Positions 1 to 64,000 of a stretch of 64,000 bases of DNA are shown here, piece after piece. A program made the position numbers and the translations under genes. Source of the DNA: Polyangium sp. y55x31. Lineage in GTDB: Bacteria; Myxococcota_A; Polyangia; Polyangiales; Polyangiaceae. The DNA is taken from assembly GCF_029946505.1 (NCBI RefSeq), contig NZ_JARZHG010000009.1, positions 234,927 to 298,926 on the forward strand, in the 5' to 3' direction. The notes below the pieces were generated by a model. That model saw only the letters and a program-made list of their open reading frames with translations. It had not been told where the DNA came from and made no database searches. Positions within the stretch are counted from its first letter, which is position 1; each line of letters opens with the position of its first letter.

Positions 1-422
1 CGGCCGTGGAGGGAGCGGATGGCCTCGACGCGCTCTACCAGGAAGAGACCGCTGGCGAGAAGGATGCTATGGCCACCGTGTTGAAAGACTATACCTGGCC
101 TGATCCCGCTGACGAGGCTCGGTATGACGCGAGCTTCACCGGGGCAGACGTGACGATCGAGGACGCGCTGCGGTATCTGGCGATCGAGATCGCCCAGAAG
201 CACGCAGATGCGAACGTGAAGACCGCAGGGGTCATGCCGCTCGACAAGGTCTACGATAACGGCTTCGACCCGCTGACCGGCGGCTTCGAGGCCACGCCCA
301 CCACACCGTATCAGGTATTCGATCAATGGGTCGAGGTGCTGCCCACGGATCAGCTCGTGGCGGTGCAGGTCGAGTACGATCCGGTCACGGGGAGGCTGGT
401 CACGCCGCCCGCAGAGCCCTGA
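1..422 (+). CDS. hypothetical protein, 3' fragment (gene starts upstream of window)
   Basis: Open frame enters from the window edge (ORF 6..422). The translation is compositionally protein-like and diverse (…DYTWPDPADEARYD…). GC is lower than the window average. No recognisable domain. Confidence 0.5.
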   Translation, partial: AVEGADGLDALYQEETAGEKDAMATVLKDYTWPDPADEARYDASFTGADVTIEDALRYLAIEIAQKHADANVKTAGVMPLDKVYDNGFDPLTGGFEATPTTPYQVFDQWVEVLPTDQLVAVQVEYDPVTGRLVTPPAEP

Positions 423-505
423 CGGGCAGGCATGAGTGGGTGGCCCCGGCCGGCGTGGATATCTGCGCTGGCCGGGGTCGGCCGATGGCAGCCAGCGATC
501 CCAGA

Positions 506-2149
506 ATGTCCATAGGCAAAACCATGACTACTCAGCAGGTCAAGCTCAGCATCACGGTGTTCGATATCGACAATCAGCCCGTGGACCGGTTTACGGTCGC
601 GTGCAATTGGTGGTCTACAGGGGCCGGTAACAACTCGGAAGCGCAAATCAATAACAAGTTCGACTGTACGCTGGAGGCCGACGTACCGACGGGGAAGACC
701 AGCGATGTAAAAATCACCGTGAGCCACCCGGAATTTTTCAAGGAAGAGACGAGCATCGACACCTCCGGGAGTCATTGGACCAACCCTACGTGTGGGGTCA
801 CGCCGACCACGAATCCGGCGACGACCCCGCTTCAGGTCAAGTTCGTCCTGGGTCGGATGCAGAAGGCGCCGACAGTCGGGTTCCAGACCAAGGATCAGTT
901 GCGCGCGCTCATGGGTTCGCCGACTGGTGTCCTCCTCAACGAGACCCTCAGAAATCCTGGAGAGTTCGACTATCGAGCCTTGTTCAACCAGAAAAAGAAC
1001 CGATTCTTGGCGATTTCGCATCCAATCAGCAAGGACTCCAATGCGATACACCCGATCGTCAAAGACCCTCATGCAGACAACTGGGGGCGGGTACACCACG
1101 CGCATTTTACCGTGGACCCTTCGACGCAAGGACGCTTTCGATGGGTTGAATATGGCAAGGGAACCCAGCGCTTCGCAGTCGCAATCTGGATCCCCGAAGT
1201 CTATTTTGCGAACAACACCACAAGCAAATTAGACTTTATCGTATTTTACAGCCCAACCACGAACCTACCACAATATACACTGCCACGAGGACAACAGTAT
1301 CCTTATGGATTAAAAGGCACGGATCCGTGGCAGCCATACATCGCCGGGCTTGGACAGTCATACCTATTCAACGCACACTTCCTCAGCTATCAGCTATTGG
1401 CCGCCCAAAAGCGCGCCGTGTTGGTGATGCCGATAAACAACTTCGGTGAGTGGGGGCCATTCTCAGACCGGGCCGGCGTTCATCGGCTACTTGCGGAGGC
1501 CGCGCATTTCGTACACAAACAACGCCCCTGGAATATCGACGGCACATTCAAAGGACCGCTGCAAGACAAGCACGCACCAATCCCTGGGATCGGAAAGGTC
1601 GTAATCTCTGGATTCAGCAGTGGACACGTCCCAATCGACCGACTCATCTCACCAAGAAAGGAGGCGCGCGCGTTCAATCCCCTCTTCTACACCGCCGACG
1701 CAGCATCCTTCCCCAAGGTGTGGAAGGAGATTTGGGATTTGGACCTCGCACTCGGCTCTGCGACAGTCGATTGGGAGAAGAAGTTGATGAATTGGTTGGG
1801 AACGGATCCGACAAGGCGCTTTCGGATGTATCACTCCGAATACACAGCAGAACGCTGGCGACCGAGCGCCGGAAAAACACTGTCACCAAGGCAGACCATC
1901 AACAAGAAAGGGACAGCCGTGGGGGTAGAGGCCGAAGAGGTCTACGCGACAGATGGGCGCTGGTCGGCCGTGTACTTTTCGAACCTGTTCCTGCAGGGCT
2001 CCAAAGATGACAACAACGTCGACGGGCCCTGGTTACCGAAGTTCACGACGGACAAAAAAGGCCACCCGGAGAACATCGGCAAACATCACTTCATGATTGA
2101 CATCGTACTAGCGCACGCCGCGCTGACGAGCACACTCGATCCACTCTAG
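506..2149 (+). CDS. hypothetical protein (~550 aa) in low-GC island; contains G-F-S-S-G (GxSxG) motif
   Basis: Long ORF 326..2149; the start is chosen at the internal Met (MSIGKTMTTQQ) where GC drops to about 52-55%. The VVISGFSSGHVPID segment resembles a serine-hydrolase nucleophile elbow, but no family is assignable. Start could also be 485 or 521. Confidence 0.6.
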   Translation: MSIGKTMTTQQVKLSITVFDIDNQPVDRFTVACNWWSTGAGNNSEAQINNKFDCTLEADVPTGKTSDVKITVSHPEFFKEETSIDTSGSHWTNPTCGVTPTTNPATTPLQVKFVLGRMQKAPTVGFQTKDQLRALMGSPTGVLLNETLRNPGEFDYRALFNQKKNRFLAISHPISKDSNAIHPIVKDPHADNWGRVHHAHFTVDPSTQGRFRWVEYGKGTQRFAVAIWIPEVYFANNTTSKLDFIVFYSPTTNLPQYTLPRGQQYPYGLKGTDPWQPYIAGLGQSYLFNAHFLSYQLLAAQKRAVLVMPINNFGEWGPFSDRAGVHRLLAEAAHFVHKQRPWNIDGTFKGPLQDKHAPIPGIGKVVISGFSSGHVPIDRLISPRKEARAFNPLFYTADAASFPKVWKEIWDLDLALGSATVDWEKKLMNWLGTDPTRRFRMYHSEYTAERWRPSAGKTLSPRQTINKKGTAVGVEAEEVYATDGRWSAVYFSNLFLQGSKDDNNVDGPWLPKFTTDKKGHPENIGKHHFMIDIVLAHAALTSTLDPL

Positions 2150-2184
2150 CCGTCATTGCAACCCATCACGCGAATGCGCGACTC

Positions 2185-3399
2185 TCACCGCTCCTGGATC
2201 CGGTCCGGGCTGAGCATGAGAGGCTTGACAAATTCGGCCATCTGAAAATCGAGTTCTACTCCGCACGGGAGCGGCACGCGCCGGACGCGATCGCCATCGA
2301 CGATATGCAGATGTTCTCCAAGCTGATACACCTGGACCGTCGTGGTCGCGAGACCCCCGCCGCAGCCCACCACGGCGCCGTTGGGCTTACGTAGGCGGCT
2401 CGCAAAACACATGTCGCATTGCTGATAGAGGATGCCGAGGTCCTGCGACGGACCGATGTCAGGTGGCAGCGCCAGACGAACGCTCGTGACGCTGCGACAG
2501 CACCGGGTGGTCGGAGATTGTCGACACTCGAGCCGCCCCGATTCGTGAAGTTCATGGCCCTCGGGTAACACCTCGCGGACGAATGTCGCGGGGACCTTGC
2601 GCCGTGGGCTGGCGCTCCCCTGGCAACGAGTTGATGGGCCGTCGTCGAGATAAGCACTCCGGAGACGCGTGAGGTCACGCTTGGGGATCTGCGTCACGAG
2701 CGTCGCGCAAGCGTCCGGAGGCATGGGCGTGATGTGCCGGCCGTCCTGGGTGACGGAGCGACCTTCCTCCGGGTGGTCGGTCGTAATGACGAGGCGCCTT
2801 TTCCCTTCGATACGATATTCGATGGCCATAGGGCGACCGCTCGAACCGAGGCAAAGGAAACGCAAAATGGACGGCGTGACCTCCTCGGCGGAACAAAGCT
2901 CGACAGCCGCGTATTCCGCAGCGAAAAGCGGGGCCGAAAGTGCAATCGACAGCGTCGAACGAGGCTGGGGCAGGACCGACAGCCCCTCGGGGAACGAGTA
3001 CCGGGTCAGGAGCGACGGTGACTCCAGGTGCACCATATCGGTCGGATCGATCGAATCCGCGGTGTACGATCCAGCAATATGAACTTCGATGACGACGGGC
3101 GTCGTACATGCCGTCGTCCCCTCCCCCGCCTCCCCCTCCGACGCAGCGTCCCCCGCATCGCCCCCATTGCCTGCCTCCGACGGCGCCTCCACCGACGGCC
3201 CCGCCTCCACCTCCCCCCCCATCCGCACCGTCATCCCCCCACACCCCGCCTGCGCGCGCAGCACGCCAAACGCTGCGGCCACGAGCATCCCACCGAGCAG
3301 CGCCGCCCCGACCAACCGCGCGCCCCTCCACGCCCCTTGCCCTGCCGGGCCCGCTGCATCCGATGGCTCATCTGTCCGATGAGGCAACCTGCTTGACAT
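2185..3399 (-). CDS. hypothetical protein with N-terminal signal/TM anchor
   Basis: 404-aa ORF. Has an N-terminal hydrophobic segment (LVGAALLGGMLVAAAFGVL), a Gly/Ala/Glu-rich linker and a diverse C-terminal region. The 3' half is lower in GC (about 58-60%). Confidence 0.55.
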   Translation of the reverse strand: MSSRLPHRTDEPSDAAGPAGQGAWRGARLVGAALLGGMLVAAAFGVLRAQAGCGGMTVRMGGEVEAGPSVEAPSEAGNGGDAGDAASEGEAGEGTTACTTPVVIEVHIAGSYTADSIDPTDMVHLESPSLLTRYSFPEGLSVLPQPRSTLSIALSAPLFAAEYAAVELCSAEEVTPSILRFLCLGSSGRPMAIEYRIEGKRRLVITTDHPEEGRSVTQDGRHITPMPPDACATLVTQIPKRDLTRLRSAYLDDGPSTRCQGSASPRRKVPATFVREVLPEGHELHESGRLECRQSPTTRCCRSVTSVRLALPPDIGPSQDLGILYQQCDMCFASRLRKPNGAVVGCGGGLATTTVQVYQLGEHLHIVDGDRVRRVPLPCGVELDFQMAEFVKPLMLSPDRIQER

Positions 3400-3711
3400 C
3401 TCCCCCAGGATACCCTTTCCCCGCGCCCCGCCCTAAAACTTTTCCTCCCGGAAGACACTCCCAAGTCCCTCCCGAGGAAACCTCTTCCCCATCCCTCTCC
3501 CCTCCCCGAGCCCCACCTGGAAAACTTTTCCTAACGAAGCCCCCTCCCACCCCCCGAACCACGCAACTTTTTACTCGCCCCCTTCCCTTCGCGAACCTTT
3601 TTGCATAACCGTTCCCTCCCGCCCCTCCCTCCCCGGAGCCCCCGTGCAAAACCTTTCCTTCTCCTGTACATTCCCCTACCTTCCATCCTCGCAAATCAAG
3701 GGAACGACACC
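3400..3711. promoter_or_regulatory. pyrimidine-rich divergent intergenic region with repeated palindromic motif GGAAAACTTTTCC
   Basis: C/T-rich 312-bp spacer between divergent genes (2185..3399 minus; 3712..4452 plus). There is a perfect 13-bp palindrome GGAAAACTTTTCC near 3523, and variants TAAAACTTTTCC (near 3440), GCAAAACCTTTCC (near 3648), CAACTTTTTAC and GAACCTTTTTGC. Confidence 0.4.
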
Positions 3712-4452
3712 ATGACACCCCCCATCGACCCCGAGCAGGCTTACCAAAAGTACCTCCCCGCGGCGCAAGCCCTGCAAGCCGACCAGATCTTGCCCTTCCG
3801 GCTCGACCTCGACCTCGCGCTCGCGAACGTCACCACCGGCATGCGCGTCGCCTCGGCGCACGAGCACGACATTCCCATCCACCTGCCCCAAATCGACCTC
3901 GCCGCGCTCTTCGCCCTCCCCGAGCTCGCGGTCGCCACCAAGTTCGCCGCGCTCCGCGCCGAGCAGGAGACGCCCGGCGAATCCCTCCTCCAGGCGAAGC
4001 TCTCGACCGCCGCGCGCCTGCGCGCGCAGCTCCTCTCGTCCGCCAAGGCCCTCGCCTCCAATGGTACGATTCCCCAGGCGGAGGTCGACGCCATCATCGC
4101 GGGCCGCGGCGCGCGCGACCGCGCCGAGGATTGCATGTCGCTCGCGGACCTCTTCCGGAGGCACGCGCAAGCCATCACCGGAAAACACCCCGTCACCCCC
4201 GCCCAAATCGACGAGGCCGCCGAGATCGGCGCCTTCCTGGTCACCCACCTCAAGCCCTCGGACGCGCCGAAGGCTGCCCCCGCCGCACCCACCCTCGCCG
4301 TGGACATCCGCAATCGATTGGCCACCCTGCTCGTCCGCGAGCACGCCCGCCTCCAGGCCGTCGCCCATTACTTTCATCCCGACGACTGGGAAGAGCTCGC
4401 GCCACCCCTCGGCGCGCGGACCGTCAAACGACCGAAGCCCGCGGAGGCTTGA
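3712..4452 (+). CDS. hypothetical protein
   Basis: ATG at 3712 is preceded by a purine-rich stretch (caagggaacgac). 246-aa Ala/Leu-rich product with no recognisable motif. Confidence 0.6.
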   Translation: MTPPIDPEQAYQKYLPAAQALQADQILPFRLDLDLALANVTTGMRVASAHEHDIPIHLPQIDLAALFALPELAVATKFAALRAEQETPGESLLQAKLSTAARLRAQLLSSAKALASNGTIPQAEVDAIIAGRGARDRAEDCMSLADLFRRHAQAITGKHPVTPAQIDEAAEIGAFLVTHLKPSDAPKAAPAAPTLAVDIRNRLATLLVREHARLQAVAHYFHPDDWEELAPPLGARTVKRPKPAEA

Positions 4453-4498
4453 TCCCGGACGCGACACCGCCCCGCCGCCCCACACGCGAAGGTGCCGG

Positions 4499-4942
4499 AT
4501 GAAGCGCCGCATCGTCCCGCCGCTCTGCATCGCAATCGTCGCGAGCGTCATCGCGATCCAGACCGCGCGAACCCCTGGCCCCGCGCGCTCGCCGGGCGAA
4601 GGCGCCCGCCCCGCGAAGGCCACGTCCATCCCCTGCCCCGACGCGACGCGGGCGCTGCTCGACGGGCTCGACGTGGGCCAGGATCTCGGCGGCTACCGCG
4701 TCACGTACGTGCGTTGCACGAAGCCCGAGGTGATCGAGGTCGAGCTCGACAAGGGCGGGACGAGCCTCCTGCTCATCGTGGCCGAGCCAGGCGCCGTTCC
4801 GCACGCTTCGCCCAAGCAGACCGCGAAACACGCTCTCTTCTACAACCGCCGCGGCCCGCAGGACGGGCCTCCGACGGGTGGAGAGATCTTCGAGCTGCTC
4901 GGGCTGCTCGCGAAGCGCGTCGAGGCCGCAGAGCAGCGCTGA
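4499..4942 (+). CDS. secreted hypothetical protein (signal peptide)
   Basis: ATG at 4499 in the frame of ORF 4061..4942. The N-terminus MKRRIVPPLCIAIVASVIAIQTA looks like a typical signal peptide. The upstream part of the long ORF has junk composition. Confidence 0.6.
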   Translation: MKRRIVPPLCIAIVASVIAIQTARTPGPARSPGEGARPAKATSIPCPDATRALLDGLDVGQDLGGYRVTYVRCTKPEVIEVELDKGGTSLLLIVAEPGAVPHASPKQTAKHALFYNRRGPQDGPPTGGEIFELLGLLAKRVEAAEQR

Positions 4943-4970
4943 TCTCAGCCGGAGGACACGAGGACCTGAT

Positions 4971-5942
4971 TCAGTCCGCTCGAAAGCCCACGGGCGCGAT
5001 CCACGCGAGCACGATCATCACGCAGAGCAGGATCCATATCGCGTCGGGCATGGTGGGCTGCCCGAGCTCGGGCCTTCGCGCGAGCAGCGGATCCTCGATA
5101 CGCGGGCGGCGGAAGATGCGCGGCCACGGGACCGCGAAGAGGAGGAGCAGCGACATCGGCTCCAGATAAGGCATCTTGCAGAGCAGGAGGATGTGGAGGT
5201 GCAGCGCCCAGATCGCCGCCGTCCACGCGAGGCGCCATCGCGCGCCGAAGAGCAGGACGAACGAGCCGCCCTCGATCACGAGCGTCGCGAGCGCCGACAA
5301 GCGCGCGAGATCCGGGCTCTCGATCAGGGTGTTCCGATAGGCGAGCAGCCAGGGAAAGCTCGCGAGCGGCTCCTGCGAGAGGATGAGCCAGCGAATTTGA
5401 CTCGGGTTCACCCAGCCAAACCCCGACGCGAAGAGCTTGCTCAGCGCCGAGCCCACGTACCCGGCCGCGATGCAGGCCATCGCGCCCGCCTCGGCGAACG
5501 ATTCGCGCAGCGGGCGCCCCTCGGGCGAAAGCGCGTCGCGCCCGGCGACGACGCGGGCCCAGACGAGGCCGAGGACCCAGCCGAAGAGCATCGCCCCCGG
5601 GAAAAAGCAGTTGCGCGACGGCGTGCCGAAGAGCTCGGTTCGCCACTGGCTCAGCACCGCCATCCACCCGATCGCCCACGCCCCGGCGGCGATGACGAAG
5701 CGATCGAGCGCGAAAAAAAGGAGGCCGACCGCGACGAGCCCGAAGAGCACCCAGGCGAGGGCCGGCGTGTTCGGCAAGAAGCAGAGGAGCCCCGGCGCCC
5801 TGGGGACGAAATGGGGATCCTTCGCCATGCTCGCCACCTCGAATGCCGCGTCCAGGAAGACGATCCCCGCAATCACGGCGAGTCCCACGCGCAGCGCGGT
5901 CCGCGAATGGCCGTCGTACGGCGAGCGATACACGAGGCTCAC
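4971..5942 (-). CDS. polytopic membrane protein of unknown function
   Basis: Multiple hydrophobic helices (e.g. LAWVLFGLVAVGLLFFAL, IWILLCVMIVLAWIAPV). The GTG start at 5942 overlaps the TGA of the upstream gene (GTGA). An alternative ATG is at 5828. The N-terminal extension of ORF 4971..6464 beyond 5942 is Arg-rich junk. Confidence 0.6.
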   Translation of the reverse strand: MSLVYRSPYDGHSRTALRVGLAVIAGIVFLDAAFEVASMAKDPHFVPRAPGLLCFLPNTPALAWVLFGLVAVGLLFFALDRFVIAAGAWAIGWMAVLSQWRTELFGTPSRNCFFPGAMLFGWVLGLVWARVVAGRDALSPEGRPLRESFAEAGAMACIAAGYVGSALSKLFASGFGWVNPSQIRWLILSQEPLASFPWLLAYRNTLIESPDLARLSALATLVIEGGSFVLLFGARWRLAWTAAIWALHLHILLLCKMPYLEPMSLLLLFAVPWPRIFRRPRIEDPLLARRPELGQPTMPDAIWILLCVMIVLAWIAPVGFRAD

Positions 5943-6403
5943 GGCGCCCTCCGGCGCACGCGGCAAGAGGCGAGCTCGCAATCCTGGCTCGCCGGCGGCC
6001 CCGGGCGATCTTCGAGGGTCCACGTCCGCCAGACGATGCGCGCGTCCTCCATTCCGGCGGCGTCGCTCGTGACGTGCGCGTCGAGGTAGACCTGGAGGTC
6101 GCGGGACACATATTCGACGCGGCCCTGATCCCCGGGCGCGCAATGCCGGACATCGTCGAGCTTGGGCCACGCCGGCGCGCAAGAAAAACCGTCGAACGCC
6201 GTGATCTCCGCGGCCTCGCCCGACGCGCCCACCACGAGGACCCGCGACGCGACGTCGGGCGAGCGCCCCTGGTACATGCCGAAGGCCGAGAGCGGAAAGA
6301 AATTGCCGACGCCCCGGGCCGCGAGGAGATACGCGATCGCAATCGCCCAGGCGGCCATCCCGGCGCCCGCGCGGCGTTCGTCCCGGTACGGCCCGCTCGA
6401 CAT
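5939..6403 (-). CDS. small membrane-anchored hypothetical protein
   Basis: C-terminal 154 codons of ORF 5939..7534 read as a real protein: N-terminal TM (MAAWAIAIAYLLAARGVG), then a soluble domain. The rest of that ORF is antisense to the + strand cytochrome gene. Alternative start at 6358. Confidence 0.45.
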   Translation of the reverse strand: MSSGPYRDERRAGAGMAAWAIAIAYLLAARGVGNFFPLSAFGMYQGRSPDVASRVLVVGASGEAAEITAFDGFSCAPAWPKLDDVRHCAPGDQGRVEYVSRDLQVYLDAHVTSDAAGMEDARIVWRTWTLEDRPGPPASQDCELASCRVRRRAP

Positions 6404-6493
6404 TGACGGGGAACCTACCACCCACGGATCGCCGCGCGCAACACCCCGAAGGCCTCTGGCACATCCCCTCCGCCCGGCGTACTCTCCGCCCCC

Positions 6494-7567
6494 ATGCGTA
6501 CCCTCCCGGCGCTCGCCCTCGCGGGCCTCTGCTTGCTCCTCGCCCCTCGCGCGCTCGCCGACGGCGATCCCGCGCGTGGCAAGCAGCTCCTGTTCGAGCG
6601 CGGATGCGCGGCCTGCCATTCCTTCGACGGCTCCGCGCGCCCCGGGCCGACCTATCTCGGCCTCGTCGGCAAGACCCGCAAGGTCGTCACGCAGGAAAAA
6701 ACCCGCGAGATCGTCGCGGACGAGGCCTACATCCGCCGCAGCATCCTCGAGCCGAACCACGACATCGTCGAGGGATACATGCCCGGCGCCATGCCCGGGC
6801 TCGCGATGCGCGAGGGCGACGTCGATCACCTGGTCGCAGCGATCGCCGAGATTGGCGGCGCCGCGAAGGCCGCGCCGCCGAAGACCGAAAAGAACGGCAG
6901 CCTCGGCCTGCTCGCGGCCGCGACGCTCTCCTTCGTGCTCGGCCACATAGGCCTGTCGAGCGTCACCCTCCGGCGCCCGCTCATCCAGAAGCTCAGCGAG
7001 AAGGGTTTTCAAGGGGTCTATTCGATCCTCGTCCTCGCGGCGTTCATCTGGATGATCTTCGCCTATCGCGCGGCGCCGCACGTCGAGCTGTGGCAGGCCC
7101 CGGCGTGGACACGCTGGATCCCGCTCGTGGTGATGCCGATCGCGTTTTTCTTCCTGGTCTGCGGGTATTCCACGCAAAACCCGACGCAGATGATGCAGGA
7201 GAAGGCGGTGGGCGCGGAGCCGCGGGGGATCGTGCGGATCACGCGCCACCCGGCGCTCTGGTCGTTCGCGCTCTGGGCGATGGCCCATATCCCGCCGAAC
7301 GGGGACGTGGCGTCGGTCTGCCTCTTCGGCGGCATCGCGTGCCTGGCCATCGCGGGGATGTTGCACATCGACAGCCGCCGCAAGCTCGCGCTCGGCGACG
7401 CGTGGGAGCCGTTCGCCGCAAAGACCTCGCTCGTGCCGTTCGCCCGCGGCGGCGTGGGCAAGGCGCTCGGGGAGATCGGTATCGTGCGGTTCGTCGTGGC
7501 GATTCTGCTCTACGTGGGCATGCTGCACGGACACCGAATGGTGATCGGCGTATCGGCGATGCCGTAG
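6494..7567 (+). CDS. c-type cytochrome domain fused to NnrU-family membrane protein
   Basis: Signal peptide MRTLPALALAGLCLLLAPRALA. Haem-binding CAACH (CxxCH) with downstream Met ligand region (GYMPGAMPG). C-terminal 5-TM region with NnrU-like features (RITRHPALWSFALWAMAH). Confidence 0.8.
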   Translation: MRTLPALALAGLCLLLAPRALADGDPARGKQLLFERGCAACHSFDGSARPGPTYLGLVGKTRKVVTQEKTREIVADEAYIRRSILEPNHDIVEGYMPGAMPGLAMREGDVDHLVAAIAEIGGAAKAAPPKTEKNGSLGLLAAATLSFVLGHIGLSSVTLRRPLIQKLSEKGFQGVYSILVLAAFIWMIFAYRAAPHVELWQAPAWTRWIPLVVMPIAFFFLVCGYSTQNPTQMMQEKAVGAEPRGIVRITRHPALWSFALWAMAHIPPNGDVASVCLFGGIACLAIAGMLHIDSRRKLALGDAWEPFAAKTSLVPFARGGVGKALGEIGIVRFVVAILLYVGMLHGHRMVIGVSAMP

Positions 7568-7592
7568 CGCGAAGAGCCCCGCCTTCGCCCGC

Positions 7593-9737
7593 TCACGCGT
7601 CCGTGAGCGGGATCCCGCAAAGATTCGCGATCAACGAGACGAGCCGCCCGAGGTCCACCGGCTTCGGCACGTGCCGCTGGAACCCCGCGGCGAACGCGCG
7701 CTGGCTGTCCTCGGTGCGCGCATACGCCGTGAGCGCGATGGCCGGGGTTCGCCCGCCATACTCCGGGGGGAGCGTGCGGATGCTGCGGATCAGCGCATAT
7801 CCATCCATCCCCGGCAATCCGATGTCGCTCACGAGCACGTCGGGCCGGGACCGCGAAAGATCGTCGAGGGCCTCGTCGCTCGACGCGGCGAGCGATACGG
7901 TCGCGCCCCTCTCTTCGAGCACGCGCCGCAAAAGCGCGCGCGCGTCCTCCTCGTCGTCCACCACGAGCACCTTGAGCCCCGCCAAACGCACGTGCTGCTC
8001 GTCCGCGACCGCAGTCTCGTCCTCGGACGCGCACATGGCCGGCGTGCTCCGGATGGGCAACTCCACGGTGAACGTCGCGCCTCTGCCGATTCCGTCGCTC
8101 GACGCGGTGATCGTCCCGCCGTGCGCCTGGACCATTTGCTTGACGAGCGCGAGCCCGAGCCCGAGCCCGCCGTGCCGCCGCGCCGTGGACCCGTCCGCCT
8201 GCCGGAAGGCCTCGAAGATGTACGGCATGAACGAGGCATCGATGCCCTGCCCGGTATCCATCACCCGGAGCAGGAGGTTCGAGCCCGAGAGACACGCGCT
8301 GAGCTCGACCAGGCCGTCCTTCGGTGTGAATTTGATGGCATTCGAGAGCAGATTCCAGACGACCTGCTGGAGCCGCTCGGGATCGCCGAGCGTGAAGCCG
8401 AGCGGCCCGAGATCGACCGTGAGCTTCACGCCGCGCGCCTCCGCGACGGGCCGGAGGGATTCGACGGCGGCCTGCGTGACCTCCACGAGGTTCGTCGGCA
8501 CGAGGTCGAGGCGGAACTTGCCGCTCACGATCCGCGAGATGTCGAGCACGTCGTCGATGATGCGCGCCTGCGCCCGCGCATTGCGCTCGATGACCGAGAG
8601 GGCCCGCTCGATCTGCGGCGGCGCCTTCTGCCGCGCGAGGACGGCCCAGCCGAGGATCGCATTGAGCGGTGTACGAAGCTCGTGCGAGACGGTGGCGAGG
8701 AACTGGTCTTTCGCCTGGCTCGCGAGCTCCGCCTCGGCGCGCGCGGCGCGCTCGCGTTCGAGCAGCGCGGCGCGCTCGGCCTCGTGCTCCGCGCGCTGGA
8801 GGTGCCGGGCCACGGCCCACGCCGCGCGCTCGGCCATCGCCGCGAAGAGCCGCTTTTCCGCTTCCGAAAAACCGGTCGCGCGGCTCGATCCGATGAGCGC
8901 GACCCCGACGACCTCCCCGAAATGGAGCAGCGGCACGCCATAAAGCGCGCGCGTGCCCCTCGCCTTCAGGCACGCGCAATCCCCAAAGGCCGCGGTGCCC
9001 TCCATTTCGATCGGCTGCTTGCCCGCGGCGATGGCCCCGCACAGGCCCTCGCCGATCTTCACGGAAAACCCCTCGTCGACCGCGTGAGGGCCCACCACGG
9101 CGCGCACGCGGAGCTCCTCGCCCTCGCGCAGAAGGACCATCGCCGAGTCCGCGGCGTCGGCGGCGCCGAGGAAGATGTCGAGCAGCTCGCGCAGGAGCAC
9201 GCCGAGGTCGTCCGTGTCGAGCGCCGCCGTCGCGATACGCTCGAAGGCGACGAGCCTGCGTACGGCCTCGTCGCGCTCGCGCGTCCGCAATTCGACCTGC
9301 GCTTTGCGGATCTCTTCCCTTTGCTGGAAGAGATCCACGAACGCCTTCACGCGGGCGCGGAGCACCTCGACGTTGAACGGCTTCGTGATGTAATCGGCGG
9401 CTCCGATCGCATATCCGCGCCGCGCGTAGGCCTCGTCGCGATGAATGGCCGTCAAGAACAGGATGGGCACCTCGCGGCCGTGCTCGGTCGCGCGCATGCG
9501 GCGCGCGACCTCGAAGCCGTCCATGCCCGGCATCTGGACGTCGAGCAGCACGACGGCGAACGGCTCGCGACGCACGCATTCGAGCGCCTCGACTCCCGAT
9601 CGCGCCTCCACGAGCCGCGCGCCGAGCGGCTTCAGCACCGCGGAGAGGGCGAGGAGGTTGGCCGGTGTATCGTCGACGAGCAAGACACTCGCCAGCGGCG
9701 TGCGTTGTTCCGCGTTCATGACTTCCTGTGGGGCCAT
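7593..9737 (-). CDS. hybrid sensor histidine kinase/response regulator (REC-GAF-HisKA-HATPase_c-REC)
   Basis: N-terminal receiver (LLVDDTPANL…DVQMPGMDG…TKP), GAF-like region, H-box [12 protein letters not shown]-boxes (DTGQGI, GGLGLGLAL), C-terminal receiver (VLVVDDEEDAR…DIGLPGMDG…PKP). ATG at 9737 lies 5 nt downstream of the upstream gene's stop. A TTG at 9746 and ATG at 9719 are alternatives. Confidence 0.85.
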   Translation of the reverse strand: MAPQEVMNAEQRTPLASVLLVDDTPANLLALSAVLKPLGARLVEARSGVEALECVRREPFAVVLLDVQMPGMDGFEVARRMRATEHGREVPILFLTAIHRDEAYARRGYAIGAADYITKPFNVEVLRARVKAFVDLFQQREEIRKAQVELRTRERDEAVRRLVAFERIATAALDTDDLGVLLRELLDIFLGAADAADSAMVLLREGEELRVRAVVGPHAVDEGFSVKIGEGLCGAIAAGKQPIEMEGTAAFGDCACLKARGTRALYGVPLLHFGEVVGVALIGSSRATGFSEAEKRLFAAMAERAAWAVARHLQRAEHEAERAALLERERAARAEAELASQAKDQFLATVSHELRTPLNAILGWAVLARQKAPPQIERALSVIERNARAQARIIDDVLDISRIVSGKFRLDLVPTNLVEVTQAAVESLRPVAEARGVKLTVDLGPLGFTLGDPERLQQVVWNLLSNAIKFTPKDGLVELSACLSGSNLLLRVMDTGQGIDASFMPYIFEAFRQADGSTARRHGGLGLGLALVKQMVQAHGGTITASSDGIGRGATFTVELPIRSTPAMCASEDETAVADEQHVRLAGLKVLVVDDEEDARALLRRVLEERGATVSLAASSDEALDDLSRSRPDVLVSDIGLPGMDGYALIRSIRTLPPEYGGRTPAIALTAYARTEDSQRAFAAGFQRHVPKPVDLGRLVSLIANLCGIPLTDA

Positions 9738-9742
9738 GCGTC

Positions 9743-15274
<5,532 letters not shown>

Positions 15275-15458
15275 TCCTCGTTCCCCAGGGACGTCCTCGG
15301 TCCGCTGCACGACCACCCCCCGGATGAGCGGTCCTCACCCAGTATAGTCGAGGCCCCTGACTTAGCTTTGTTTGGGACGGCACGCTTGCATCATTCCGCA
15401 TGAGGCCGGCACGTCTCTCCCAAATCGGGAATGCACGGCTCCGCCCGCCTCGAAATCG

Positions 15459-15920
15459 ATGCCGTCGCTCGGTTGCGGGGTGCTCGTGCAGGTGGTACGC
15501 CCGGCGTTTGGAGAGACATTGGGCGAGGAGCGCCGATTACCCGACGAGGTCGCGCGGTTCATCGCCGACCACATCACTTCGGTGGAGCAACTGGAGATCC
15601 TGCTTCTCCTGCGCGGCGCCCCGGACGAAGAGTGGAGCCCCCGCGCGGTTTGCGAAGCGTTGCGCACGAGCGAGCAATCGGTGAGCCGCCGCCTGGCCGA
15701 TCTGGAGGCGAGCGGCCTCCTCTCCTCGCGCCTCGCCTCCAAGCAACGCTTGTACCGGTACGCCCCAGCTTCGCCGTCACTCGATGACGACGTCGCTCGT
15801 TTGTCGTCGGCGTACACGGAGCTCCGTTACAAGGTGCTCGAGAGCATTTTTTCGAACCCGATCTCAAACCTCCAGGTATACGCCGAGGGGTTTCGGTTCA
15901 GAAAGGATCGGGATGGCTGA
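15459..15920 (+). CDS. putative winged-helix transcriptional regulator
   Basis: ATG at 15459 (MPSLGCGV…). wHTH-like segment WSPRAVCEALRTSEQSVSRRLADLEASGLL. Divergent from the poly-HAMP kinase gene. The first 29 codons of ORF 15372..15920 look non-coding. Confidence 0.55.
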   Translation: MPSLGCGVLVQVVRPAFGETLGEERRLPDEVARFIADHITSVEQLEILLLLRGAPDEEWSPRAVCEALRTSEQSVSRRLADLEASGLLSSRLASKQRLYRYAPASPSLDDDVARLSSAYTELRYKVLESIFSNPISNLQVYAEGFRFRKDRDG

Positions 15921-16170
15921 GACCGTTTATTCGCTCTGCCTGCTGACCAGCCTGGTCTGCGCGGCGCTTCTCCTCAAGAATTACCGGCACACGCGCCTGC
16001 GCCTCATCCTGTGGACGGGCCTCTGTTTTTCCGCGATGGCCCTGAACAACCTGCTATTGCTCGTGGACCTCTTGATCGGGCCGCTCGCCGATCTCTCGAT
16101 TCCGCGCGTCACGACCGCGGTCATCGCGGTGGGGCTCCTCCTCTACGGAATGATCACGGAGGTCACGTGA
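15913..16170 (+). CDS. small 3-TM membrane protein (paralog A)
   Basis: ATG at 15913 overlaps the upstream TGA (ATGGCTGA). 85 aa with three hydrophobic helices separated by KNYRHTRLRL and DLLIGPLADLSIPR loops. Confidence 0.55.
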   Translation: MAETVYSLCLLTSLVCAALLLKNYRHTRLRLILWTGLCFSAMALNNLLLLVDLLIGPLADLSIPRVTTAVIAVGLLLYGMITEVT

Positions 16171-16448
16171 TCCAGCTTTTCTCGGGCATCTTCGTGGGAA
16201 TGGCCCTGGCCGTCAGCCTGTTTTTCGTGCGGTTCTGGCGGAAGAGCCGCGAGCGCCTGTTCGCGCTGCTCGCGCTGGTGTTCGGGCTCCTCGCCGTCGA
16301 GCGCAGCGTCCTTGCGTTCGTCCGCGGCGACTACGAGAGCCGGCACTGGATCTTCCTCGTCCGGCTGCTCGCGTTCGCGCTCCTCATCCTGGGCATCGTC
16401 GACAAGAACCGGCGTCAGCCGCACCGGGCCGCCTCGCGCCCGCGATGA
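16167..16448 (+). CDS. small 3-TM membrane protein (paralog B)
   Basis: GTG at 16167 overlaps the upstream TGA (GTGA). Same architecture as paralog A, with a matching basic loop RFWRKSRERL vs KNYRHTRLRL. Alternative ATG at 16200. Confidence 0.5.
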   Translation: MIQLFSGIFVGMALAVSLFFVRFWRKSRERLFALLALVFGLLAVERSVLAFVRGDYESRHWIFLVRLLAFALLILGIVDKNRRQPHRAASRPR

Positions 16449-16449
16449 T

Positions 16450-17181
16450 TCACTTCGTGCAGGAAAAAACCTCGGCGTGGGGGCGGCGGAGGTATTCGGT
16501 CCAGTAATCGGCCCCGAGCGCCGCGATGCCCTCCGACGAGATCTGCGGCGTGTGCCAGACGATGTCGCGGAAGCCGGCCTCGCGCAGGGCGGATTCGTAG
16601 GTGGGGCGTTTCCAGTGATACGCGGTGAGCGTGAACGGGAGCTCCGGCACCAGGCTCTTCACCGTGGAGACGTCGCCGTCTTCGCCGCGCGACACCGCTT
16701 CGAACCCGTATTTCCGATAATACGAGTCGTCCCCGAACGCGATGTCCGGGCTCATGCAGATGGATACGAGGCGGCCGCCCGGCGCGAGCGACGCGTGGAG
16801 GCTCGTGCACATGTCGCGCAAGACCTCCCGCGACGGCGCGTAATGCAGGAGGTAGGTCGCGGCGACGACGTCGAAGGTGCCGAGGCCGCGGGCGCTCTCC
16901 GCGCCGAGCACGTGGTATTCGATGCCGAGCGGCTGCGAAGCTTCGAGGTGGCGCGCATAATCGATCATGCCCTCGGAGTTGTCGATGCCCACGACGCGGG
17001 AAGCGCCGCGCTGCTTGAATCGACGGCTGTAGAGCCCCGTGCCACAGGCGACGTCGAGCACCGAGCGGCCCGTGATGTCGCCGAGCGCCTGGAAAAACGT
17101 GTACTCCTCGTAATACTTCCGGAGCGGAATTTCGGCCGTCATGTTCGTGACCGCCGCGAGCGTGTCGTATTGGCTACCCAT
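16450..17181 (-). CDS. class I SAM-dependent methyltransferase
   Basis: Motif I VLDVACGTGLYS, an acidic post-I residue (GIDNSEGM), and motif II/III-like segments (FDVVAATYLLHY, GGRLV). Confidence 0.85.
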   Translation of the reverse strand: MGSQYDTLAAVTNMTAEIPLRKYYEEYTFFQALGDITGRSVLDVACGTGLYSRRFKQRGASRVVGIDNSEGMIDYARHLEASQPLGIEYHVLGAESARGLGTFDVVAATYLLHYAPSREVLRDMCTSLHASLAPGGRLVSICMSPDIAFGDDSYYRKYGFEAVSRGEDGDVSTVKSLVPELPFTLTAYHWKRPTYESALREAGFRDIVWHTPQISSEGIAALGADYWTEYLRRPHAEVFSCTK

Positions 17182-17195
17182 CTGGTTCCTCCCTT

Positions 17196-18905
17196 TCAGA
17201 GTTCGATCAGCGCCTGCGCCGCGACCAGGGGAATCGACGGCCGCGCGCTCGCCATGCTGGAGAAGCGCACTGCCGCCGGGTGCGGCACCCGCGCGAGCGT
17301 GTCGATCTCGGTCGGACGCACCGATTGATACAGAAGCTCCACCGTCACGCGCCGGATCGCGGCGCCGCCCTCGATCTTGTACGTGACGCGGTCGAAGCCG
17401 GCCTGGAACGTGCCATCACCCGCGATACCCACGGGCCTGATCCAGTCGATCCACGAATCCGCGCTCGACCAGCCCAGGGGCAGGAGGCGATTGTCTTTGA
17501 CAAACCCGACGGAGGCGAGCGGCCTGTGCGTGGGGGCGCCGCTCGCGTCCTTGGCGACGGCCTCGTAGACCTGCACCTCGGATTCCTTGGTGACGACGTC
17601 GCGGTGCGGCAGGACCGAATCCGCTCGATCGAGCCGCGCGCCTGCGCGATCCACGAGCGCGCCCGTCGCGTCGAACGCGCCCGATTCGAAGAGCACCTCG
17701 CCGCCCGCGCCCTCGGCGCGCAAATGAATCCACGCGCGCCGGCTCGGATACCCCGTGGGGAACTTGTGCCCCGCGTGGTTCTCGACCTGCACCTCGACGG
17801 CGAGCGCGCCGCCCTCCATCGACGCCGAGAGAATGCTGACGACCGCTCCCTCGGCGACATGCGCCTCGGCGCGCGTGGCCGATTGTTCGAGCTCCTCGGG
17901 CGCCACGCCCGCGCCCGTCCATTCGGCGTTGTCCGCGAGGATGCGCAGCATGTAGGCATTGCCTCCGCTGAACCGATGCTGGCCGTAGGGCGTGCGCGCG
18001 CCGAGCCCGGCGGGGAACTTGGCAATGGGCGAGGAGATGTCGACCTTCGCCCCGTCCTGCGTGGGCAAATGGCAGGTCGCGCAAGGAACGCCGGCCGCGA
18101 ACGTGGAGTTTTTCCACTCGAGGTAGGGCGCCTGTTCGAGGAAATCACCCACGCGCTGATCGCCCTTCATGATGGGCACGAGCACCGTGTGGCACGTCGC
18201 GCAGACCTCGCTCTTCGTGATGTGCGAGGAGGCGGTGGGCGTGTAATTCACGATGAGCTGCATCGGGTCGACCTTCGGTACGAGGTGCGGGCCATAGATT
18301 TCCCGCTCGTAGCCGATGACGAACCCGCCGCCGAAGCTCGTCGTTTTTCCGAGCCCGTCGTCGGCGATCTGGTGGCAAAGCGTGCAGGTCACGCCGTCGC
18401 GGGCGAGGAGCGCCTCTTTGCCGTCGCCCGCGACGAGGGCGTCGAACGTCAAATGCCCGCCCGCCTGCGCTTGCTCCTCGGACCCGGCCGGCGCATGACA
18501 ACGCGTGCACGTCTCCTCGACGAACGCCTCGCGGCCCGAATGTTCGAGGAGCTCTTCGCCGAAGACCGCGAGATAATAGGGATCACGCGCGGCCAAGGCC
18601 ATCATCGAGCTCCGCCACAGATACACCGGAGAGATGTCGTTTCCGGCGGAATCGTGCATGACGGTCGCCTCCGGGCCGGCGAAGTGGCATTGCCCGCACT
18701 GGCCGCTCGTCGCGAAACGATCGGTGTTCGCGGGGGCTGGAGGCGGGAGCGGATCGAGGGGCGGGGGGAGCACGACCTCGGGCTCAGGCTCGGGCCCGGG
18801 CTCGGTTCCGCTGCCGGGCGGCTTTTCCCCGCAGGAAAACCCGAGGGGCAAAAAGAGGAGCACGATGCCTGCGCACCGCGCGTATCGGGTGTTCGTCGCG
18901 TTCAT
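17196..18905 (-). CDS. multiheme c-type cytochrome (5 × CxxCH), secreted/lipid-anchored
   Basis: ATG at 18905 gives a signal peptide MNATNTRYARCAGIVLLFLPLGFSCG. Haem motifs are CGQCH, CTRCH, CTLCH, CATCH and CATCH. The upstream 97 codons of the long ORF are Arg/Pro-rich junk. Confidence 0.85.
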   Translation of the reverse strand: MNATNTRYARCAGIVLLFLPLGFSCGEKPPGSGTEPGPEPEPEVVLPPPLDPLPPPAPANTDRFATSGQCGQCHFAGPEATVMHDSAGNDISPVYLWRSSMMALAARDPYYLAVFGEELLEHSGREAFVEETCTRCHAPAGSEEQAQAGGHLTFDALVAGDGKEALLARDGVTCTLCHQIADDGLGKTTSFGGGFVIGYEREIYGPHLVPKVDPMQLIVNYTPTASSHITKSEVCATCHTVLVPIMKGDQRVGDFLEQAPYLEWKNSTFAAGVPCATCHLPTQDGAKVDISSPIAKFPAGLGARTPYGQHRFSGGNAYMLRILADNAEWTGAGVAPEELEQSATRAEAHVAEGAVVSILSASMEGGALAVEVQVENHAGHKFPTGYPSRRAWIHLRAEGAGGEVLFESGAFDATGALVDRAGARLDRADSVLPHRDVVTKESEVQVYEAVAKDASGAPTHRPLASVGFVKDNRLLPLGWSSADSWIDWIRPVGIAGDGTFQAGFDRVTYKIEGGAAIRRVTVELLYQSVRPTEIDTLARVPHPAAVRFSSMASARPSIPLVAAQALIEL

Positions 18906-19023
18906 GGCAGATCCCTCCGATCGGTGGGGCCGGACGACATCAAACCAGAGCCCAGCGCGAGAGGCGATGACATTGTGCAGGTGGTCCACGAAGGGCCCGT
19001 GACGAAACGGAACGGAAGGTCGC

Positions 19024-20085
19024 CTAACATTCCGGGATGATGTCCACGCCGCCGAAAAACTCGTCCACGAGGATCTTCCACGCGCGGCCATTCTCCTCGG
19101 GACCACATTTGAACGCTGGTTTGACGGGTTTGTCGCCGCGGAGCACGGCGCGCGTCTCGCGGTAGTACCGGGCGGCGAGGTCGGCGCCGTATTCATTCAC
19201 GGCGTCGCCGTTGTTCGGCTGGAACGCGTAATACGTGCCGCCGCGGACCATCGTGGGCATGGGCGCGTAAGGCGCGAGGCACGAGGGCTTCGTGCTGCAT
19301 TTCTGGAGGATGGCGTCGTGGATCGAGCCGAGCTTCTTGCGCGACCACTGCTCGGGCCCCGAGAGCCGCGCGGCGTCGTTCAAATGGAACATCTCGTGAA
19401 AAAGGGTTTCTCGCACGGCCTCCGCGGAGCCGTGCAGCGAGCCCGAGACGTTGTACCCGATGCTCCAGCCGCTCGCGTAGGCCGAGGGGGTCGTGCGGCC
19501 GACGGAGCGGAAGAACTTCCAGGAAATGGCGCGATGTCGATACTGGACGCCCGCCTTCGCGCGGGCGGCGACGGCATCAAAGAACGCGTCGAAATCGGCG
19601 CTCGCCTCGGCGACCCAGCCGAGGTGTTTTTCGTAGCGGCCGACGGGCAGCTCCGGGACGATACGAATCGAGCCGCGGAAGCCGCCCTCCATCACGTAAG
19701 GCTCCTCGACGCCGACGACGCTGCCGGTCTTCTCGTAGAGCGAGAGCACGGTGGCCCGCGCGGAGGTGTGCCCTTCGTAGCGTTTTCCGAGCAGGCAACG
19801 AATCCGCGCCCGCGAGTCGGCGTCGGTGCAGGCCGCGGCGGCGGACGCCTCGCCCGGGAAAAGCAGGGTCGCGGCTTCGTCTGCCGAAATGGCCGGGGGC
19901 GCGGGAACGCTGGCCGGGGCAGGCGCGGGAGCAGAAGCGGAGGCGGTGGCGGTGGCGGGAGCAGCGGCGGATGCAGGCGCGGCCGCGGAGGCGGATGCAG
20001 GCGCCTGCTCCGATGGCACAGCGGGCGTCCCGCAAGCCGCGGCGAACAGCGGCGCGAAGAAACCGAGTTTGGCAAAGCGTATCAT
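19024..20085 (-). CDS. lipoprotein with HExxH zinc-metalloprotease motif
   Basis: Lipobox LFAAACG, an Ala/Pro-rich linker, and the HEMFH motif in TLFHEMFHLND. Confidence 0.7.
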   Translation of the reverse strand: MIRFAKLGFFAPLFAAACGTPAVPSEQAPASASAAAPASAAAPATATASASAPAPAPASVPAPPAISADEAATLLFPGEASAAAACTDADSRARIRCLLGKRYEGHTSARATVLSLYEKTGSVVGVEEPYVMEGGFRGSIRIVPELPVGRYEKHLGWVAEASADFDAFFDAVAARAKAGVQYRHRAISWKFFRSVGRTTPSAYASGWSIGYNVSGSLHGSAEAVRETLFHEMFHLNDAARLSGPEQWSRKKLGSIHDAILQKCSTKPSCLAPYAPMPTMVRGGTYYAFQPNNGDAVNEYGADLAARYYRETRAVLRGDKPVKPAFKCGPEENGRAWKILVDEFFGGVDIIPEC

Positions 20086-20222
20086 TGTCTCATCCGCCGG
20101 AGTCCAGGGGCCCGAGGTGCAGTCGGATTCCTGCCAACAGCATACTGCGAGTCCTGGCTCCTGGACAGGCGTGGTAAGATGTGGGCCGGCGTCCGGGCCC
20201 CGGGCGCCGATCGGAGGACTTC

Positions 20223-21428
20223 ATGCTTCGTTTTGGCTTGATTCGCGCGGGTGGGATGGTGGTGGCCGCCGCAGCGCTCGCGCTCGCGGCGTGTGGTGGA
20301 ACGGTCGAGGGAGGCGGAACCGGCGGCACCGGCGGCTCCGGCGCGCAAGGCGGCAACGGCGGTAACGGCGGGACGGGCGGCGTCGGCGGCATCGGGACGG
20401 GCGGGTCCGGCGGCGTCGCCGGGTCGGGCGGCATCGGCGGAGGCGAGGGCGGCACCGGCGGCGTGGGCGGCGGCGGGCAAGGCGGCACCGGCGGCGCCGG
20501 CGGGAGCTTGCCCGATTGCGCGGACGGCCCGGAGGTGGTGTTCGCCATGGATCGTATACTGATCGGCGATACGAATCCGGACGGGACGTCGAACCCCGTC
20601 CAGGGCTGGAAGCAATACGGAAGGAACATCGACGGGCTCGTGTCCACGAAGGAGTCGACAGGCCTCTGCAAGCCCGTGGGAGGCGCATCGCCGGCCGCGG
20701 TGTATCCCGACGGGTTCAATGGCATCGACAATTCGTTCGGGAGGAACGTGCTGCCCATTTTCCTCGGGCTCACCTCGGACTTGAGCGTGCAGACGAACGA
20801 GGCCATCGCGACCGGCGAGTTCACGTACCTGCTCTCGTTATCGAACGTCGGTCAGGATGCATGCGCGACGTCGAGCAAGCTCTTCCTCGGCGGGAACCTC
20901 GGCCAGCAACCGGCCTTCGACGGGAGCGACGTCTGGCCGATCGACGCGTCGTCGCTCACGGACCCGGCCGATCCGACGTCGGCGGTCTGCTCGTTCTCGT
21001 CCACGTCCATCGTGCAAGGCGCGGTCGACACGATTTCACCGAGCCAGTTCGCGCTGCGGTTCAAGTTCTCGAATTTCGACCTGATGCTGCCCATTCACCT
21101 GGCTCGCCTCTCGATGCAGCTCGACGCGGATCAGCAGGGCGCCACGGGTGGTCAGATCTCGGGCGTCATCTACACCCAGGATCTCATCGACGAGGTGACG
21201 AAGCTGGCCGCCCAGTTCGACGAATCGTTCTGCGACCCGAACAGCCCGACGCTGCAGAGCATCCTGCAGCAGTTCCGCCAGGCCTCGGACATCATGAGCG
21301 ACGGGACGCAGGATCCGACGAAGCAATGCGACGCGATTTCGATCGGCATCGGGTTCAGGATGAAAACGGCGCAGCTCGGGTCCGTGGTGCCCGCCGCGCC
21401 GCCGCCGCCGGATCCGTGCTTGCCGTGA
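20223..21428 (+). CDS. lipoprotein, Gly-rich linker, unknown function
   Basis: ATG at 20223 (MLRFGLIRAGGMVVAAAALALAACGG lipobox). GGxGG-rich linker of about 80 aa, then a diverse 290-aa domain. Confidence 0.65.
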   Translation: MLRFGLIRAGGMVVAAAALALAACGGTVEGGGTGGTGGSGAQGGNGGNGGTGGVGGIGTGGSGGVAGSGGIGGGEGGTGGVGGGGQGGTGGAGGSLPDCADGPEVVFAMDRILIGDTNPDGTSNPVQGWKQYGRNIDGLVSTKESTGLCKPVGGASPAAVYPDGFNGIDNSFGRNVLPIFLGLTSDLSVQTNEAIATGEFTYLLSLSNVGQDACATSSKLFLGGNLGQQPAFDGSDVWPIDASSLTDPADPTSAVCSFSSTSIVQGAVDTISPSQFALRFKFSNFDLMLPIHLARLSMQLDADQQGATGGQISGVIYTQDLIDEVTKLAAQFDESFCDPNSPTLQSILQQFRQASDIMSDGTQDPTKQCDAISIGIGFRMKTAQLGSVVPAAPPPPDPCLP

Positions 21429-21563
21429 CGTAGAAAGCGACGATTGCAGGGGGGCCGGGTCCTCGGCGGCCCCCCCCGCTGCCCCATCCGTTTCCCCGCC
21501 GCGCACGCCCGCACGCACATCGGGCTCGCGCCGGGCCACGAAATTTTCTAAACAAGATCCGCC

Positions 21564-23246
21564 ATGCAGGACGACGCCCCCATCTTCGGGTTCAACGCGG
21601 CGCGGGAGGACATCGTGCGGACCGTGGTCTCGCGCGTCGTGCTCTCCACGAAAGATCCCCTGCTCGCGCTGAACGACGCGGCCTACCACGAGACCAAGCG
21701 CCTCGAGACCAGCAAGCGCGGGCCCGAGGAGCAGAAGGAGCTCGGCGAGTGGCAAAAGCTCGCGCGCACGCTGAGCCGCATGGACGACGGCGAGCGGCGC
21801 CAGAAGCTCGTGGAGCTCGTCGAGCACATGGGCTGGGACGTGGCCGGGAACTTCGATCCCCGCGTGTTCAAGGTGTCGTCGAAGCTCCTGCCGCCGATCG
21901 TGACGTACCTGCTCGCGCCGCGGACGCTCGTTCGCCTGGCCCGCGATCCGAGGCACCTCGTGAGCCTGTCGGCGCTCGACGACAAGGTGCGCGTGGAGGG
22001 GCCGGTCGAGGAGCTGCGCGAGCTTTCGCGGCACGGGACGGCGGTGTACGTCCCGACGCACCTCTCGAACATGGATTCGATCGTGTTCGGCTACGCGCTC
22101 GAGCGCGCCGGGCTGCCGCCCGCGACCTACGGCGCCGGCAAGAACCTGTTCACGAACCCCGTGCTCTCGTTCTTCATGCACAACCTCGGCGCCTACCGCG
22201 TCGACCGGAGGATCCGCCACAACCTCTACAAGGACGTGCTGAAGACGTACTCGTGCGTGCTGCTCGAGCGCGGCTACCACTCGCTGTTTTTCCCCGGCGG
22301 GACACGCTCGCGCTCGGGCGGCGTGGAGCGGCGGCTGAAGCTCGGGCTCATGGGCACGGCGATCGAGGCGTACGCGCGGACGTTGCTCGCGAACCGCGAG
22401 CGGCGCGTGTACTTCGTGCCGGCCACGATCAACTACCTGATCACGCTGGAGGCCGAGACGCTCATCGCGGACTTCCTCGCCGAGGCCGGCAAGGGGCGCT
22501 TCATCATCGAGGACGACGAGTCGTCGCGCCTCGGCCGCGTGACGGCCTTCATGCGCAAGATGTTCGACATGCAAGGCGCCGTGGTGATCCGCTTCGGCAA
22601 ACCCATCGATCCCTTCGGCAACGTGGTCGACGAGCGCTGCCGATCGTTCGATCGGCGCGGGCGCGAGGTCGATCCCGCGAGCTACGTGAAGGACCTCGAC
22701 GGGCGCGTGACGCTCGATCCGGTGCGCGACGCGCAGTACACGCGCGAGCTCGGCGACGAGATCTGCAAGGCGTACCTGCGCGACACGGTGGTGCTCGAGA
22801 CGCACGTGGTCGCCGCCGCGAGCTTCGAGCGGCTCCGGCGCGCCTCACCCGCCGGGGATCTCTTCACGGTGCTAAGGCAGCGCGACGTGGTCGTGGTGCC
22901 GCGCGACGATCTCGCGAAGGACGTGGTGAAGCTGCGCGATCGGCTGGTCGAGCTCGCGGATCGCGGGGAGATCGCGGTGGGCGGGTTTCTGCGGACCGCG
23001 TCGGGCGGCGACATCGTGGAGCGGGCGCTCCGGGCCTTCGCCGGCTACCACGCCTCGCCCGTGCTCGCGTCGCGGCCGGACGGGATCGCGATCGTGGACA
23101 CGAATCTATTGTTTTATTACCAGAACCGGCTCGCGGCCCACGGGATGGCCTGGGACGTCATCGCGCCCCCGGGCATGCCGCCCGCGCGGCCGCCCGTCTT
23201 CGGCAAAACCGGGGCGCAGGAGGCGGCGCAGGGAGGTTTGTCGTGA
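21564..23246 (+). CDS. glycerol-3-phosphate acyltransferase-like protein (PlsB/GPAT family, HX4D motif)
   Basis: HX4D acyltransferase motif PTHLSNMDS plus downstream FPGGTRSRSG block. Located immediately upstream of gpsA and overlapping it. Confidence 0.8.
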   Translation: MQDDAPIFGFNAAREDIVRTVVSRVVLSTKDPLLALNDAAYHETKRLETSKRGPEEQKELGEWQKLARTLSRMDDGERRQKLVELVEHMGWDVAGNFDPRVFKVSSKLLPPIVTYLLAPRTLVRLARDPRHLVSLSALDDKVRVEGPVEELRELSRHGTAVYVPTHLSNMDSIVFGYALERAGLPPATYGAGKNLFTNPVLSFFMHNLGAYRVDRRIRHNLYKDVLKTYSCVLLERGYHSLFFPGGTRSRSGGVERRLKLGLMGTAIEAYARTLLANRERRVYFVPATINYLITLEAETLIADFLAEAGKGRFIIEDDESSRLGRVTAFMRKMFDMQGAVVIRFGKPIDPFGNVVDERCRSFDRRGREVDPASYVKDLDGRVTLDPVRDAQYTRELGDEICKAYLRDTVVLETHVVAAASFERLRRASPAGDLFTVLRQRDVVVVPRDDLAKDVVKLRDRLVELADRGEIAVGGFLRTASGGDIVERALRAFAGYHASPVLASRPDGIAIVDTNLLFYYQNRLAAHGMAWDVIAPPGMPPARPPVFGKTGAQEAAQGGLS

Positions 23247-24178
23247 CGGAACAGAGCCAGACGCCGAGCGTGGGGATCGTGGGCGGCGGGCCCTGGGGGC
23301 GGGCGCTCGCGACGGCCGCGCGCCGGACGGGCGCCGAGGTGGTGCTGCACTCGCGGCGGGATCAGCCGGACAGCGATCCGGGGCTGCGCGTGACGGTCGA
23401 TTATGCGGAGGTCGCGAGGGCGCGGCTCGTGGTGATCGCGGTGCCGTCGTCGGTCGCGCGGAGCGTGCTCAGGGCGCTCGGTGATCACCTCGGCGGGCAG
23501 CACCTCGTGGTGCACGGGGTGCGCGGGCTCGGGGCCGAGGGGCTCGAGACGGTGAGTGATCTCGTGCGGGAAGAGACGCCCGCGCGGCGGCTCGGCGCGC
23601 TCGGCGGGCCGGTGCAAGCCGGCGAGCTCATCGAGGGGCGGCCGTCGGCGATGGTGATCGGATCGCGTTTCCCCGAGGTGATCACGGCCGTGACGCGGGC
23701 GTTCCAGAGCCCGAGCCTCCGGGTGTACGGGACGAACGATCTGCGCGGGCTCGAGTGGGCGTCGGCGCTCGTCGGATGCCTCTCGATCGGGGTCGGCTAC
23801 GCGGAGGAGGCGGGCGCGGGGCCGGGGCTTCTGGCGGCGCTGATCTCGCGCGGGGTCGACGAGGCGGCGCGGCTCATGGCGGCCGCGGGCTGCGAGGAGC
23901 GGACGATGTTCGGGCTCGGCGGATACGGCGATCTGCTCGCGTCGATCGCCCTCGAAGACAGGCCCGAGGTGGTGCTCGGCAAGGCGCTCGCGCGGAAGGT
24001 GCCGCTCGATCAGGCGATCGCGATGGCGAAGCTCCGGGTGGAGGCGATCCCGCTGATCCCGCGGATCGCGCGGTTCGCCGAGGAGCACCGGGTCACCGCG
24101 GGGACGTTCCGGGCGCTCTCGGACATCCTCGCGGGCGGGCGCCCGCAAGCCATGCTGGATCGCATGTTCGCCGGGTAG
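23243..24178 (+). CDS. gpsA: NAD(P)H-dependent glycerol-3-phosphate dehydrogenase
   Basis: GTG at 23243 overlaps the upstream TGA (GTGA). Rossmann motif VGIVGGGPWG and GpsA-like body (…GTNDLRGLEWASALVG…). Confidence 0.85.
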   Translation: MTEQSQTPSVGIVGGGPWGRALATAARRTGAEVVLHSRRDQPDSDPGLRVTVDYAEVARARLVVIAVPSSVARSVLRALGDHLGGQHLVVHGVRGLGAEGLETVSDLVREETPARRLGALGGPVQAGELIEGRPSAMVIGSRFPEVITAVTRAFQSPSLRVYGTNDLRGLEWASALVGCLSIGVGYAEEAGAGPGLLAALISRGVDEAARLMAAAGCEERTMFGLGGYGDLLASIALEDRPEVVLGKALARKVPLDQAIAMAKLRVEAIPLIPRIARFAEEHRVTAGTFRALSDILAGGRPQAMLDRMFAG

Positions 24179-24264
24179 TCGCGAATCGAGGACGGAAAGC
24201 GTCGAAAACCTGCCGCTACGGTGCGGCGGATCCCGCTTGCACCGATGCACGATCCTGACCGAAC

Positions 24265-25812
24265 ATGAACTCCGTGTCTGCCGCGCAAAGCCTATCCGAC
24301 AACGAGCCGGTGAGCGTCGGCAAGTACAAGCTGATCGCGAACCTCGGCCGCGGGGGAATGGCCGACGTGTTCCTCGCCGTGGTCGCGGGGCCCCTGGGCG
24401 TGAACAAGCTGCAGGTCGTGAAGCGGCTGCGCGCCGAGTTCGCCGAGGATCCCGAGCGCCGGGAGATGTTCCTCGACGAGGCGCGGATCGCGACGCGCCT
24501 GAATCACCCGAACGTGGTGCAGACGTTCGAGGTGCACGCGGAAAAGGGAGTGTACTTCATCACGATGGAGTACCTCGAAGGCGCGCCGCTGAACCGGCTC
24601 ATCAACCGGTCGTCGAAGACGAAGACGCCGGCGCCGCCCGGGGTGCTGCTCAGGATCCTCGCCGACGTGCTCGCAGGGCTGCACTACGCGCACGAGCTCG
24701 CCGATTACGACGGCAAGCCGCTCAACATCGTGCATCGCGACGTGAGCCCGCACAACGTGATCGTCTCGTACGACGGTCAGGCGAAGCTGCTCGATTTCGG
24801 GATCGCGAAGTCCGACGTGCGCATGATGGAGACGCGCACGGGAATCATGAAGGGGAAGCTCGGGTACATGGCCCCCGAGCAGGTGCGCTGCAGGCCGCTC
24901 GATCGGCGCGCCGACGTGTTCGTCGCAGGGATCGTGCTGTGGGAAATCCTCGCCGGCCGCAAGATGTGGGACAAGGCCGCCGACATGGAGGTGCTCCACA
25001 AGCTCGCGACCGGCGATTTGCCGTCGATCGAGTCGGTTCGTCCAGACGTACCTGCCGCGCTCGCGAAGATCTGCGCCAAGGCGCTTTCGTACGATCCGGT
25101 GGATCGATATGCGACCGCCGCGGAGATGCGCGGCGCGATCCTCGACTACCTGGACGGCGCGAAGATCCGCGTGACGCCGGAGGACATCGGCAAATACGTC
25201 ACGGCGGTCTACGCGGACAAACGCACCGAGATCCGGAAGATCATCGAGCGGCAGATCGCGAAGCTCAGGCAGAGCGAGGCGTCGTCGCCGTCGGCAGAGG
25301 ACATGCCCGCGTCGTCGATGCGCGTGATGCGCGTGGATACGGCGCACGGCGGGAGCGAGCCCGGCGTGGGGGCGAACCTGCCGAACCTGCGGAGCATGCC
25401 GCCGTCGATGGAAGGGCCCGACGCAGTCGCGCCGGAGATCCCGCCGCCGCCGAGCCTGCCCGCCCCGACGTCGCTGGAGGCGCCGCCGGTGACGCCGACG
25501 CTCGACCGAAACACGGTGCCGAAGACCGAGCCGCCGGCAGCGAAGACGAAGCAGCTCGCGCCGGTCGAGCCGCCGGCGGAGCTCGCCGAGGCGGGGCCCG
25601 AGTCGTCACGCGGGTCGGACCGCGCTCGCTGGCTCGTGGCGCTCGTCGTGGTGTTCGCGGCGGCCGTGGGCGCGTTCGTGGCGCTCAGGCTGAGGCAAAC
25701 CCACACGTCGCCGGCGCCGCCCGCGGCCGTGGGGACTTCGCAGCACGATGCGAAGCAGCCGAGCTCCGGGCCGGTCACGCCGGCCACGACGACGACGACG
25801 CCGCGGAAGTGA
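24265..25812 (+). CDS. Ser/Thr protein kinase with C-terminal TM segment
   Basis: G-loop GRGGMADVF, VAIK-like VVKRL, catalytic loop HRDVSPHN, DFG, APE. Pro-rich linker and TM (WLVALVVVFAAAVGAFVAL). Confidence 0.9.
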   Translation: MNSVSAAQSLSDNEPVSVGKYKLIANLGRGGMADVFLAVVAGPLGVNKLQVVKRLRAEFAEDPERREMFLDEARIATRLNHPNVVQTFEVHAEKGVYFITMEYLEGAPLNRLINRSSKTKTPAPPGVLLRILADVLAGLHYAHELADYDGKPLNIVHRDVSPHNVIVSYDGQAKLLDFGIAKSDVRMMETRTGIMKGKLGYMAPEQVRCRPLDRRADVFVAGIVLWEILAGRKMWDKAADMEVLHKLATGDLPSIESVRPDVPAALAKICAKALSYDPVDRYATAAEMRGAILDYLDGAKIRVTPEDIGKYVTAVYADKRTEIRKIIERQIAKLRQSEASSPSAEDMPASSMRVMRVDTAHGGSEPGVGANLPNLRSMPPSMEGPDAVAPEIPPPPSLPAPTSLEAPPVTPTLDRNTVPKTEPPAAKTKQLAPVEPPAELAEAGPESSRGSDRARWLVALVVVFAAAVGAFVALRLRQTHTSPAPPAAVGTSQHDAKQPSSGPVTPATTTTTPRK

Positions 25813-25856
25813 AGCGCTTGCCGGGGCAGCGTGCCCGCGCTAGTCGGCGGCTCGAC

Positions 25857-26504
25857 ATGAGCCGATTCTCCCCGCGCGCGCTGATCTTCGACATGGACGG
25901 GCTGCTCGTCGACTCGGAGCCGCTCTGGCACGAGGTGGAGCGCGCGTTCGCCCGCGCACGTGGAGGCGAGTGGACCGACGCGATGGCGCTCGCCTGCACG
26001 GGGCAAGGGATCGGGCGGATCGTGCACATCATGGGGGAGCAGATCGGCTTTCCGGTGGACGAGGCGCGCGACGTGGCGGAGCTCGAAGATCGGTTCCTCG
26101 CGCACGTGGAGAGTCTTTCGCTGAAGCCGTTTGCCCGGGCGTTCCTGGAGGAGGCGCGGGGGCGGCTGCCGATCGGGCTCGCGTCGTCGTCGCCGCGGCG
26201 GCTGATCGATGCGAGTCTGAAAAGGTTTGGCCTGACCGACCATTTCGACGTGACGGTGTCCGGGCAGGAGGTGCCGCGGGCGAAGCCGTGGCCGGATGTG
26301 TATTTGCGCGCGGCGGAGCGGCTGTCGGTCGGGGCCGAGGGGTGCCTCGCGCTGGAAGATTCGAAGAATGGCGTGCGGGCAGCGAAGGCCGCGGGGATGG
26401 CGGTGATCGCGGTGCCCGAGGGGGATGGGGCCGCGTTCGTGGAGCTTGCGGATGTGGTGGTGAGGAGCCTGGAGGAAGCGCGGGCGCTCGTGCGGTTGCC
26501 GTAA
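25857..26504 (+). CDS. HAD-family hydrolase (beta-phosphoglucomutase-like subfamily)
   Basis: Motif I FDMDGLLVDSE, then S/T motif, K motif and EDSxNG (LALEDSKNGVRAAKAAG). Confidence 0.85.
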   Translation: MSRFSPRALIFDMDGLLVDSEPLWHEVERAFARARGGEWTDAMALACTGQGIGRIVHIMGEQIGFPVDEARDVAELEDRFLAHVESLSLKPFARAFLEEARGRLPIGLASSSPRRLIDASLKRFGLTDHFDVTVSGQEVPRAKPWPDVYLRAAERLSVGAEGCLALEDSKNGVRAAKAAGMAVIAVPEGDGAAFVELADVVVRSLEEARALVRLP

Positions 26505-26958
26505 CGCCCGCGCCGGAAGGGGATTCAGCAGGGTGCTGAGAAGCGCAGCGAGCGCCTCGGCTCCCCTGACCTTCGGCCAAGAGTCGACGGTCCGGTGATC
26601 ATTGAAAGAAGCGTGATGCTCCCGCGCGGGCAGGCGACCGGAAGGGGGGAGGCGGAGGCGAGAACGTCAAGGTGAGCCACCGCTGCCAGGGGGCGGATTC
26701 GGGTGATGGCGTGGCACTTGAGGGATGGAATCCCAGGCTACATTTAGGGGTATCAGTTTAGGGCAAGCATCGGGGGCACTTAGCCGATTCCGCCTCCGCT
26801 TTGCGCCTCCGCGTCGTCGGGGGAGTCGCTGCTATCCTAGTTGGACACGCGGCTGGCTTGCCGGATGCGGTTACTCCGGCAATGAGTGACGGTTCTTGCT
26901 TGACGTCATTGGCGTTCCCCTCTCTTTCGACACACGTCCGGGACTGCGAGGACCCGTC

Positions 26959-27150
26959 TCATGACTCATCCTTGAAGAACCTCAATAGCTCGAGAAGTCG
27001 TTCCCTTGGCATCCCGACGCGGAGCTCAAACTCCCAGTCTTCCAGAGCCTGATTGGTCTCCCGTAATGCCGATATGATGATGTCCAGATCGTCGGCGGAC
27101 ATCAGAACGCGAACCGAGCCAGAACCGAGTCGCTCGATTTTTCTATTCAT
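26959..27150 (-). CDS. putative cognate immunity protein of the RHS toxin (63 aa)
   Basis: ATG at 27150 overlaps the TGA of the RHS gene (ATGA). GC is about 52%, versus about 68% for the flanks. Sits immediately 3' of a polymorphic toxin C-terminal domain. No sequence family is recognised. Confidence 0.55.
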   Translation of the reverse strand: MNRKIERLGSGSVRVLMSADDLDIIISALRETNQALEDWEFELRVGMPRERLLELLRFFKDES

Positions 27151-30100
27151 AGCAGATCCTGAAAGTAACGAAGAGCATCCTTCGGGCGGAACATCGTCCC
27201 CTCGTGCCCAGCCTTGGTGATGACTATAGTGCCCGAAGGCTCGTGGAAGAAGGCGGTACGTCCACGTGCCAGATCGCGCACGAGAGTTTCCGACGATGTC
27301 ATCACGCGCTCGGCTCCCGCCGCGTATTCGGCCCGTGACGAGATCAATGCGAATTCTCCACGTGCGACGACATGTTTGTCAAACCCGTGACCACTTCCAA
27401 TGTTGGCAGCCAATGACCTGGCAGCACTTCGCTCCGCAGCAGTAACCGCACGAAACGCGCTGACGCCCGTCCCCGACGCTCCTACCCCCACTGTCGCGGC
27501 CGTCGTCACAGCCTCCAGCCCAAGCGGGATGAGCCGGTTGGCCAGCCTGGCGTAGCAGTCGGCCTTGTTCATCTGGCCACGCGACGTCGCGATGAGGGCG
27601 TTGTGCCGCGCCCGGACGCCGCCGGCGAATGCGCCGAAGCCTGTATAGAAGAGGAAGCCGTTGGTTGCCGAGTCCATCGCGGGGCCGTACGCCCGGCCGT
27701 CGAGGTCAATAAAATTCACCGGGTCATTGCCCGCATAGCCGTACAGGTTGAGTCCGCCATTGAAGCGGCTCGGGTCCTTCGTCGTCCAGCGCCCGAGGGT
27801 CGGGTCGTAGTCGCGGGCGCCGAAGCGGACGAGCCCGGTGTCCTGGTCGAGCAGACCTCCAGCGAAACCGAACGGGTGCGCGTCGTGCGTTCCCGGCGTC
27901 GACAGCGTATCCACAACGAACGTGGCGTTGCCGAACACGTCGAAGTCGATGCGCTGCACGATGTTGCCCGTGGCCAGATCGATGACGAGGCGCGGGCTGC
28001 CCAGGTGATCCTTGAAGACACGGTAGGCGACGTCCTGCTGCTGCGGCCCCGCGTTCGGCTTGACGATTATGTCCGGCGCGCCGCTCGTCGGGTGGACGAA
28101 GATCGAGACGATGTTGCCGCTGCTGTCGACCTCCGCCTCGGGGAGCAAGCCCGTGCCGTAGACCCAGCCGCGCACGAGCTGTCCGCTTCCGTCGAGGCGC
28201 GCGACGCGGCGGCCCTGCGGATCATTGAGGTAGTTGATCGTCTGTCCGCCCGGCAGGGTGACGCGGAGCAGGCCGCCCAGCGCGTCGTAGTTGTAGATGG
28301 TCTGCTGACCACCCACTGTCTTCGACATGAGCTGCCCGTCGTCGTTGTACGCGTACGTGGCCGTACCGTACGAGCCCATGCGGTCCTGCGCGTCGGGCAC
28401 CCCGGTGACCGTTGCGCCGCCCGCAGGGATGAAGCCGGTGCGGTTGCCTGCGGCGTCGTAATCGTAATGATCCGCGACCAGGCTACCATTCTTGAAGACG
28501 TCCTCGAGCTGGCCTCGCAGGTCGTACACGTACTCGTACGTGGTCGTCTGGCCATCGATGATTTCGGTCACTTTCTCGATGCGTCCCGCAGCGTCGTACC
28601 GGTCGTACGAGAAGTGCGCCTTCAGGGTGCCGTTGAAAAAGAGCTTTGACGATGTCAGGGCGCCGAAGTCGGTCTCGTAATCGAGGTCGGTCACCACCTT
28701 GTCCAAGGTCGTGGTGTCGAGCTTTCCGGATGCCGGATCGAGCGACAGCGAAAGCTCCCCAGCATCGGTCTTCACCTCGGTGAGCAGACCATCGTTGTCA
28801 TACTCGTAACCGATGGAGTGGCCGGCGATCGTCTCGGCCTGGATGAGCAGATCGTCGTAATGCGTCCAGCTCACGGTGAACGGGCCGAAGGGCGCGTCGG
28901 TGAGCATGATGCTCGTGGGTAGCGCGCCGTCATAGCCTATGACGAGCTGGGCCTTGTTCGTGCCGCAGGTGCGGGTCAAGGTATGCGGCAGGCCTTCCCC
29001 GTTGTACGTTTCCTCGTCGACGCAGGGCTGGTTCGGCAGCCCGGTGAAAAACGTCGACCGGACGCGGCCGAACGCGTCATATGAGAACTCCACGAAGTCC
29101 CCCGTCGGACGCTCGTAATAATCGAGCATCCCGTTGGGATGGTAGAAGTAGCGCGTCGGCTTGGGGATACTGTTGAGGACCGGAGGCGTGTAGATATCGA
29201 GCAGACCCACGTCGGTGAAGCTCTGCGTGTGAGTCTGCGTCGGCGTCGGCGATAGCGAGAGCAGCTGGCCCATCGCATTTGGGACGAAGGTCACGTTGCT
29301 CAGATCCGGGCGCGTCAGGCTCGTCTGGCGATTCGCGGCGTCGTAGCCGAACGTCGTCCAATGTGTCGTGTCATTGGGCTCCGACGCGGTCGAGAGGCGA
29401 CCCTTGGTGTCGTACGTGAACGAGATTTGCCGCGGCACGGACGCGCCCACGCCAGCGGTGATGGTGGCCGGCTGAGCGGGGTGAAGGTTCGGCAACGGAT
29501 CGTACGTCTGCTCGATGGGCTTACGACCCGGGCCCGCAGTGGAGACGGGGCGACCCCTGTCGTCGAGCTGCATCGTCGCCACGCGGTTCGCCGGCGACAT
29601 CATCGTGATGAGCTTCTTGTCGGACGCGCTCGGGTCGTTCTCGATCCTCCAGGTCGACGTCTTTGTCGAATTCGATGTGCTCCGGGTCGTGGTCTCCAGA
29701 TACGTCAGCGTCGTGAGGTCCCATGCACTGGCATAGCTCGCGCTGCGAGAGCGACTCGTGGTGAGCGTGTGCGAGCCTATCGTGATCGTCTCGTTCGCGA
29801 CGTAGGGCGCCAGCATGCCGAAGCGCGGATCTGGCAGCAACCTGGCCACGCGCGTGCTGAGCACCGTGCCGTTCGGGCCCCGCTCCTCCGTGGTTTGAAC
29901 CCCCTCGGGCGTGACGGTGATCGTGATGGTGGAGCCGTCCGCCGAGACATGCGTGCGCTCGACGGCGCCGCCGCCCTTGGGCTCCACGGTGTGAAGTTCC
30001 TGCTGCGACCTGGTAATGCCGAACGAATCCTCGAACGACGGCCCCGTCCAGGTTACTGTGGTGAGAAAGTCCTGCTTGTCACTGTCGAGCGTCTGTGCCG

Positions 30101-33100
30101 CGAGCAGCGCGTTCTCGTCCTTTTTCAGGCGACCCCAGCCATCGTACTCGAGTGTGGTCGTCTCGTTGAGGGGATTGGTGAACGTATGCAGCAAGCCCTC
30201 GGCGAAGCCACCGAGGTTTGCCCCGACCACGTTCATGGGCGGCGCCACGGCCGGCCAGTACGTCATCTCGAAGCTCTCGGACTTCGGGTTGGTGACCTTC
30301 TGCAGGTAGCCTTGTGCGTCGAGCTCGAAGTGCGTCACCTGGCCGTTGGGCGCGGTAATCGTGCCAGCGGTGTAATCGATCGACGTCACCTGGCCGAACC
30401 CGTCGATCACGTTCTCGAGCCTGTACGTACCAGGGTCGTAGTCGAAGGTATAGACGACGTGACCGGTCAGAGCGTTGTACGTTCGCTGGTGCCGGCCCGC
30501 GAAGTCGAACACGTACAGCTCCTCGCCGCCCTCCGAAGGAACGGTGATGTCGGTGGCAGAAAGGCCGGGCATGAAGGGGGAGATCCGCGCGAGTTGGTAA
30601 TCGCTGCGGCTGCCGACGAAGACATCGCCATTCGGAGCGAACGCAATACCCGTAGGAGTAGAGAAGTAGGCCGCGAGCGCCGCGCCGCCGTCGCCGCAGA
30701 GGGGGGAGCCGCCGAGGCAGGATGCCGGCTGGCTGTTCTCCCAGAACTTGCCTGCGAACGTGGCGATCACGCCATTGTCCTTGGCGATGTCGGCAGAGTT
30801 CGGATCGTTCGGATCGGCCTTCTCGTAGGCGGTGACGAGCGGGGGCTCGATGATGCGGACCACCTTGTTGGTAGAATCGCTGAACAGGAGGCTGCCATCG
30901 CGGGCGAGGGCCATGGCCAGCGGGTGAGCGAGCTTCGCCTGGTTTGCAGGACCGCCGTCCCCGGAGTAACCGGAAGTCGTCGACCCGGCGACCTCGCGCA
31001 GAATGCCATCCGTGCCCACGGCGCTGATGCGATGGTCGTGCGCGATGAACAGCGTCCCGTCCGGCCCCACGAGCAACGCCCTGACGGTTCCGAGCGCGGT
31101 CTGCACGGCCGGCTTGTTGGTGACGGTGCTCAGGCTGCCATTGAGGCCATTGCCGGCGACGGTCCAGATCCTCCCCGCAGGATCGATGTGGCGGATCACG
31201 TCTGCGCCCCCGCCTACGACGTTCGTGGTCGCGACATACACGCTGCCATCCGGGGCGACCGCGAGGGCCCTCGGCGACTCGAGGTGCACCGACGTCGCCG
31301 ACTGGCCTTCATTGGCCGGCAACCAGTTTCCACTGGGACCGCCACCCGCGATGACTTGATGCGTTTGATCGGGGTTGATACGCCACACGCGATCGTTGTT
31401 CAAATCGGCCCCGTACAACGCACCCCCGGGCCCCATCGCCACGTCCATCAGGCCAGTGACACCCGGTGCATACGTGCTGACGATCCCGGCCGGGTCGATG
31501 CGCCGGATCGAATCGGCGGCGCCGCCGCTGATGACGTACAGGGTTCCGTCCGGCGCGCTCGCCACGCGCTCGAAGTCAAGTGAAACCGACGCAGCAGGTT
31601 GGTTCTCGTAGCTCGGATGCCACGCCGCCGAGACGCCATTGCCGGCGTAGCTCTTGAGCTTCCAGAGCGTGCTGTCGGCCTTGCGCCGATCGCCGTTGCC
31701 CAGGTAGAGCGTCTGGCCCTGCACATCGTAGGCGTGGTGCACGTCCAGGCTCCAGCCGCCGATGCGATCGAGCCGGCTGTTCCAGTGGCCGATCTGGGTC
31801 GCGTAGGACCGCCAAAGGATGACAGGTGGCGGCGGGGAGCCCACCACTATACTGCAGGGTCCGCCGCCGCAGGTCTGGCTCGTGTCGCTGCCGCCAAAAT
31901 AGGGCGGCGCGCCCCAAATGCCGGGGTACATGTAGCCGACATTCACCCGGGCATGCTGGGCCCCCTGCAGCAGGCGCCCCATGGAATCATGCCCCGACCA
32001 CGCCACGTCGAAGTTTCCTTCGAAATTGACGCCCAGGTACCAACGCTCGTACAACCCCGCGACGAGGAGTTCCACCACCGTGGCCATCGCCTTCGGGTGT
32101 AGGTTCCTCTTGATCGGGATCCGTAGCGCTGGCAGCCGCCCTGGCACGTTCCCCGAGGAGTATGCGAGCGAGAACGGCGTCCCTACTACGGGGATCTGCT
32201 CACGCACGACCTGATTTTCGCATTCGATGATCGAGCCAAGCTTCTTGCAGGGATCATCGAGGTCGGTCGGCTTGATGTCCTCCGGCCCCGGCGGTTGGGC
32301 GCCCTCCGGCGGGCCGACATTCACGTTCTTGTCGAGGGGTGTGAAGTGCTCCATCCGGGTGCGCCACAGGAACTTGCCAATCGTGTACTGCTTGGCGAGC
32401 TCCCGGAGCTCATAGTCGGCCTCCGGGGCGTTCGGATTCGCCAGCCCAGCAATCGCGATCGGCGAACCGTTCTGGGCCATGCCCGCGGAGAGCACGGCCT
32501 TGCCGTTCACGATGTCCACGATCTGCACCACCTGGGCATTGCTCACCTCGGTGCGATTCGTGTCGGGGTTATAGGCCTCATTGGGCACCCATGTCCCCCG
32601 CTTCTCGTCGTAGTAGCCCACTGGCACCGACATGGGCAGCCCGAAGTCCAGGAAGTTGTCGAGGTAGATGGTGACGGGTTTGCTGAAGACCACCCGCTCG
32701 GCCCCCTGTGCCTCGTCGATCTCGTAGGACGCGCAATATGTATACGCCACGTTCGCCGCGAGGCTGGCAGGCATCGCGGACAGCCTGTTTGCGCCGTCCG
32801 TGTATTCGGTCACCCGCAGGTGAGCATTGCCCTGGATCAGCACCTGCGTGCCGCCGGGCATGTAGGCAACGGCGCTGGTTGCCGGCTGGAAAATCACCAC
32901 CGGCTGCCGCATCCCTCGCTCGTCGACGATCACCTCCCCCTTCGCCGTACTGCCATTCAGCAGATCCACCGGCGCCGATACCTCGCTGCGGGGGAGCATC
33001 TCCACGACGTCCGCGGTGGCGTACTCGTTCCACGCCGTCTTCACCCAGCGCTGCGACGGCAGGTAGCCCGGCATCTCATACGCCAGCGTCAGTTGCTCGC

Positions 33101-34136
33101 CGCCCTCGACCACCAGATCGAATACGCCGTTGCTACGCGTGAGCGTGTAGCCGAACTCCGGGTGCTCGAGGATGGAGACACGGACGTTGGCCAGCGAAGT
33201 CCAGTCATTCTTCACCACCCTGCCGTGCACGATGGCCACGTGCAGGGCATCGAACGAGAGCGCGGGCTGCCCATCGAAAGGCTGCTGCAGTGCGGGGACG
33301 CCCGGAAGCGCCGGCTGATACAGGCACTTGGCCGCCTCGGCGACGGTGGTCGTCTTGCTGAGATCGTCGAGGTCGCAAACCGAGGCGTGCAACGTTCCAG
33401 TGTTCGGATCGCAGGCCTCGAGCGGGACATTGAGGCCCCCCAGAGGCTGCCCCGGCTCGCACCTGCCCTGGCCGTTGCAGGTTTCCTGTCCATTGCAAGC
33501 ATTACCGTCGCTGCAGGACTGCCCTTGCGGCGCCCAGGTGGTCCCCGAGCACTGGCCGACGCTGTTGCACTGGCTCGCGGTCGTACAACCATTGTCGTCG
33601 TCGCAGACGGCTCCCTGGTGGATGGTCGTCGTGCACGCCCCGAGGCCGTCGCACTCTGCCGTCACGCAAGGGGGCATGTCGCCCGCGCACTTCGTCCCCG
33701 CGGCCGCGGGGCTCTGCGCGGGGCTGCAATTCCCCATACCGTCGCAGGCATCCATGCCATTGCATGCCTGGCCATCATCGCACGACGTCCCCGCCGGCGC
33801 GGTGCCAGACAGGACGCATCGCCCAGTCAAATCGCAGGTCCCGAAGCCCGTGCAAACGTTACTATCGTCGTCGCACGGCGCGCCGGGTATGGGGAAATGA
33901 TAACATGGCCAGTTGGGATCGAGGCCTACGGGTGAGTCCCACGTGCACGGGTTATGGTCATTGCAGGTCCCCAACGCCTGCACGGCGGTACCGAGCTCCG
34001 CCTCCTCCGCGCTTCCAAGCGCGTTTGAATCACCCTGGCAGCCCCCGGCAAAGCCGAACGCGCCGAGCAACGTCGCGAAGAGTGTCCACTTGAAGAAAAA
34101 TGCAGTCCGAGCCGAAGGTCCAATATGCCGACCCAT
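27147..34136 (-). CDS. teneurin-like NHL/YD-repeat RHS polymorphic toxin (2329 aa) with variable C-terminal toxin domain
   Basis: Signal/lipobox N-terminus, Cys-rich modules (CxDxxxC repeats), NHL-type beta-propeller repeats, and many YD repeats (YxYDxxGR…). RHS core terminus [36 protein letters not shown], followed by a roughly 190-aa C-terminal domain of lower GC. Confidence 0.9.
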   Translation of the reverse strand: [2329 protein letters not shown]

Positions 34137-34774
34137 GAGCTAGCTCCAAAAAAGTCACGCCCGTGTGGGGCACTCCACCAAGAGTGACCCACTTACATGC
34201 ATCCGGTGGGTGCGCGCGCACACCTAGATCGAACACTGTTGGTGTAGCAAGAACAAAATGTGAAGAGCACGGAACCCACCGGCAGGAGCCCCATCCAACA
34301 TGTCGCAAGTGCAGGCCGCCGTCGACAACGCCGACGACGGGCTCGACTCCTTTGCTGGTCGCGTCTCGCGCGGTCGACAACGAGATGGACGGCAATACCC
34401 GCAAGCAGCTCCGGGCCGCGCTCTTTAAGAACAAATCGCTCGCGAAATTCCGGCGGCCGGTCCTCGGTGGGTGGCTCGCCCCCATAGCAATTGGAGCGAG
34501 ACGCTCGCGAAATGCGGCGTGCCCGCGCTCGTCGCCATGGTCCCGGAGGTGGAGGAGATCGTCGCGGCGGGCAAGAGCGCCGAGAAGTTACGCAAGAAAA
34601 GCGCAGACTTGCAATCGCGACTTTCGTGACGTCGACATACGCAAGCAATTCGTCGACAAGGTAGACGCTCAGCGCCGCTGGCCGGTGGGGGTACGCTTGG
34701 ACGTACCCCACCGGGATGATGTACGAGGCGTGACTAAGCGGATTTTGGGGTTTGAGGCGGAGCGCCGGAAAGAG

Positions 34775-37168
34775 CTAGCTCTGCCGGCGGCGACGCGCGA
34801 GCAGGCCTGCAATCGCCGCGAAGGCGGCGAGCGAGGCGCCCGCGGGGACGCTGGACGAGCCGGGGACCGCGCAGCCGCAGCCGCCGGGGTCGTTGGTGAC
34901 GGGGCCGCCCGCGGTGCCGTCATTGCCACCCGTGCCGCCGCCGCCCACGCCACCGGCGCCACCGGCGCCACCCGCGCCGCCCGCGCCGCCCGCGCCGCCC
35001 ACGCCCGACGATTGCTCCGGGGTGAACGTCAGGTTCGTGAAGAGGCCGTCGCCGTCGCCGGCATTGGCGACCATCACGTAAGCCGTCTTCATGCCGGCCG
35101 GGACCATCGCGGTGGTGTTGTACGCATTGAGGCCCTGGGAGCCGCCGCCGTCCGGCGTGAGGACGACGGTGTCGGCCGTCGGCTTGAAGGGCCCGTACGT
35201 GAACTGGAGGGGCTCCTCGCCGAAGCGGATGAGGACCTTGGGCTCGAAGCTGCCGCCGCCGAACGGGGAGCTGCCGCCCGTGGTCGCGCCGTCGAAATCG
35301 ATGGTGAGCGATTCGGTGTTCTCCGGCAGGGGCACGCGGACCTGGATGACGCCGGGCACGTAGCCTTGCTGGTTCGAGCCGATGTTCGCCGCCGTCACGC
35401 TCGGCGCAAACCAGACGCCGACGGTGCCGCCGCCGCTGGTCTGGACGGGGAGCGGGCCCTCCATCGTGGAGCCCGCGAAATCGAGGATGCGCGTGCACTC
35501 GGGCAGGACGCCGCGCGTGGTGAACGCCGCCTCGAGCTGGGTGGCGACGGCGTCGCCGAGCGGGGAGGTCTTGACCTGGGCCATGATGAGCTCGGCCATT
35601 TCGTGGTAATGGAGGTCGCCCGAGGGCGCGGCCTCCATCGCGGCGAAGACGGCGAGGTCGAGCTCGCCCTTCTGGGCGTCGGCCAAACCCTTGCGGACGT
35701 CCCAGAGCGCGCCGGAGAAGAGGGTCGCGTCCTGGTGAACCTCGCCGCCGATGGCCTTGGGACAGGCGTCGGGGGCCGCGAGGCTGCGAATGGCCTTGCC
35801 GCTCGGATCGGCGTCCAGGATGGCGTATTCGCCGACGTCGGGGTCGCCCGTGATGGCCGACGAGAAGTAATCGGCGAGGCCCTCGTTCATGCCGCCCGGC
35901 GACATGACGATGCCGTACGCGTCGAGGTGCGGGGTGCCAACGAGCTGGATCGTGGCGTTGACGACGGCGTGCGTGAACTCGTGGTAAATGACGTCGCCGT
36001 CGTAGGCGTAATCCTTGTTCGGGCCCTGGCCGAACATCATGGCGGCGCCCGAGATGCCGAAGATCAAGCCGAAGGGATTCGAGGGATCCGCGGGCGAGAA
36101 GAAGGCATTCGGGAAGGGAACGAGAGGAACGTTCGGGTTGCCGATATTCGCCGGGTTGCCGCCGTAGAGGCCGTCGGGCAGGCGCAGGTTCGCCACCGCG
36201 TCGAGCGGGGCTTCCTGGACCTTGAATTCAGGATTGAAGGTCCGGAAAAACCGATACGCGATCTCGGTGTGCGCGTACATGTGGAGCTCCGAGAACGGAT
36301 CCTCGGACGCCGTGTCCTCGGCCGGCACCGTCGACGTGAAATCGAGCGTGCCCGCGTCCGCCTTCACCGTCTGCACGAGCTCGCAGGTATGGATGGTGAA
36401 ACCCATGATGCTCTTCGTCGTCTTCATGTCGATGCAATTGCTCGCGACGACGAGGGGGCTCGAGAGTTGGTCGGCCCCGTCCGGCAAGCCCAGCGTGACA
36501 GTGTGCGTCTGCGGCGATTTGACGGGGTTCGACGGGAAGATGTCCGCCTGGTGCACGGAGACCGCGGCGTTGTAACGCGCCACGATGTCGCCGGTCTTCG
36601 CGTCGACGACGACGACGGGCGCATACGGAATGGCGAGGCCGGGCGCATAAAAATGCCAGGCGAGGACATTGCCGCCGCCCGAGGGCCAGATCACGAGCCG
36701 GGCCGTCTTGGGGTTCATGTCGACGCCGGCCGATTTGGAGGCTTTTTCAGCGAGGTCCTCGGCCGAAAGCGCGGGCACGACGTCGGCGGGCAGGTCCTCC
36801 GAGAGGCGCGCCGCGACGATACGCGCGACGCCGTCGTCACCGTACGAGACCGTAGCGCCGCGATGCAGCACGGGCACGCCCTGGTGCATCTGCGGCATCT
36901 TGACGATGCGCCGGCCGCCACGCAGCGTCGCGCCGCGCGCGGGGCCGAGCGAGAGGCTCTGCGACCAGGGCGCGCGCTCCGCGAGGATGGCGCGCGCCGA
37001 GGCTTCGAGCGCCGCGGGTTCCGCATCCTTGACCGAGGCGAGCGACTTCTGCGCGGCGGGCGAGAAGGAGCCCACCTCGAGGAGTGTGCGCGGTCCGGAG
37101 GCGGCGAACGCCGTCCCGCCGAGCGCGAGGACCATCAAGCTTGCCGAGAAGGAGGAGAAAAAGCGCAT
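34775..37168 (-). CDS. secreted zinc metalloprotease (thermolysin/fungalysin-like, FTP propeptide) with MYXO-CTERM-type sorting tail
   Basis: Signal peptide. HEFTHAV (HExxH) and NEGLADYF (third Zn ligand region). C-terminal GGCGCAVPG…AAFAAIAGLLARRRRQS is a Cys motif plus TM plus basic tail. Confidence 0.85.
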   Translation of the reverse strand: MRFFSSFSASLMVLALGGTAFAASGPRTLLEVGSFSPAAQKSLASVKDAEPAALEASARAILAERAPWSQSLSLGPARGATLRGGRRIVKMPQMHQGVPVLHRGATVSYGDDGVARIVAARLSEDLPADVVPALSAEDLAEKASKSAGVDMNPKTARLVIWPSGGGNVLAWHFYAPGLAIPYAPVVVVDAKTGDIVARYNAAVSVHQADIFPSNPVKSPQTHTVTLGLPDGADQLSSPLVVASNCIDMKTTKSIMGFTIHTCELVQTVKADAGTLDFTSTVPAEDTASEDPFSELHMYAHTEIAYRFFRTFNPEFKVQEAPLDAVANLRLPDGLYGGNPANIGNPNVPLVPFPNAFFSPADPSNPFGLIFGISGAAMMFGQGPNKDYAYDGDVIYHEFTHAVVNATIQLVGTPHLDAYGIVMSPGGMNEGLADYFSSAITGDPDVGEYAILDADPSGKAIRSLAAPDACPKAIGGEVHQDATLFSGALWDVRKGLADAQKGELDLAVFAAMEAAPSGDLHYHEMAELIMAQVKTSPLGDAVATQLEAAFTTRGVLPECTRILDFAGSTMEGPLPVQTSGGGTVGVWFAPSVTAANIGSNQQGYVPGVIQVRVPLPENTESLTIDFDGATTGGSSPFGGGSFEPKVLIRFGEEPLQFTYGPFKPTADTVVLTPDGGGSQGLNAYNTTAMVPAGMKTAYVMVANAGDGDGLFTNLTFTPEQSSGVGGAGGAGGAGGAGGAGGVGGGGTGGNDGTAGGPVTNDPGGCGCAVPGSSSVPAGASLAAFAAIAGLLARRRRQS

Positions 37169-37305
37169 CGTTGACCCTTGCTTTGGGAAGTCCGAGGACT
37201 AGGGACACGCACGGAAAAGGGCGCGTGCGAATCGATCCTAGGAAGCCCCGAAAGCGAGGGCAACGATTGGAATCGTCCGACGAGAATGTAGCGTCGGAAA
37301 ATTGA

Positions 37306-37863
37306 CTAGTCGCGGATGCTTTCGCACCGCGGGCAAGCCGCCTTGAGCCGCTCGTTCGCGCGATCGATGCGCTCCTGCGCGGCAGCACAACGATCGTCCT
37401 CTTTTCCAGCGAGGTCGCAGAGCCGCGTGGCGGCGCGCTTCATCGAGGCGTACGCGCGGCACGCGCCATGGCAAGGGCTCTCCTCGCCGCCGGTCGCCGA
37501 CATCCCCTCGGGCGTAACCGGCTTGGCAGCCCCCGCCGGCGCTCGCTTGGGCTGCGGTCGCGGAGCCGCAGCATCGGCCGAGGACTTCCTCTCCTCGTCC
37601 GCCACGACCATCACGTTGAGGAAGGTGATCTCCCAGCGCGCCAGGTCCATCTGGGCGTCGTCCGGGGTCCGGAGCTCGTCGGAGGCGGCCGTCGACGAGA
37701 CGGTGGCCGTGGCTGCAGAGGGCGGCGGCGGCGCAGGCTCGGCCGGGACCTCGACCGCCGCCGTGGCCGGGGCCTCGGAGTTCGGAGCCGCCGCGCAGGC
37801 GGCGAGCGCGACGGGCACGAGCGCAAGGAACAAGGACGCCGGACGCAGGAGACGCAAGGACAT
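37306..37863 (-). CDS. lipoprotein, unknown function
   Basis: ATG at 37863 (MSLRLLRPASLFLALVPVALAAC lipobox). Pro/Ala-rich linker and a C-terminal Cys-containing domain. Confidence 0.6.
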   Translation of the reverse strand: MSLRLLRPASLFLALVPVALAACAAAPNSEAPATAAVEVPAEPAPPPPSAATATVSSTAASDELRTPDDAQMDLARWEITFLNVMVVADEERKSSADAAAPRPQPKRAPAGAAKPVTPEGMSATGGEESPCHGACRAYASMKRAATRLCDLAGKEDDRCAAAQERIDRANERLKAACPRCESIRD

Positions 37864-37955
37864 GTCGAAACCCCCAAACGCGAAAAAGGCCGGCACCTTA
37901 CGGTGACCGGCCCTTTTCTCTCTCTGACTCGCGATCCGTGTGGACCACTTCGGGG

Positions 37956-38037
37956 TGCGAAGGGGGGGACTTGAACCCCCACGGTGTTACCCGCTAGCAC
38001 CTCAAGCTAGTGCGTCTGCCAATTCCGCCACCTTCGC
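37956..38037 (-). tRNA. tRNA-Leu (anticodon GAG), type II with long variable arm
   Basis: Manual fold of the reverse complement: acceptor GCGAAGG/CCTTCGC, D-arm, anticodon stem CTAGC/GCTAG with loop TTGAGGT (GAG), 14-nt variable arm, T-arm GGGGG-TTCAAGT-CCCCC, discriminator A. CCA is not encoded. Confidence 0.85.
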
Positions 38038-38124
38038 TCGGAACCGCTTGCTTCGAGGCGACGGAACCTACCCGTTCCGCCTCCAATGTCAACCACTTTT
38101 TTTACGGGGCCGTCGAGGTTGTTC

Positions 38125-39285
38125 TCAGGCCGTGAGCGCCGCGACAATCTCGCCGATCTCGAAGGGCTTGCGCACGGCCTTGACCTCGAAGGACGCGGGC
38201 AAACCCGACAGGTCGCGCACGTTGCCCGAGATGAGGACGATACGCACGGACGGGTTCGTCTCGCGGATCTCGACGAGCGCGCCGTGCACGTCCGCGCCGA
38301 ACGGCGAGAGGTCGCAGAGCGCCGCGTCGAGGGTGCCCGTCTGGAGCGCGACGCCGAGCTCGGCGCGCGTGCGCGCATGCACGATGGTCGCGCCGCGCGC
38401 CGCGAGCGCCGCCTCGAGCAGATCGAAGACGGCGTCGTCGTCCTCGACGACGAGGATACGTTTGCCCGCGAGGACCATCGCAGGCTTGCGCGCCGAGTGC
38501 GGCGGCGCCGGCGGCGAGGAGGGGCGGCGAGGCCAGCGAAGCTCGAACCGCGCAGAAGGCTCGGCCCGCACGAGCGAGAGCGTGCCGCCCGACTCGCGCG
38601 CGAGCGCAGCCGCATAACGAAGGCCGATGCCCGCGCCGCCCGCGCGCGTGGTGACGCCCGCGTCGAGCAAGTTGGCGCGGCGCTCGACGGGCACGCCGGG
38701 GCCTTCGTCGGTCACGCCGAAGACGACGTCGTCGAGTCCGTCGAGCTTCGCGTCGAGATGCACCGAGCCTCGCGCAGGCGAGACGGCGACGGCGTTGAGC
38801 AAGAGGTTCGTGAGGATCTGCAAGATGACGGAGGTGCCCGGCAGATGCGCCGTTTCGAGCGCAGGGTCGAGCGAGGTGCGAAGCTCGACGCCGCCACGTT
38901 TGGCCTCGGGCTCGCAGCCCTTCGCAGCCTCGGCGAGGATCGTCGCGACGGAAGCGGGTACGTCGTCGGGGACGTCGGCGCCGATCGCGCGCCGGACGAT
39001 CTGCCTCGCATGGCGCGCGCGTGATGCGGCGATGGCGAGCGCGTCCTCGACGGTGGGGAGGGAGTCGATCTCGCCACGCGCGCGGTCGATCCATCCGAGT
39101 ACGACGGTGAGCGCGTTCGAGACCTCGTGGAGGACGCCCGCGAGGTCTCGATCGGTCGAGCGTCGCAACGCGGGATCGCCGTCGATGCGCGCGCTCTCTT
39201 TGTCGGCCAAGGGCCCGCGGCTCGCATCCTGCGAAGAGCCTCGTCCGCGCGCCGCCTCGTCCTTACCGGTGTCGGACTCCGCCAC
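38125..39285 (-). CDS. hybrid histidine kinase with C-terminal receiver domain
   Basis: H-box region LHEVSNALTVV, N-box LTNLLLNAV, G-box GAGIGL, then receiver (ILVVEDDDAVF…D…KP). GTG start at 39285. Confidence 0.8.
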   Translation of the reverse strand: MAESDTGKDEAARGRGSSQDASRGPLADKESARIDGDPALRRSTDRDLAGVLHEVSNALTVVLGWIDRARGEIDSLPTVEDALAIAASRARHARQIVRRAIGADVPDDVPASVATILAEAAKGCEPEAKRGGVELRTSLDPALETAHLPGTSVILQILTNLLLNAVAVSPARGSVHLDAKLDGLDDVVFGVTDEGPGVPVERRANLLDAGVTTRAGGAGIGLRYAAALARESGGTLSLVRAEPSARFELRWPRRPSSPPAPPHSARKPAMVLAGKRILVVEDDDAVFDLLEAALAARGATIVHARTRAELGVALQTGTLDAALCDLSPFGADVHGALVEIRETNPSVRIVLISGNVRDLSGLPASFEVKAVRKPFEIGEIVAALTA

Positions 39286-39354
39286 GCCTCCAGCCTATCC
39301 CGGACCGAGGCGAGCGTGTACCCCCGGGACGCAGGCGCGTGACAGCGCGCACGC

Positions 39355-41136
39355 CTACTTCGAAAGCGCGAGGGACGGAGCGAGGGGCATCTGGTAGCGG
39401 CCCGCGAAATCCGTGGCGCCCTCCGCAATCTGAATCACCACGGTCTCTTCGGTGCCCGAAGCCTTGACCGGCATCCACGCGCGAAGGGTCGCGTTCGGCA
39501 CGATCTGTCCAAGTGGATCACGCACCTCGCCGCGGAGCACGACGGGGTACGGGAGGACGAGCGCGCCGAAGTCGAAGGCTTGACCGGCCACGACCTTGAC
39601 CTGTGGGTTCGCGATCCACGGATAAAGCGAGCCGGGCGGCGGGACGACGAGCAGATCGGCGAGGCCGGGATCGGCGAGCAAGGAGAACTCGCCCGCGAAG
39701 CCGAGCGGCGTGGACATCGGTTGCGAGGCCGGCGCGTCGGCGAGGAGGCTGCGCGAGAGGTACGGGCGCGCGGGCGTGCGCGAGGGGGAGACGGAGGCCG
39801 AGCCCATGGAGAGAGGGATGCCGTTCGGCAGGACGACCTCGCCGGAGACGATGGACTTGTCCCGGACCGTAAAACCCTTGCCGCAGACGCATTCGCCGTC
39901 GGCGGGGACCTCGAAGCCGTCCTCGGTGGTGACGGCCTTCGTGAGGTCGAAGGTGGGGTGCGTGGTGACGCGGTACTTGCCGGGCGGCAGGAGCACCGAG
40001 AATATCCCCGCGTTGTCGGTGTCGACGACGGCGCTGTAGATGGCGCTGTTCGAGGCGTTGCCGGAGAGCTCGAGGCTGCGGAAGGAGACGGTGGCGACGA
40101 CGGCGGCGCTGCTCGCGTCGACGACGTACGACGTGACCTTGCGGCCGACGGCGTCGAGGTCGATGAGGGTGAGGTCGGCCTGGATGTTCTTGCTGTCGGG
40201 GTTGAGGGGGCTCAGCGAGGCGACCTGCCAGAAGAACTTCGGCGCATTGGGATCGTCGGGCGGCGGCCGGAGGCGCAGGATGGGCGAGCTCTCGAGGCCG
40301 AAGTCCCAGTAGTACTCGAGGTTGTATTTCGTGAAGAGCGCGAGGGGCGGGTCGACGGTGAGGACCTGCGTGCGCGAGACGGGGATGCCGTGCTTGGGCT
40401 CGACGACCTCGATCGACCAGCCGTTCAAGTCCTTGCCTTCGGGGAAGGAGATGCTGCCGGAGATGACGCGCGGCGCCTCGGAGAGGTGGAGGTCGATCTG
40501 GCCACCCTGGTTGAGGTCGATGCCGCGGTAGTACATGGGCGGCGGCGGCGGCGCGGGGCAGTTCTCGGGCGCGCGCGGGACGACGTGCACGTCGTAGATG
40601 CCGGGCGGGATCTCGACGGAGTAGGCGTCCGTGAAGCCCTCCTGCTTGACGGCCTTGGCCTCGTGATCGGGCAGGCCCGCGTGCTGGGCGTCGCGGTAGA
40701 AGGTGAAGTCCGCTTCGAGTTTGCCCTCGGGCGAGAGGGGGCAGCCCTTGTAGTCGTAGTCGACGTAGAGCTCGATCGGCGAGACGACGACGTGCGAGAG
40801 CTGGATGTCGTGCTCGACGACGAGGCCCGCGCTCGACTGGTCGATGAAGCCCTCGCCGCCGAACGGAACGAGGTAAGGCGTGTTCGCGCCCGAGTTCGCC
40901 TCGGCCGTGGGGCGCACTTCGAGGATGAGGCCGGGAAGATCGACCTTGGTGCCGACGCAGGTCTGGAAGCCGTCGACGCTGGCGCAGACGCCGCCGCCTT
41001 GGCAGTCCTCGTCGGAGGAGCAAGCGTTCACGGCCTCGTCGGCGAATCCTCCGAGCGCGAAGCATCCGGAGAGGATGGGCATGGCCGCTGACACGAAGAG
41101 AGCAGAAGTCAAGGAGAACGCGCGTTTCAAGGTCAA
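39355..41136 (-). CDS. lipoprotein, unknown function (593 aa)
   Basis: Lipobox ILSGC. Start is a TTG at 41136 that overlaps the upstream gene's TGA (TTGA). Cys-containing beta-rich composition. Confidence 0.7.
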   Translation of the reverse strand: MTLKRAFSLTSALFVSAAMPILSGCFALGGFADEAVNACSSDEDCQGGGVCASVDGFQTCVGTKVDLPGLILEVRPTAEANSGANTPYLVPFGGEGFIDQSSAGLVVEHDIQLSHVVVSPIELYVDYDYKGCPLSPEGKLEADFTFYRDAQHAGLPDHEAKAVKQEGFTDAYSVEIPPGIYDVHVVPRAPENCPAPPPPPMYYRGIDLNQGGQIDLHLSEAPRVISGSISFPEGKDLNGWSIEVVEPKHGIPVSRTQVLTVDPPLALFTKYNLEYYWDFGLESSPILRLRPPPDDPNAPKFFWQVASLSPLNPDSKNIQADLTLIDLDAVGRKVTSYVVDASSAAVVATVSFRSLELSGNASNSAIYSAVVDTDNAGIFSVLLPPGKYRVTTHPTFDLTKAVTTEDGFEVPADGECVCGKGFTVRDKSIVSGEVVLPNGIPLSMGSASVSPSRTPARPYLSRSLLADAPASQPMSTPLGFAGEFSLLADPGLADLLVVPPPGSLYPWIANPQVKVVAGQAFDFGALVLPYPVVLRGEVRDPLGQIVPNATLRAWMPVKASGTEETVVIQIAEGATDFAGRYQMPLAPSLALSK

Positions 41137-41720
41137 CCTCCCGTGGTCCCGGCGTCGTTCAGCTCGCTCGTCACCGCCGTGGGATCGAGCGGGCAGCTAA
41201 CTTCGGCGGTTGGACAATTCTCCAGGACCGGCGGACAGTCGCCGACGTCGCATTGCCGGAAATGCCAGGTGATCTGGCTCGAATCCCGGAGGTCTTTGGG
41301 ACAACCGGTCCTGGTATCGAATTCATGCGAGACAACGAGCGTCAGGCGATGGCAGCCGGGCTGAAGCGCAACCACGCCCACCTTGTAAAGAACCCCCACG
41401 AGCGGGCGTGGCCCGTCCGCCAGCGTCGCCGCCGGTAGCTCCGGCCAATTCGGCAATATGTTCCGGAAGGGCTGTTCCAAGGGGTTCTGAAGTCCGTAAT
41501 CGATGTAAAGAGCGGCCTTGACGGATTCCCCGGCATCCTCGGAGGCCACCGACGCGGCAATCGGAAATTCGGGCAAGCCGAGGTCGCCGCCCACGAGCAG
41601 GATGGAGCGCGGATCGGGGTCGAGGCCCGAGGCGACGAGGATCGGCGGTGTCTGCTGCGGCTCGTACGTGACGGGCTCCGCAGTGACCAGGCAACCTGGA
41701 GCGAGCAGGGCGAGCGACAT
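41133..41720 (-). CDS. lipoprotein, unknown function
   Basis: ATG at 41720 (MSLALLAPGC lipobox). The upstream 79 codons of ORF 41133..41957 are Pro/Arg-rich junk. The C-terminus is Cys-rich (CPKD…CDVGDC…CPL). Confidence 0.6.
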   Translation of the reverse strand: MSLALLAPGCLVTAEPVTYEPQQTPPILVASGLDPDPRSILLVGGDLGLPEFPIAASVASEDAGESVKAALYIDYGLQNPLEQPFRNILPNWPELPAATLADGPRPLVGVLYKVGVVALQPGCHRLTLVVSHEFDTRTGCPKDLRDSSQITWHFRQCDVGDCPPVLENCPTAEVSCPLDPTAVTSELNDAGTTGG

Positions 41721-41969
41721 CGCCTGAAGCGATCTTCGGGCCAGCGGGCCGAGGCCCGGGAAATGGCCTTCAGGCGAAGACGGACGGCGCGGCACCCCTG
41801 ACAGCGCTGTCAGGTCCTGGAGTGCCTGCGGCACGGGCCTTCGAGGCGCGCTGGGAGGGTCGAGCCGACGCGCAGGCGAGAGGGCGGGCGAGAGCGGGCG
41901 AGCGACGAGCAAGGGCACCTCCTTCTGGGGCGTGGCACGGCGCAGCGGTCGCCGCACGAGCCCCTTCCA

Positions 41970-44900
41970 TCAAGTGCCACGGAATCGGCTCGGCGGTCCG
42001 TTCTTGTTCCCTTCGGTGGACGGCGCCGCGCGGAAGCGGGCCTCGGCATACTCGCTACGCGTGGCGAGTCGAACGAGATCGGCGAGGGCCGGATGCGCCG
42101 CGCAAGCCCGCGCGAGGCCGCCCTCGGCCGTGAGGGGCATGTCGAGATCGAGCTTGAGCTCGGCGACGACCTGGCGAAGGGCCGTGGGGAGGTCGCCGCT
42201 CGCAAAGAGGCCGGCGCGGCGAGCGGCGCGGCGAGCACTCTCGATGGCGGACTCGTAGGTGATGCCGTCGGGCTGGGCGAAGATCTCGCGGAGGCGACGG
42301 TCGCCACGAGGCGGGACGATTTGCCAGAGGTCCTGGCCGAGGCGCGCGACGCCGGGGTCGGTGCCGCCGGTGGGTCCAACGGGGCCGAAGGCGGCGCGGA
42401 GGGCCTCGATGAGGGTGCGCAGGTGCTCCTCGGGGAGGCGGACGAGGACGTGCTCGGGCATGGCGCCGGCGATGGAAGCGCCGAGGAGGTAACGAAGCTC
42501 GGGGGTCTCCTCGCGGATCTCGCCCGTGAGGACGACGGCCGGCGGCGCGAGGAGCGCGACCTGGACGTTGAGGGCAGCCTGGTTCGGGGCGCCGGCGGGG
42601 ACGCGGCGGTGGAAGAGCGGGGTGCGCGCGGCGCCGAAGACACGCGTGACCGAGCCCCAGACGTCGCCGAGGACGGTGGGGGCGCCGGGCTGGACGCGGA
42701 GGGCGCCGGTGAGGCCGTAGTGGCTCGGCTCGCGGCGATAACGGCCGGTCTCCCAGGTGATGGCGAGGGCCTCGTTGATGGGGCTCTCGACGTTGCGGAA
42801 GAGGAGCGCGAGGACGAGCTCGGGGGCCGAGGCGAGCGCGGAGAGCGGCGGCGGCGCGACGGCGCGGCCGGCCGGATCGAAGCCGGCGAGGACGTGCTCG
42901 ACGGCGCGGGCATAGGCGCCGTTGCGGTCGAGCTGGGCGGCCTCGTGGAGCTTCTGGAGCGTCACGCGATCGCCGGGGCGCAAGGAGGCCTGGTGCTTGC
43001 GGACGACGAGGAGGTCACGCGAGCGCGCTTCGGCGTTGCCGCCGTAGACCTCGACGAGGCGCTCGCCCGCGTCGTACGAGCCGGCCATGAGCTGCTCGAA
43101 GAGCGCGGTCTCGCGCGCAGGTCCGCCGCCCGGCGCGGGGGTGGGAGGCGCGGTGCGGGCGCGCGGCTGCGCAGGCGGCGCGGGCTCCTCGGCGAGCGGC
43201 GCGGGAGGTGGCATTTCGGCGGGCGGCGGCGGCGGACGGAGGCCCGTCGGCATGGAGCGGATGGCGCTCGCCGCGAGGGGGATCGGGATGTCGTCGTCGT
43301 CGTCCGCGCCGTCGTCGAAGGCGTTCTCGAACGCCTCTTCGAGGTCGAGCATGAGGCCCTGGCCATCGTCGGTGAGCGGCGCGGGGGCCGGCGGCGGAGG
43401 CGGCGGAGGCGGCGGCTCGGAGGGCTCGACGATGAGGCGGGGCCTGCGCGCATGCGCGAGCTCCTCGGCGATCTGCGCGGCGAGGTTGCGGTCGGAGGCC
43501 GCGAGGGGGAAGGCGTCGGCGTAGAGGCGGATGGCCTCGTCGGGGTCGGTGGCGACGACGAGGCGGCCGAGCTGGTAGAGGAAGCGGGCGCGATCGAGGC
43601 CGGCGCTCTGGCGGATGAGGTCGAAGAGGGCGGAGCGCGCAGCCTCGGGCTCGCCATATCCCGCGACGAACTCGAGCTTCTTGCGCATCGCGATCGGGCG
43701 GGTGTCTGGCTCGACGGCAGCCGTGTCGAGCAGGCGCGAAGCGGTCTCGAGCTGGGCCGCGGCGAGGGCGGCGTCGGCGGCGGCGAGGGCGACACGGCCG
43801 CGGCTGCGGAGGCCGCGGAGGTCGCCGCTCAAGGCGCGCTCGAAGAGGGGCAAGGCCGCGTCGAAGTTCTTGTTGCGCACGAGGCGCTCGGCCATGCCGA
43901 GGGCGATGAGCGGAGCCGGGCCGAACGCGGCGTGCCGGCGCGAGAGCTCGCGCATGCCGGCGCCGCCGCCCTGGATGACGTCGAGCTCCTCGGCGAGCAG
44001 GAACGCTTGGAGCTCCATCTGCTCGGGCGTGAGGTGCTCGCCGATGCGCATGAGCTCGTCGATGGCGTGTTGCGCTTCGCGAGGCGTGCCGCCGCCGCGC
44101 GCGCGGTACTCGAGGCGGCGCGCTTCGAGGACGGCGTCGGCGGAGTGCGGAGCGAGGCGGACGGCGCGGCGGACGCGGTCGAGGGCCGTCGCCTCGTCGC
44201 CGGTCGAGGAGGAGGCGCGGGCCGCCTCGACGAGGTAACTCGCGCGTTTGTCCGCGGGCTCGCGGGAAGCGGTGGCGAGCTGATCGAGGGCCTCGGAGAG
44301 GGTGCGGGCGTCGCCCTGATGGCGAGCGATCGCGACGCGCAGCTCGATGACGGCGTCGCGCGCGGCGATGGGCGCGATGCTCTCCAGGATGTTGCGCGCG
44401 GCCTGGGCGTTGCCTCCGGCGAGCCAGTCGTTCGCGGCGCGGATGCCGTACTCGGCGCGCTCGTCGGTCTTCGCGGAGAGCTCGCCGAGGCGCTGCCAGA
44501 GGGGCGCGGCCCGGAGCGGCGATCCGAGTCGCTCGCGGATGTCGGCGAGGAAGCGGAGCGCGCTCGGATCGTCGGGCGTCTCCGCGAGGAGGGCGTCGAG
44601 CTCGGCGCAAGCGTCCTCCAGGCGGCCGAGGCGCTGCTCGAGGACGGCGGCGCGGCGGAGGCGCAGGGTGCGGCGCAGATCGGGCGCCTGTGCGGCGGCG
44701 ATGCGCTTGCCGAGGATCTCGGCGACGGCGGCGTGATCGCCCTGCGAGGCCGCGTGCGCTTCGAGGCCTTCGAGGGCCTCCTCGTTGTCGGGCGCGAGCT
44801 CGCTCGCGGCCTTGAGGTGCGCGACGCCGGCCTTGTGATCCCCGAGCGCTTCGAGGAGCGCCGCGAGCTCACGCAGGATGGAGGCGCGCGTGACCGCGTC

Positions 44901-47900
44901 CTCGGTGCGCTGGAGCTGGAGGTTCAGGAGCGCGACCTGCGCGGGGCGATCGCCGGTGCGGCGCGCGAGGCGCAGCGTGGTCGCGAGCAGCTCGTCGGTC
45001 GGCTCGCTGTCCTGGAGGATGCGCTTCAGGACGTCGAGCGCGGCCGCGTCCTCGCCGCGTCCCGCGAGCATGGTCGAGAGGTCGACCGCGATGCGCACGC
45101 GGGACATGGGCCCGAGGTCCTGCCGCGCGAGCTCGGAGGCGAGAACGGCCTCGGCCTCGCTCGCGCGCTCGGACAGGACGAAGAGCCGGCGCATGCTGGA
45201 GAGCGCGGCCTCGCGTTGCTCGGGCGTGATGCTCGGCGAGCGCAGGGCACGCTCGAGCGTCTCGATCGACTCGGCGAAGTTGCCCTCGCGCTCCCTGCGC
45301 TCGGCGACGTGCAAGAGGGCCGCGAGGCGAACATCCGGCGCGACGGCAGCGTCGAGGTCCCGCGCGAGCGCCGCGTCGCCCGAGGCGAACACGGCCGCGT
45401 CGGCGTCGCTCACGAGCAGCTCGTCCTCCGGGGCGCGGCGCGCCGCCTGCACGAGGAGCGTGCCCGTGACGAGCGGATCGCCGAGCGCCTGCGCGAGCTT
45501 TCCGCCGAGGCGGAGGAGCGCGACGCCCACGCTCGCGTAGGGCTTGGCGACGGCTTGCAGCAGCGCTTCGAGGAAGGCGCGTGTCGCCGCGGCGTCGCCG
45601 GCCGCAACCACGGGCGCGAGCTCGACGAGCGTGTCGTATTCGTCGATGTCGCCGTCCGCGGCCACGGCACGCTCGACGAGCGAGAGCCCGAGCGCGTGCG
45701 CGCCGAGCGCGCCGAACGCGACCTTGGCGAGGGCCACGGCCACGCGCGCGCCGTCGGGCCCGTCGGTGCGTTTCAACGCGGCGAGGGCCGTGCTTTCGAA
45801 GCGGGCGACGAGCGGCCCGACGTGGCTCACGGATGCGACGAGCTTGCGCAGCGCCTCGCCGATCTCCTCGACGGTCCCGAGGTCCGGCCGCGCCGAGAGG
45901 GCGCGCAGGAGCAGGTCGAAGCGCATGCGGCTGCCCTCGCCCGCGGACTTCGCGAGCGAGGCGGCGCGCTTGAGCCACGCGGCCCGCACGCCTCCTTCGG
46001 CCGCCTCGGCGACGCGCTCGATCGCGCGGATCGCCTCGGTCGGGTTGCCGCCGCGCTCCGCGAGGCGCGCCATCAAGACGTACGACGTGCCCTCGGAGGG
46101 GACGGCCTCGTAGCACGCGACCGCGTGGCGCAACGCCGCGTCGATCGCGCCTCGTCGTTCGAGCTGACGTGCGCCGCGGTAGTGCGCCGCGCGCCGCCCG
46201 TAACAACCGAGCGCGGCTGCGGCGAGCACGTCGTACGTGCGATCGAGGACGTCGATGCCGCCTTCCACGGCGGACGATCGCTCGACGATCGCCACGGCCT
46301 CGGCGCGTGACGGATCGATCTGGATCGCGCTCGCGCCGATCTCGAGGGCGCGCTTCGGCAGCCCGTTCGCGACGGCCAGGTTCGCCGCTTCGATGAGCAG
46401 GCTCGCGCGCCTGCGCGGCTCGTTCGTGAGCGTCTCCGCGCGCCGCACGATCGCGTCGAGCGCGGCCGCAGGCCCCGCGAACGTCACGAGGTCGCGCGCG
46501 TACCGCTCCATCCCGCCGCGCGGCGCGGCCACGGCGGCGCGCCAGAACGCGTCCTCCGCGCCTACCGGATCTTGCGCGAGATCCCAGCGCACGGCCCCGA
46601 GATCCCGGAGCCCGCTCGACAGGTTCTCCAGGGCCGACTGCTCCGGCCCGTCGACGAGATCCCCGAGCGCGCGCACCCTCGCCTCGACGAACGAGACGAG
46701 CCCGTCCGATCCGAGCGACGCGCCGCTCTGCTGCATCTTGTCGTCGAGCGCGTCGAGGTGCTCGTGCAGGTGCCGCGACTCCGCGCCCTTCTCCGCGGCG
46801 CGCGCGAGCTCCGCCGCCGCCCCGTCCCAGTCCTCCGCCGCCGCGCGCCGCTGCGCCAGATCGAAGAGCCGCTCGATCGTGCGCTCGTTCTTCGTGTCGG
46901 CCGACACGAGCCGTTCGAGCAGCACCACGCCGAGCGCCACGTCCCCCGCGCGATCACTCATCGCGAGCAGCCGACCGCGGAGCCCCGGCACGCGCGGCCC
47001 GTACATGTCGAGCGCGCGCCTCCCGACGTCGATCGCGCGCGGCGCGTCGAGCTCGAAGAGCAGCGAGAGCGCGTCGCCGAAGAGGCTCGACATGTCGTCG
47101 AGGGGCCGCGGCTGCGCGAGCACCCACCCGAGCGCGTCCTCCAGCCGGTCCGGATCGTACGCCTGCGAAGCAAGCCGTACGAGTTCACGCATCGCGTCGG
47201 GGCACCCCGGGCGGAGCGCGAGCCAGCGCTGCGTCCACGTCACGGCGAGCGCCATCTCCCCGACCGTCTCGAACGACTTCGCGAGACCCTCGCAGAGCGA
47301 CGAGCGGATCAGCATCGTCGACGCGCCGCCCTCGACCGCCATCGCCGCGTCGAGATCCGGCATCGCGATCGTCGCCTTCGCCAGCGCCGACAGGGCCCGC
47401 GCCGACGCGGGATCCGCGAGGCACGCGTCCTCGGCCGTCCTCCGCGCGAGCGACGCGAGCCCGAGCCCGAGGTAACCCTCCGCGGCCACCGCGAGCAGGC
47501 TCGCGCTGATCTCTCCATTCGTCTCGGCTGCGATCTGCACGAGCGCGTCGGCGCGCTCGCGCTCCTTCGACGCGCCGAGCGTCGCCTGGAGCAGCGCCGC
47601 CGCCGCGACCTCCGAGCCCTTCGCGCGCGCGGCGATCGACGCGATGCTCCCGCCCTTCTGCCGGAGCTCGCGCCGCACCGAGGCGATCCCGTCGAGCGAC
47701 GCGAGCGCGACGGCGCGATCCGCGAGCAGCCCGAGATCACTCTCGACCTCGGCCACGATCCCCGCGTCGAGCACGGCTGCGATCGCGCGCGCCGCGCTCC
47801 CCTCGTCGAGCGCCCGCGACACGCGGCGCAGGTGCACCTGCCGCGCGCGGTACCGGTTCGTCTGGAAGGCGGCGAGCGCGTGATCACGCAACGCCTCGTC

Positions 47901-48683
47901 GGCCGCTCCCGCCGCTCCACGCGCGGCGAGCGCGTCGACCATCGTGTTCGCGGCCATCTCGTCTTCGGGCGAGATCTCGAACGCGCGCAGCCGATCCTCG
48001 AGCGCGCTGTCCGCGTCCTCGAGCGCCTCGTGCCGCGCCGCCGCCGTCAAATATCCCGCCGCCGCGTCCGCCTTGGGAATCGCCTCCTCTGCCCAGGCCG
48101 CGATCGTTCCGACGAGCTCGAGCGGCATGGGCTGGCTCGAATCGAGCGCCGCCGCCTCCTTCAGCGCCGCGGCCGCGCCCTTCGGATCGGCGCCTCGCGC
48201 GAGCAGCACGGCGATCTTCAGCAGCGTCTGCGCCGACGAAGCGGGCCGCGCCGGATCCACCGATGCGCGCAGCACCTCTGCGGCCGCGACCGGCTCGCCG
48301 AGCCCCGCGAGCCACTCGGCGAGCTCCGAACGCAGCGCCTCGTCCTCGCCGAGCGCGAGCGCGCGCCGCGCCATGTTCACGGCCGTATCGAGCTCCGTCT
48401 CGCGTGACGCGAGCAGCCGCCCGAGCGCGTTCGCGGCTTCGCGCTCGCCTGCTGCGTCGCCGGCGTCTCGACACCGCGCGACCACGCCGCGCAGAAAGGC
48501 GATCTCCGCGCGCGGCCCGTGATGCCGCACGATCGGCTCTTCCGTGCGGTTCGCCTCCAGCACGAGCGAACCTGCCGAGGTGGGCGCTGGCCGGTCGGCG
48601 AGCTCGGGCGGCGGCATGGTGCCGCGCCGCGCGACCGGCGCGGCGTCTTCATCCGTCGCGGAGAAATGGGCCGAAGAGCTCAT
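41970..48683 (-). CDS. giant Ala/Leu-rich TPR-like repeat protein (2237 aa) with Pro-rich/acidic linker and C-terminal globular region
   Basis: Long helical repeat composition, PPPPPPPPPAPAPLTDD…DDDDD linker, C-terminal non-repetitive 500 aa. Co-directional with the lipoprotein genes downstream and the sppA/Zn-ribbon-TPR genes upstream. Confidence 0.75.
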   Translation of the reverse strand: MSSSAHFSATDEDAAPVARRGTMPPPELADRPAPTSAGSLVLEANRTEEPIVRHHGPRAEIAFLRGVVARCRDAGDAAGEREAANALGRLLASRETELDTAVNMARRALALGEDEALRSELAEWLAGLGEPVAAAEVLRASVDPARPASSAQTLLKIAVLLARGADPKGAAAALKEAAALDSSQPMPLELVGTIAAWAEEAIPKADAAAGYLTAAARHEALEDADSALEDRLRAFEISPEDEMAANTMVDALAARGAAGAADEALRDHALAAFQTNRYRARQVHLRRVSRALDEGSAARAIAAVLDAGIVAEVESDLGLLADRAVALASLDGIASVRRELRQKGGSIASIAARAKGSEVAAAALLQATLGASKERERADALVQIAAETNGEISASLLAVAAEGYLGLGLASLARRTAEDACLADPASARALSALAKATIAMPDLDAAMAVEGGASTMLIRSSLCEGLAKSFETVGEMALAVTWTQRWLALRPGCPDAMRELVRLASQAYDPDRLEDALGWVLAQPRPLDDMSSLFGDALSLLFELDAPRAIDVGRRALDMYGPRVPGLRGRLLAMSDRAGDVALGVVLLERLVSADTKNERTIERLFDLAQRRAAAEDWDGAAAELARAAEKGAESRHLHEHLDALDDKMQQSGASLGSDGLVSFVEARVRALGDLVDGPEQSALENLSSGLRDLGAVRWDLAQDPVGAEDAFWRAAVAAPRGGMERYARDLVTFAGPAAALDAIVRRAETLTNEPRRRASLLIEAANLAVANGLPKRALEIGASAIQIDPSRAEAVAIVERSSAVEGGIDVLDRTYDVLAAAALGCYGRRAAHYRGARQLERRGAIDAALRHAVACYEAVPSEGTSYVLMARLAERGGNPTEAIRAIERVAEAAEGGVRAAWLKRAASLAKSAGEGSRMRFDLLLRALSARPDLGTVEEIGEALRKLVASVSHVGPLVARFESTALAALKRTDGPDGARVAVALAKVAFGALGAHALGLSLVERAVAADGDIDEYDTLVELAPVVAAGDAAATRAFLEALLQAVAKPYASVGVALLRLGGKLAQALGDPLVTGTLLVQAARRAPEDELLVSDADAAVFASGDAALARDLDAAVAPDVRLAALLHVAERREREGNFAESIETLERALRSPSITPEQREAALSSMRRLFVLSERASEAEAVLASELARQDLGPMSRVRIAVDLSTMLAGRGEDAAALDVLKRILQDSEPTDELLATTLRLARRTGDRPAQVALLNLQLQRTEDAVTRASILRELAALLEALGDHKAGVAHLKAASELAPDNEEALEGLEAHAASQGDHAAVAEILGKRIAAAQAPDLRRTLRLRRAAVLEQRLGRLEDACAELDALLAETPDDPSALRFLADIRERLGSPLRAAPLWQRLGELSAKTDERAEYGIRAANDWLAGGNAQAARNILESIAPIAARDAVIELRVAIARHQGDARTLSEALDQLATASREPADKRASYLVEAARASSSTGDEATALDRVRRAVRLAPHSADAVLEARRLEYRARGGGTPREAQHAIDELMRIGEHLTPEQMELQAFLLAEELDVIQGGGAGMRELSRRHAAFGPAPLIALGMAERLVRNKNFDAALPLFERALSGDLRGLRSRGRVALAAADAALAAAQLETASRLLDTAAVEPDTRPIAMRKKLEFVAGYGEPEAARSALFDLIRQSAGLDRARFLYQLGRLVVATDPDEAIRLYADAFPLAASDRNLAAQIAEELAHARRPRLIVEPSEPPPPPPPPPAPAPLTDDGQGLMLDLEEAFENAFDDGADDDDDIPIPLAASAIRSMPTGLRPPPPPAEMPPPAPLAEEPAPPAQPRARTAPPTPAPGGGPARETALFEQLMAGSYDAGERLVEVYGGNAEARSRDLLVVRKHQASLRPGDRVTLQKLHEAAQLDRNGAYARAVEHVLAGFDPAGRAVAPPPLSALASAPELVLALLFRNVESPINEALAITWETGRYRREPSHYGLTGALRVQPGAPTVLGDVWGSVTRVFGAARTPLFHRRVPAGAPNQAALNVQVALLAPPAVVLTGEIREETPELRYLLGASIAGAMPEHVLVRLPEEHLRTLIEALRAAFGPVGPTGGTDPGVARLGQDLWQIVPPRGDRRLREIFAQPDGITYESAIESARRAARRAGLFASGDLPTALRQVVAELKLDLDMPLTAEGGLARACAAHPALADLVRLATRSEYAEARFRAAPSTEGNKNGPPSRFRGT

Positions 48684-48729
48684 GGAAGGGCGCGGCCAGG
48701 CTATCAGAGGCCGCGGACGAGCGGTGAGC

Positions 48730-50589
48730 TCAACGCACGATCAGCCCGAACGGCATGGCCGCAAGCGTTCGCTCGCCCGAAAGAAGGGGCGCCATCGACC
48801 CCAGATAACGGGCGACCTCGGGCAGGAGCGCGCCCACCTCCGGCAAAAGTGCGTCCACGGCTGCTTGCCGTGCTGCCTTTACCGCCGCGCTTTCCTGCGT
48901 CGCGCCCGTCTCAGCGTCCTCCGACGCTTCCAGGAGTTCCAGGAGCCCCCCGCCCTCGCCCACCACCTCGGCCGGCGCATCGTCCGGCAGATGCGCGAGC
49001 TTTCGCGCGAGCGTCACGGCGTCGACGAGCCCGCCGAGCTCGTCGACGAGGCCCCGCTCCTTGGCCTCGACCCCGCCGAAGATCCGGCCCTCGGCGCTCT
49101 CGGCGACCTTCTCGACCGCCATCCCGCGACCCTCCGAGATGCGCCGGACGAACAGATCGTAGATCGACTGCATCGACCCGAGCACCTTCTGCCGCGTCGG
49201 ATCGTCCCACGCGACGAACGGCGACATGTACGTCGCGCGCTTCGCCTTGAGCGGATCGGGCGCGGCCGCGATCGTCTCGGTCGTCACGCCGATCTCTTCG
49301 AGCGTCTTGCCCACGGCCAGCTTGCCCGACACCACGCCGATCGACCCGAGGATGCTCGTTGGCTCTGCAACGATCTTCGTCCCCGCGCAGGCCAGGTAAT
49401 ACCCGCCGCTCGCGGCCATGCCGCCGACCGACACGACGAGCGGTTTGTCCCCGCGCAGCTTCATCAGCCGCTTCCACAGGAGATCCGACGCGAGCGCCGA
49501 TCCGCCGGGCGAGTCGATCCGCAGCACCACCGCCTTCGTCGACTCGTCCTTCTCGAGCCGCGCGATCGTCTTGCCGAGATCACGCTCGTTGATCCCGTCA
49601 CTCCCGCCGAGCGGCGACGACGGCGCGCCGCCCATCGTGATCGCCCCCGTCGCGGGCACGATCGCCACGTGCGGCTCTCCGCCCGAGCCCGGCCCTGCGA
49701 GCACGCGGATCACGTCGATGAGCCCACCCGACACCGGCTCCGGCGACGCGCCTCCGCCGAACTTCACGCTCACGCGATCCGCGCCCGCGAGCTTCTTCGC
49801 CTCCTCGCGCGCTTCATCCGCGTACCCGACCTCGTCGACGAGCCCCTTCGCCTTCGCCTCTTCCGGCGGGAACGGCCCATCCTCCACGACGTCCGCGAGC
49901 CCGGGGTTGCCCCGCCCCTCCGCGATCGCCGACAGCCACGCCGATCGCAGCCCGCGCAGCGCGCCCTCGACCGACTGCCTCGCCTCGGGGCTCGCGCTGT
50001 CGCGCGTGAACGGCTCCTCTGCGCCCTTGTACTTCCCGACCTGAAGGAAATTCACCTCGACGTGGAGCTTCTCGAGCAGGCGATGACCGAACACGAGCTC
50101 GGCCGCGATGCCCACCGACTCCACGCCTCCGGCCGGGCTCACCCAGACCCGATCGCAGCCCACGGACGCGAGCAAGAGCGTCGCGTTGCCGAGATCGTCG
50201 GCGTGACAAACCACGGGCTTCTTCGCCTTGCGGATCGACGCGAGCAGCAGCCCGACCTCGTTCGCCCGCGCGAGCCCGAGCCCCGCGGTCCCGAGCTTCA
50301 CGAAAAACCCCTTCGTCGTCCCGCGCTCGTTCGCCGCGCCGATCACCTCCACGAGCTCGGCGTGCGTCCGCCCGCGCGGCGAGCCGAAGAGCCCGCCCTG
50401 CGACGACTCGGGCGCCCCACGCGACAGATCGATCTCGACCACCGCCGGCCCCGTGAGCGCCGGCGAGACCCGCGCGTTCGTCGTGCTCCGCGGCCTCCCC
50501 TCGCAGCCCGCACCCGCGATCGCGACCGCCGCTCCGAGCGTCACGCCGAAAGCCCCCAGACGCACCCGTCGGTCCCGCCGCTTTTTCAT
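48730..50589 (-). CDS. sppA: signal peptide peptidase SppA (S49 family)
   Basis: ATG at 50589 (MKKRRDRRVRLGAFGVTLGAAVAIAGAGC). Two S49 repeats with catalytic-region signatures (GGMAASGGYYLA…, SGK). Confidence 0.85.
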   Translation of the reverse strand: MKKRRDRRVRLGAFGVTLGAAVAIAGAGCEGRPRSTTNARVSPALTGPAVVEIDLSRGAPESSQGGLFGSPRGRTHAELVEVIGAANERGTTKGFFVKLGTAGLGLARANEVGLLLASIRKAKKPVVCHADDLGNATLLLASVGCDRVWVSPAGGVESVGIAAELVFGHRLLEKLHVEVNFLQVGKYKGAEEPFTRDSASPEARQSVEGALRGLRSAWLSAIAEGRGNPGLADVVEDGPFPPEEAKAKGLVDEVGYADEAREEAKKLAGADRVSVKFGGGASPEPVSGGLIDVIRVLAGPGSGGEPHVAIVPATGAITMGGAPSSPLGGSDGINERDLGKTIARLEKDESTKAVVLRIDSPGGSALASDLLWKRLMKLRGDKPLVVSVGGMAASGGYYLACAGTKIVAEPTSILGSIGVVSGKLAVGKTLEEIGVTTETIAAAPDPLKAKRATYMSPFVAWDDPTRQKVLGSMQSIYDLFVRRISEGRGMAVEKVAESAEGRIFGGVEAKERGLVDELGGLVDAVTLARKLAHLPDDAPAEVVGEGGGLLELLEASEDAETGATQESAAVKAARQAAVDALLPEVGALLPEVARYLGSMAPLLSGERTLAAMPFGLIVR

Positions 50590-53081
50590 CAAGGCTCCCA
50601 GGAATCCGCGAACTTGGCGAGACGCTCCTTCGCGCGTTTCGTGTGCGGGTTCGCGTCGCCGCCCTTCTCGATGATCTTCCGGTAGAGCGTGCTCGCCGTC
50701 ATGCGCTCCCCGTTCTCCCACCGGAGATCCGCGAGCGCCGCGACCGCGTCGAGGTACGTGCCGTCCGCGGCCACCGCCTGCTCGTAGAACCGGATCGCCG
50801 CCGCGCGGTCGCGCTTCTTCTGCGCGAGATCCCCCTCGGCCTTCAGCACCTTCGCGTCCTTCGGCGTCTTCTCGGCGAGCTCCTTCAAGAGCGGCTCGGC
50901 CTTGTCGAGCTCACCTTTCGCGATCGCCTCGTTCACGGTCTTCAGCGCGTCGTCCCCCGCCTCCACCTTGAGGCTCGCGGCCTCGACCTCGGGCTTCTTC
51001 GCGCCCTCGGCGCTCGCGACGAACACGCGCAAGGACGCCACGAGCGGATGCGGCCTCGGCATCGCCGCGAGCCGTTCGAGCTCGGCCTTCGCGCCGGCCA
51101 CGTCGCCCGATCGCGCGAGCGCATAGATCAACATCGACCGCGCGCGCCCGAGGTTCTGCTCGTCCCGCGCCGCGTTCTTCAGCCGCTCGATCACCGTCGC
51201 CCACACCGGCTGGGCTTCGGCCAGATCGAGCGTCGCAAAGAGCAGCTCGTCGCTCGCCTGCGAGGTCGACTTCGGCAGCGTCGCCACGAGCTTCCGCGCG
51301 CCGTCGACGTCTCCCGCGAGGCGAAGCGCGTCGATCCGACAGCGCGCCACGTCCGCGTCGGCCGCGGCGATCGACTGCGCCCGCTCCGCCGTTTGTTTCG
51401 CGCGCCCCACCACGAGATCGAGCTCGCGCCGCGCGTTCGCCAGATCCGGATCCGACGCCGAGAGCAGCCGCACCTTGAGCCACGCCACGTCCGCGCGCAC
51501 CGCCGCGAGGCGCGCGAGCCGCACCGCCACGCGCACATCCGCGTCCGCGATCGCGCTCGCCTTCACGTACGACTCGTTCGCCGCGTCGAGATCACCATCC
51601 CGCAGATCGCGATCTCCTTGCTCCAGGAGCGTCCCGAGCCGCGCGTCGCCTTGCGTCGGCGCCGCAGCGCCGCCGCCCTTCGGCAGGTACTCGCGCCCGA
51701 CCATCACTGCGCCGAGCGCGCCCGCGCCGAGCAAGAGCACCCCCACGATCCACCGCGCCGCATGCGGGCGGCGCGGCGGCACGCCCGAGACCGACAGGAC
51801 GTCGTCGTTGTGGAGCAGCGCCGACGACGGCGGCAACGACGTGGGCCCGCTCGACGGCGTCTTCGCCGACGGCGTCTTCGAGGAGATCGGCTTCGCCGGC
51901 TCGACCTTCGGCGGCGCGGGCGTGGGCGATGCGGACTTCGCCGACGCGATCGACGGCGGCCGATCCATCATCAGCGTCGGCCCTTCGCTCGTCGGCTGCC
52001 GCTCCATCATCAGCGTCGGATCCTCGCCACTCGAAGGCCCCGCGTCCTGCACGGCCGGCGGCTCGGGTGTCGCCTTCTTCGGCGGCGGCGGAGGCTCCGG
52101 CGGCGGGAACATCGGCGCGGACGCGGCGGCCTTTCGCGGCGGCGGAGGCGGCTCCGGCGGCGGAAACATCGGCGACGACGCCGCGGTTTTTCGCGGCAAG
52201 GGCGGCCCTTCCGCGGGAGGCGACGGGAACATCGGCGCCGACCCCGCGGGCTTGCGCGGCGGCGGTGGAGGCGGCGGCAGCGCGCTGATCCGCTCCACGG
52301 TCCCTCCTCGCTCGTCCGGCGACGAACTCGAAGGCGCGCGCATCGGCGGCGGCGAACCAAAGCCGCCGTTCGTGCGTGTCGAGACCGGCGCCTCGACGAC
52401 ATTCATCGTGTTCAGCTCTTCGAGCCCGCCCGGCACGCGCGGCGGAGTGAGCGCCGGCATCTCCGAGCCCTTGTCCGCCCCGGCCGCCGCGGGCGGTCGC
52501 ACCGAAGCGGTCTTACGCCCGAGCAGCGCGCCGCCCATCGCCACGGGCGGAGGCGGCGGCACCGAACCACGCCGCGGAGCCGCCGCTGGCTGAGGCGCGG
52601 GCGCGGCCGCTGAGGCCTGCTGCTGGCGCCCCGGCAACGCGAACACGACCGATCCTTCTTGCCGCGGCGGCGGTGACGCCCCGCCGCCGAGGCCTGCGGG
52701 CGTCCTCGTACGGGTCCGCGCGGCGGGCGGCGGCGGCGTCGTCCCGGTTCCGGGCACGGTCATGCCGATGCGGTTGAAGAACGGATCGAGCTCGGCGATC
52801 GAGCCGAGCCTGCGCGGCCGGCTGCTCCCGCGCGAGAGCACGTCGTCGCGGGTCACCTTCCCGTCGTGGATCGCGCCTTGGAGCTCGCGCAGGGCGGTGA
52901 ACTCGATCTCGCGCCCGTCGACGGTGCGAACGACCCACGTGTCGGGGACGGTCCCCACGGAGGCGCGACGCACCTTGAACTGGTGGCCGCAGGTCGTGCA
53001 CTTGACGGAGGTGCCGCGCTCGGAGACGAGGGCGTCGTCGAAGTCGTACACCGTGCCGCAGCGCTCGCAGGTGACTTCCAT
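50589..53081 (-). CDS. MJ0042-type zinc-ribbon / Pro-rich / single-TM / TPR protein
   Basis: ATG at 53081 (MEVTCERCGTVYDFDD…CTTCGHQFKV, CxxC…CxxC). About 350-aa Pro-rich segment with repeated PMFPPPEPPPPP units, a TM (WIVGVLLLGAGALGAVMVG) and C-terminal TPR-like helices. Confidence 0.75.
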   Translation of the reverse strand: MEVTCERCGTVYDFDDALVSERGTSVKCTTCGHQFKVRRASVGTVPDTWVVRTVDGREIEFTALRELQGAIHDGKVTRDDVLSRGSSRPRRLGSIAELDPFFNRIGMTVPGTGTTPPPPAARTRTRTPAGLGGGASPPPRQEGSVVFALPGRQQQASAAAPAPQPAAAPRRGSVPPPPPVAMGGALLGRKTASVRPPAAAGADKGSEMPALTPPRVPGGLEELNTMNVVEAPVSTRTNGGFGSPPPMRAPSSSSPDERGGTVERISALPPPPPPPRKPAGSAPMFPSPPAEGPPLPRKTAASSPMFPPPEPPPPPRKAAASAPMFPPPEPPPPPKKATPEPPAVQDAGPSSGEDPTLMMERQPTSEGPTLMMDRPPSIASAKSASPTPAPPKVEPAKPISSKTPSAKTPSSGPTSLPPSSALLHNDDVLSVSGVPPRRPHAARWIVGVLLLGAGALGAVMVGREYLPKGGGAAAPTQGDARLGTLLEQGDRDLRDGDLDAANESYVKASAIADADVRVAVRLARLAAVRADVAWLKVRLLSASDPDLANARRELDLVVGRAKQTAERAQSIAAADADVARCRIDALRLAGDVDGARKLVATLPKSTSQASDELLFATLDLAEAQPVWATVIERLKNAARDEQNLGRARSMLIYALARSGDVAGAKAELERLAAMPRPHPLVASLRVFVASAEGAKKPEVEAASLKVEAGDDALKTVNEAIAKGELDKAEPLLKELAEKTPKDAKVLKAEGDLAQKKRDRAAAIRFYEQAVAADGTYLDAVAALADLRWENGERMTASTLYRKIIEKGGDANPHTKRAKERLAKFADSWEP

Positions 53082-53452
53082 GGGGAACTTGGCAGCTTTC
53101 CTCTTTGTGCACCGGGACGCAAGCGACCGCAAAAGCAGGCGCCGCGACGCATCAGGCTCCCTACTTCTACCGCGCTTGCCCCGTCCGGCTCCACTCTTCG
53201 ACGCCATCGGCACGTGGATCCGGCCCGGCGGATCCTGGACGCCACAGCCGATCGTGAACGCCCTTTCACGATCCGCCCCACGCGGCGCGCTCGGTCTCCT
53301 CTCTCCGAAGCGGATCGACGCGCGAAAACCGTCGCGATCGCGCGGCCTTGTGCAGGGCATGCCGCTTGCTAGGCTCCCGCTGTTGCCCTGGCCTTCGTCA
53401 AGGCTCGGGCCCACTCTCTTCGCGCCTTGGTCGGTGCTTTTCGGGAGACGGT

Positions 53453-54601
53453 ATGAAGCGACTTTCTCTGCTGGGCTTCATCGGCATGATGGCGACGTTC
53501 CTCGCAGGCTGTCCCATCTACGAAGACGACGGCGAGTGGAACGAAGGCCCCTGCACCTCCGGGGATTGCTCGAACGGCGGCTGCAGGGACTCGAGTGACT
53601 GCGGCCTGAACGAGACGTGCGGCAACGACAACCAGTGCCACACGGGCGACTGCACGGTCTGGGGCTGCTCCGAAGGTTTTACATGCGTGGTGGAGGGCAC
53701 GCAGGCGAGCTGCGAGCCGGGCAGCGGCGGCACGGGCGGCACGGGCGGCACGGGCGGCACGGGCGGGACCGGCGGCACGGGCGGGACCGGTGGCACAGGT
53801 GGCACGGGCGGCGCCGGGGGCGGAGGGGTCACCTGGTGCGGCAACCCTGACGACTGCGCCATGGGCGAGACCTGCGGGCCCGACGGCACCTGCCATCCGG
53901 GCACCTGCGACGTCGTCGGCTGCGTCTACGGCTACGCCTGCGAGGCCTCGCAGTGCGTCCCGCAGAACCCGGCGGCGTGCGGCACGGACGCCGACTGCAG
54001 CGCGCTCGGCGCGGGCTACGCGTGCGTGAGCGGCGTCTGCACCGCGCCCGCCGATCAGTGCACGGACCAGACCCAGTGCCCGGCGAACAACAAGTGCGTC
54101 GACGGCAAATGCACCCCGGCGTGCAGCGACGACACGGACTGCGACGGCGGCTACACCTGCGACCCGGTCCTCGGCGTCTGCACCGTGCCCGCCAAGCCGT
54201 GCACCATCACGAACGACTGCGGCTCGGCCGACGAGGTCTGCGTCGACGGCGCGTGCGTCCCGCGCAGCCAGATGGGCTCCTGCCCGCCAGGCGACGTCTG
54301 GGTGGAGAACGGCTGCATCCCGAACCAGACGGCCGCCTTCTACTGCAACCAGGATGGCGTGCAGGACGCCTGCGCCGCAGGGTCCATCTGCCTGCATCAC
54401 GCCTGCTACATCTCGTGCGCCGCGCCGAACGACAACGCCTGCAACAACCTGCCGTCGTTCGACGTCTGCAAGACCGTCTCGACGATGTCCGGCGACCACC
54501 AGGTCTGCGGCTCGAACAGTAACCTCGGCAACGAGTGCGATCCCACAGCCGGGCTCGCCTGCGCGTCGGGCAAGATCTGCATCGACGGCTTCTGCAAGTA
54601 G
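53453..54601 (+). CDS. Cys-rich repeat lipoprotein (myxobacterial-type disulfide repeats) with (GTG)n linker
   Basis: ATG at 53453 (MKRLSLLGFIGMMATFLAGC lipobox). Repeated C-x-x-G-x-C-x-x-x-x-C modules and a (GTG)x9 linker. Confidence 0.75.
   Translation: MKRLSLLGFIGMMATFLAGCPIYEDDGEWNEGPCTSGDCSNGGCRDSSDCGLNETCGNDNQCHTGDCTVWGCSEGFTCVVEGTQASCEPGSGGTGGTGGTGGTGGTGGTGGTGGTGGTGGAGGGGVTWCGNPDDCAMGETCGPDGTCHPGTCDVVGCVYGYACEASQCVPQNPAACGTDADCSALGAGYACVSGVCTAPADQCTDQTQCPANNKCVDGKCTPACSDDTDCDGGYTCDPVLGVCTVPAKPCTITNDCGSADEVCVDGACVPRSQMGSCPPGDVWVENGCIPNQTAAFYCNQDGVQDACAAGSICLHHACYISCAAPNDNACNNLPSFDVCKTVSTMSGDHQVCGSNSNLGNECDPTAGLACASGKICIDGFCK
53727..53815 (+). repeat. 9-bp microsatellite (GGCACGGGC)n, about 9-10 units, encoding (Gly-Thr-Gly)n
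   Basis: Direct reading of 53724-53815: ggcggcacgggcggcacgggcggcacgggcggcacgggcgggaccggcggcacgggcgggaccggtggcacaggtggcacgggcggc. Confidence 0.8.
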
Positions 54602-54837
54602 CTCCCGCGTTCTCGCATCCTCTCCTCGCACGGCGCCGCGGACATCTTCGCGGCGCCGTGTGCGCTCCCCCTGCCCGCTCACGTCGTGGCATGCGCGCTG
54701 CCTGGCCCCCCCACGCGGATTCGATCGGGCCTGCACGTGGTTCGTTGTCCGCGCGGAGCACCGGATCGCCTAGGCGATCGCGGGCCCCGCGCGTCCACGT
54801 GAGGCATCCGATCCATCCCCGACGGAGAGCCTGCACG

Positions 54838-55146
54838 ATGAAGAACTACGGTTTCATCCAGCGTTTGTCGGATTCGTTCCCTTACGAGCGCAAGTCCACG
54901 GCGAGCTGGCTTCTGCCTGCCTCGATCGGGGTCGGCATCGGCGTGGCCCTCGGCGTGGGCATCGGCCTGCTCTACGCGCCGCAATCGGGCGAAGAGACCC
55001 GGGAGCGGCTCCGCCAGGGCGCCGATCGGGTCAAGGACCGCGCGCGCTTCGCCGCCGGGCGCGTCCGGGGCGAGCTCGAGTCGGCCGCGAGCCAGGTCCG
55101 CGAGCGCTCGTTCGCCACGTCGAACGAGGTCGGCCAGAACCGCTAG
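54838..55146 (+). CDS. YtxH-domain membrane protein
   Basis: ATG at 54838. TM GVGIGVALGVGIGLLYAPQSGEETRERL matches the YtxH signature (…LFAPKSGKETR…), followed by a coiled C-terminus. Confidence 0.7.
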   Translation: MKNYGFIQRLSDSFPYERKSTASWLLPASIGVGIGVALGVGIGLLYAPQSGEETRERLRQGADRVKDRARFAAGRVRGELESAASQVRERSFATSNEVGQNR

Positions 55147-55322
55147 CAAAGAGGCGCGCGCCTTCGTTCGTGGCGCGCTCCCACACACCTCACGTGCGAA
55201 CCGTGTACGCGCTGCGTGCACGGTTTGCACGCTTCGAGCTTTGCGGCTCCTGCGCGGTTCGTCCGCGCGGAAGTCCCGGCGGCGAAGCGCGCGCCGGGTC
55301 CCTCTTCGGCCGAAGATCCACC

Positions 55323-55832
55323 ATGAAACACGAGATCCTCATCGCTTTCTTCTTCGAACGCGCGCACGCGGAAGGCGCGCTCGCCGAGCTCGCCTCGCTC
55401 GGCGTCCTGCCCGCCGACGTCAGCGTCATCCCCAAGCACGTCGGCCATCGAGGCGACCTCGGCCTCCACCTCGGCAGCAAGGCCTCGGAGGGCGCCGCGA
55501 TCGGCGCTGCGATGGGCGGGCTGCTCGGCGCGATCGTGGGCGCGCTCGGCGCCGCGGGCTCGCTCGTCGTGCCTGCGACCGGCTCCGTCTTCGCGGGCCC
55601 CGTCGTCGCGGCGGCGGCGGGCGCCGGCGTCATCGGCGCGCTCGGCGTGGCGGTGGGTGGGATCCTGGGGGCGCGTCACCCGGAGTTCGAGGCGCGTTTG
55701 CTCGACGATGCCGTCGGCATGGGCGGCTCGCTCGTCGCGGTCCGGACCTCGCCTGCGGCGGCCGGCGCCGTCGAGCGCCTCCTCGAGGCGCGCGGCGCGA
55801 GCTTCGTGCGGCGGCAGGAGACCGAGCCCTGA
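55323..55832 (+). CDS. Gly/Ala-rich membrane protein, possibly general-stress (YflT-like)
   Basis: ATG at 55323 (MKHEILIAFFFERAHAEGALAELASLGV). Central Gly/Ala-rich hydrophobic region. Family assignment is tentative. Confidence 0.55.
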   Translation: MKHEILIAFFFERAHAEGALAELASLGVLPADVSVIPKHVGHRGDLGLHLGSKASEGAAIGAAMGGLLGAIVGALGAAGSLVVPATGSVFAGPVVAAAAGAGVIGALGVAVGGILGARHPEFEARLLDDAVGMGGSLVAVRTSPAAAGAVERLLEARGASFVRRQETEP

Positions 55833-55918
55833 GCGGGTCTGCCCTTCGTCCGGAAGGGAAAATCGATGCGCGAGCTCGCAGAGCGCCGAACGAGTCGGCG
55901 CTCTCGTCGTTCGAGCTC

Positions 55919-56248
55919 TCAGCGCGCCCCGGCGTTTCCGATCCGCTCCGCGAGCCCGTGCTCGAGACCGGAGAGCGTCTCTTCCACCGTCGCGCGGAAG
56001 TAGCGCCGCGCCGCGAACAGCGCTGCTGCGCCGAGCAGCCGCGGCGTCAGGCCGCCGCCGAGCAGAAAGCCCACCGCCACCGCGCCGGCGAGCGCCGCGT
56101 GCGGGTTCGCCCGCGCCACGTTGCTCACCATCGTGAGCACCTCGTTCGGATCGACGCCCCCGAGCGCTGCGAGCGGCCCCTTGTCCGCCCCTTGTTCCGT
56201 CGTGCCGCTCTGCTGTCTCTCGCCAACCATGAACCCCTCCGTTCTCAT
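55919..56248 (-). CDS. small membrane protein
   Basis: ATG at 56248 overlaps the upstream TGA (ATGA). C-terminal TM AALAGAVAVGFLLGGGL. Alternative ATG at 56230. Confidence 0.5.
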   Translation of the reverse strand: MRTEGFMVGERQQSGTTEQGADKGPLAALGGVDPNEVLTMVSNVARANPHAALAGAVAVGFLLGGGLTPRLLGAAALFAARRYFRATVEETLSGLEHGLAERIGNAGAR

Positions 56249-56451
56249 CCCTGACGCGTCATCACGCGGCCGAGCACGTACCCGAACGCGAGCGCCACTC
56301 CGAGCGCGACGAGCGGCCGCTCTTCGACGAAGGCGACCAGCTTGTCGTCGGCACGTTTCACCTGACGAACCATCCGCGCGGCCCCGGTCGCGTGACCGTT
56401 GAGGTGCGCGCCGCCCATTTCCGACTTGTGAGGATCTTCGTGCATCGCCAC
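56245..56451 (-). CDS. small DUF883/ElaB-like membrane protein
   Basis: 68 aa. C-terminal segment ERPLVALGVALAFGYVLGRV is typical of the ElaB/YqjD tail. Confidence 0.5.
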   Translation of the reverse strand: MAMHEDPHKSEMGGAHLNGHATGAARMVRQVKRADDKLVAFVEERPLVALGVALAFGYVLGRVMTRQG

Positions 56452-56515
56452 GCGCTCTCAGCAACGGGCGCGCCACCCGGCCTGAGCAAGGCACGCACGG
56501 TCGATGCGCTCGTGA

Positions 56516-57349
56516 TCACGCGTCGAGCGGGATGCACAGCCGACAGATCGTCCCCTGCCCCTCCACGCTCTCGACCGACAAACGACCTCGGCAGAGCGTC
56601 GCGAGGTGGTGTGCCAGGTACAGACCTACACCCAGCCCGCGGTACAGGTAGCTCGGCGCGTTGGAACCCCGATAGAACTTCGTGAACACCTGGCCGAGCT
56701 CGCGCGCCGGGATGCCGATCCCCCGGTCCTCCACGACCACGATCGCGTTCGCCCGGTCCTCGGAGATCACCCGCACGCCGATCGGCGCCTCGGGCGGCGA
56801 GTACTTCACCGCGTTCTCCACGAGCGACGCCACGATCTGCTCCACCCGCTCCGGGTCGCCCCGCACGAGCAGCGGCGCGGCGGGCTCGTGCAGCGTGAAC
56901 GTCCGCGACTCGAGCATCAGCTTCGCTTCGCCCACCGCCCGCCGCACCGGCTCTCGGAGGTCGAACGAGAGCGCCGCCACGCGCAGCGATCCGTCCTCGA
57001 TACGGGGCAGATCCACGAGCAGCGCGTCGATGAGACGGCCCAGCCTGCGCGCTTGCCGCATCGTCCGCGGGAACGTATCGGGCGGGACGTTCGTCCCTCG
57101 CTCGAGCGCGCGCGCGATCGTCATGAGCGAGACTTCCAGCGGCAAAAGCGGGCTCTTGAGCTGGTGCGCGACGAGCGCGAAGAACGTCCCGAGCTCGAGC
57201 CGCGCCTCCTCTGCGGCGGCCTCGCGCGCGCCTCGCTCCTGCGTGAGTCGCTCGTTTTCCCCGCGGAGGCGCGTGTTCTCCTCCTGGGCCTCGGCGAGCC
57301 TCGCGGCGAGCGCCTCGTAGCTCGGCTCAATGCGGCGGGCGGCTTTCAT
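56516..57349 (-). CDS. histidine kinase (coiled-coil + HisKA + HATPase_c), cytoplasmic
   Basis: N-terminal coiled coil, H-box region LVAHQLKSPL, N-box ASLVENAVKYS, G-boxes DRGIGI and GLGVGL. Confidence 0.8.
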   Translation of the reverse strand: MKAARRIEPSYEALAARLAEAQEENTRLRGENERLTQERGAREAAAEEARLELGTFFALVAHQLKSPLLPLEVSLMTIARALERGTNVPPDTFPRTMRQARRLGRLIDALLVDLPRIEDGSLRVAALSFDLREPVRRAVGEAKLMLESRTFTLHEPAAPLLVRGDPERVEQIVASLVENAVKYSPPEAPIGVRVISEDRANAIVVVEDRGIGIPARELGQVFTKFYRGSNAPSYLYRGLGVGLYLAHHLATLCRGRLSVESVEGQGTICRLCIPLDA

Positions 57350-58430
57350 CGTGGGTCCCCCGATGGGCCGGCGCCGCCACGCTCGTGCCCTCCGGCCAGT
57401 GCCTCGGCAGCACCAGCGAGAAGGCGCTCCCTTGCCCCACCTCGCTCGCGACCGTCAAGCTCCCGTGCAGCCGCTTCGCGAGCCCTTGCGCCAGATAAAG
57501 CCCCACACCGAGCCCGCTCGCCGAGCTCGGCACGTTCGAGCCGCGGTAGAACTTGCCGAACACGCTGGCCTGCTCCGCCGCGGGGATCCCGATCCCCTGA
57601 TCGATCACGCGCACCCGCACGCGTGACTCCGTCCCCTCGACCTCCACCGTCACCACGCGCTGCCGCCCCGAGTACTTCATCGCGTTGTCGATGAGGCTGA
57701 TCAGGATCTGGTGCACCCGGTCCGGATCGGACATCACGGGCACCCCGTCGCCGGGCCCGTGGTACTCGATCCGCTGCGTCGGCGCGGCGAGGCGGAAGTC
57801 CTCCACCACGTCGCGCGTGAAGACCGCGAGGTCGAACGGCGCGATGTGCACCTCCAGCGTCCCTCGCTCGATCGCCGCGGCGTCGCTCAGGATCGCGTCC
57901 ACGAGCCGCCCGAGCCGGAGCGTTTGCCGGAGCGCGCGCGCCATCGTCCCGTCGGGCGGCGCCTTGCCGAGCGCGAGCGCGCGTTCGATCGTCCGGAGCG
58001 AGTTCAGGACGGGCTGGATCGGCGCGCGGAGCTGATGCGCGGCCATCGACAGGAACGACTCGCGCTCGGCGGCGAGCAGCTTCGTCGTGACCGATCGATC
58101 ACTCGCCGAGAGGTCTCGCACGAACGCTGTCGCGAACGCGCGGCTCCCGGGCGGGACGAGCGACACCTCGATCGGCACGTCCGTCCCGTCCTTCCGATGC
58201 CCGATGGCTCGCTCCGGCGCGGCCGTCGCCTCGTCCCAGCGATGCGCTTGCCCTCCGGGCAAGGCCACGAGCTCGGGGAACGATTCGCCGACGAGCTCTC
58301 CGGGCGAGCGCCCGAGGAGTCGCTCTGCGGCTGGATTGGCGTACACGATCCGCCCACGTTCGTCCGCGCAGACCACCCCATCGGGGGCCCGCGCCATCAC
58401 TTCCGTCCAATCGATCGTCGTCTCCTGCAC
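57327..58430 (-). CDS. PAS-domain histidine kinase
   Basis: PAS-like N-terminus (GVVCADERGRIVYANPAAERLLG), H-box MAAHQLRAP, N-box SLIDNAMKYS, G-boxes DQGIGI and GLGVGL. Overlaps the downstream kinase gene by 23 nt. GTG start at 58430. Confidence 0.8.
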   Translation of the reverse strand: MQETTIDWTEVMARAPDGVVCADERGRIVYANPAAERLLGRSPGELVGESFPELVALPGGQAHRWDEATAAPERAIGHRKDGTDVPIEVSLVPPGSRAFATAFVRDLSASDRSVTTKLLAAERESFLSMAAHQLRAPIQPVLNSLRTIERALALGKAPPDGTMARALRQTLRLGRLVDAILSDAAAIERGTLEVHIAPFDLAVFTRDVVEDFRLAAPTQRIEYHGPGDGVPVMSDPDRVHQILISLIDNAMKYSGRQRVVTVEVEGTESRVRVRVIDQGIGIPAAEQASVFGKFYRGSNVPSSASGLGVGLYLAQGLAKRLHGSLTVASEVGQGSAFSLVLPRHWPEGTSVAAPAHRGTHDESRPPH

Positions 58431-58488
58431 GGTGCCACCTTGCGTTCGTCGACGATTGCTTCATTAGGGACGGAGGGGTTCACTGCCA

Positions 58489-58965
58489 GTGGGGGGCACG
58501 AAATTGGGAAAGCGCTCGCGACCGACCGTTCTGATCGTCGATGACGACGACGAGATTCGTTATTCGATGCGCAACCTCCTGATCGTATCGGACTTCGACG
58601 TCTTGCTCGCCGCCGACGGCGTGGAGGCCCTCAAGCTGCTCGAGCGTCACCGCGTGGACGCGCTCGTCATCGATTTGATGATGCCGCGCCTCGACGGCGT
58701 CGGCGTCATTCGGGCCCTGCTCGGAAAACCCCCCGAGGAGCGACCGAACGTGATCATCGTCGTCTCGGCGCACGTCGAGCTCCGCCGGCGCATCATGGGC
58801 CTCGACGTCCGCCGCGTGTTCCCCAAACCCTTCGACGCGCTCGCCCTGGTGAACGAGCTCTCGGACGCGTTCGGGGCCATGGGCAACGGCGAGTCGGCGA
58901 AGGACAAACCGCCCGAGCCGACCCTCGTCGCCGTCCCCCGCGGACACGAAGGGCGCCCGGTTTGA
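58489..58965 (+). CDS. single-domain response regulator (CheY-like receiver)
   Basis: VLIVDDDDEIR…DALVIDLMMPRLDG…PKP. Divergent from the kinase pair. GTG start at 58489. Confidence 0.8.
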   Translation: MGGTKLGKRSRPTVLIVDDDDEIRYSMRNLLIVSDFDVLLAADGVEALKLLERHRVDALVIDLMMPRLDGVGVIRALLGKPPEERPNVIIVVSAHVELRRRIMGLDVRRVFPKPFDALALVNELSDAFGAMGNGESAKDKPPEPTLVAVPRGHEGRPV

Positions 58966-59014
58966 CCGGACGCCCTTCGATTTCCCCCGACGATTCCCGA
59001 AAACCCCGATCTGC

Positions 59015-60064
59015 TCAGCCGCCCTCGTCCGAGGTGCCGATCCGCTTCCGGATCGTGTCCTCGACCATTTCCCGGACAACCTGCCACAGCGCGTCCTGGT
59101 TCGGGCAGGCCGCGAGCGGCCCGAGCGGGATCTGGAATCCGCCTTTGCCGCGCCGCCCGCCGCCGTAGGGCATTCCGAGCGGGCCGATGCCGAACGCGTC
59201 GCGCAGCCACGTCGCCGGATCCAGCGACGCGTCCGTCGTGCGGAGCGATCCGTCGATCCACCCTTCGACCAGGCCGAACGTGATCGCCGTCTTGATCCCC
59301 TCGCGCCGGAGGAGGAAGTCGGCTGCTTGCCCGATCGCGTCTCGGTCCTGCGAGCGCACCTGCCCCACGCCCGCGAAGACCCACGTCCCCTCCACCTGCA
59401 TCGCCTCCAGCGCCCGCCGCATGATCCGCATCGAGCTCGACGGGATCGCGTACCGCGACAGCGCGCTCAGCACGTCCGTGTCCACGAGATCGATGATGCT
59501 CGCGAGCGCCCTGAGGTCGTCGGCGCTCCCGTGGAGCAGATCGTCCGTATCGCTCCGGATTCCATAGGCCAGCGCGGTCGCGAGCCTCGTCGCGATCGTC
59601 CCGCTTTCCAGGACCCGCGTCGGCGCCTCGATCACGTACTCTGTGTAGATCGTGCTCGCCGCGCCCACGCCGAGCCGGATGTCCACGAAGTCCGCGACGG
59701 GTTTTCCCTGAATGGCGTGGTGATCCACGATGGACACGCAGGGCAGCCCAGCGCTCCTCGGCAGCTCGATCGAGTTTGCGTCGACCAGGCTGAGCGCGCT
59801 GTACCGGTCGAGGTCTTCCGGCGCGGTCACGCGGACGAGTGGTAGATCGAGCAAGTTCACCATCGCCCGGTTTTCCGCCCGGCTCACGAGCGGCAGATGG
59901 GCGATGTCGCACTCGATTCCCACGCTCGCGGCGAGCCTTTGGTGCGCCCATGCGCTCGCCAGGCTGTCGGGGTCCGGGTATCCCCGGATGACGACGACGT
60001 GCCGGCCCTCGTGCTTTCGCAGCGCCTCGAGGAGCTGGCCGACCCGGCTCTCGGCTCCGTCCAC
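59015..60064 (-). CDS. DHH-family phosphoesterase (NrnA-like bifunctional oligoribonuclease/pAp phosphatase)
   Basis: Motifs HVVVIRGYPDPDSLAS, DHH (SIVDHHA) and GGGH-like GGGRRGKGG. Start chosen at the GTG at 60064 (VDGAESRVGQLLEALRKHEG, typical NrnA N-terminus). The ORF is open up to a TTG at 60202. Confidence 0.7.
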   Translation of the reverse strand: MDGAESRVGQLLEALRKHEGRHVVVIRGYPDPDSLASAWAHQRLAASVGIECDIAHLPLVSRAENRAMVNLLDLPLVRVTAPEDLDRYSALSLVDANSIELPRSAGLPCVSIVDHHAIQGKPVADFVDIRLGVGAASTIYTEYVIEAPTRVLESGTIATRLATALAYGIRSDTDDLLHGSADDLRALASIIDLVDTDVLSALSRYAIPSSSMRIMRRALEAMQVEGTWVFAGVGQVRSQDRDAIGQAADFLLRREGIKTAITFGLVEGWIDGSLRTTDASLDPATWLRDAFGIGPLGMPYGGGRRGKGGFQIPLGPLAACPNQDALWQVVREMVEDTIRKRIGTSDEGG

Positions 60065-60268
60065 GCGCCGCGGCCCGCGCAGATCCGGAAGGGGATGGCT
60101 ACCGCTACGGTCGGGTTCGATCCGCAACGCTTCTTGATGGTTCACCGTCTTGCCCCGGAGGTGCGGGCCTGATGCCGCACGGTCCGCCACCCACGAAAGC
60201 AAGCTACGCGCCCATCCCGCAGCCGGGCCGTCGTGTACGAACGGAAATAGACGATAGCCCGAACCGCT

Positions 60269-62266
60269 TCAGAGCTTGAACATGGCCATGGCCGTTTCGC
60301 CGGGACGAACGGTCACGCTCTTCGACTTCGCAGCGCCGCTCGAGGGTTTGCACGTCACCGAGTAGGTGCCGGCCTTGAGCGACAAACGCAGCGACGACGA
60401 CTTGCCCTTCGAGGCCCCGTTCACGGTGAACGAGCACGGACCGCCGACGGCGACGGCGACGAGCGTCCCGTTAGCCGCGGCGGGCGCGGGCGCGGGCGTC
60501 GAGGGCGACTTGCTCGCCGGCTCGGACGCGCCGGAACCCGCTTTCGGCGCGGCTTCGTCCCCACCCGAGGGCGGCGGCGTGGCGGCCGCGACGGCGGATG
60601 CGGAGGACGCCGGCGGCTCGGCCGACGGAGCCGCGGAGGCGCTCTCGGCGGGAGGCGGCGCGGCCGAGGGAGCCGGCGTGCTCGCCGGCACGGCGACGGC
60701 CGAGGGAGCGGGCGTGGCCGCGGGCGGAGGCGTGGGGATCGCGATGGGCCCGTTCTCCTGGGACTGGGTCGTCGTCGTGGCGGTCGGCTCGGATTGCTTG
60801 CGCAGGAGCATGACCATGAGCACGACGATACCGAGCAAGCCGACCGCGCAGAACGCGAGGAGCACGCGGATGACGCGTGAGTTGTCCGGCGCAGGCGCAG
60901 GCGCAGGCGCGGCGGCGGGCGCGGGAGCAGGCGCGGCCGCAGCTACTGGCGCGGCGGCAGGAGCCGGCGCAGGCGCAGCAGCGGGCACAGCAGCCGGCGC
61001 AGGCGCAGCAGCAGGCGCAGGAGCCGGCGCAATCCCGGGCGCAGACGCAGCCGCAGGCGGGATGACGACGGGCCCGGAGAACACCTCCGTCATCGGCTCG
61101 TCCATCGCCACCTGCGCGGGTGCAGCCTGCTGCAGCGCCGCAGCCATGTACCTTTGCGGCATCGGCGCCGGTTGGTTCGCCGAGCCCGGATGTACGCCCG
61201 TCTCGGCGTCCTCGTCGGCGGGCAGGTGCGCGAAGTCGTGCGGCACGACGCCCCCGGCCATCGGCGGCGGGTTCGGCGCGGGCAGCCACGCGCCCGCGGC
61301 GGCCGGGGCCGACGGCGGCGGCGCGGGCGGCGGCACCGATCCGGTCGCCTTCCGCTCGCGCGCGGCCTGCGCGATCTGCCCGATCCGATCCACGAGCAGC
61401 CGGCCCTCGGGCGGCGAGAACGGCAGGAGCGCGTGCGCGAACGCGTGCACGCTCCGGAAGCGCGCCTCCACGTCCTTCGCGAGCGCCCAGCCGAGCACCG
61501 TATCGAGCTCCGGAGACACGTCGGCGCGCAGTTGCGACACGCGCATCGGCTCCTCGCGCGTGATCTGCAGCATCAGATACGCGGCTTCGCCCTGGAACGG
61601 CGGACGACCTGCGAGCATCTCGTAGAGGATCGTCCCGAGCGACCACACGTCCGTGCGCGCGTCGACGTCCTTCGCTTTACGCACGAGCTCCGGCGACGCG
61701 TACGGCGTCAGGCCGAACATCGCCGTCCCCGTGATCTCGCCCGTCGCGTCCTGCGCGCCGCCGAGCAACTTCGCCGTGCCGAAGTCCGTGATCTTGATCA
61801 TCGGCGCGCCGCCGGTCCGTTGCGTCACGAAGAGGTGCGACGGCTCGAGATCGCGCACCACGATGCTGTTCGCGTGTGCCTCGGCCACGGCCTCGCAGGC
61901 TTGCAGCACGAACAGGATCGCGTCGTGCAGCGGCAGCGGCCCGGTCTTGCGGACGTAACGTTCGAGGTCGGTGCCTTCGAGGTACTGCCGGACGAGGTAG
62001 AACGTCCCGTCGGGCTCGTTGCCGACGTCGATGATGCGGGCGACGTGCTCGGAGGCGATCCTCGACAGGGCACGCGCCTCGCGGCGGAAGCGCTCGATCT
62101 CGCGCGCGTCGGCCTGGTGGGGCAGGAGCAGCTTGATGATGGCCCGCTGGTCGAACGCGGTGTGGAACGCGTCCATCGTGAGGCCATGTTTACGCCCGAG
62201 GATGGCGCGAACGCGGTACTTACCGCCGATCAGGGCGCCGGGATGGATGTCGTTGGCGGAGCGCAT
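60269..62266 (-). CDS. Ser/Thr protein kinase with TM and Ala/Pro/Ser-rich extracellular tail
   Basis: ATG at 62266. Catalytic loop VVRDLEPSHL, DFG, APE-like (SPE). Long APAPAAAPA low-complexity region and TM VLLAFCAVGLLGIVVLMVMLL. Alternative ATG at 62374. Confidence 0.85.
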   Translation of the reverse strand: MRSANDIHPGALIGGKYRVRAILGRKHGLTMDAFHTAFDQRAIIKLLLPHQADAREIERFRREARALSRIASEHVARIIDVGNEPDGTFYLVRQYLEGTDLERYVRKTGPLPLHDAILFVLQACEAVAEAHANSIVVRDLEPSHLFVTQRTGGAPMIKITDFGTAKLLGGAQDATGEITGTAMFGLTPYASPELVRKAKDVDARTDVWSLGTILYEMLAGRPPFQGEAAYLMLQITREEPMRVSQLRADVSPELDTVLGWALAKDVEARFRSVHAFAHALLPFSPPEGRLLVDRIGQIAQAARERKATGSVPPPAPPPSAPAAAGAWLPAPNPPPMAGGVVPHDFAHLPADEDAETGVHPGSANQPAPMPQRYMAAALQQAAPAQVAMDEPMTEVFSGPVVIPPAAASAPGIAPAPAPAAAPAPAAVPAAAPAPAPAAAPVAAAAPAPAPAAAPAPAPAPDNSRVIRVLLAFCAVGLLGIVVLMVMLLRKQSEPTATTTTQSQENGPIAIPTPPPAATPAPSAVAVPASTPAPSAAPPPAESASAAPSAEPPASSASAVAAATPPPSGGDEAAPKAGSGASEPASKSPSTPAPAPAAANGTLVAVAVGGPCSFTVNGASKGKSSSLRLSLKAGTYSVTCKPSSGAAKSKSVTVRPGETAMAMFKL

Positions 62267-62372
62267 GACTCGTCGTTGTCGGCGAACCGGATCGCGCGCC
62301 CATTCTTGCATGCCCTCGCCGGGAGGGGTAGGAGCGTCCCGTCCGGGCGCGGAGCGCCCGCGCTCCCGCACC

Positions 62373-62615
62373 ATGAAGCGCTACCAGCCCGGCCCCTACG
62401 ACAACCTCCCCGACGTGCGGGATGGCTTGACCCGCAAGGAACGCATCGTCCTCTGGGTCCTCCACCAGACGCAGGAAGAGCGCGGGGGCCGCAACGTCCC
62501 CACGGCCATGCTTTATGGCCGCGTCGTCGAGTACATCGACATGAGCGTCGAGGAGCTGCAACGCATCCTCGCTCGCCTGGCCGCTCCGCAGGAAAATCCC
62601 CGCGGCAAGCCCTGA
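62373..62615 (+). CDS. small hypothetical protein (80 aa)
   Basis: ATG at 62373. Diverse, protein-like translation (MKRYQPGPYDNLPDVRDGLTRKERIVLWVLHQ…). Convergent with yhbY. Confidence 0.4.
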   Translation: MKRYQPGPYDNLPDVRDGLTRKERIVLWVLHQTQEERGGRNVPTAMLYGRVVEYIDMSVEELQRILARLAAPQENPRGKP

Positions 62616-62628
62616 CGGCCGGCCGCGC

Positions 62629-62931
62629 TCAGCCGGCCTTCGGCAGCGTGATCTTCGGCTCTTTCGGGTGACGCCGGTAGAGCAGGATCGTCCGGCCGAG
62701 CACCTGGACGAGCTCGGCGCGCACGGCGGGCGGGATCTTTTCGGCGAGGTCGCCGCGCTCGTCGGGGCACTCGGTCCCCACGCGCACCTTGACGAGCTCG
62801 TGCTGCTCGAGCGCGTCATTCACGGCGGAGACGATGCCGTCGGTCAGCCCGTGTTTGCCGAGCTGGACCACGGGGTCCAGGTGATGACCGAGCGCGCGCA
62901 GATGGCGGCGCTGCTTTCCTGTCAGGCTCAT
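62629..62931 (-). CDS. yhbY: ribosome assembly RNA-binding protein YhbY (CRM domain)
   Basis: MSLTGKQRRHLRALGHHLDPVVQLGKHGLTDGIV…ELVKVRV matches the YhbY/CRS1 signature. Confidence 0.8.
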   Translation of the reverse strand: MSLTGKQRRHLRALGHHLDPVVQLGKHGLTDGIVSAVNDALEQHELVKVRVGTECPDERGDLAEKIPPAVRAELVQVLGRTILLYRRHPKEPKITLPKAG

Positions 62932-63039
62932 GCGGTCCTCTTTCTCGGCCGACGCGGTCGAGGGACGGCCGGCCTAGTCCCCCGGCCCCTCCACGTCAAG
63001 CGCGCCTGCGCTCCATTGCCGGATGCACCTGCCCCCTCC

Positions 63040-63561
63040 ATGTTCCGCGCGTCCGCGCCGACGAGGCGCGAGAGGGAGGGACGCGTGCAAGAGGAACGCG
63101 TGCAAGAAACGGAACGGATCACGTTCGTCCTCATCGCCGACGCGAGCCGAGCCCGCCTGTTCAAGCGGAGCAACGAGGAGAACGCCTTGCTCGAGCTCGT
63201 CGAGGAGTTCGAGCACCCCGAGAGCCGCGCCATGGCCCGGGATCTCATGGCGGACAAACCCGGCCGCGCCTTCACCGGCGGCGGCCAGGTCGCCGGCCGC
63301 AGCGCCAAGGAGTACGCAACCGACCCGAAGGACGTCGAGGCGCAGAAGTTCGCGCGTAGCCTCGCCGACCGGCTCGCCTCGCTCTACGACGCGCATGCCT
63401 TCCGCGAGCTCGTCCTCGCCGCGCCGCCCAAGTTCCTCGGCCTCTTGCGCGGCACCCTCGCGGCGCACACGAACCACGTCGCCGACGCCGTCGTCGCTTC
63501 CCACGAGAAGGACTACACGCAGCTCGACGTGCGTACGATCGCCGAACGCATTGCCGCCTGA
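63040..63561 (+). CDS. host-attachment-protein-family protein (tentative)
   Basis: ATG at 63040. The core TFVLIADASRARLF…MADKPGRAFTGGG…AKEYATDPKD…FARSLADRL resembles the 'protein required for attachment to host cells' family. Start uncertain; an internal GTG is possible. Confidence 0.55.
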   Translation: MFRASAPTRREREGRVQEERVQETERITFVLIADASRARLFKRSNEENALLELVEEFEHPESRAMARDLMADKPGRAFTGGGQVAGRSAKEYATDPKDVEAQKFARSLADRLASLYDAHAFRELVLAAPPKFLGLLRGTLAAHTNHVADAVVASHEKDYTQLDVRTIAERIAA

Positions 63562-63620
63562 GATCCAGGCACGGAATCGGCGGGCGCACCCGCGCGGGCC
63601 AGGGTATACCGGGCCCCTCC

Positions 63621-64000
63621 ATGAGCGACGTAACCCCGAACCTCAGTGCTTCGCGCATCGTCGACGAGACGTCCGCCGAAGGACCGCGGACGTGGAGGGC
63701 GGAGCTGCGCGAGCTCGCTGCCCTCGGCGGACCGATCACGCTGAGCTTCGTCGCCAATCAGCTCCTCGGGTTCGTCGATACCGCCATGGTCGGCCGCCTC
63801 GGCGCGACGTCGCTCGCCGCCGTCGGCATCGGCAACGGCATCTTCTTCTCGATCACCGTGCTCTTCATGGGCGTCATCCTGGGCATGGATCCGCTCGTGT
63901 CCCAGGCCGAGGGCGCGGGTGATCGCAGCCGCTCCCGCGCCGTCCTCGGCCAGGCCGCGCGCCTCGGCTTCCTGCTGTCGGTCCCGTGCATGGCGCTCAT
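63621..64000 (+). CDS. MATE-family efflux transporter, 5' fragment (continues beyond window)
   Basis: ATG at 63621. …LAALGGPITLSFVANQLLGFVDTAMVGRLGATSLAAVGIGNGIFF… is the canonical first TM pair of MATE/NorM proteins. Open to the window end. Confidence 0.8.
   Translation, partial: MSDVTPNLSASRIVDETSAEGPRTWRAELRELAALGGPITLSFVANQLLGFVDTAMVGRLGATSLAAVGIGNGIFFSITVLFMGVILGMDPLVSQAEGAGDRSRSRAVLGQAARLGFLLSVPCMAL

Follow-up and report, generated by a model that had tools for sequence, protein, structure and literature searches.

A deeply conserved gene trio encoding a winged-helix protein and two DUF5985 mini membrane proteins, and its recurrent Ask-type poly-HAMP kinase neighbor in Polyangium and other bacteria

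Analysis of a 64,000-nucleotide stretch of the genome of Polyangium sp. y55x31 (hereafter, the window) reveals that the conserved unit in this region is a trio of genes that encode, in fixed order, a winged-helix protein (REG) and two mini membrane proteins (A and B), and that the recurrent partner of this trio is an Ask-type poly-HAMP kinase located outside of the coordinates considered in a first-pass annotation. That annotation had proposed an undescribed module of five genes, in which the trio is joined by a convergent SAM methyltransferase and a pentahaem cytochrome c. All five ORFs are present (Table 1), and the trio is a genuine module that is deeply conserved and has not been described before; the five-gene module, in contrast, is not supported, and the methyltransferase and cytochrome are local or genus-level neighbors rather than part of the conserved unit. 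With moderate confidence, we interpret the trio as a membrane-to-transcription signaling cassette that would respond to stress of the envelope or to osmotic or ionic stress.

Table 1. Coordinates of the trio and of neighboring features in the window.
Feature	Position	Strand	Description
AskC-like hybrid kinase	7593..9746	-	REC-GAF-HisKA-HATPase_c-REC (Pfam); overlaps stop codon of poly-HAMP kinase
Ask-type soluble poly-HAMP hybrid histidine kinase	9743..15316	-	1857 aa; divergent from REG; Pfam domains
Divergent intergenic region, kinase/REG	15275..15518	.	Blocks conserved among Polyangium species (alignment)
REG	15519..15920	+	133-aa MarR/ArsR-like winged-helix protein, two extra C-terminal helices, conserved tail
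A-type DUF5985 protein	15913..16170	+	85 aa, three TM helices, predicted N-out/C-in
B-type DUF5985 protein	16167..16448	+	93 aa, three TM helices
Class I SAM methyltransferase	16450..17181	-	Methyltransf_25, 64.5 bits; local neighbor
Pentahaem c-type cytochrome	17196..18905	-	Five CxxCH, haem-free C-terminal half; genus-level neighbor

Anchoring on the B-type protein yielded 69 genome loci; these span ten or more phyla, among them Myxococcota, Planctomycetota, Verrucomicrobiota, Acidobacteriota, Gemmatimonadota, Nitrospirota, Pseudomonadota, Actinomycetota, and Abditibacteriota. REG, A, and B are encoded on the same strand and in this order at 66 of these loci (the exceptions are L045, L060, and L071), and when REG was used as the anchor instead, DUF5985 genes were directly downstream in both of two contigs. 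In the window, the REG and A genes overlap by eight nucleotides at positions 15913-15920 (ATGGCTGA), read as GAT GGC TGA in REG and as ATG GCT GAG in A, while A and B share a GTGA overlap at positions 16167-16170 (ACG TGA in A, GTG ATC in B); both overlaps had been correctly recognized in the first-pass annotation. Overlap between the REG stop and the A start is seen at 53 of the 69 loci and is the identical eight-nucleotide one at 39, and the gap between the A stop and the B start is at most 30 nucleotides at 66 loci and takes the form of a GTGA overlap at 24. We interpret the trio as a translationally coupled three-gene operon and a functional unit. DUF5985 is not mentioned in any paper of the literature library that was searched.

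Both mini-proteins match Pfam PF19447 (DUF5985) over their full length (90.6 bits for A and 65.5 bits for B; cut-off 27.3), which is the sole Pfam or NCBIfam family above cut-off and the label carried by their database homologs (PF19447 or ‘DUF5985 family protein’). Profile-profile comparison aligned the A and B families over 84 columns (92.9% probability, E 3.8e-7), and A-type and B-type proteins form separate orthologous groups from Myxococcota to Verrucomicrobiota. These profile relationships agree with the paralogy first proposed for the pair and identify A and B as anciently diverged paralogs. The [KR]xY/WRxxRxRL loop motif described for both is likewise present, as KNYRHTRLRL and RFWRKSRERL. 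An alignment of A proteins shows invariant residues Y6, C9, C16, F39, D52, R65, and G79, of which C9 and C16 are intramembrane, and near-invariant C38 and N46; B proteins conserve the elements LFFxRFW, (D/E)RLF, a loop Glu, RLLAF, and a GIVDKNR C-terminus, with conserved Glu and Arg in or near TM2, loop 2, and TM3. Having this many conserved polar and cysteine positions within the membrane would be no less fitting for a channel or transporter.

The AlphaFold2 model of A comprises three helices (residues 2-27, 30-55, and 62-84; pLDDT 78). Three uncharged stretches are present in 67 of 69 A proteins and only two in most B sequences. Loop 1 carries a mean of 3.5 K+R in both A and B, with 0.1 (A) and 1.1 (B) D+E, whereas loop 2 averages 1.4 K+R and 2.5 D+E in A and 0.8 and 2.0, respectively, in B; the C-terminus of B averages 4.3 K+R and 1.5 D+E. 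These charges fit the positive-inside rule, and an N-out/C-in topology is therefore predicted for both proteins.

REG belongs to a family of 3130 clusters at 50% identity, nearly all of which are 125-135 aa in length. It marginally passes the cut-off for Pfam MarR_2 (32 bits, E 1.4e-7; cut-off 27 bits), and distant members of its family often have no Pfam match on record. The AlphaFold2 model (mean pLDDT 90) comprises four helices, a beta hairpin, and two C-terminal helices, that is, a winged helix-turn-helix with flanking helices, and Foldseek matched it to MarR and ArsR/SmtB structures (MepR, HlyU, NolR, and SmtB at E about 1e-4; the best matches were MepR and MftR). The model thus confidently places REG in the MarR/ArsR-type fold, as the original description of a winged helix-turn-helix regulator anticipated. 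REG scored 27.9 bits against the NCBIfam ArsR/SmtB model NF033788, below the cut-off of 55 bits, and an alignment of 126 family members revealed no conserved Cys/His, metal, or thiol site. The same alignment shows a recognition helix that is variable outside of its core leucines; the family also has a specific SVEQLE motif. The C-terminal tail (consensus FADAFRxRKD, YAEGFRFRKD in the window copy) is near-invariant, although its pLDDT is only 54-64.

The NCBI start of the regulator is ATG 15459, which gives a protein of 153 aa. TTG 15519 (133 aa) is more probably the true start, because the family norm is about 130 aa, because a Shine-Dalgarno-like GGGAGAG that is conserved among Polyangium species precedes this TTG, and because indels upstream of it in the Polyangium alignment are not multiples of three.

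Divergent from REG is the poly-HAMP hybrid kinase, followed by a partner hybrid kinase, neither of which had been noticed in the first-pass annotation. The poly-HAMP kinase, which probably starts at ATG 15274, has a basic, hydrophilic N-terminal tail with no transmembrane segment, about 24 HAMP units (12 HAMP and 12 HAMP_2 stretches in Pfam), and GAF (GAF_2), HisKA, HATPase_c, and REC (Response_reg) domains; it is 58-69% identical to the more distant relatives listed and is Ask-type by architecture. A poly-HAMP kinase is encoded within 9 kb of the trio at 16 of 69 loci with certainty and probably at two more, or at 10 of the 34 loci whose flanks each extend for 6 kb or more; the two are variously divergent, co-directional, or convergent. 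An AskC-like partner follows the poly-HAMP kinase at other loci as well (L005, L011, L013, L021, L046, L071, L076, L077, L078, L080, and L081). Since about 51 of 69 trio loci have no poly-HAMP kinase within 9 kb and only one of five loci sampled from the kinase as a starting point has the trio, the link between the two is facultative. At the same time, only two such kinases are encoded by Myxococcus xanthus (PMC7643160), and chance adjacency should thus be rare. Ask kinases mediate the responses to glycerol and ambruticin and exert their effect by binding to transcription factors (PMC7643160); no sensory domain is known in them (PMC7643160, PMC13446029), and structures of AskA HAMP segments have been solved (PMC13446029).

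All neighboring ORFs were clustered without bias to find recurrent low-copy families. In addition to the kinase, this identified trehalose synthesis enzymes OtsA/OtsB (10 loci), ClC channels (8 loci), NhaA antiporters (5 loci), CPA Na+/H+ exchangers (3 loci), and TreZ or a debranching enzyme (3-4 loci), and no other recurrent low-copy family. The osmotic theme relies on guilt by association, and the neighbors behind it are present at about one third of loci. Palindromes of 18-20 bp upstream of REG at six loci are possible operators but are lineage-specific; no operator motif was found in common across lineages or in the window's intergenic region, in which no inverted repeat was detected either. 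No RNA family reached its gathering score in the region, and nothing was detected upstream of REG; a sub-threshold sul1 RNA match lies inside the cytochrome gene.

If the trio is a signaling cassette, A and B would come together in the inner membrane as a six-helix heteromer, with N-termini outside and with the basic first loops and basic C-terminus of B toward the cytoplasm. This unit may sense a membrane or envelope cue, our best guess being osmotic or ionic stress, and may thereby determine how much REG is available or how active it is, with the conserved C-terminal tail of REG, a predicted disordered segment, as the probable docking site. REG, for which we infer DNA binding, would then regulate transcription of its own operon and of neighboring genes. 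Wiring of the cassette to the Ask-type kinase pair would apply to Polyangium and to roughly one in four other lineages, and the cassette could provide the pair either with the membrane input that it lacks or with an output through DNA binding. A more far-reaching proposal, which we consider unlikely, is that the membrane input module long sought for soluble poly-HAMP (group III-like, Ask-type) kinases is REG-A-B, in which a DUF5985 heteromer would sense membrane, osmotic, or ionic stress and signal through a winged-helix adaptor to the sensor-less HAMP array, or that it receives the output of such kinases at the DNA. If true, this would represent a signaling architecture without a described counterpart.

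Other interpretations of the region were weighed against the signaling cassette, beginning with the original proposal that all five genes form one module. The methyltransferase and the secreted pentahaem cytochrome are themselves as first described: the former is a class I SAM enzyme, and the latter carries motifs CGQCH, CTRCH, CTLCH, CATCH, and CATCH behind a hydrophobic N-terminal leader ending in LGFSC, with only Paired_CXXCH_1 above its Pfam cut-off (22.8 bits; cut-off 20.6) and multihaem domain families below theirs. Packing in the window is tight, the stops of B and the methyltransferase being 1 nt apart, and each of the five further Polyangium species sampled (L006-L010) also has the cytochrome beside the trio. 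Homologs of the methyltransferase, however, are limited to L007-L010 and absent from P. spumosum (L006), and neither gene has homologs at the trio loci outside of Polyangium (Sandaracinus, Sorangium, and Brevifollis included), except for a 33-bit generic methyltransferase match in Sorangium (L039). Methyltransferases are also encoded 3' of the trio at the latter locus but are of a different, lipid-type family and in another orientation, and clustering recovered neither a cytochrome nor a methyltransferase family recurring outside of the genus. The first-pass annotation had suggested gene-neighborhood conservation as a check and had regarded the adjacency as coincidental should the five genes never co-occur elsewhere. 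The mini-TM pair is conserved in at least ten phyla and the five-gene combination is absent outside of Polyangium, which makes a single five-gene module highly improbable and close to refuted. There is, likewise, only a very slight chance that the mini-proteins are holin-like lysis effectors or anti-sigma-like sequesterers of sigma factors. Class I holins have three TM helices, an N-out/C-in topology, and a basic C-terminus, a layout that B shares, and B has a sub-threshold match to Phage_holin_2 (24.9 bits; cut-off 32). Yet the only holin match in PHROGs was at E 0.055, a PADLOC search returned nothing relevant, no phage genes or endolysin recur near the trio, and the cassette is chromosomal and broadly conserved. 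The earlier analogy to anti-sigma modules is unsupported because no sigma factor is found among the window's genes or the recurrent neighbors and because the regulator has a MarR/ArsR-type fold; the data would be compatible with the small membrane sensor to which the genes had also been likened.

Tandem, translationally coupled genes for small paralogous membrane proteins are a hallmark of paired SMR and Fluc/CrcB systems, and the A/B gene layout matches this hallmark. There is some chance, albeit a modest one, that an ion, metal, or small solute is conveyed by a small heteromeric channel or transporter composed of A and B, with REG as its dedicated MarR/ArsR-type repressor and with kinase adjacency reflecting co-regulation within a stress regulon rather than physical signaling. 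The conserved cysteines and polar residues of A (C9, C16, C38, N46, D52, and R65), the conserved Glu and Arg of B, the scarcity of uncharged stretches in most B sequences, and the recurrence of ClC, NhaA, and CPA ion transporters nearby are all consistent with such a role. Arguing against it, A and B match no transporter family in sequence or profile (Pfam and NCBIfam; best E 0.53 in a PDB profile search), and six helices with almost no extramembrane mass would be minimal for a transporter. Moreover, it is not evident what the conserved disordered tail of REG would do in a plain repressor, and the repeated link to a sensor-less soluble kinase in three arrangements is more easily explained by signaling.

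The REG model superposes on MarR and ArsR/SmtB regulators (MepR, MftR, HlyU, NolR, SmtB, and SqrR; TM about 0.5, E about 1e-4) but differs from them in falling below the ArsR/SmtB cut-off, in its lack of a conserved metal or thiol site, in its own SVEQLE motif and FADAFRxRKD tail, and in the two DUF5985 genes that follow it. PspB/PspC with PspA-PspF and anti-sigma factors are examples of transcription-factor gating by small membrane proteins. By analogy, the trio would resemble them as tiny inner-membrane proteins encoded with a regulator and proposed to relay membrane stress to transcription; it differs in having no sequence or fold relation, no AAA+ activator or sigma factor, and a MarR/ArsR-type partner whose interaction is hypothetical. 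SMR pairs (EbrAB, YkkCD) and Fluc/CrcB heterodimers are two small paralogs encoded by tandem overlapping genes, often with an upstream regulator or riboswitch. A and B are likewise small paralogous membrane proteins from tandem, overlapping genes, but SMR and Fluc proteins have four TM helices in antiparallel arrangement, whereas A and B have three each in the same predicted orientation and share no profile similarity with them.

The architecture of the window kinase matches that of AskA and AskB of M. xanthus (no TM segment, a basic tail, a long di-HAMP array, and GAF-HisKA-HATPase_c-REC; PMC7643160, PMC13446029), and its succession by a second hybrid kinase resembles that of askB and askC. 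The papers on Ask kinases make no mention of neighboring winged-helix or small membrane proteins (PMC7643160, PMC13446029), and the word ‘membrane’ is absent from the text of one of them (PMC7643160). In Hyalangium (L076; Cystobacterineae), the trio does not adjoin the askB-like gene. Fungal group III kinases (Nik1/Os-1/TcsC) have been linked to osmotic stress as well as to sensitivity to ambruticin and fludioxonil, with a mode of sensing that is unresolved (PMC7643160, PMC11253588, PMC13446029). Although eukaryotic and equipped with shorter arrays, they resemble the window kinase in combining a soluble poly-HAMP array with a kinase and then a receiver.

The genes encoding REG, A, and B (hereafter the trio) constitute a conserved unit. 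The B-type alignment was scanned against one genome per species, which yielded 69 loci from at least 10 phyla, and genes at these loci were called with REG, A-type, and B-type HMMs. REG, A, and B followed one another in this order on the same strand in 66 of the 69 loci, the exceptions being a locus at a contig end (L045), one with only a B-type remnant (L071), and one without REG (L060). The stop codon of REG overlapped the start codon of A in 53 of the 69 loci, with an identical 8-nt overlap in 39, and A was followed by B within 30 nt in 66. When REG homologs were used as the reciprocal anchor, DUF5985 genes were identified directly downstream. Among the first three contexts (a metagenomic myxobacterium, Brevifollis of the Verrucomicrobiota, and P. 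spumosum), each had a pair of DUF5985 genes after the gene for a ~130-aa protein, with a poly-HAMP kinase of 1500-1850 aa alongside. All five ORFs named in the first-pass annotation are present in the window, and the overlaps that it described are real (GAT GGC TGA / ATG GCT GAG for REG/A and ACG TGA / GTG ATC for A/B). Its suggestion of an undescribed module holds for the trio of a regulator and two paralogous mini membrane proteins; no paper in the literature searched mentioned DUF5985. A translationally coupled REG-A-B operon is well supported as the unit of selection.

Positions of features in the window
Feature	Position	Strand	Remark
AskC-like partner kinase	7593-9746	-	REC-GAF-HisKA-HATPase_c-REC
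Poly-HAMP hybrid kinase	9743-15316	-	Ask-type
Spurious ORF over poly-HAMP repeats	11420-15403	+	1327 aa
REG	15519-15920	+	133 aa
REG/A overlap	15913-15920	+
A	15913-16170	+	DUF5985
A/B overlap	16167-16170	+
B	16167-16448	+	DUF5985
Terminator-like hairpin	16427-16409	-	within B coding region
Stops of B and methyltransferase	16446-16452		1 nt apart
Methyltransferase	16450-17181	-	generic class I SAM enzyme
Pentahaem cytochrome	17196-18905	-	five CxxCH motifs
sul1 RNA match	18789-18841	+	opposite strand within cytochrome gene
Adjoining ORF	19024-20085	-	353 aa

Two loci were observed with other compositions. One proteobacterial MAG encodes two complete REG-A-B cassettes in tandem (L058:7135-9249). 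In the locus without REG, from an Acidobacteriota MAG (L060:3256-7853), three genes come after an A-B pair: a trehalose synthase-phosphatase that fuses OtsA and OtsB, a canonical MarR gene, and one more B-type gene that stands alone.

Both A (90.6 bits) and B (65.5 bits) exceeded the Pfam cut-off for DUF5985 (27.3 bits) and are full-length members of this family; B was 100% identical to an annotated DUF5985 protein of Polyangium sp. y55x31. Profile-profile alignment of the A and B families spanned 84 columns (92.9% probability). Their paralogy is both real and ancient. A structural model of A comprised three helices. In both proteins loop 1 is strongly basic and loop 2 is acidic, and the C-terminus of B is basic; therefore, an N-out/C-in topology is predicted for both. 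Conserved polar features in or near the membrane were Y6, C9, C16, C38, N46, D52, and R65 in A and a loop Glu, an Arg at the start of TM3, and GIVDKNR in B. A fold search with the A monomer model returned non-specific matches, and the B-family profile returned chance-level matches only among PDB sequences (E of 0.53 or worse).

The REG ORF is identical to WP_281314713.1 and passes the Pfam MarR_2 cut-off. Its sequence context indicates that translation most likely starts at TTG 15519 rather than at ATG 15459, because ~130 aa is the norm among 3130 clusters and because a GGGAGAG block just upstream is conserved among Polyangium species, where the preceding stretch has frame-breaking indels. A structural model comprised a winged helix-turn-helix and two further helices (pLDDT 90), and the nearest solved structures were DNA-binding regulators of the MarR type (MepR and MftR) and the ArsR/SmtB type (HlyU, NolR, SmtB, and SqrR). 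REG scored below the ArsR/SmtB subfamily cut-off and has no conserved metal site. The C-terminal ~20 residues carry a near-invariant FADAFRxRKD motif with a pLDDT of 54-64; such low values in a conserved tail are to be expected if the segment adopts its fold against a partner.

A poly-HAMP hybrid kinase neighbored the trio in 16 of the 69 loci with certainty and in a further 2 with probability; of the 34 loci flanked on each side by at least 6 kb, 10 had it. Three arrangements were seen. In Polyangium, Sandaracinus, Gemmataceae, Fontivita, and a betaproteobacterium, kinase and trio were divergent; in Brevifollis, Sorangium, Nitrospira, and a Polyangia MAG they were co-directional, the kinase being upstream; and in Acidobacteria and Myxococcaceae they were convergent. 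A second hybrid kinase usually comes after the poly-HAMP kinase, as in the window. When sampling was anchored on the kinase, the trio adjoined it in one of five loci (Sandaracinus only), and comparison of kinase N-termini with and without an adjacent trio revealed no distinguishing domain, all of them having a variable basic tail. A facultative yet repeated link between trio and kinase is well supported.

In Brevifollis (L005:7394-11333), genes for a hybrid kinase, KaiC, two copies of KaiB, and a PAS/GAF kinase extend the kinase-REG-A-B string, and the cassette is therefore embedded in a circadian-clock-like signaling cluster. Across the poly-HAMP repeats of the window kinase, the other frames and the complementary strand are full of long spurious ORFs, and the same artifact produced several 'conserved' antisense clusters in the neighbor analysis.

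Unbiased all-against-all clustering of every neighboring ORF revealed OtsA/OtsB trehalose synthesis in 10 of the 69 loci, a ClC channel with CBS domains in 8, an NhaA antiporter in 5, a CPA Na+/H+ exchanger in 3, and TreZ or a glycogen debranching enzyme in 3-4. Beyond these families and the kinase, clustering detected no recurrent low-copy family, the other recurrent clusters being abundant families (Ser/Thr kinases, ABC ATPases, MarR, and MFS) or antisense artifacts. The trehalose or ClC gene was directly adjacent or co-directional in several loci (e.g., L041, L064, L023, and L061). In kinase-free loci the immediate neighbors were heterogeneous, with no Pfam family accounting for over 3 of the 97 flanking ORFs. 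That the trio is linked, facultatively but repeatedly, to osmolyte and ion-homeostasis genes is well supported, and the trehalose synthesis, ClC, and Na+/H+ antiporter neighbors suggest a phenotype in salt or osmotic tolerance. One cluster (cluster 20, a 632-aa ORF in six loci) was rejected as an antisense artifact by composition.

Operators were sought through k-mer enrichment, inverted repeats in the window's intergenic region between kinase and REG (15275-15518), and palindrome counts against shuffles. This revealed no universal motif and only lineage-specific palindromes. Perfect palindromes were located 45-95 nt upstream of REG in L015, L021, L070, L034, L056, and L061; GACATG-N8-CATGTC occurred in two Acidobacteria, its variant GACATC-N8-GATGTC in a betaproteobacterium, and TCGTT-N8-AACGA in three Polyangiaceae. 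L021 and L056 are the sources of GACATG-N8-CATGTC and TCGTTTG-N4-CAAACGA. These palindromes are candidate REG operators, and no equivalent was found in the window. Searches of PADLOC, PHROGs, and Rfam assigned nothing here to a defense system, a phage, or a riboswitch; the weak match to sul1 RNA (26.3 bits against a gathering score of 36.2; E 0.07) is most likely due to chance.

Betaine synthesis was considered and rejected for the window methyltransferase (21 bits, where the glycine/sarcosine methyltransferase cut-off is 350) and for two from Sorangium cellulosum So ceGT47 (L039:9231-14490). There, kinase-REG-A-B is followed by these two methyltransferases and an OlsE-like lipid hydroxylase; one methyltransferase is Mtf2-like, resembling lipid O-methyltransferases below the cut-off, and the other matches no NCBIfam family. 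This hints at a membrane-lipid context of the trio in So ceGT47. The haem-bearing half of the window cytochrome had MtrC/MtrF-like and cytochrome c7 matches, all sub-threshold, while its C-terminal half (residues ~300-569) has no haem motif and only a weak, sub-threshold match to the NCBIfam family ExtKL (residues 367-407; 32 bits, cut-off 250). The adjoining ORF has an Ala/Pro-rich N-terminus, an HEMFH (HExxH) motif, and no Pfam match; a homolog adjoins the cytochrome in all Polyangium loci (L006-L010), and the product may act alongside the cytochrome as a secreted, metallopeptidase-like partner.

The first-pass annotation had joined the trio with the convergent methyltransferase and cytochrome into one five-gene module. 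This reading finds little support: among the 69 loci, homologs of the methyltransferase, the cytochrome, and the adjoining ORF were identified in Polyangium loci only, the methyltransferase being missing already in P. spumosum and the cytochrome outside Polyangium. The convergent units of B and the methyltransferase leave no intergenic space for terminators, and a promoter and terminator scan returned nothing informative. The trio within the proposed module is real, but the module was extended toward the wrong flank: the methyltransferase and cytochrome fall outside, and the poly-HAMP kinase pair belongs inside as a lineage-specific partner of the trio.

With respect to mechanism, we infer that A and B would form a heteromer in the inner membrane that senses an envelope, osmotic, or ionic cue and controls REG, probably via the REG tail, and that REG would act on DNA. 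Where kinases are present, the cassette would give them either a membrane input or an output that binds DNA. The main rival takes A and B to be a minimal channel for an ion or solute and REG to be its repressor; this fits the conserved intramembrane residues and the ion-transporter neighbors but accommodates the kinase linkage and the conserved REG tail less well. Readings of the mini-proteins as anti-sigma factors, to whose modules the first-pass annotation had likened them, or as holins have little support.

Independent of the kinase link, these results provide a first genomic-context definition for DUF5985 and for a family of small winged-helix proteins that numbers more than 3000 clusters. 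Development in myxobacteria is under the control of poly-HAMP hybrid kinases, whose fungal counterparts are targets of ambruticin and fludioxonil. A 2026 structural study states that a sensory domain is typically missing upstream of poly-HAMP arrays (PMC13446029). The cassette, which is compact, widely distributed, and adjoins such kinases in several phyla and in three arrangements, is a candidate for their missing partner. Myxococcus xanthus responds to glycerol and to ambruticin, an antifungal from Sorangium, through the Ask kinases, which bind the transcription factors MrpC and FruA; ambruticin is not bound by AskA or AskB, which in the authors' view calls for 'an additional factor', and membrane proteins and neighboring genes are nowhere mentioned in that study (PMC7643160). 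The window kinase matches the architecture of AskA and AskB, downstream of which AskC is encoded.

Follow-up and report, generated by a model that had tools for sequence, protein, structure and literature searches.

The closest described relatives of the locus analysed here are toxin-immunity pairs whose toxin resembles the RNase colicin D. Immunity proteins as a class are well known, and in the colicin D/ImmD pair (PDB 1V74) a small acidic inhibitor is encoded directly downstream of the toxin. The active site of BECR-fold RNases has been described as a catalytic His, a Lys or Arg close to it, and a Ser or Thr in the final strand (Zhang et al., 2012, PMC3482391; bioRxiv 10.64898/2026.08.28.747851). 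For ColD-type toxins two immunity families have been catalogued, Imm22 and Imm64 (Zhang et al., 2012, PMC3482391); members of both also occur as orphans or in polyimmunity arrangements. Another pair is known from PDB entry 8EY4, a CDI toxin-immunity complex of E. coli O32:H37 in which the toxin is delivered by CdiA (PT-VENN); a literature search on this entry returned nothing relevant, and the text of the 2026 classification of BECR proteins makes no mention of 8EY4, ImmD or myxobacteria (bioRxiv 10.64898/2026.08.28.747851). Finally, orphan toxin-immunity modules of Rhs and CDI loci behave like cassettes, a property shared by the small-protein family described below.

The locus compared with these systems lies in a 64,000-nucleotide stretch of DNA from Polyangium sp. 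y55x31, which was analysed as a whole and is referred to here as the window. It consists of a 63-codon ORF and of the gene for an RHS protein that ends where the ORF begins (Table 1). The original prediction, made from the nucleotide sequence, had proposed the ORF as an immunity gene, and this proposal gains support from the conservation of the gene, from its adjacency to a toxin domain, from the co-divergence of the two families and from the predicted fold of the toxin. Very probably, the product of the ORF is the cognate immunity protein for the colicin-D-like RNase toxin at the C-terminus of the RHS protein.

Table 1. Features of the RHS toxin and candidate immunity locus, with positions numbered from the first nucleotide of the window.
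Feature	Position	Strand	Basis
Putative teneurin-like RHS/YD lipoprotein carrying the toxin domain, 2329 aa	27147..34136	(-)	Pfam and translation
End of the RHS core, NDPVNFIDLDGR	27693..27728	(-)	Translation
Gly/Ala-rich hydrophobic linker between RHS core and toxin domain, 73 aa	27474..27692	(-)	Translation
Predicted toxin domain, last 108 aa of the RHS protein (residues 2222-2329)	27150..27473	(-)	AlphaFold2, Foldseek and profile
Shine-Dalgarno-like tetramer AGGA, within the toxin CDS, 6 nt 5' of the ATG	27157..27160	(-)	Sequence; putative role
ATGA overlap of toxin stop and immunity start	27147..27150	(-)	Read from sequence
Candidate immunity gene, 63 aa, stop codon included	26959..27150	(-)	Translation and homology
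Downstream end of the cassette shared with the P. jinanense orphan; some 44 nt beyond the stop with near-identical DNA	26915..26958	(-)	DNA alignment

Translation of the ORF reproduces the coordinates and the 63-aa sequence originally given, and places the gene on the strand that had been left unstated. The overlap that had been claimed between the two genes is seen in the sequence as well: the ATG of the ORF (27150..27148) shares bases with the TGA of the RHS gene (27149..27147), and the junction reads ...CTGCTATGAATAG... Such a junction would couple translation of the immunity ORF to that of the toxin gene. The ORF has a GC content of 52.1%, compared with 68.5% across the window; values this low occur in only 0.44% of 192-bp windows. 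The drop of about 16 points noticed at first is thus confirmed in size, but it is not restricted to the ORF, since the dip extends over the last 104 toxin codons, which have 58.3% GC and a GC3 of 57.7% versus 83.8% in the RHS core. The low-GC module is the toxin domain together with the ORF, rather than the ORF alone. A second low-GC stretch of the window, in which many 192-bp windows do not exceed 56% GC, corresponds to a 607-aa ORF (326..2149, (+)) that has no Pfam match.

Around the 63-codon ORF no convincing terminator or promoter was found. Rfam gave no match above noise in the region, and the conserved 3' flank shows neither an Rfam match nor significant RNA structure (z-score 0.84); with nothing beyond Rfam noise and ordinary folding of the flank, the idea of an RNA element in this region was dropped.

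The family to which the small protein belongs becomes visible only in an exhaustive search. A word-indexed protein search gave one match with 86% identity, a hypothetical protein of 63 aa from Polyangium jinanense, while an exhaustive HMMER search of 1.84 billion representatives retrieved 42 cluster representatives that match the ORF at E≤1e-3. Most members are 62-86 aa long; the exceptions are nine proteins of 120-267 aa that contain two tandem copies of the domain or are longer fusions (P0003, P0006, P0008, P0021, P0025, P0026, P0028, P0036 and P0039). The family motif is ETxEALEDWEFxTRxG, within the consensus ALRETxEALEDWEFETRxG, and its residues E31, W39, E40 and G46 are invariant in the family alignment. 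The ORF carries its own copy of the motif (ETxQALEDWEFELRVG, residues 31-46), is uninterrupted over its full length, begins with the conserved MNRK/MTRK, and scores 1.6e-23 against the HMM built from its family. The protein is acidic (pI 4.7), as is the family throughout (pI 4.1-5.0). Comparison with the P. jinanense copy (Nei-Gojobori method) gives dN 0.081 and dS 0.20, and the resulting dN/dS of about 0.4 points to purifying selection on the ORF.

The AlphaFold2 model of the protein, calculated with the family alignment as input (the row of the ORF from metagenomic contig L003 was left out), reaches a pLDDT of 93. Its predicted fold consists of a beta-hairpin (residues 4-16) followed by three helices (residues 19-35, 38-45 and 49-62). 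Taken together, the 42 homologues, the dN/dS value and the confidently predicted fold establish the ORF as a real gene.

This family is new and was previously unnamed. The original prediction had recognised no family in the sequence, and the searches agree. Neither the ORF nor the 31-32 family members compared match any model of Pfam or NCBIfam, the Pfam Imm families (Imm1-Imm74, Imm22 and Imm64 included) among them; even at E≤1 Pfam returns nothing for the ORF, and Colicin_immun (PF09204) is absent among the matches of 32 members. Against PDB sequences the family profile finds no match, and the ImmD chains are not recovered at E≤10. A Foldseek search of PDB with the ORF model gives nothing better than E 0.7, and neither of the two fold searches recovers the fold of ImmD (1V74 chain B) or the immunity chain of 8EY4, which the small-protein profile likewise leaves unmatched. 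All names found for family members in their source records are "hypothetical protein", and a literature search for the EDWEF motif produced nothing relevant. In its proposed role and its gene position the family resembles Imm22 and Imm64; it is set apart from them by Pfam and by the motifs, since Imm22 is described by "W, Y, acidic" and Imm64 by "DxEA, R" (PMC3482391), as opposed to E..ALEDWEF.TR.G in the present family.

The protein that carries the toxin domain appears, from its domain composition, to be a bacterial lipoprotein toxin of teneurin-like architecture. At its N-terminus are a signal peptide and a lipobox (...FAGGC), and Pfam recognises RHS_repeat (1.1e-31, in seven stretches), TEN_YD-shell (1.2e-23), TEN_NHL and TTR_TEN1-4. 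With its Cys-rich repeats, TTR_TEN1-4, TEN_NHL and TEN_YD-shell, it has an almost complete teneurin ectodomain layout. The RHS repeats and the YD shell are followed, ahead of the C-terminus, by NDPVNFIDLDGR, which we take to be a variant of PxxxxDPxGL, the Rhs boundary ahead of the variable C-terminus. The 181 residues past this point match nothing in Pfam or NCBIfam. They comprise the toxin domain and, before it, the Gly/Ala-rich linker, which has no family match of its own in these two collections and which may be an entry, translocation or membrane-entry segment. Gly/Ala-rich stretches likewise precede the toxin domain at two Sorangium loci (L005 and L006) and at L024. A second giant ORF of the window (2237 aa, 41970..48683, (-)) had been considered as another RHS protein and was rejected, given that Pfam finds only TPR repeats in it.

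The C-terminal domain is predicted to be a colicin-D-like BECR-fold RNase. Its AlphaFold2 model (pLDDT 92.6) contains three helices (residues 12-27, 30-37 and 47-59) and four strands, in agreement with the BECR fold, which has a pre-alpha helix and a sheet of four strands. When this model is compared with PDB by Foldseek, the entries 1v74_A, 1tfk_A, 8ey4_A and 5znm are found with probability 1.0 and E of about 2e-3; the six best matches are all colicin D (1v74_A, 1tfk_A, 1tfo_A, 5znm) or 8ey4_A, with probability of at least 0.99, and beyond these two toxins no fold in PDB comes near the model. The profile of the toxin family, run against PDB sequences, matches a single chain, again 8ey4_A (E 0.0025 over 77 columns; hhalign probability 87%). 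This makes the toxin of 8EY4 the solved toxin closest in sequence, with about 21% identity, shared motifs (KH..EF, G.T.Y and T.F.P..G..Y) and Foldseek TM values of 0.57/0.69; it differs from the window toxin in being delivered by CdiA instead of an RHS protein.

The motifs GHGFDKHVxxxGEF, GRTAFF and GTMFRP of the window toxin correspond to GH[AG]FxKHVxxxGEF, GRxA[FY]W and GT.F.P..G..YF in the toxin family, in which K33, H34, R72 and T93 are invariant among 40 sequences. These residues may, to judge by description, belong to a BECR active site: the window toxin, in what is predicted to be the tRNase fold of colicin D, has a Lys-His pair in the N-terminal helix and a Thr that is conserved in the final strand, putative counterparts of K608, H611 and S677 of colicin D. 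The likeness to colicin D is modest (Foldseek E of about 2e-3, TM 0.5-0.7), and seven toxin domains compared with Pfam match nothing at E≤1, Colicin_D included; the RNA target is therefore an analogy, which points to tRNA as the probable target, as in the characterised members (PMC3482391; bioRxiv 10.64898/2026.08.28.747851). The window pair also departs from colicin D/ImmD in that neither partner matches Pfam Colicin_D or Colicin_immun at E≤1, in that the ORF model lacks the ImmD fold, and in that the carrier is an RHS lipoprotein, not a colicin, in a myxobacterium-like, high-GC host. A total of 222 homologues of the toxin were found, none with a recorded Pfam domain and many of them short (about 148 aa), and both families are spread across at least six phyla.

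In order to see how the two families are arranged, HMMs of both were run over six-frame translations of all the loci that were fetched. At these loci the toxin domain always lies directly 5' of a gene of the small-protein family, and nowhere else. In 17 pairs, from several phyla, both genes are on the same strand and the immunity start lies -4 to +20 nt from the toxin stop, so that the search proposed originally, for homologues that follow toxin C-termini of one and the same type, has given what the prediction anticipated. The ATGA junction recurs at L003, L005, L006 and L031, and a TGATG junction is present at L026, L028 and L036. Among the 21 genome loci (species representatives) that contain the small gene, seven have an intact toxin directly upstream (L006, L007, L009, L014, L018, L022, L024), two a frameshifted toxin domain (L005, L008), two the 3' third of the toxin (L013, L017), and one a weak remnant spotted by eye (L016); no toxin was detectable at the other 9/21. 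The 12 distinct metagenome loci are divided into three with a full toxin, three with a remnant, four without toxin and two cut by the contig end. Starting from the toxin side, a family member was found directly downstream at 4/4 distinct loci (L003, L025-L027, L028, L029), with a truncated immunity copy in one variant of the second (L027).

Metagenomic contig L003 holds the pair most like that of the window: a toxin 57% identical to the window's, an ATGA overlap and a 65-aa ORF that is likewise 57% identical to its counterpart. Right after this pair (659..1132) begins a new ORF with RHS/YD-like repeats, a layout that suggests a tandem rhs or orphan arrangement.

The carriers of the toxin vary. 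They are RHS proteins in the window and at L024, an RHS protein with PT-HINT in Streptosporangium (L007) and PT-HINT proteins at L008 and L018, and in other cases (L026, L028) the toxin is a free-standing protein of 148 aa. Across 15 pairs the distances among toxins correlate with those among immunity proteins (Mantel r 0.71, p 1e-4). The two families co-diverge, and the small protein tracks one toxin family whatever the carrier.

The small-protein family can also persist without an adjacent toxin, and outside the 17 toxin-bearing loci about half of its copies are orphans. Orphan copies without toxin are found at L004, L010-L012, L015, L019-L021 and L023, and others are preceded by a 3' remnant of the toxin (L013, L017, L030, L032, L043). 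Orphans are the pattern expected of immunity genes, and toxin remnants like those that precede some of them would result if toxin tips had been displaced by recombination. Tandem or fused repeats, as seen in the longer family members, are a further hallmark of immunity genes. The original prediction had held that homologues in non-toxin contexts would speak against an immunity role; the orphans are formally such homologues, and several of them retain a piece of the toxin upstream. In the neighbourhoods listed for the orphan copies, no obvious polyimmunity island was recognised. Just upstream of the orphan of Spirillospora (L023) there are two similar Cys-rich ORFs of 87 aa (M..EEPTEE.CRVCG…; 4501..4764, (-), and 5226..5489, (+)).

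The nearest orphan is the P. jinanense copy (L001/L002/L004; around 10001..10192 in L001), which is not preceded by a toxin and is found among several Phage_integrase genes. Near-identity with the DNA of the window begins at the ATG and ends about 44 nt after the stop codon; both flanks are unrelated. This integrase-rich setting, away from any upstream rhs gene, distinguishes it from the orphan modules of Rhs and CDI loci.

These observations can be combined in a mechanism for the locus. The toxin would be a metal-independent BECR-fold RNase, by analogy most likely a tRNase, carried by the teneurin-like RHS lipoprotein and presumably aimed at neighbouring bacteria. Through the ATGA coupling, every producer cell would make the small acidic protein along with the toxin. 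We infer physical binding, its interface, the RNA target and protection alike: the small protein most likely forms a tight 1:1 complex with the basic toxin domain that denies access to RNA, perhaps through a helix that bears the invariant acidic and aromatic residues E-D-W-E-F. The window toxin is indeed basic (pI 9.8), and several partner toxins elsewhere are not (pI 5.3-7), which weakens a model of purely electrostatic binding. Toxin domain and immunity gene would travel as a single low-GC cassette.

Other explanations of the ORF have to be weighed against the immunity reading. In DNA of 68% GC short frames are plentiful, and the 12 kb around the candidate gene include or touch 82 ORFs of 40 aa or more, so that a length of 63 codons means little in itself and homology becomes the evidence for a gene. 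A frame that is there by chance, or a decayed remnant without function, could also account for the missing record of the exact 63-aa protein in the collection of gene calls, except that the RHS protein has no record there either, which means that the genome is absent from that collection. The residues invariant across the family, purifying selection, the intact frame, the confidently predicted fold and the intact toxin upstream leave such a frame with hardly any likelihood, and the homology data effectively refute it. Small helical proteins are hard to classify, and the ORF model does have weak Foldseek matches to winged-helix and HTH-like proteins (probability ≤0.25), as a small regulator might, or possibly a chaperone for secretion or stabilisation of the RHS toxin. 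None of these matches amounts to significant support in the fold searches, and a function of this kind instead of inhibition is very unlikely.

A further explanation, somewhat less remote and still improbable, is that the pair is primarily a type II TA module, for addiction or abortive infection, in which the small protein is an intracellular antitoxin and the RHS tip a secondary capture. BECR RNases are common to TA and polymorphic toxin systems (PMC3482391), and the abundance of toxin homologues of about 148 aa fits this explanation. So do the actinobacterial contigs L025-L028, in which a 148-aa toxin and a 70-aa partner overlap by 1 nt among housekeeping neighbours and no secretion-associated domain is present, and the similar L029. 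The free-standing two-gene operon typical of type II TA systems is nevertheless absent from the window and present only in some relatives (L025-L029); the window toxin forms the C-terminal end of an RHS lipoprotein of 2329 aa that is secreted, and it has relatives on RHS or PT-HINT carriers. The low-complexity N-terminus of about 60 aa in the 148-aa proteins could itself be a secretion signal, and a DNA-binding domain of the antitoxin type was detected neither by Pfam in the members nor in the fold searches of the ORF model. Moreover, the biochemical role, neutralisation of the toxin by binding, would be unchanged. These free-standing pairs of actinobacterial genomes and MAGs (L025-L028, 4001..4662; L029, 4001..4727) consist of a toxin of 148-170 aa with a low-complexity N-terminus and a partner of 67-70 aa; they resemble TA modules and might just as well be such modules. 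In Lacisediminihabitans (L029) another ORF of 72 aa follows the immunity gene (4746..4964).

A broader proposal can be made tentatively, and is possible without being the more probable case: that the 63-aa protein, with its beta-hairpin, three helices and invariant EDWEF helix, represents a new immunity fold with no solved relative, and that it forms with the unmodelled RNase a compact, mobile two-gene cassette that moves across RHS, PT-HINT and FHA-like carriers of Gram-negative and Gram-positive bacteria and the TA-like modules of Actinomycetota. If true, it would show in a concrete case that weapons used between bacteria and TA systems within the cell exchange parts.

In conceptual terms, the immunity reading adds one further immunity family to a very large and well-understood class. 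In practical terms, it marks out a toxin-immunity pair that lacked annotation, made up of a colicin-D-like RNase domain and an acidic partner of 60-70 aa, both outside Pfam and NCBIfam and both named "hypothetical", and annotation of such pairs in RHS, PT-HINT and CDI-like loci would become possible. The candidate inhibitor of 63 aa, with its confidently predicted fold, would be a very small subject for structural studies of the inhibition of BECR RNases. For myxobacteria the case is of ecological interest, as it joins a teneurin-like RHS lipoprotein to a near-identical orphan in P. jinanense, which may cross-protect its host against the toxin of the window organism.
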